Shown here piece after piece: positions 1 through 22,919 of a stretch of 22,919 bases of DNA. Each line of letters begins with the position of its first letter. Positions within the stretch are counted from its first letter, which is position 1. The notes under the pieces are model-generated. The model ran no database searches, was not told where the DNA came from, and saw nothing but the letters and a program-made list of their open reading frames with translations. The stretch lies in NCBI GenBank assembly GCA_044359815.1, contig JBIKLL010000039.1, forward strand, positions 1-22,919, read 5' to 3'. A program made the translations under genes and the position numbers. The stretch comes from Pseudobdellovibrionaceae bacterium (GTDB lineage: Bacteria > Bdellovibrionota > Bdellovibrionia > Bdellovibrionales > Bdellovibrionaceae).

Positions 1-370
1 CAGAGTCATCAGTACCAACTAATCCCGATAACACCAATTTAGCACCCAGTCCGGCCTCGGTTAATGTGAAAAACAAAATCCAATATTTGATTTTTTGAAG
101 CACATGATCTTTAGGGATTTTTTGATAAATCCAAACAACATTATAAAATATCCACAAACCAAAAAATCCTGACATCAATCTGTGGCTGTACTCAATCCAA
201 GTTTTTTTATCATCAAATTGTGGTATCAGCTCGTTGTCGCACAGGGGCCAAGAGCTGCCACAACCATCACCAGAATGCGAAATCCTAACCCAGGCTCCCC
301 ACAGGATCACCAATATTGTGTAACCCAAAAGCCATTCAAAATTACGTTTGATCTTATCAAAATGATTCAT
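1..370 (-). CDS. ctaA: COX15/CtaA family heme A synthase, N-terminal part (runs off window)
   Basis: Hand translation from ATG at 370: MNHFDKIKRNFEWLLGYTILVILWGAWVRISHSGDGCGSSWPLCDNELIP...WIEYSHRLMSG... contains the CtaA G-x-x-V-R...GC..WPLC and EYxHR motifs. The start overlaps the upstream stop (ATGA, 367-370). Not in the ORF track. Confidence 0.9.
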   Translation of the reverse strand, partial: MNHFDKIKRNFEWLLGYTILVILWGAWVRISHSGDGCGSSWPLCDNELIPQFDDKKTWIEYSHRLMSGFFGLWIFYNVVWIYQKIPKDHVLQKIKYWILFFTLTEAGLGAKLVLSGLVGTDDS

Positions 371-1758
371 TTAAGCTCTTTTAAATATTTCTCAAGCACT
401 AAACCTGCGTTAAATTTTGCCCCCAACACCGACAAGAAAACAAAAACCCCTGCCGTTTTTCTGTCTAAAAATATAATTTCCTTGGGTGGAGGCCTCAATG
501 GAAAACCTTGGATGATTTTAAACGCTTTCTTGGTCAGCCTGTTTGGTAAATCCGAAGACTTCCAATCATACCCCTGCTCACCATGCGCTTTGAAAGGCTC
601 AACCGTCAGCAGACAAAATTCTTCAAACAAAGTAACCAATTCCGCCGAATCACTGGCTAAAACAAATTTTAGCTGCTTGGCATTTTCGGTTAAAGTTCTA
701 GCGTCGTCAGTAACTGCGGCTTTAATCATTCGTCTGTAGGGATTTAAAAATGGTGCCGAAAATTTTCGAACGGCACCAAAATCCAATAAGACCAACTGAT
801 CCATGCCATCAGCATTGACCCTGATTTTATAATTTCCTAAATGAGGATCCGTTTGCACAAATCCCCATACAAAAAGTTCTTTAAAATACAAATCCAAAAA
901 ATTTTCAGCCAAAGTGTTTCGCCGCGAAGGTCTCAGACTCAGAACCATAGGATCGTCGGGACGAACTCCGGGCTCGAATGATGTCGTGATAATCTTTTGA
1001 GTGCTAAAATAATCAAACACTTTAGGAACTACAAAACGACTGTCATTTGCCAGCAATTCCCCGTATTCTTTTGTGGCCAAGGCCTCATTCAAATAATTAG
1101 TTTCTTGCACCAGCATGGTTGTGATTTCCTCGATCACCGTATCCATATAGGGTCCGCTGGGAATCAGTTTCAATAAATTTAAAAAATTCCTGAGGGCATT
1201 CAGATCACTGGCGATGGCTTTTTCTACACCAGGATACTGAACCTTTACCGCAACTATCTTGCCAGATTCTTTGATCACCGCTTTGTAAACCTGACCCAAC
1301 GAAGCACTGCCGATAGGGTTTCGATCAATTTCCAGCTGAGCCAGTTTTTCTGGGCCAAGCTCTTGAATCAAAACTTTTTCAATCTGGGGCCACTCAACCT
1401 GAGCCGAATCCATCTGCAAAGATTTTAAAATGTCATTAGCTTCTTTAGGTAAAAAATGTTCTCCGTAAACTGACAGCATCTGCCCAGCCTTCATGAGGCT
1501 GCCTTTAAGCTCGCCCAGTTCTTTGGCGATGGAAGTGGCTTGAGTTTTTAAAAGCTCATTCCATTTGTTTTGTTTTGCATCCTTATTGGATAGCAACGTT
1601 GTCAGTCCATGGGTTGCAATCTGCATCCCTGTGCTGACACCCAGTTTTGCCAAGGACATGGATCGTGAAAAAGTAGAAGATTTTATTTTCTGAATCTTTT
1701 TAGGCTCGTTATCACGTTTGCCGTTATTGGTTTTATCGTTGCCGTCATCGACTGCCAT
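367..1758 (-). CDS. ABC1/UbiB/AarF family atypical kinase
   Basis: LKGSLMKAGQ (KxGQ motif), SASLGQVY, VAVKVQYPG, QTDPHLGN, LLDFG. Confidence 0.92.
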   Translation of the reverse strand: MAVDDGNDKTNNGKRDNEPKKIQKIKSSTFSRSMSLAKLGVSTGMQIATHGLTTLLSNKDAKQNKWNELLKTQATSIAKELGELKGSLMKAGQMLSVYGEHFLPKEANDILKSLQMDSAQVEWPQIEKVLIQELGPEKLAQLEIDRNPIGSASLGQVYKAVIKESGKIVAVKVQYPGVEKAIASDLNALRNFLNLLKLIPSGPYMDTVIEEITTMLVQETNYLNEALATKEYGELLANDSRFVVPKVFDYFSTQKIITTSFEPGVRPDDPMVLSLRPSRRNTLAENFLDLYFKELFVWGFVQTDPHLGNYKIRVNADGMDQLVLLDFGAVRKFSAPFLNPYRRMIKAAVTDDARTLTENAKQLKFVLASDSAELVTLFEEFCLLTVEPFKAHGEQGYDWKSSDLPNRLTKKAFKIIQGFPLRPPPKEIIFLDRKTAGVFVFLSVLGAKFNAGLVLEKYLKELK

Positions 1759-1908
1759 TCAGCATTTATCGCACATTGCCGCAGCGTAAAGAAGTGAAAC
1801 TTTATTTTGTGTCGCGACAGACAGCCAAATACTGCTGACAGACTCACTGACCGCTCTGATTTAGTTTGCAATTTAAATAAAGATTTTTCGCACTCTACGA
1901 CCAGCAGT

Positions 1909-2316
1909 TTATTTAAGCACCTTCCAAACAGCTTGGATTAGGGTCTTATCAGCTGTGCACACCGACAGTTCCTGCCAATCATTGGGCCCAACACAAACCG
2001 CAAGATCATGTTCGGTTAAAACCCACTGCTTATTACCCTGAACCAAATAAGCCCTGATTAAAAAACTTTGTGTGGGCTGCACCAGCTCAACCTCACTGAC
2101 AAAAGTCTGGACTGTGACTGAAACACCGAGCTCTTCCAATAGTTCCCGCTTCAGACCTTCTGAATCTGTTTCATTGTTTTTTATTTTTCCACCTGGAAAT
2201 TCGTACTGCAAAGTGTTTGTTTTTCGAAACAGATAGACCTTAGGCAAAGGCTTGATTTCATAAAAAATCCCCGCAGTGACAATGATATGATTTTCAAATT
2301 TGGATTTTGGGTTCAT
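1909..2316 (-). CDS. Nudix hydrolase (MutT/NudG-like)
   Basis: Nudix box GGKIKNNETDSEGLKRELLEELGV. Start moved to ATG 2316 (135 aa) because the track's longer ORF overlaps the divergent gene. Confidence 0.85.
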   Translation of the reverse strand: MNPKSKFENHIIVTAGIFYEIKPLPKVYLFRKTNTLQYEFPGGKIKNNETDSEGLKRELLEELGVSVTVQTFVSEVELVQPTQSFLIRAYLVQGNKQWVLTEHDLAVCVGPNDWQELSVCTADKTLIQAVWKVLK

Positions 2317-2325
2317 ACTGATAAA

Positions 2326-3072
2326 ATGTTTTCCCGTCCTTCGTCTTTGGCAGATTACAATTCTAAAAATATAGTTGTCTGGATGTCCATGGCTTTTCAG
2401 GCCGGCAGCATTAATGCCGGGGGTTTTTTGGCCTGCCACAGATTTGTTTCCCACGTCACCGGCTTTGCCACCCATTTTGGCGCCGAAGTTTCCTACGGTC
2501 ATATCGGTACCGCCTTTGGAACACTCAGCGTGCCAGCCTATTTTTTACTAGGTGCCATGCTGGCTGCTTTTTTTGTGGATAAGAACCTGACTAAAGGTAA
2601 GCCGGCGAAATACACTTTTATGTTTTTAATCATTTCATTTTCAATGTTTGTGATTGCAGTAGGAGGGTCACTAGGCCTGTTAGGAAAGTTTGGCGAATCA
2701 CCAGATTTGATATCGGACTATTTTTTACTGTCAGTTCTTTGTCTGTGTTCGGGGATTCAAAACGCCACAATCACTTCAGCTTCGGGTGCCGTGGTCAGAA
2801 CCACTCATTTGACGGGTATCACAACGGATTTAGGCATTGGCATTGTGCGAACAATTTCTGCCAGTATACCCAAACCCATCAGACAGATGGAAAACCGAGC
2901 AAACGCAATGAGATCAGGTATCATCGTGTTTTTTATCTTAGGCTCACTGATCAGTTCATTTTGTTTTTTAAATTTTGACTATAAAGGATTTTTTATTCCC
3001 TGTTTGATCTCGGCGATGTTAGCCTATATTTCACACTCGGACAAACAACCTAAGGAAAAACATGGGACTTAA
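2326..3072 (+). CDS. YoaK/DUF1275 family membrane protein
   Basis: AGSINAGGF...FVSHVTG and GIQNA...RTTHLTGITTDLG motifs, multiple TM segments. Start is ATG 2326 or 2287. Confidence 0.85.
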   Translation: MFSRPSSLADYNSKNIVVWMSMAFQAGSINAGGFLACHRFVSHVTGFATHFGAEVSYGHIGTAFGTLSVPAYFLLGAMLAAFFVDKNLTKGKPAKYTFMFLIISFSMFVIAVGGSLGLLGKFGESPDLISDYFLLSVLCLCSGIQNATITSASGAVVRTTHLTGITTDLGIGIVRTISASIPKPIRQMENRANAMRSGIIVFFILGSLISSFCFLNFDYKGFFIPCLISAMLAYISHSDKQPKEKHGT

Positions 3073-4672
3073 CGAAACACCCGCGATCATTATACTACTA
3101 GCAGGTGTAGCGATTTTTTTGTACGGGATGCAGATGTCCAGCCAATCGCTGGAAAAACTGATGACCAATCGCTTAACGGCATTAATGAATAAACTTTCTC
3201 AAAGTCCTTTTTTGGCCATAGTGGTTGGGATTTCATTAACTACACTGCTGCAAAGTTCGGGAGCGGTGACTTCGATGCTGGTGGGATTGGGCTCTGCAAA
3301 AGTCATTAGTCTGCAACAGGTCATGGGGGTCATCATTGGAACCGCCATTGGATCAACCATCACTGTGCAAATCATGAGTTTTAATCTGGCCCAGTATGCT
3401 TTGCCTGCTTTTGCGCTGTTTTTCTTTTTCTATTTTATGTCTCGAAAAGCCGGCATCAAAACTATGCTGATGGTTTTTATGGGATTTTCATTTATGTTTA
3501 TGGGCCTTGGTTTGATTTCTGATTCAGCCAGAATCCTGGCTCAGAATGAAATTTTCAGAAATTATTTAGACACCATCAAAGACAACCCTCTGCTGTCGAT
3601 ACTAGTTTCAACGTTGTTTTGTGCCAGCATTCATTCCAGCGCAGCGACTATTGGTTTAGCGATGTCATTGACCCAAGCCGGAGTCCTAACCATGAATGAT
3701 GCCATGATGTGGGTTTACGGAGCCAATATCGGAACCACGTCCACTGCCTTGATTGCAGCGGTTGGCAGCAATCATGTGGGCAAGCAAGTCGCCTGGGCGC
3801 ATTTTTTCTATAAATTTTTAAGTGTCGTTATTTTTATGATTGGTCCAATCACTGAATATCTGATTCAGTTTCTGAACCAGTTTCAAACTACGACCTTCCG
3901 AATGATTGCCAACGGCCATTTGGTATTTAATGTGATGAGCGCTATTATTTTTTATCCTTTTATAAAACCGGCCGCCAGAATGATAGAAAAAATCTTTCCT
4001 AAAAATCCTAAAGATGAATTTGGCGCCGAATACTTGACCCTCAACAATTATCACAGCTCTGCCCTGGCGATATCCTATGCAAATCGTGAAATCATGAGGG
4101 CCGCTGACATAGTCATGACAATGATCAATGATTCTATGAAATTATTTGATCGGTTTGATCAGGCCCTGTTGGAATCCATCAAAGACCGCGATAACCAAGT
4201 GGATTTCTTGTACCGAGAGACCAAAATGTTTTTACTGGATCATGCAAATAAAAGCCAGGTTTCGGTCCACCAGCGTGTGATGTTTATGATTATGTTTTTA
4301 TCCGATCTGGAGCGCGCAGCTGATTCGATCGATTTAAATGTTTTGCAGCTGGCGATTAAAAAAGACGCTTTAAAATTAAATTTCTCGAAGGAAGGCCATG
4401 ACGAACTGGTGCATATGCACCAAATGGTGATCAAGGTGGCTTCGATGGCAATCAATGCTTTTACAAACCGTGAAATGTGCGCCGATGTGATTCAGCTAAA
4501 ACGCGAGCTGGCTCGTACTGAAATATTGCTGCGTGAACACCACATCGAAAGACTGAACAAAGGCATGCGCGAAACCATTAATACAAGTTCTATCCATTTA
4601 GATTTAATGAGCGAATACAAGCGCATCGGAAGTTTACTTAGCTCTCATTGTTATAACGAAGAAATCAAGTGA
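3062..4672 (+). CDS. Na+/Pi cotransporter (NptA/YjbB family) with PhoU-like C-terminal domains
   Basis: Repeated LQSSGA/IHSSAA and GTAIGST/GANIGTT motifs, helical C-terminus with DLERAAD. Confidence 0.9.
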   Translation: MGLNETPAIIILLAGVAIFLYGMQMSSQSLEKLMTNRLTALMNKLSQSPFLAIVVGISLTTLLQSSGAVTSMLVGLGSAKVISLQQVMGVIIGTAIGSTITVQIMSFNLAQYALPAFALFFFFYFMSRKAGIKTMLMVFMGFSFMFMGLGLISDSARILAQNEIFRNYLDTIKDNPLLSILVSTLFCASIHSSAATIGLAMSLTQAGVLTMNDAMMWVYGANIGTTSTALIAAVGSNHVGKQVAWAHFFYKFLSVVIFMIGPITEYLIQFLNQFQTTTFRMIANGHLVFNVMSAIIFYPFIKPAARMIEKIFPKNPKDEFGAEYLTLNNYHSSALAISYANREIMRAADIVMTMINDSMKLFDRFDQALLESIKDRDNQVDFLYRETKMFLLDHANKSQVSVHQRVMFMIMFLSDLERAADSIDLNVLQLAIKKDALKLNFSKEGHDELVHMHQMVIKVASMAINAFTNREMCADVIQLKRELARTEILLREHHIERLNKGMRETINTSSIHLDLMSEYKRIGSLLSSHCYNEEIK

Positions 4673-6026
4673 TCCAAGTTCTGATTTTGGACATGGCCTC
4701 AATAGTAAAAATCTTGGCGTTTTTCACTTCGGATTCATAAATTTCTTTACGGATATCGACAAAGGATTTCCCCTGCTCGGCCGCGCCTAGCAAATAGGTA
4801 TCATCGACCATTTCACAAAAATGAATCAGCTGGGATTCGATGGGGATTTTTTCGCCAAAAACGTTGTTGGGAAAACCTTTACCGTCGGCTCTGACGTGAG
4901 TGCAATTAAGGATGGTTCTGAGCTTGTCCACCAAACCCAGTTTTTTACTGAGGCAGATTTCCACACTCAATGCCGGGTGTCTGGAATATTCTGCCATTTC
5001 TGCAGCACTCAACCCATCGGCCTTTCGGTGTTTGATCAAATGACCTGTGATTTTCGGTGATAATTGCAGCAACCCTATATTGCATAATAAAGCTGCCACC
5101 ATGACTTGAACGGGATCGCCCATACTGCTGATAAAACTGGCCAGGCCCGCAAACCCCGCCAATGAGGCCGATCTTTCTAAGGGACTCATATCACCAAAGG
5201 AACCAGTGTTAACCACGTCTGCAACATCATTGACCGAACTAAGATTTGTGAGCAAATCCTTAGCTAAGGTTTCGCATTTTTCATAAAGCTGTTTGCCCTT
5301 TTCAAAAGAGGCATTTTCACTTTGATCTATTAACAGGAACACAAAATCAGAATGCGACGAACTTAAACTTAAAAACTGCGAACGGCATCGACCCTTAAGG
5401 CCTTCGGCGGAAGCGTCTGTGTTTTTAATTGTATAGTCTTTATAAAGCTCAACGTCTTTGCGAAGCACGTATAATTCGCCAACCTGATCCAGCTTTTTTT
5501 TGCGGCTTTCATTCAGCACTGTTCCCGCAGGCACCACTGTCACCATTTTGTGATTCATGGGCATATTATAAATAACGTTAAATGTGATCGTGGTGTTGAC
5601 CAGCAATTCAGCGGGCTTAATAGGAATCATCGATGCCCTGATGACCTGCGAACAAACAAACTCCAACTGACTGGTTTCCTTGAAATGGTTTTCATTTAAA
5701 ACCAGTGAAGCCCCAGATCTTTTGATAAACTTTGCCTGTTCTTCCCTAAGCTTTTTATTGGCAATCACTAACAAAAAAGCCTGTGGCTGAATCTGGTGAA
5801 TCACCTGCACCTGTCCGATGATGTCTTCAACCTTTTCGGTGTTTTGCCCACAAAGCACGACCAATTTAACATGGTCATCAGTCATTTTTTCAAGGAACTC
5901 ATCAACAGTTTCAAATCCCAAAGCATTAAAATTAAAAAAATCCGACAGGTCTTGTACCCGCTTTCGGTCCTCAGGAACTGAGGAAATAACTACTAAATGT
6001 GTACTCGTATCCTGTTTATCACTCAT
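4665..6026 (-). CDS. Degenerate HD-GYP domain protein with receiver-like N-terminus
   Basis: AALLCNIG (HD replaced by CN), HP..S, HVRADGKGFP (HExxDGxGYP variant), IPIESQLIHFCE. Confidence 0.7.
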   Translation of the reverse strand: MSDKQDTSTHLVVISSVPEDRKRVQDLSDFFNFNALGFETVDEFLEKMTDDHVKLVVLCGQNTEKVEDIIGQVQVIHQIQPQAFLLVIANKKLREEQAKFIKRSGASLVLNENHFKETSQLEFVCSQVIRASMIPIKPAELLVNTTITFNVIYNMPMNHKMVTVVPAGTVLNESRKKKLDQVGELYVLRKDVELYKDYTIKNTDASAEGLKGRCRSQFLSLSSSHSDFVFLLIDQSENASFEKGKQLYEKCETLAKDLLTNLSSVNDVADVVNTGSFGDMSPLERSASLAGFAGLASFISSMGDPVQVMVAALLCNIGLLQLSPKITGHLIKHRKADGLSAAEMAEYSRHPALSVEICLSKKLGLVDKLRTILNCTHVRADGKGFPNNVFGEKIPIESQLIHFCEMVDDTYLLGAAEQGKSFVDIRKEIYESEVKNAKIFTIEAMSKIRTWIT

Positions 6027-6580
6027 AATGATGGCAATGCCTTTACTTTAGCATTTTCCATCGAAGCCCATTCATCAACTATTTTCTTGAGTATTTTTTC
6101 TGCAAAGGGTTTTGGCTCAACTGCAAAATCTTGTAAGCTGCAGGTTTTAACTGGAGTCCCTGAATTATTGATGTTCACTGCGAAATGTATCAAGCTGGAA
6201 CCGATACTGGGACAGGCTATTGAAATCGAAAGCTTTTGGTCATTCCAATACAAATCATCCCCCCGTCTGATCAGTCGAACATTTTTTACGGTGTTTTCAA
6301 TTTCGTCTTTAACAATACTGGCAATCAGTCTTTGCAAACCAATGGCTGCCATCACAGAGGTGTCAAATAGTTCGCAGATAAAATGCAGCATCAGATCACC
6401 GCAGATCTGACTGCCAGAATTCAAATCTTCCAAATCCTTCATGTGCTGAAAACTGACACTACAGGGGCCAATAAAACCAACAACAGAATTTCCGATGACT
6501 GAATGATTTTGACAAGCAAAGCGAGGCCGCAATTGACTGCCATCATAAGCGATCACTGAATCCAAAAATTTAAACTGCAA
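6023..6580 (-). CDS. DUF366-like protein (probable biotin/lipoate ligase-like fold)
   Basis: YDGSQL...GNSVVGFIGPC.V...MKDLED...MLHFICE...LQRL...RRGDDLY..KLSISIA...HFAVNI, recognised from memory as DUF366. Probable TTG start at 6580 with GGGGGA SD 5 nt upstream (185 aa), overlapping the queC stop. Confidence 0.8.
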   Translation of the reverse strand: MQFKFLDSVIAYDGSQLRPRFACQNHSVIGNSVVGFIGPCSVSFQHMKDLEDLNSGSQICGDLMLHFICELFDTSVMAAIGLQRLIASIVKDEIENTVKNVRLIRRGDDLYWNDQKLSISIACPSIGSSLIHFAVNINNSGTPVKTCSLQDFAVEPKPFAEKILKKIVDEWASMENAKVKALPSL

Positions 6581-7265
6581 AAAAATCCCCCATATCAATC
6601 TGATTTTCTGCAAAGGCACGCTTGGCACGTTTACAGCTTTCGCAGACACCGCACCATTTGTCCAAGCTCTGATAGCAGGGCCAAATATTTTTAAAATCCA
6701 CGCCAAGCTTCTGTCCCATTTGCACAATCTGAGTTTTGTTTTTATCAATGGTGTAACAATGCACCTTAACCTGATTATTGGTAGAATAGGAAAAACATTT
6801 TTCCAGCTCTTGGATAAACCCCATTGAATTATCCGCAAAGGTCTGAGCTTCCTCGATATTAAACCCTGGAATCACATACTGATAATTTAATGCCTCAGCA
6901 AATCCTGCAGCTATATTTAAAAAAATCCCATTGCGGTTAGGAACCCACACTGATTTGGCTGTAGCGCCACTGACAACGGGATCATTGATTTGTACCGATT
7001 CCCCTTGTGGGATGGATTGATTTTGATTGATTAAGCTTGAAACATTCCAATCCGCAATAAACGGAAGCTTTACAGTTTTAAATGGCAGATTCAGCTGATT
7101 ACAAATCTTTGCAGCCTGCAAATTTTCTTTGGCAAAAGCTTTTTGACCATAGTCAAATTGTAGCGCCAGTAATTGATCAAATACGGGTTTTTGCATTTGC
7201 CGAGCTGCCATATACAGATTCACCGTTGAATCCAGGCCAGAGCTCAGCAGTACGACGGCTTTCAT
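6570..7265 (-). CDS. queC: 7-cyano-7-deazaguanine synthase
   Basis: KAVVLLSSGLDS PP-loop, FDYGQ, VWVPNRNGIFL, Zn site CY...CGVCESC. Confidence 0.95.
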   Translation of the reverse strand: MKAVVLLSSGLDSTVNLYMAARQMQKPVFDQLLALQFDYGQKAFAKENLQAAKICNQLNLPFKTVKLPFIADWNVSSLINQNQSIPQGESVQINDPVVSGATAKSVWVPNRNGIFLNIAAGFAEALNYQYVIPGFNIEEAQTFADNSMGFIQELEKCFSYSTNNQVKVHCYTIDKNKTQIVQMGQKLGVDFKNIWPCYQSLDKWCGVCESCKRAKRAFAENQIDMGDFFAV

Positions 7266-7270
7266 GCGGA

Positions 7271-7600
7271 TCAGTCTTTATCTGCTGTGCTCTTTTTTTG
7301 CAAATTACGACTGATGTCTATCGCTTTTTGCAACACCTTAAGACCTATGGCTTTAAGTTCGCTCACACTGACTGTCCCTGATTCAACAGTTTGGGATAAT
7401 CTATCAATGCGGTTTTGCACAGAGGGGCTCAGTTTTAATAAGATATCATCAACAATGGCTTTAGATCTTTTGATCAGCCTAGAAGGTTTAGCCAGCTTTT
7501 TTTTGCCAAAGGTTTTAATCTTTTGGACTCTGCTTTTTTTTGCAGAGACAGTTTTTTTCGAAACCTGACTTTTAGAAACAGTTCTTTTAGATTTTTTCAA
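7271..7600 (-). CDS. Hypothetical small basic protein (Lys/Ser-rich N-terminus)
   Basis: Fills the gap between recJ and queC on the same strand; TTG start with GGAG SD. Confidence 0.7.
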   Translation of the reverse strand: MKKSKRTVSKSQVSKKTVSAKKSRVQKIKTFGKKKLAKPSRLIKRSKAIVDDILLKLSPSVQNRIDRLSQTVESGTVSVSELKAIGLKVLQKAIDISRNLQKKSTADKD

Positions 7601-7614
7601 AATAAGTCTCCAAT

Positions 7615-9315
7615 TTAAGTTCTAGTATAATTTTTAACACCGATGTCCTTAAGGATTAACTGCGGCTTTTTCTGCATCCTAAAGTGATTCCATTGAATTT
7701 CACCAATTAAATAGTCAATGCGAGAGGTTTTATCAATTGAATTAATGATCTCGGCCCCGGCTGAAAAATACAAAGCATCCATCGAAACCCCCTTGGATTC
7801 CAAAGTCAGCTTAAGATGTTTTTCCTTAAGGACTCTTAAAGAGCTCACCGTAAAATCAGTGAGCTTAATAACTGGGTTTTTAAATCCCTGCCCAAAGGGT
7901 TCAAGCTTTTCCAGCCACATCATGAATTCTTGGTTTAAATCAGCCAGTGAAGACTCAAAATCATACCAATTAACAGGTACTTGGGACTTGACGGTTTCCA
8001 TGGCCTTATCCAGTAATTCCACAAACCTGTCCCAGTTTTTCAGATCCACTTCAAATCCTGCAGCAAAAGCATGTCCCCCGAAACGGTTTAAAACCTCAGA
8101 GCAATTTTGCAAAACCTCAACCAAGCTGCAGCTGGCGCTACGGGCACTTCCCGTCACCACGGACTCACTGTTCACACTACCCACAAAGCAAGGCTTAAAG
8201 GATTCTTGCTGAAGTCTGGTGGCAATCAGCCCAATAACACCTTTATGAAAACTCTCAGAGCACACGGCTATATAATCTTTGTCACTGAAGGCTTCTGCCA
8301 TTTTTCTGGCGTCTTCTTCACCCTGATTTTGCAATTGGATTCGCAATTCATTTTCAGCAAAGGCCTGCATAACCAGGGCACCGGCGTTTTGCTGGTCACT
8401 CAGAAAAATATCGATGGGCAATAATCCGTTTTCCATTCGGCTTAGGGCGTTTAATTTAGGAGCCAGCTTCATCCCCACCTCTGAGGCTGAAATCGGTCTG
8501 CCAGCTAAGTCTACTTTTTTTAGCAATTCCTTTAATCCAGCTCTTTGAGTGTTCTCTAGCGCCTTTAGTCCCGCCTTGACCAAAATACGATTGTCCTCAA
8601 CCAAAGGAACCATGTCTGTGACAGTTGCAATGGTGAACAAATCTAAAAGCTCTCTCAGATTTAAATGAGCCTGATTGGCGTCACCCTCTTGGTGGAACTT
8701 GCGCTTTAAGGCTCTTAATAAATAAAACGCCACACCGGCGCCGCTAAGGTATTTTAATTCTGAGGAACATTCTTTCCTGTTGGGATTGACGATGGCAAAA
8801 GCCTTTGGAAGCTCATCCCCAGGCAAATGATGATCAGTAATAATGACCTGAACTCCATTGGCATTAGCGTAATCAACAGTTTGATTAGCTGTAATCCCCA
8901 CATCCACTGTCACCACCAGGGTGACGTTGTTAGACTTCATTTCATCAATGGATTCTTTGTGAAAACCATAACCCTGCTGCAATCTTTTGGGCTGGTAATA
9001 AAACAAATTTTTATATCCCAGTTTTTTTAGGCCGCCCTTAAGCAAAGCCAATCCACTGGTTCCATCCAAATCAAAATCAGCATAGACACAAATGTTTTCG
9101 TTTTTCTGATAAGCCTGCCACAATCGGTCTACGGCAATATTCATATCGATGATTGAAAGCGGAGATTTTAGATCCTCTAAATTGGGATCAACAAAATTCT
9201 CCAGAACATTTTTACCAATCCCTTTGCTGGCTAAAAGCTTGGCCACGGAATCGGGAAAATCTGAATAGGCTTTTTTCAAGTCTTCAGAAATTTCCCTTTG
9301 GGTCCAAGAAAGCAT
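7615..9315 (-). CDS. recJ: Single-stranded DNA exonuclease RecJ
   Basis: DHH motifs ADFDLDG, TVDVG, TDHH, TDMVPL and DHHA1 GSARS...FGGH. Probable ATG start 9315 with AGGGGA SD. Confidence 0.95.
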   Translation of the reverse strand: MLSWTQREISEDLKKAYSDFPDSVAKLLASKGIGKNVLENFVDPNLEDLKSPLSIIDMNIAVDRLWQAYQKNENICVYADFDLDGTSGLALLKGGLKKLGYKNLFYYQPKRLQQGYGFHKESIDEMKSNNVTLVVTVDVGITANQTVDYANANGVQVIITDHHLPGDELPKAFAIVNPNRKECSSELKYLSGAGVAFYLLRALKRKFHQEGDANQAHLNLRELLDLFTIATVTDMVPLVEDNRILVKAGLKALENTQRAGLKELLKKVDLAGRPISASEVGMKLAPKLNALSRMENGLLPIDIFLSDQQNAGALVMQAFAENELRIQLQNQGEEDARKMAEAFSDKDYIAVCSESFHKGVIGLIATRLQQESFKPCFVGSVNSESVVTGSARSASCSLVEVLQNCSEVLNRFGGHAFAAGFEVDLKNWDRFVELLDKAMETVKSQVPVNWYDFESSLADLNQEFMMWLEKLEPFGQGFKNPVIKLTDFTVSSLRVLKEKHLKLTLESKGVSMDALYFSAGAEIINSIDKTSRIDYLIGEIQWNHFRMQKKPQLILKDIGVKNYTRT

Positions 9316-9383
9316 TAATTCCCCTATTATAAAGTCGTCGGTCAAATTGCCAGTTAAGGTCGTCGCCTAGGTTGTCTGCTAAA

Positions 9384-10328
9384 TTAAGTAGTCGCCGGCA
9401 CCGCTCTGATCAAATTAAACTTTTCCATCACAATAATCAAAGGTGCTGCCACATAGATTGATGAGTAGGTTCCAAACAAAATACCCACACACAGTGCAAA
9501 GGCAATGTCGCTGACCGTTCCACCTGCAAACAAATACAGAGAAAATGCGGATGTAAAGACCGTTCCCGAGGTTATAAGAGTTCTGCCCAACATATCATTG
9601 ATGGATTTATTAATAATAAACTTAATCCCTTTATCACGGTACAAGTGCTCGGTTTCACGGATCCTATCAAACACCACAATGGTATCGTTAAGCGAATAAC
9701 CAATCAGAGTCAAAATTGCAGCCAAGATGGGAACGTTAACTTCCTTGCCCACTAAAACAAATACCCCCAGGGTAATGACGGCATCATGAAACAAACAAAC
9801 CACAGCACCTGGTGCGTATTTGTAATCAAATCGCAGTCCCACATAAATTAAAATCACCAATAAGCTATAAAACACCGCTAAAAATCCACTGCGTTTTAGC
9901 TCGGAACCCACCTGTGGACCAACCGAATCAACCCTTCTGATTTCGGGCTTGGCATCAGCAAACTTAGTTGCCAATGCTTCTTTTAAACCAAGCACAGCTT
10001 TATTTTGCAGATCATTGGTTTCTTTGTCTGAGCTTCCATGGGGGGTTTGAAATCTGATAATAAATTCTTCGGATCCGCCAAAAGCCTGAACTCCGACTTC
10101 AACCAACCCCAGCCCCTCAGTGGCAGTCCTGACATCGTCAATGGATTTAGATGATTGAAATTTAATTTGTATTTCGGTACCACCAGCAAAATCAATCCCG
10201 TAGGGTAAACCCTTTACCATCAAATATCCCAGACTGATGATCACTAAAAATAATGACACCCCTCCAAACATCCCTACCTTGCCAACGAAATCAAATTTTC
10301 CTGAACTTTCAGATTTTTTGTTATTCAT
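9384..10328 (-). CDS. secF: Protein translocase subunit SecF
   Basis: GIDFAGG, VGPQVG, GYSLNDTIVVFDRIRE, GTYSSIYVA. ATG 10328 has an AAAGGA SD. Confidence 0.96.
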   Translation of the reverse strand: MNNKKSESSGKFDFVGKVGMFGGVSLFLVIISLGYLMVKGLPYGIDFAGGTEIQIKFQSSKSIDDVRTATEGLGLVEVGVQAFGGSEEFIIRFQTPHGSSDKETNDLQNKAVLGLKEALATKFADAKPEIRRVDSVGPQVGSELKRSGFLAVFYSLLVILIYVGLRFDYKYAPGAVVCLFHDAVITLGVFVLVGKEVNVPILAAILTLIGYSLNDTIVVFDRIRETEHLYRDKGIKFIINKSINDMLGRTLITSGTVFTSAFSLYLFAGGTVSDIAFALCVGILFGTYSSIYVAAPLIIVMEKFNLIRAVPATT

Positions 10329-10338
10329 TTTCATTCCT

Positions 10339-12030
10339 TTAAACTGATAATTTCTTAATTCCAAATTTATGCACAATTATGTCTGCTAAAACTTTTGAAA
10401 TAAAAACGTTAGCAAAAAGCGTTGTCGCAATCCCTACAAGCAATGTCACAGCAAAACCTTTTACAGGTCCCGTTCCAAAATACAGTAGCACCGCCGCCGT
10501 ACCAGCAGTTGTGACGTTAGCATCCAGGATGGCAGACCAGGCTCTGTTGTAACCTTCTTCCAGAGCCATCATAAAACTGGAACCCTTGGCTAGCTCTTCA
10601 CGGATCCTTTCGTTAATCAAAACATTGGCATCAACAGCAAACCCCACTGTCAGTGCGATCCCTGCAATACCTGGCAATGTTAATGTGGCACCTAAAGAGC
10701 TTAATAATGCCAATACCGCCAAGACATTTACACCCAACGAAATATCTGCAACCAAACCCATGGCTTTGTATCTGATTAAAATAAATAAGATAATTGCCAA
10801 GGCTCCAATCAAACTGGCCATTTGGGCTTTTTTAACAGAGTCCGCCCCAAGACTGGGTCCGACCCTGCGCTCTTCCAACTGCTCAAGAGCCGCTGGCAAG
10901 GCACCCGCGCGCAATGATGTCGAAATCATTTTAGCTTCATCCATCATTTTGTTGCGATCACGTCCACCACCCAGAGTAATTTGAGCACTGCCCCCTGCAA
11001 TGGGTTCATTGATTCGTGGCGCTGATTTGATCACACGGTCTAAAACAATAGCCATGCTTTTACCCACATACTGAGTGGTCAAATCTTTAAATTTAACGGC
11101 ACCCACAGAATTAAATCTGAGCGATACAATCGGCGATCCATACTGGTCAAAAGACACAAAGGAATCATCTAAGTCAGAACCTGATAACCCCGAATCAGTT
11201 TTTACTAAAAAGGGAACTTTACCGGTTTCTAGATTTTGGGCGTTTTCTGATTTTTCAAAATAAACTACAGTGTTTGCTGGAAGCTTGGCTTTTAAATCCT
11301 GATTCACCCGGGTCACATAATCACTGTATTTCAAAGTGCCCAGATTATAATTGCCAGCTTTTTCAGCTTCTTCAATTAATTGAGGAAGCTGTTGAATAAT
11401 GGGGTCCTCTGACAAAGGCATAAAATCAAGCTTTGCAGTGGTGTTGATTAATTGCTTAGCTTTTTCGGCATCAGCCATTCCTGGCAATTGGACCAAGATT
11501 CGGTCTTCACCCTGTTGGGAAATCGACGGCTCTGCCACACCAAATTCATCGATACGATTTCTGATGGTTTCAATTGCTTGTCCGATCACGCGCTTTTTAT
11601 AATCCATCAAATAAGCATCGTAATACCTGACAACGAATTCGTTACCAGAACTTGAAATCACCTGCAGCATTGTAGAATATTTTTCTTCGATAAATTTAGA
11701 TATCTTGGCTTTGCTAGCCTCGTCACCAGCAACAATTGTCAGTTCACCCTGATCTGCCTTAGTGGCTTTGATTTCGGAAACTGCAATTGAATCCGCGGTC
11801 ATATCAGTCTTTAATTGTGTGGCTAATCTGTTGGTGCTTTCGCTAACCACTCCGTAAACATCAACACCCATCACCAGATGCAAGCCACCTTGGATGTCCA
11901 AGCCATAATTCAATTTTTTCTTAGTAGGCCACCAAGAGTTTTCAACATTGATAAAATTAGGCATCACCCACGCAAAGACGATCCCGATTCCGATTGCTGC
12001 TAAAATAAGTCTGAGTCTAAAATTTTCCAT
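10339..12030 (-). CDS. secD: Protein translocase subunit SecD
   Basis: GLDIQGG, RIDEFGVAEP, VGPSLG, AVDANVLINERIREE, GTGPVKGFA. Confidence 0.97.
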   Translation of the reverse strand: MENFRLRLILAAIGIGIVFAWVMPNFINVENSWWPTKKKLNYGLDIQGGLHLVMGVDVYGVVSESTNRLATQLKTDMTADSIAVSEIKATKADQGELTIVAGDEASKAKISKFIEEKYSTMLQVISSSGNEFVVRYYDAYLMDYKKRVIGQAIETIRNRIDEFGVAEPSISQQGEDRILVQLPGMADAEKAKQLINTTAKLDFMPLSEDPIIQQLPQLIEEAEKAGNYNLGTLKYSDYVTRVNQDLKAKLPANTVVYFEKSENAQNLETGKVPFLVKTDSGLSGSDLDDSFVSFDQYGSPIVSLRFNSVGAVKFKDLTTQYVGKSMAIVLDRVIKSAPRINEPIAGGSAQITLGGGRDRNKMMDEAKMISTSLRAGALPAALEQLEERRVGPSLGADSVKKAQMASLIGALAIILFILIRYKAMGLVADISLGVNVLAVLALLSSLGATLTLPGIAGIALTVGFAVDANVLINERIREELAKGSSFMMALEEGYNRAWSAILDANVTTAGTAAVLLYFGTGPVKGFAVTLLVGIATTLFANVFISKVLADIIVHKFGIKKLSV

Positions 12031-12046
12031 CTGTTAGTGCCTGCCT

Positions 12047-12340
12047 TTATTTTTTATCGCTTAAATATGCTGCCTGAGAGCCCGCGATTTGTCGTTTGAG
12101 CATTTTAACTTTGATTCCATTTGCAATTTCTAATGTCACCACTTGTTCGGTAAGCCCGTCAATAACTCCCAAAATACCGCTTTGTGTGACTACGGCATCG
12201 CCGCGTTTAAGTTCTTTGATAAAGCTTTCGTGCTTTTTCATGCGACTGCTTTGAGGTCTGATGATGAAAAAATAAAACACCACTAAAATCAGAATAAACG
12301 GAAAAAACATTTCCAGTGTTGATGGTTGTGCCGGATTCAA
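12047..12340 (-). CDS. yajC: Preprotein translocase subunit YajC
   Basis: FYFFIIRPQ, LKRGDAVVTQSGILG; lies between tgt and secD; GGAGG SD. Confidence 0.95.
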   Translation of the reverse strand: MNPAQPSTLEMFFPFILILVVFYFFIIRPQSSRMKKHESFIKELKRGDAVVTQSGILGVIDGLTEQVVTLEIANGIKVKMLKRQIAGSQAAYLSDKK

Positions 12341-12380
12341 AAATACCTCCCAGTTTTTTTAAAACCAGAGGTCATCATTT

Positions 12381-14515
<2,135 letters not shown>

Positions 14516-14581
14516 AAAACCTCAGTTCTTAAAAATTGTCCATGCGTTATTGTTGGTTTTGATAATTTTTTAGAGCGAACA

Positions 14582-14632
14582 CTCTATCAGTTTGTTTGAA
14601 TAAAGAGCTTCCGCTCTATCAGATTGTTTGAA
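14582..14632. promoter_or_regulatory. Pair of 19-bp direct repeats in the divergent queA/aceB intergenic region (candidate operator)
   Basis: CTCTATCAGTTTGTTTGAA (14582-14600) and CTCTATCAGATTGTTTGAA (14614-14632), 18/19 identical, period 32 bp. Confidence 0.5.
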
Positions 14633-14730
14633 ATTCGCAAATTATCTGCAGGCTGTCTTAAAAATCCCAGAGCTTGAATTTTTAAATCGCTGGGAACATT
14701 ATCTGGCAAATTACAAAATCGAGGTCGCTC

Positions 14731-16365
14731 TTGCCAAACAATCCTGCCAATAATAATTCAGCTCCTGGTATTAACAATGCAGCTTTTAGCGAAGCCCATA
14801 AAACTGTGCTAACTGATGATGCCATTAAATTTTTAAACGAACTTCATAAAAACTTTGATGCCGACAGATTGTCATTACTGCAAAAACGCCCGGTAAAACA
14901 AAAAGCCCTAAGCACTGGTGGCCAATTAAAATTTATCCAATCACAGGCCAACCTGGCTGCTGGCAATTGGACTGTGGCCCAAGCGCCCAGTGATCTGAAT
15001 GACAGAAGGGTTGAAATCACCGGCCCCGCGGAAGCTAAAATGATTATCAATGCCCTTAATTGTGGGGCCCGGGTTTTTATGGCGGATTTTGAGGATTCAT
15101 TAAGCCCTACCTTTGAAAATCTGATTTTTGGTCAGCAATCTCTCATGCAAGCCGTGCGAAAATCCTTAAGCCTGCAGGGTGAGAACGGAAAATCCTATAA
15201 ATTAAATCAACAACTAGCAACCCTGGTGGTGCGTCCCCGCGGACTGCATCTGCAGGAAGAAAACTTTTTGATCAATGGCAAATCAGCCAGCGGAAGCCTG
15301 TTTGATTTTGGACTTTATTTTTATCACAACGCCGCTCATTTGCTGCAAAACAGTTCAGGACCTTATTTTTATCTGCCAAAACTGGAAAGCGCCGAGGAAG
15401 CCGCTTGGTGGAACCGTGTTTTTGTATTTTCACAAGACTATTTAAAAATCCCTCAGGGCAGCGTGCGGGCGACGGTGTTGATAGAAACCATCACTGCGGC
15501 TTTTGAAATGGACGAAATTTTGTTTGTTCTGAAAGATCACATGGCAGGATTAAATGCCGGCAGATGGGATTATATTTTCAGTCTGATTAAGAAATTTAAT
15601 TTTGATAAAAATAAAATTTTGCCAGATCGAAAAGACGTCACCATGTCCACCCCACCCCTGCAGGCTTATTGCGAACTACTGGTACAAACCTGTCACAAAC
15701 GCAAGGCCCACGCTATCGGTGGAATGTCGGCCTTTATACCCAACCGCAGGGAACCCGAAGTCACAGAAAAAGCTCTGTCACAGGTCACAAACGATAAAAA
15801 ACGCGAAGCCGGCATTGGCTTTGATGGAACTTGGGTGGCCCATCCGGATTTGGTTTTAGTAGCTCAAAAAGAATTTGATGCAGTCTTGGCTAAAAACCCT
15901 AATCAAAAATCAAAAATACCATCAGCCAATGTCAGCGAAGCCCAATTGATCAATGTTTCAGCTATACCCGGTAAAATCACCGAAGCTGGGATTCAAAACA
16001 ATATTAACGTAGCCTTGCAATATATTGATAAATGGCTATCAGGGGTCGGAGCTGCCGCCATTCACAATCTGATGGAAGACGCTGCCACTGCTGAAATTTC
16101 CCGAAGCCAATTGTGGCAATGGGTGCATCACCAATGCAAAACAGATTCTGGGAAAACCATCACGGCAGAAATGATTGAATCCGGAATTAAAAAAGAAGTT
16201 TCAATTTTGAGTGGTGATCATTTAACACTGTCTGCAAAAATCCTGTCGGATTTAGTTTTAAATCCAGAGTTTGCGGAATTTTTAACTTTAAAAGCTTACA
16301 AATATTTAAACACAAAAAAGGAGACCCCACATGAGTCAAACACTACTAAAAACTTGGACAACTGA
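14731..16365 (+). CDS. aceB: Malate synthase A
   Basis: [54 protein letters not shown]. Confidence 0.97.
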
Positions 16366-17605
16366 CCCCCGCTGGAAAGGCATTGAGCGCAGCTACAAGG
16401 TCGAAGATGTTTTAAATCTGCGACCTTCCATACCCGTAAAACACACAATCGCTGAATTGGGTTCAAAAAGATTGTGGGGGCAATTGCAAGAATCAGGATA
16501 CACGAATACTTTTGGCGCATTGACTGGAGCTCAAGCTGTGCAGATGGTGAAAGCTGGTTTGCGATCAATTTATCTGAGCGGTTGGCAAGTAGCTGCAGAT
16601 AACAATCTGTCAGGACAGACTTATCCAGATCAAAGTTTATATCCATCAAACAGTGTGCCCAATGTTGTAAAACGTATTAACAATGCTTTTATCCGAGCTG
16701 ATCAGATCGAAAGAGCCAGCGGTAAAAAAGGCTTAGGTGAAAACTGGTACGCACCCATCGTTGCTGATGCCGAAGCCGGATTTGGTGGTCCCCTGCACGC
16801 TTTTGAATTAATGAAATCCATGATCGAAGCCGGTGCCAGTGGTGTGCATTTTGAGGACCAATTAGCCGCCGAAAAAAAATGCGGCCATTTAGCTGGTAAA
16901 GTTTTAGTTCCTACGGCTAATTTTGTCAGAACATTGCAAGCTGCCAGACTGGCTGCTGACGTGTTGGACGTACCATCTGTGATCATCGCCAGAACTGATG
17001 CATTGAGCGCCACATTGATGACATCAGATATTGATCCAGCTGATAAGCCATTTTTGACCAGCGAAAGAACTCCAGAAGGATATTATGTGATCAAAGGCGG
17101 ATTAGAATACGCTATTGCCAGATCACTGGCCTATGCACCATGGGCTGATGTATTGTGGTTTGAAACTTCAAAACCAGATATGAAAGAAGCTGCAGCGTTT
17201 GCTAAGGCCATTCATGCAAAATACCCTGGTAAAATATTGGCCTACAATTGCAGCCCAAGCTTTAATTGGAAGCTTCATTTAAATGAAAAAGAAATCGCAG
17301 GTTTTCAAAAAGATCTAAATGCCCTGGGATACAAATTTCATTTTATCACTCTGGCTGGTTGGCATTTGATTAATTATCACACCTTTGATTTGGCTCACAA
17401 TTATGTGAAATCCGATATGACTGCCTATGTGGAACTGCAGGAAAAAGAATTTGATGCTGCAAAACACGGGTATTCTGCGGTCAAACACCAGGCCGAGGTT
17501 GGAACTGGGTATTTTGATAAGGTGCTTGAAACCATCACTCAAGGCACGGCTTCAACCGGAGCATTGAAGGGATCTACCGAAGAGCAGTTTAACGCTCATT
17601 TGTAG
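16331..17605 (+). CDS. aceA: Isocitrate lyase
   Basis: [17 protein letters not shown], catalytic [15 protein letters not shown]. Confidence 0.98.
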
Positions 17606-17631
17606 TTGGTCTGTACGTAAGTTTTGAAAGC

Positions 17632-17950
17632 ATGTTTGGCTTTTTTGATGTGAAAAAGGCATTAAAAAAGCTCAGACATACGTTTTGCAGCGGTGCTCGC
17701 TTTTAGCGAGCACACGCACAAATCCGAACTCGTTTTTTAATGCCTTTTCCACATCAAAAAAATCAAACATACATTCTGCATTGGCGCCAACTACTTACCG
17801 GCACACGCACAAATCCGAACTCGTTTTTTAATGCCTTTTCCACATCAAAAAAATCAAACATACATTCTGCATTGGCGCTAACTACTTACCGGCACACGCA
17901 CAAATCCGAACTCGTTTTTTAATGCCTTTTCCACATCAAAAAAATCAAAC
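17632..17950. repeat. 91-bp tandem repeat (about 2.65 copies) preceded by an inverted partial copy
   Basis: 59-bp block GCACACGCAC...AAATCAAAC at 17710, 17801 and 17892, separated by 32-bp linkers differing at one base. 17632-17669 is an inverted copy (35/38) of 17733-17770. Hairpin GTGCTCGC-TTTTA-GCGAGCAC at 17693-17713. Confidence 0.95.
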
Positions 17951-17978
17951 CTGGGTTCGGCAACAAATTGTAATGCAG

Positions 17979-18008
17979 AAAAAAAAAGCGGAGCTTTTGG
18001 CTCCGCTT
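17979..18008 (-). terminator. Intrinsic terminator for a minus-strand transcript
   Basis: GCGGAGC-CAAAA-GCTCCGC followed by 9 T on the minus strand. Confidence 0.85.
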
Positions 18009-18066
18009 GACTGATAAGGGGAACCACCTAAACCCTGATCAGTCGATAAACTTTGAATTTAAAAAA

Positions 18067-18210
18067 CTAAAATTCCCTAAAACTATTCGAGCCATCAAAT
18101 TTGACTGCGCGCCTTTTCTGAAATGTAAACATCGTCCAAAGCGATGCCAGCACCAGTGTTGAGTGCAACAGCATAAAAATAATCAAATATTTAAAATCTA
18201 TAAATTCCAT
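18067..18210 (-). CDS. Small single-pass membrane protein, 47 aa
   Basis: MEFIDFKYLIIFMLLHSTLVLASLWTMFTFQKRRAVKFDGSNSFREF*; GGGGGGA SD just upstream, terminator downstream. Shorter than any ORF in the track. Confidence 0.65.
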   Translation of the reverse strand: MEFIDFKYLIIFMLLHSTLVLASLWTMFTFQKRRAVKFDGSNSFREF

Positions 18211-18543
18211 TTAATCCCCCCGGTTTACGGTGCCCTTGTTTTTACAAACCAATCATTGGTGTCCCAAGCCTTCAATTGGAGTTAAAGTCCGTCCTAGACT
18301 TTCCCCTCCCCTACAAAACCCTTTGCAAAACCTGACTGGCTACCTGATCCAAATACGTTCCGCTGTTAAGCTGCAGATTACCTGCTCAGGCTTTGCTGTC
18401 GGCATCCATGCCTTTCATAGATTAAGACGCTGCGGCCTGTAAAACTGGTTAATGAATAGGCTCAAAATTGTTTTTTTCTGGACCTGCCTGGGGGCTGTCC
18501 TCAATACTCGTCGAGCAAACCATAAACAAATAGGGGGATATTT

Positions 18544-18984
18544 ATGAAAGCTGTTTTAGCGTTTTTAACGGTAGCATTATTGCAAACAGTGGCTTTTGCG
18601 CAGGCACAAACTGCCGATCAACTGAACGAAGAATTAAAGGTCACATTACTGAACCACAAACAAAGTGTTACCATTGGTAGCTGCCGCTTTTCAAACCACG
18701 AAGGCATAGTATCTCTAGTCACTAACGACTATGCCTATTATTTAGTATTTGGACAAAATCCACAGGTAATCAGAAATCAACAGCCTGGTGTGGTTCAGAT
18801 CATCAGCCAGAATCCAAATCAAGCAAGGGCCGTTGTGACTTTGCGGGCTTCACCAACAAATGCGAAATTGTTTAATTCTGTTGTTTATGAAAGATACTTA
18901 TGGGGCAAAATCAATGATGGTTCTGCGGCCGATCCAATCATCCGAGATGGCTGGGTACCGAACATTTTATTTAACTGTAAATAG
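18544..18984 (+). CDS. Hypothetical secreted protein
   Basis: AGGGGGA SD, Sec signal peptide MKAVLAFLTVALLQTVAFA. Confidence 0.85.
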   Translation: MKAVLAFLTVALLQTVAFAQAQTADQLNEELKVTLLNHKQSVTIGSCRFSNHEGIVSLVTNDYAYYLVFGQNPQVIRNQQPGVVQIISQNPNQARAVVTLRASPTNAKLFNSVVYERYLWGKINDGSAADPIIRDGWVPNILFNCK

Positions 18985-19002
18985 TTTGAGTTAACTTATC
19001 GA

Positions 19003-19087
19003 GCGCGGATGGTGGAATTGGTAGACACGTATGTTTGAGGGGCATATGTCGAAAGACGTGGGGGTTCAAGTCCCCCTTCGCGCACCA
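19003..19087 (+). tRNA. tRNA-Leu (anticodon GAG)
   Basis: Acceptor GCGCGGA/TTCGCGC, discriminator A, encoded CCA; anticodon arm TATGT-TTGAGGG-GCATA; long variable arm GTC-GAAA-GAC; T arm GGGGG-TTCAAGT-CCCCC. Confidence 0.98.
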
Positions 19088-19156
19088 ACTAAAATAAAAA
19101 AGCCGGGTTCACCCCGGCTTTTTTATTTTACGTGGTCTGTGAATTGGGGACTTGAA
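19082..19156 (+). repeat. Left copy of ~75-bp direct repeat (tRNA 3' end + terminator + inverted T-arm copy)
   Basis: Matches 22619-22694 with 3 substitutions and 1 indel; last 55 bp identical. Confidence 0.95.
19090..19130 (+). terminator. Bidirectional intrinsic terminator after tRNA-Leu
   Basis: Perfect 18-bp inverted repeat TAAAATAAAAAAGCCGGG-TTCAC-CCCGGCTTTTTTATTTTA. Confidence 0.9.
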
Positions 19157-19357
19157 GAAAAGGTCATGTCCCGCAGTCAAAGCGACCTTTGGAAGCTTTG
19201 GATGCGAGGGCAAAATTGCTGAGCAATTTTGAATGACCGATGCCGGTTCTGGCAGACGGATGAGCCTGATGCGAATCCGTCGAGAAGACCAAGTCCCCTC
19301 TTTTTCAACATATGAGCAAGCGGGAGGCTTGCGAATGGATTGGTCAAGTCCCCCTTC
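19146..19357. other. Multi-hairpin element bounded by tRNA T-arm copies
   Basis: GGGGACTTGAA (19146-19156, reverse complement of tRNA 19065-19075), CAAGTCCCC (19290-19298), TCAAGTCCCCCTTC (19344-19357 = tRNA 19066-19079), plus four internal stems. Confidence 0.75.
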
Positions 19358-19485
19358 CCCCGCAATCTGCATAGGATACATTCCTTTGCTACCCTTGCTT
19401 CAGAAGGCTCAGACATGGTGATATTTTATCAGACCAAAAGGATTTGGTTTTGGCAACGCCATGCAAATTCGGCTAAACTCAAAAG

Positions 19486-20022
19486 GTGGATTTACAAATC
19501 ATACCGGCTACTCAAGAACATATACCTTTAATCAGCTCTTTAGGAGCGAAGACTTTTTCAGAAACCTATCTCGCGATAATCCCAAGTCGAGCTGAGATCG
19601 TAAAAGCGTATGTGGACGAGAACTTCTCCAGGGAAAAAATTCTTGATGAAATGTCTGATGGCAAAGTGCAATTCTTCATAGTCGAGGCCGACACCGAAAC
19701 TATTGGTTATGCAAAGATCGTCGAAAGCCAGCCTCCTGGCCAGGTAAAGAATCGTCCCACGATCGAGCTTGAGCGGATTTACTTAGATAAATCTAGAGTA
19801 GGGAAAGGTTTAGGTAAGAAGATCCTCTCAAGGATTTCAACAAAAGTTAGGACTGAGGGATTTAAATCGATGTGGCTTGCCGTATTTGACCAAAACAAAT
19901 CCGCTATAGATTTCTATCGCCGCGAAGGCTTCCAAGAAGTCGGCCAACGAAAGTTTGAGTTTGAATGGAATGGCCTGCAATACTCGGATTGTGATTTGCT
20001 TTTTGAGCTTCCTCTTTCCTAG
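19486..20022 (+). CDS. GNAT family N-acetyltransferase (PaiA-like)
   Basis: KTFSETY, IGYAK, ELERIYL...GKGLGK, MWLAVFDQNKSAIDFYRREGF. Confidence 0.9.
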   Translation: MDLQIIPATQEHIPLISSLGAKTFSETYLAIIPSRAEIVKAYVDENFSREKILDEMSDGKVQFFIVEADTETIGYAKIVESQPPGQVKNRPTIELERIYLDKSRVGKGLGKKILSRISTKVRTEGFKSMWLAVFDQNKSAIDFYRREGFQEVGQRKFEFEWNGLQYSDCDLLFELPLS

Positions 20023-20106
20023 GACCCATAACCACTGCATTTTAGTCGGTCTTCAAATCTTTAACCTCAGCATTCCTGATGCCCTTTAACTTTTTGGACA
20101 AATCTA

Positions 20107-20135
20107 TTGACTTTGTGTCCCAGATATGGGACATT
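20107..20135 (+). promoter_or_regulatory. TA operon promoter with palindromic operator
   Basis: TTGACT (20107-20112), 17-bp spacer, GACATT; palindrome TGTCCCA-GATA-TGGGACA (20116-20133) covers the spacer and -10. Confidence 0.7.
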
Positions 20136-20143
20136 GGTCACTA

Positions 20144-20318
20144 GTGAAACCAGCTGTTTTTCAACCTCAAGCTAGATCTGAAATGCATGAATTCCCTGAG
20201 GACGTTCGGCGTGAGTTTGGTAAGGCTATTTTTGACCTGCAAAAGGGTTCTAAATTATCCATGCCGGTTTCACGTCGGGAAAAAACGACTGAAGGAGCTT
20301 CTTTATGAAAAAAAATAA
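20144..20318 (+). pseudogene. RelE/HigB (Gp49-like) toxin with internal deletion and frameshift
   Basis: MKPAVFQPQARSEMHEFPEDVRREFGKAIFDLQKG...MPVSR joined out of frame to VGKKRLKELLYEKK* (20274-20318); the central part expected for the family is absent. Confidence 0.75.
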
Positions 20319-20607
20319 ATCCACGGTAACTAGAAATGCGACGGAACTTGCAGAGGCCCTTGGATTAAGTCCTGCTGATGGATTAGAAATCGAAGTTCGA
20401 AGCGACCTCAACGATAAAATCATTGAAGTCGTGAAGAAAAAAACTTTGACCCATGCCCAGGTTGCTAAACTTGCAAAGACTTCTCGAACTAGAATCACCG
20501 CTTTAATCAACAGGAATACTAAAGACATCTCCACGGATTTAATGCTGCGGGTTTTAGCTGCGCTTGGTGTGCACGCAAAAATCCAGTTTAGAAACACCTC
20601 TGCATAA
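20305..20607 (+). CDS. XRE-family HTH antitoxin (HigA-like)
   Basis: LTHAQVAKLAKTSRTRITALIN...ISTDLMLRVLAALG; AAGGAG SD; directly follows the toxin remnant. Confidence 0.88.
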   Translation: MKKNKSTVTRNATELAEALGLSPADGLEIEVRSDLNDKIIEVVKKKTLTHAQVAKLAKTSRTRITALINRNTKDISTDLMLRVLAALGVHAKIQFRNTSA

Positions 20608-20642
20608 ATTTAGACGCTTTAAGACCCTATCGTCGCTCTCTA

Positions 20643-20684
20643 TATGCAGGATGTATAGCTTAGAAAATTGTCCTGGCAAGCAAT
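20643..20684 (+). repeat. 42-bp repeat, copy A
   Basis: 38/42 identical to 22751-22792; contains TATGCA-GGA-TGTATA hairpin. Confidence 0.9.
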
Positions 20685-20764
20685 CTGTACAGAAAACTAA
20701 CAGACGAAAGAAAATCCAAAATTTTATATATTTCGGGGGATAAATCATTATCGAAAGGCTGATT

Positions 20765-21193
20765 ATGAAAATGAATTTTCTAGCTGCAGTAATTGCTTTC
20801 TCATTTGTGAGCAATGTTCAGGCAAGTGACCTGCCATTGGAGCTTATTAATTTTCAACAAAGTCTAGATTTGGCGGAAAGTTTTGCGGAGAAAAATGAGA
20901 CTAATATTGAGTCCCAAAAAGCTGGTTTTTGCTATGAAGACTTAGCATCAATAAAATTCCATGGAAGACAGGTTTTCAAGCGGCTTCTTGATTATACTGA
21001 CATCTCCAAAACCAGCGATATTCAAATAGCCAGGGAGAGAAATTCCTTTTTCTATGGGTACGCTGCTTTTGATAGTTTTTGCTCAGGCAAGCAAATAGAT
21101 GGAAAAGTTGCTTCTCTAGAAGATGTGAAAAATTCTATCTCTATGCACATAGAGAATGCGGTAAAGGTACGAAAGCTCATTATCCAACGCTAG
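20765..21193 (+). CDS. Hypothetical secreted protein
   Basis: Signal peptide MKMNFLAAVIAFSFVSNVQA; two Cys; no family recognised. Confidence 0.8.
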   Translation: MKMNFLAAVIAFSFVSNVQASDLPLELINFQQSLDLAESFAEKNETNIESQKAGFCYEDLASIKFHGRQVFKRLLDYTDISKTSDIQIARERNSFFYGYAAFDSFCSGKQIDGKVASLEDVKNSISMHIENAVKVRKLIIQR

Positions 21194-21286
21194 AATGCCT
21201 TCCCATAATCCCTGGTCCACTGATAGCCAATCAATTTCAGTTACCTAGATTCAAACTGAACCTTTTGAAGCAAGAGGTTACGCTGC

Positions 21287-21574
21287 TTAGGCCGCTTTAG
21301 TCCTCAGAGCCACTTTTATTTTTAATGCTGATCTGATTTCCACTAACTTGTCGATTGTCATGTGGCCGACTTGGCCAGAAAATATCTTTGAAACCCTGTC
21401 TTGAGTCAGTCCTGGAAACATTGACGCCAGCTTTCTTTGGCTTACGTGGTGGTCGCTGCAATATTCTTTAATTGCATCGATCAGATCAAATTTGATTTTG
21501 AAAACTTGGAAATCAATGCCCCAGTTGCTGGCAAGGCTTTCAAGACTTTGTGGATTTAATTTTTGATTCTTCAT
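21287..21574 (-). CDS. XRE-family HTH protein (HigA-like, apparently orphan antitoxin)
   Basis: VSQRKLASMFPGLTQDRVSKIFSG...MTIDKLVEI; GGAGG SD; ends in KAA. Confidence 0.85.
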   Translation of the reverse strand: MKNQKLNPQSLESLASNWGIDFQVFKIKFDLIDAIKEYCSDHHVSQRKLASMFPGLTQDRVSKIFSGQVGHMTIDKLVEIRSALKIKVALRTKAA

Positions 21575-21607
21575 ATTTGAATCCTCCGAATCCGATTACG
21601 GGTTACA

Positions 21608-22063
21608 TCAAGGGAAATGCCTGATGTGGAAATTTGATTTTCTCGTAGAAACCGAATAAGCTCGGGACATTGCAAGAGCAATATCATCTTTATCCAATGT
21701 CAAAATCTCAACTATATTAAAATCAAGAGAAACGCTGCACATGTAAAAGTCTGCAAAATCGTATTCATTTTTGTAGGTTGATTCGCAATATTTTTCGTAA
21801 AGCTCAATTTCCCGTTTTTCGTTTGTGGGATAAAGTTCGATGTGCAACAGACTCAAGTTTTTTCGGATATCTTTCGGAGAAATTACTTTTTGGGTTTTAA
21901 AAAATAATTCCACCAAACACGGGGTTACAATGTGCCTTGAAGCATGTGGGAATCTATCAGCAAATTGCAACGCGAGGTCTGCGATCTTTTCTTCTGTTTT
22001 ATTTTTATTGAAAAAACCTACTAAAATTGAAGTATCAAAAAAGATGGCTTGGGGATTACTCAA
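21608..22063 (-). CDS. PIN domain protein (VapC-like)
   Basis: IFFDTSIL, CLVEL, YDFADF, ILTLDKDD acidic residues. Probable TTG start 22063 with AAGGA SD overlapping the upstream stop (151 aa). Confidence 0.8.
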   Translation of the reverse strand: MSNPQAIFFDTSILVGFFNKNKTEEKIADLALQFADRFPHASRHIVTPCLVELFFKTQKVISPKDIRKNLSLLHIELYPTNEKREIELYEKYCESTYKNEYDFADFYMCSVSLDFNIVEILTLDKDDIALAMSRAYSVSTRKSNFHIRHFP

Positions 22064-22307
22064 AAAGCGATTCCTTAACTTTTCTCCCGGCATTGTCACC
22101 AAGGTCTACTTTTACCAAATTAGATGTGTCGGTGCCGTTTTCAGATAAAATGCCAAGACGTGATCGAATGACAGATTCTTTGCCTTCAGGTGACAAGTGC
22201 GGCAGATCATTCTCAACTTGCTTGCGAATTTCATTTTCCAGTGGACCGTTCTTTTTTCCCAAATCTGGAGCGCCAGCGTTTATTATTACTTTTTCTATTT
22301 CCGACAT
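22056..22307 (-). CDS. Hypothetical 83-aa protein, candidate partner/antitoxin of the PIN protein
   Basis: AGGAGGA SD; stop overlaps the PIN start; no family recognised. Confidence 0.7.
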   Translation of the reverse strand: MSEIEKVIINAGAPDLGKKNGPLENEIRKQVENDLPHLSPEGKESVIRSRLGILSENGTDTSNLVKVDLGDNAGRKVKESLFE

Positions 22308-22413
22308 TGGGTCCTCCTGATAATTGTCTACTTATATTAAGTTTTGACTTTTTTCGACAGCAAAACGGTTAAAATGCAATATACCTGATTTAAAAAACAA
22401 ATCGTACGCTATC

Positions 22414-22625
22414 TTAGATATATGCAATCTGCTGACCATATTTATCCGGACAATGTCGGCCATTAGCATAGTTCCTAAAATATTCAGCTAATTCTTTTGT
22501 GGACCAACCCTCAACCCAGCGTAAACCTGCCAGCTCCGCTAAATTCAGCCTTGGTTCCCGCCACTGAGTTGGATAGGTTAAGACCCAGCAAAGTGGTTCT
22601 TCTACCTTAGGCCCGCGGGCACCAA
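22414..22625 (-). pseudogene. HTH-like fragment abutting the right repeat, possibly a recombinase C-terminal tail
   Basis: Frame reads through the reversed tRNA end (IGARGP) into LAELAGLRWVEGWSTKELAEYF; no credible start of its own. Confidence 0.35.
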
Positions 22626-22694
22626 TCGAAATAAAAAAGGCCGGGTTCACCCCGGCTTTTTTATTTTACGTGGTCTGTGAATTGGGGACTTGAA
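22619..22694 (+). repeat. Right copy of ~75-bp direct repeat (att-like), including terminator hairpin
   Basis: GCACCAA + AAATAAAAAAG(G)CCGGGTTCACCCCGGCTTTTTTATTTT + ACGTGGTCTGTGAATTGGGGACTTGAA. Confidence 0.95.
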
Positions 22695-22750
22695 CGAGAA
22701 TTTTCGGCCGCAACATATGCGAACATATTTGAGCATTTGTTGTGGCAAGG

Positions 22751-22792
22751 TATGCAGGATGCATAGCTTAGAAAATTATCCTGCCAAGGAAT
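22751..22792 (+). repeat. 42-bp repeat, copy B
   Basis: 38/42 identical to 20643-20684; perfect TATGCA-GGA-TGCATA hairpin. Confidence 0.9.
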
Positions 22793-22919
22793 GAGCAATC
22801 GTGCAGAGGTAGCCCAAGGTTTTGAATCTGCGAAAGCTGCGCTCATAAAAGCCTTTTAGGCCAGTGTATTTGGAGTCCTGTGGGTCAGTGTCGACCCTCT
22901 GCTCGGACTGCGACTGTTT

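Follow-up and report, generated by a model that had tools for sequence, protein, structure and literature searches.

The stretch of DNA analysed here, referred to as the window, comprises 22,919 nt from a Pseudobdellovibrionaceae bacterium. Positions 19088–19368, directly behind a tRNA-Leu gene, contain one and a half copies, in decayed form, of a module of the tRNA-linked repeat (TLR) type, and a third copy starts at 22616. The module has the same design as the TLRs of Escherichia coli and belongs to a different sequence family in a distant phylum. The locus is probably explained by copies of a TLR-type module that would be expressed as a read-through trailer RNA, would spread without genes and would carry arms copied from the target tRNA.

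The tRNA-Leu(GAG) gene was located at 19003–19087 on the + strand by ARAGORN and by the Rfam tRNA model RF00005 (49.6 bits). Its last 23 nt (19065–19087, +), from the T-loop to CCA, are the source copy of the arms, S1. The first unit begins 1 nt past the gene, and about three units are present in the window. The order of a unit was as follows: tRNA, terminator-like palindrome, A arm, core of about 130 nt, junction GAGAAGAC, and S2. The A arm spans the complement of CCA to the complement of the T-loop, and S2 repeats the tRNA in the sense direction, C56 to CCA. The palindrome of the first unit, T1 (19088–19132, +), consists of an A-tract, GCCGGG, the loop TTCAC, CCCGGC, and a T-tract. It was absent from a simple terminator scan, which gave 0 terminators and one chance-level promoter-like site, probably because the A and T tracts lengthen the stem. 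Together, S1, T1, and the A arm form an inverted repeat with 36-nt arms that are 81% complementary (repeat finder, pair I1).

The A arm of the window copy, an antisense copy of the tRNA 3′ end, was placed at 19133–19156 (+) by direct reading, the repeat finder, and alignment. It matches the tRNA at 12/20 positions without gaps: TGGT forms the complement of ACCA, decay has affected the acceptor part, and the final 11 nt are perfect. These 11 nt, GGGGACTTGAA at 19146–19156, are the 100% complement of 19065–19075 according to sequence reading and the repeat finder (pair I4). The earlier note had reported this inverted T-arm copy as well as direct copies at 19290–19298 and 19344–19357, and all three were confirmed as above chance by the repeat finder and shuffles. 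The conserved core (19157–19289, +) was delimited by the covariance model R1, the fold, and covariation. Its helices, taken from the fold, are P2 (19168–19211), P3 (19212–19230), P4 (19241–19254), and P5 (19255–19281), all on the + strand, and the core ends with the junction at 19282–19289 (+). The match of R1 covers 19166–19256 with 85.9 bits. S2 follows at 19290–19298 (+; family D3, pair I9); it starts from C56 (CAAGTCCCC), is cut short, and pairs with the A arm in the fold as the closing helix P1.

The segment 19299–19368 is best read as the remnant of a second, older unit; neither this nor the repeated-module design akin to that of the E. coli TLRs had been recognised in the earlier note. 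It contains a hairpin, TGAGCAAGC GGGAG GCTTGCGAA, at 19313–19336 (+), whose likeness to P5 was judged by eye, and a decayed S2 at 19344–19368 (+; family D1). Within the latter, TCAAGTCCCCCTTC at 19344–19357 is an exact 14-nt copy of 19066–19079, and the similarity around it reaches 25 nt at 80%. An accessory gene block defined from Pfam and the ORF list lies between the units at 19369–22615, with Pfam assignments to a GNAT acetyltransferase (19486–20022, +), HTH_37/XRE proteins (20305–20607, +, and 21287–21574, −), and a weak PIN-like ORF (21608–22102, −). No recombinase was found by Pfam among the ORFs of this block. The front end of the third unit was recognised by BLAST at 22616–22694 (+) as a 79-nt copy, 93.7% identical, of 19079–19156, and it holds T1 and the A arm, preceded by the 3′ strand of the acceptor with CCA. 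What follows, to the end of the contig at 22919, is a core that has decayed or is not recognised; nhmmer gave a weak match (E 1.2) at 22672–22763. In the whole window, TCAAGTCCCC occurred seven times with at most one mismatch, against 1.38 expected, and 0 of 100 shuffles reached seven. One of the seven is a further inverted T-arm copy at 22684–22693, which is not listed in the earlier note.

The core folds into the four helices P2–P5 on the tRNA-sense strand, and the A arm and S2 can pair as P1. Among seven paralogues, compensatory changes were found at 21 of the 34 predicted pairs. For the enclosed stems, a lack of such changes had been named in the earlier note as grounds for refutation, and many were found. 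Furthermore, 93.0% of the cells were paired in 43 core matches (41 distinct), compared with 67.0% in shuffles. In these 43 matches, whose alignment was fitted to the model's own structure, 21 of 23 pairs changed on both sides. The covariation score was 0.683 versus 0.210; none of 500 shuffles reached 0.683, and the score was at most 0.150 with the partners slid. In the same structure-fitted alignment, G-U cells outnumbered A-C cells (92 versus 23, out of 913), which points to the tRNA-sense strand as the structured strand.

The stems that the earlier note had listed inside the element fared differently. The stem CAAAATTGC/GCAATTTTG is P3 and GACGGAT/ATCCGTC is P5 of the conserved fold, and GCAAGC/GCTTGC was read by eye as the P5-like hairpin left over from the older unit. 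The stem AAAGGTC/GACCTTT (pair I17) falls outside the conserved fold because its 3′ half sits in the conserved P2 loop. By eye, neither this stem nor GGTCAT/ATGACC of the window copy was kept in paralogues, and both were set aside. A small peptide encoded in P2–P3 was also considered and dropped, because AGGAG followed by ATG was seen by eye in some copies and the ATG was missing in others.

The same core was found downstream of at least seven other tRNA genes in the genome, and T-arm-matched elements, whose absence elsewhere had been named in the earlier note as grounds for refutation, were present both in relatives and behind many further tRNA genes here. Core matches lay just 3′ of tRNA-Ala, tRNA-Asp, and tRNA-Arg(TCT) on the same strand according to BLAST, nhmmer, and the covariance model. 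Other core matches lay at contig ends, with arms equal to the 3′ ends of tRNA-Arg(ACG), tRNA-Leu(TAG), and tRNA-Met on other contigs. In addition, for 14 of the 33 tRNA genes, 15 or more of the last 20 nt recurred in the sense direction at 130–330 nt downstream; one of the 14 (tRNA-Thr) was accounted for by an adjoining tRNA gene. The module was present at no fewer than 13 tRNA loci of the genome. Tandem units of 217 nt stood behind tRNA-Arg(ACG).

The distribution beyond this genome was surveyed with R1, a covariance model of 92 positions covering P2–P4. It matched 7/121 genomes of the family, 20/151 of the order, and 13/151 of the phylum, with the source genome counted; these counts come from a model that, compared with nhmmer, overlooks divergent or partial copies; in this genome these are the tRNA-Val unit, the first of the units behind tRNA-Arg(TCT), and the copy at the end of contig C59. 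The R1 elements followed many different tRNAs and one tmRNA gene. A degenerate pattern scan of the contig collection gave at least 118 stretches, in genomes that are unrelated and mostly GC-rich; with so loose a pattern, the result was not used. A second family, class B, was also observed in the genome.

The design of the module was compared with that of the E. coli repeats. According to the accessible part of one report (PMC8144298), TLRs carry 18–19 bp from the upstream tRNA's or 5S rRNA's 3′ end, occur as 22 units at 10 loci, and lack a known function. The corresponding 3′ identity of the window copy is 9 nt exact at 19290, and 14 nt exact with 20/25 overall at 19344; at the level of the family, the S2 counts given below bear the feature out. 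Like TLRs, the module lies directly 3′ of a stable-RNA gene in the same orientation, with one to five units per locus and several loci per genome, and forms tandem arrays at many tRNAs of one genome. Each unit opens with the T-loop, T-stem, and acceptor strand in antisense and closes with a copy of the upstream gene's 3′ end, and the two pair. A terminator stands ahead of the unit and is often duplicated behind it, as in E. coli. The antisense/sense arm pairing was re-derived at E. coli tyrT/tyrV, proK, and serX with the same part order, and the consensus structure of RF00391 (RtT RNA, rttR of the tyrT operon) is closed by an A:S2 helix comparable to P1.

The module differs from the E. coli elements in several respects. 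Its core is a different fold (P2–P5) from that of RtT, its A arms can extend fully to the complement of CCA, and a tmRNA gene is among its targets. The junction of the module is at tRNA position 55/56 (GAAGAC|C), whereas that of E. coli is about two bases further (GAGTA|ATCC). RF00391 had no match in the window region at E up to 1, in seven class A loci at E up to 0.1, or in ten class B loci at E up to 1. Its best whole-genome match was 18.7 bits (E 0.59), away from any tRNA, compared with a gathering score of 45 bits and 133–138 bits for the E. coli positive control. There were 16 matches in E. coli K-12; among 14 control genomes RF00391 matched E. coli only, and it was not found in the module's host phylum. 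Rfam at permissive thresholds returned tRNA and chance matches only. Accordingly, the module belongs to another sequence family, and these searches give no sign of homology with that of E. coli. In an alignment, class B and RtT have short motifs in common, and the class B HMM gave no nhmmer match at E up to 1 in five E. coli TLR loci.

The closest transcribed counterparts are RrA, RrB, and RrF. The accessible part of the same report describes them as small RNAs of the TLR family that lie between the two terminators of E. coli rrn operons and are made by read-through transcription followed by processing (PMC8144298). They are also stated there to bind Hfq and CsrA in vitro via GGA motifs and to be reported from Enterobacterales only (PMC8144298). 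Like them, the module lies between a first and a second terminator and includes the upstream stable RNA's 3′ end; unlike the module, they follow 5S rRNA (PMC8144298, accessible part). The literature on TLR, RtT, and rttR outside subscription journals yielded E. coli work only and none beyond enterobacteria.

The arms were specific for the adjoining gene. A tRNA or tmRNA was called upstream on the same strand in 29 of the 39 model hits, and most of the other ten hits were at contig ends or behind tRNA fragments. S2 agreed with the tRNA of its own locus at no fewer than 16 of 20 positions in 15/29 elements, compared with 10/734 non-cognate comparisons, and the A arm at 14 or more of 20 positions in 15/29 elements, compared with 21/734. 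In 14 elements, where S1 and S2 differed, the A arm equalled S1 at 20 positions and S2 at one; where S1 and the A arm differed, S2 equalled S1 at 65 positions and the A arm at one. Each arm copies the tRNA and decays independently, and there is no mutual compensation. The lack of compensation in P1 argues against selection on this helix, and hence against a strict need for a closed RNA. In the case of tRNA-Arg(TCT), the A arm is the reverse complement of the 3′ strand; it does not duplicate the 5′ strand. An insertion event between close strains was not observed. In a related genus, tRNA-Gln sites occur both filled and empty, a pattern that loss through recombination between the direct repeats would explain equally well.

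Several features of the module are shared with islands and prophages integrated in tRNA or tmRNA genes by tyrosine integrases, namely 3′-end direct repeats, T-loop junctions, tandem accretion, and variable accessory genes. It was considered whether the copies are attL/attR scars of deleted tyrosine-integrase islands in the T-loop or 3′ end of tRNA-Leu, the core being a conserved arm region of these islands. Such scars would account for a tRNA 3′ end that recurs in direct orientation on both sides of the insert, with T-loop junctions, for tRNA and tmRNA genes as targets, for hypervariable accessory genes downstream in the window and in related tRNA-Gln loci, and for the 3.4-kb gene block between 79-nt direct repeats. 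We regard this explanation as improbable, since Pfam placed no integrase beside any of the copies examined (window ORFs and ORFs at five related loci), and the genome (91% complete) has just two Phage_integrase (PF00589) matches, of 312 and 324 aa, elsewhere. Moreover, the unit of about 200 nt is conserved whole with covarying helices, as a deletion remnant would not be; an inverted tRNA-end copy is not a product of integration; and perfect tandem units of 199–235 nt carry no genes. E. coli TLRs also follow 5S rRNA genes, as stated in the accessible part of PMC8144298. The module is thus distinguished from integrase islands by its gene-free unit of about 200 nt, the missing integrase, the inverted tRNA-end copy, and the conserved covarying core. 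Other mobile-element enzymes, namely IS110 transposase (PF02371), TnpB (PF07282), and reverse transcriptase (PF00078), had no match in the 91% complete genome.

Both strands of the element fold well. The RNA folds reached −71.7 kcal/mol (z −5.9) on the + strand and −66.4 (z −5.3) on the − strand, and the DNA folds −40.9 (+) and −36.1 (−). Folding does not separate RNA from DNA, nor one strand from the other. The earlier note had put forward three roles, an attC-like single-stranded DNA substrate, a decoy att site, and an RNA switch acting on read-through pre-tRNA, and all three stay hypothetical. In the attC-like explanation, the A-core-S2 hairpin would be a folded recombination site as in integron attC or CTX phage attP, with the units as cassette joints behind the tRNA. 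Integron attC sites are likewise imperfect hairpins that present a recombination duplex, show strand asymmetry, and lie between genes in arrays. The folded arms of the module restore the 3′-end duplex of the tRNA gene, its DNA folds are as significant as its RNA folds, the strand asymmetry of the core would be equally expected for a strand-specific single-stranded site, and the window has a gene block between units. We consider this proposal highly improbable. No integron-type or other dedicated recombinase was found, nor, beyond the two PF00589 matches away from these loci, an IntI-like or extra tyrosine recombinase in the 91% complete genome. Core loops and junctions are conserved, unlike those of attC sites, and the arms are dictated by the adjoining tRNA and decay without compensation. 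The spacing between units is gene-free in most arrays, and tRNA and element are covered by single RNA contigs.

These contigs came from a relative in another genus that lacks a strong terminator between tRNA and element; the evidence consists of assembled, unstranded contigs, and both clean runs, X5 and X6, are from one study. In each run, one contig extended from the start of tRNA-Gln, or 24 nt upstream of it, to within 14 nt of the CCA of S2. X5 covered 1308–1654 and X6 covered 1330–1629 of the locus (L159), which corresponds to tRNA-Gln plus the element, and the flanking depth was zero. A contig of another run, X1, continued into the downstream gene, and DNA carry-over is possible. In the source genome of the window, the terminator-like hairpin between the tRNA and the A arm means that transcription of the module would depend on read-through.

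Co-transcription of this kind, hinted at by the relative's contigs, would also suit a cis-acting RNA switch, in which the A arm made by read-through captures the tRNA 3′ end and blocks maturation unless S2 competes, thereby tuning how much mature tRNA is made. The mutually exclusive pairings described in the earlier note are real: when tRNA and trailer are folded together, the minimum-energy structure joins the inverted arm to the tRNA 3′ end across T1 in preference to the downstream copy, with the core folding on its own. The construction gives the A arm a choice of two partners, S1 and S2. However, the arms are decayed in many copies, including the window copy, so such competition is not maintained. 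The switch would leave the conserved covarying core without a role, the terminator before the A arm would normally prevent the interaction, and the fold disregards the tertiary structure and modification of the tRNA. A switch is therefore very improbable.

The probable explanation remains that of TLR-type modules with trailer RNA and copied arms. The module would be transcribed with the upstream tRNA by terminator read-through, as reported for the TLRs of rRNA operons, and the product might then be released as a structured trailer RNA. The module may spread among stable-RNA genes as a gene-less repeat, with its arms presumably copied from the end of the target tRNA on or after arrival and then left to decay. 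Hairpin-templated strand switching is suggested as the copying step. Stacked units would leave extra copies of the tRNA end, and accessory genes might accumulate beside them.

A bolder version of this explanation is possible, though doubtful. TLR-type modules might be a gene-less class across phyla that copies the target 3′ end in both directions (tRNA to A arm to S2) without a dedicated recombinase, either by hairpin-templated strand switching or by a step templated by an RNA 3′ end. The trailer RNA would be processed as tRNA-like, since its ends would rebuild the acceptor/T-stem helix and could thus be handled by the tRNA-processing machinery. If this were true, a mobile element would acquire its target sequence by a route that has yet to be described.

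The occurrence of the same design in an unrelated sequence family means that the design is general and not a curiosity of E. coli. The family was found through a distant phylum, stands behind roughly half the tRNA genes in one genome, and supplies many independent copies for comparative work. It sharpens two questions, the origin of the match between the arms and each tRNA and the role of the conserved core. The modules also break assemblies at tRNA genes and can be mistaken for integration scars. Furthermore, they mark places where accessory and defence genes gather. The accessory genes downstream were hypervariable at 30 tRNA-Gln loci of the related genus, and Pfam assignments of 13 ORFs downstream of the element in five genomes of that genus also indicated variable accessory content.

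The region 3′ of the tRNA-Leu(GAG) gene (19003–19087, plus strand; ARAGORN and Rfam) contained copies of the tRNA's own T-arm in both orientations, as the earlier note had claimed. The 11-mer GGGGACTTGAA at 19146–19156 was the exact reverse complement of the T-loop and the 3′ strand of the T-stem (19065–19075), and CAAGTCCCC was present again at 19290–19298 by sequence reading and by the repeat finder. Moreover, TCAAGTCCCCCTTC at 19344–19357 was an exact 14-nt copy of the tRNA, and the likeness continued, at 80%, over 25 nt. With up to one mismatch allowed, the 10-mer TCAAGTCCCC occurred seven times in the window against 1.38 expected, and seven was reached by none of 100 shuffles. The repeat finder placed the inverted copy in the outer part of a palindrome with 36-nt arms, which ran from the tRNA 3′ end across a terminator-like hairpin to 19148. 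In addition, a 79-nt segment at 19079–19156, comprising the acceptor 3′ strand, CCA, the hairpin, and the inverted arm, was found again at 22616–22694 with 93.7% identity (BLAST); both this recurrence and the 36-nt-armed palindrome lay outside the coordinates of the earlier note. The layout comprised a unit with a shortened S2, the sense copy of the tRNA 3′ end (19088–19298), what we read as the tail of an older unit (19313–19368), an accessory block (19369–22615), and the front of another unit cut off by the contig end (from 22616). The 3.4-kb block lay between two units, bracketed by the 79-nt direct repeat. Its ORFs encoded a GNAT acetyltransferase, two HTH_37/XRE-type proteins, and several proteins without a family (Pfam), together with a weak PIN-like ORF (E 0.0028, under the Pfam cut-off), and the block resembles a small toxin-antitoxin-like gene island lodged within the repeat array. 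A malate synthase gene next to an isocitrate lyase gene (glyoxylate shunt) at 14731–17605 of the window was ordinary.

The interior of the spacer had paralogues in the same genome (2.95 Mb, 125 contigs, 91% complete), each directly 3′ of a same-strand tRNA gene (BLAST and nhmmer). The upstream genes were tRNA-Ala(GGC), tRNA-Asp, tRNA-Arg(TCT) with two units, and tRNA-Val(TAC) with a partial unit, and copies at contig ends had arms equal to the 3′ ends of tRNA-Arg(ACG), tRNA-Leu(TAG), and one tRNA-Met on other contigs. All copies had the same order of parts: tRNA, terminator-like or longer palindrome, A arm, conserved core, GAGAAGAC, and S2. The A arm was an antisense copy of the 3′ end of its own tRNA, and S2 was a sense copy from C56 to CCA. 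At tRNA-Arg(TCT), the A arm was a perfect 16-nt complement, including TGG opposite CCA; it had GATCCCG where the tRNA's own 5′ strand has GGTCCCG, indicating that the A arm was the reverse complement of the 3′ strand and not a copy of the 5′ strand. A sense copy (at least 15 of the last 20 nt) lay 130–330 nt downstream of 14 of the 33 tRNA genes called by ARAGORN. One of these 14, at tRNA-Thr, was not a module, the copy being merely an adjacent tRNA gene. Many of the surveyed loci with a sense copy carried a second core family, class B (loci L228–L236 and L152, about ten tRNA genes), which followed tRNA-Arg(TCG), Ser(TGA), Ser(GGA), Ser(GCT), Cys, Met, Glu, Val(TAC), and Leu(TAA), among others; its HMM gave 14 matches in this genome (E up to 0.01). 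With both core families taken together, about half of the tRNA genes of the genome carried such a module.

Several further repeats were observed around these loci. Whole units were repeated in tandem, perfectly or nearly so, every 199, 217, or about 235 nt at loci L223 (genome G266), L147 (contig C69 of the same genome as the window), and L206 (genome G241); in the 199-nt array the A arm was complementary to the tRNA-Ser end over 24 nt without a mismatch, and S2 was decayed. A second palindromic repeat family, with the conserved centre TTGCGACGT ... CCTCAGTCGC and variable outer arms, replaced the simple terminator between CCA and the A arm at many tRNA genes, its outer arms prolonging the palindrome made by the tRNA end and the A arm. 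In the genome of the window, it was located at L231 (contig C33), L233 (C84), L234 (C95), L236 (C122), L230 (C30), L148 (C107), and L149 (C75). Furthermore, contigs C75 and C29 began with the same stretch of about 98 nt (1–98 in both) and then diverged into different tRNA-linked modules, the shared start being a repeat that breaks the assembly.

The core has a conserved fold, formed by the tRNA-sense strand. For a MAFFT alignment of seven paralogues, RNAalifold predicted 34 pairs, and compensatory changes occurred in 21 of them. A covariance model of the core (R1; helices P2–P4, 92 positions) had 43 matches in the collected loci, of which 41 distinct rows were counted. In this alignment 93.0% of the cells were paired (67.0% in shuffles), both-sided change was seen in 21 of 23 pairs, and the covariation score was 0.683 against 0.210, with 0 of 500 shuffles reaching 0.683; the score was at most 0.150 when partners were slid by 1–3 columns. 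These counts are tilted toward structure because the alignment was fitted to the model, and the independent MAFFT alignment of the seven paralogues pointed in the same direction. Among 913 cells, G-U occurred in 92 and A-C in 23, and this excess indicates that the folding strand is the tRNA-sense strand. The window copy fitted the consensus from P1, the closing helix of A arm and S2, to P5 (−71.7 kcal/mol, z −5.9). When both strands were folded, the opposite strand and the DNA parameters were nearly as stable as the sense RNA, so folding by itself settles neither the strand nor the molecule. Under such folding, the A arm, core, and S2 could be read as attC-like joints of single-stranded DNA; this is very unlikely, and it would leave one of two features, the conserved core or the inverted arm, without explanation.

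R1 matched 7 of 121 sampled genomes of the family, 20 of 151 genomes of the order (in 8 of its 13 families), and 13 of 151 genomes of the phylum, the genome of the window being included, with one to eight copies per genome. The genes upstream included tRNAs for Arg, Leu, Met, Phe, Asp, Pro, Asn, Ser, and Gln and one tmRNA. A same-strand tRNA or tmRNA was called upstream in 29 of 39 matches; the other 10 were mostly located at contig ends or after tRNA fragments. The arms tracked the neighbouring gene, and this is the covariation with tRNA identity that the earlier note had proposed as a check. S2 reached at least 16 of 20 identities to its own tRNA in 15 of 29 cases (10 of 734 non-cognate comparisons), and the A arm reached at least 14 of 20, also in 15 of 29 (21 of 734). 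The copy after the tmRNA gene (L215 in genome G035; tag GNDYALAA by ARAGORN) had 18/20 in S2 and 14/20 in the A arm relative to the tmRNA 3′ end. At L211 (genome G238), the element followed a mere tRNA-Gln fragment, and the ORF directly upstream ended in what by eye was an HNH endonuclease-like motif.

The module carries no gene and has a conserved sense-strand fold, framed by copies of the neighbouring tRNA end in both orientations. These arms were compared in 14 elements in which both were still alignable. Where S2 differed from the tRNA, the A arm matched the tRNA in 20 cases and S2 in one; where the A arm differed, S2 matched the tRNA in 65 cases and the A arm in one. The uncompensated mismatches indicate that the tRNA end was the source of both arms, which then diverged independently. 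The arms are decaying copies and not a selected helix, whereas the core helices behave in the opposite way. Tests for mobility genes in this 91% complete genome gave no match to RVT_1, IS110-type Transposase_20, or TnpB, and Phage_integrase matched only two open frames (312 and 324 aa), both away from the module loci; at this completeness the absence of such genes is unproven. The tRNA-end copies are unlikely to be integration scars, a reading that provides no explanation for one of two features, the conserved core or the inverted arm. The duplicated segment was of variable length, 19 nt at its shortest and 63 nt, terminator included, at its longest. Uncompensated decay, variable length, and the lack of a recombinase suggest that the arms may be made from the target and not brought along. 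Quasi-palindrome correction is known in E. coli, and a possible route using established chemistry only would be hairpin-templated strand switching: the tRNA end could be copied across the terminator hairpin into the A arm, and the A arm across the core into S2.

In a related genus, the element was invariably located after tRNA-Gln(TTG), at 8 of 30 tRNA-Gln loci (E below 0.001). Some of the remaining loci had internally deleted remnants, and some had a plain terminator right after the tRNA. At two loci, the flank that follows S2 in a third genome was found directly after the tRNA; about 233 nt between direct repeats in one genome is therefore missing in others, with gain and loss indistinguishable. 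The module is stacked in arrays, follows one tmRNA gene as well as many tRNA genes, and is gained or lost between relatives. The genes 3′ of tRNA-Gln varied by genome, and the DNA right after it was different in nearly all of the 30 loci (L174–L203). Pfam searches in five genomes gave RibD_C, TetR, DUF4423, AbiGi, and several ORFs without a match, including proteins of about 400 aa, and found no recombinase among these ORFs. Accessory and defence genes thus have a hot spot on the 3′ side of tRNA-Gln, whether the module is present or not.

The whole or part of a tRNA-Gln-linked copy from this genus was present in 20 of the 24 listed sequencing runs (17 recorded as RNA). Four runs were examined at one such locus (tRNA at 1332–1407, CCA end of S2 at 1640), as unstranded assemblies with possible DNA content. 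Two runs of one study had a single contig over 1308–1654 and 1330–1629, respectively, with zero depth in adjacent bins. In a third run the contig began at 1336 and ran on into the downstream gene, and in a fourth the 5′ portion of the tRNA and the 3′ portion of the element were on different contigs. Such unstranded contigs, possibly with DNA, give a weak hint that the tRNA and the module form one transcript in this genus. [quoted passage not shown] An RNA switch would operate at this step; such a role is very unlikely for the module, and it too would leave one of the two features, the core or the inverted arm, without explanation.

The E. coli tRNA-linked repeats (TLRs) are the closest known counterpart. 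According to one paper (PMC8144298), TLRs have been on record since 1978, with 22 copies at ten loci; they share 18–19 bp with the 3′ terminus of the tRNA or 5S rRNA upstream and have "no known function", an early claim for rtT RNA having been retracted. The term "inverted" does not occur in that paper. In K-12, the 178-nt units 3′ of tyrV each consisted of GCGGGGAAGGATGAGAA, a core, and AATCCTTCCCCCACCACCA; GCGGGGAAGGATGAGAA was the antisense of tRNA-Tyr over its T-loop, T-stem, and part of its acceptor strand, and it is precisely this antisense/sense helix that closes the Rfam RF00391 (RtT) consensus structure. RF00391 had 16 matches in the K-12 chromosome, at tyrT/tyrV, proK, a Lys/Val tRNA cluster, a Val/Lys cluster, a tRNA-Ser, and two further places, assigned by position and by ARAGORN calls where inspected. 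The arms of the proK and tRNA-Ser units fitted their own tRNA, with a duplicate of the terminator after S2. RF00391 gave no match to the elements of the window's genome. By analogy, the window element would work like a TLR; it largely fits the descriptive definition and, with RF00391 giving no match, is classed as TLR-like, outside the Rfam RtT family. The observations of the earlier note and its predictions of related elements and compensated stems were borne out, and its interpretation, which had offered a recombination substrate, a decoy att site, or an RNA switch, was narrowed to a TLR-type module. Elements of this kind have been known since 1978 and still lack an explanation; the present one adds a new family by sequence, from a distantly related phylum. 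Class B gave no significant match to RtT with nhmmer and none to RF00391; in the alignment, the two had in common the short motifs GGTTCGRC, the CCCGAAGGG hairpin, and the junction GAGxxA/ATCC.
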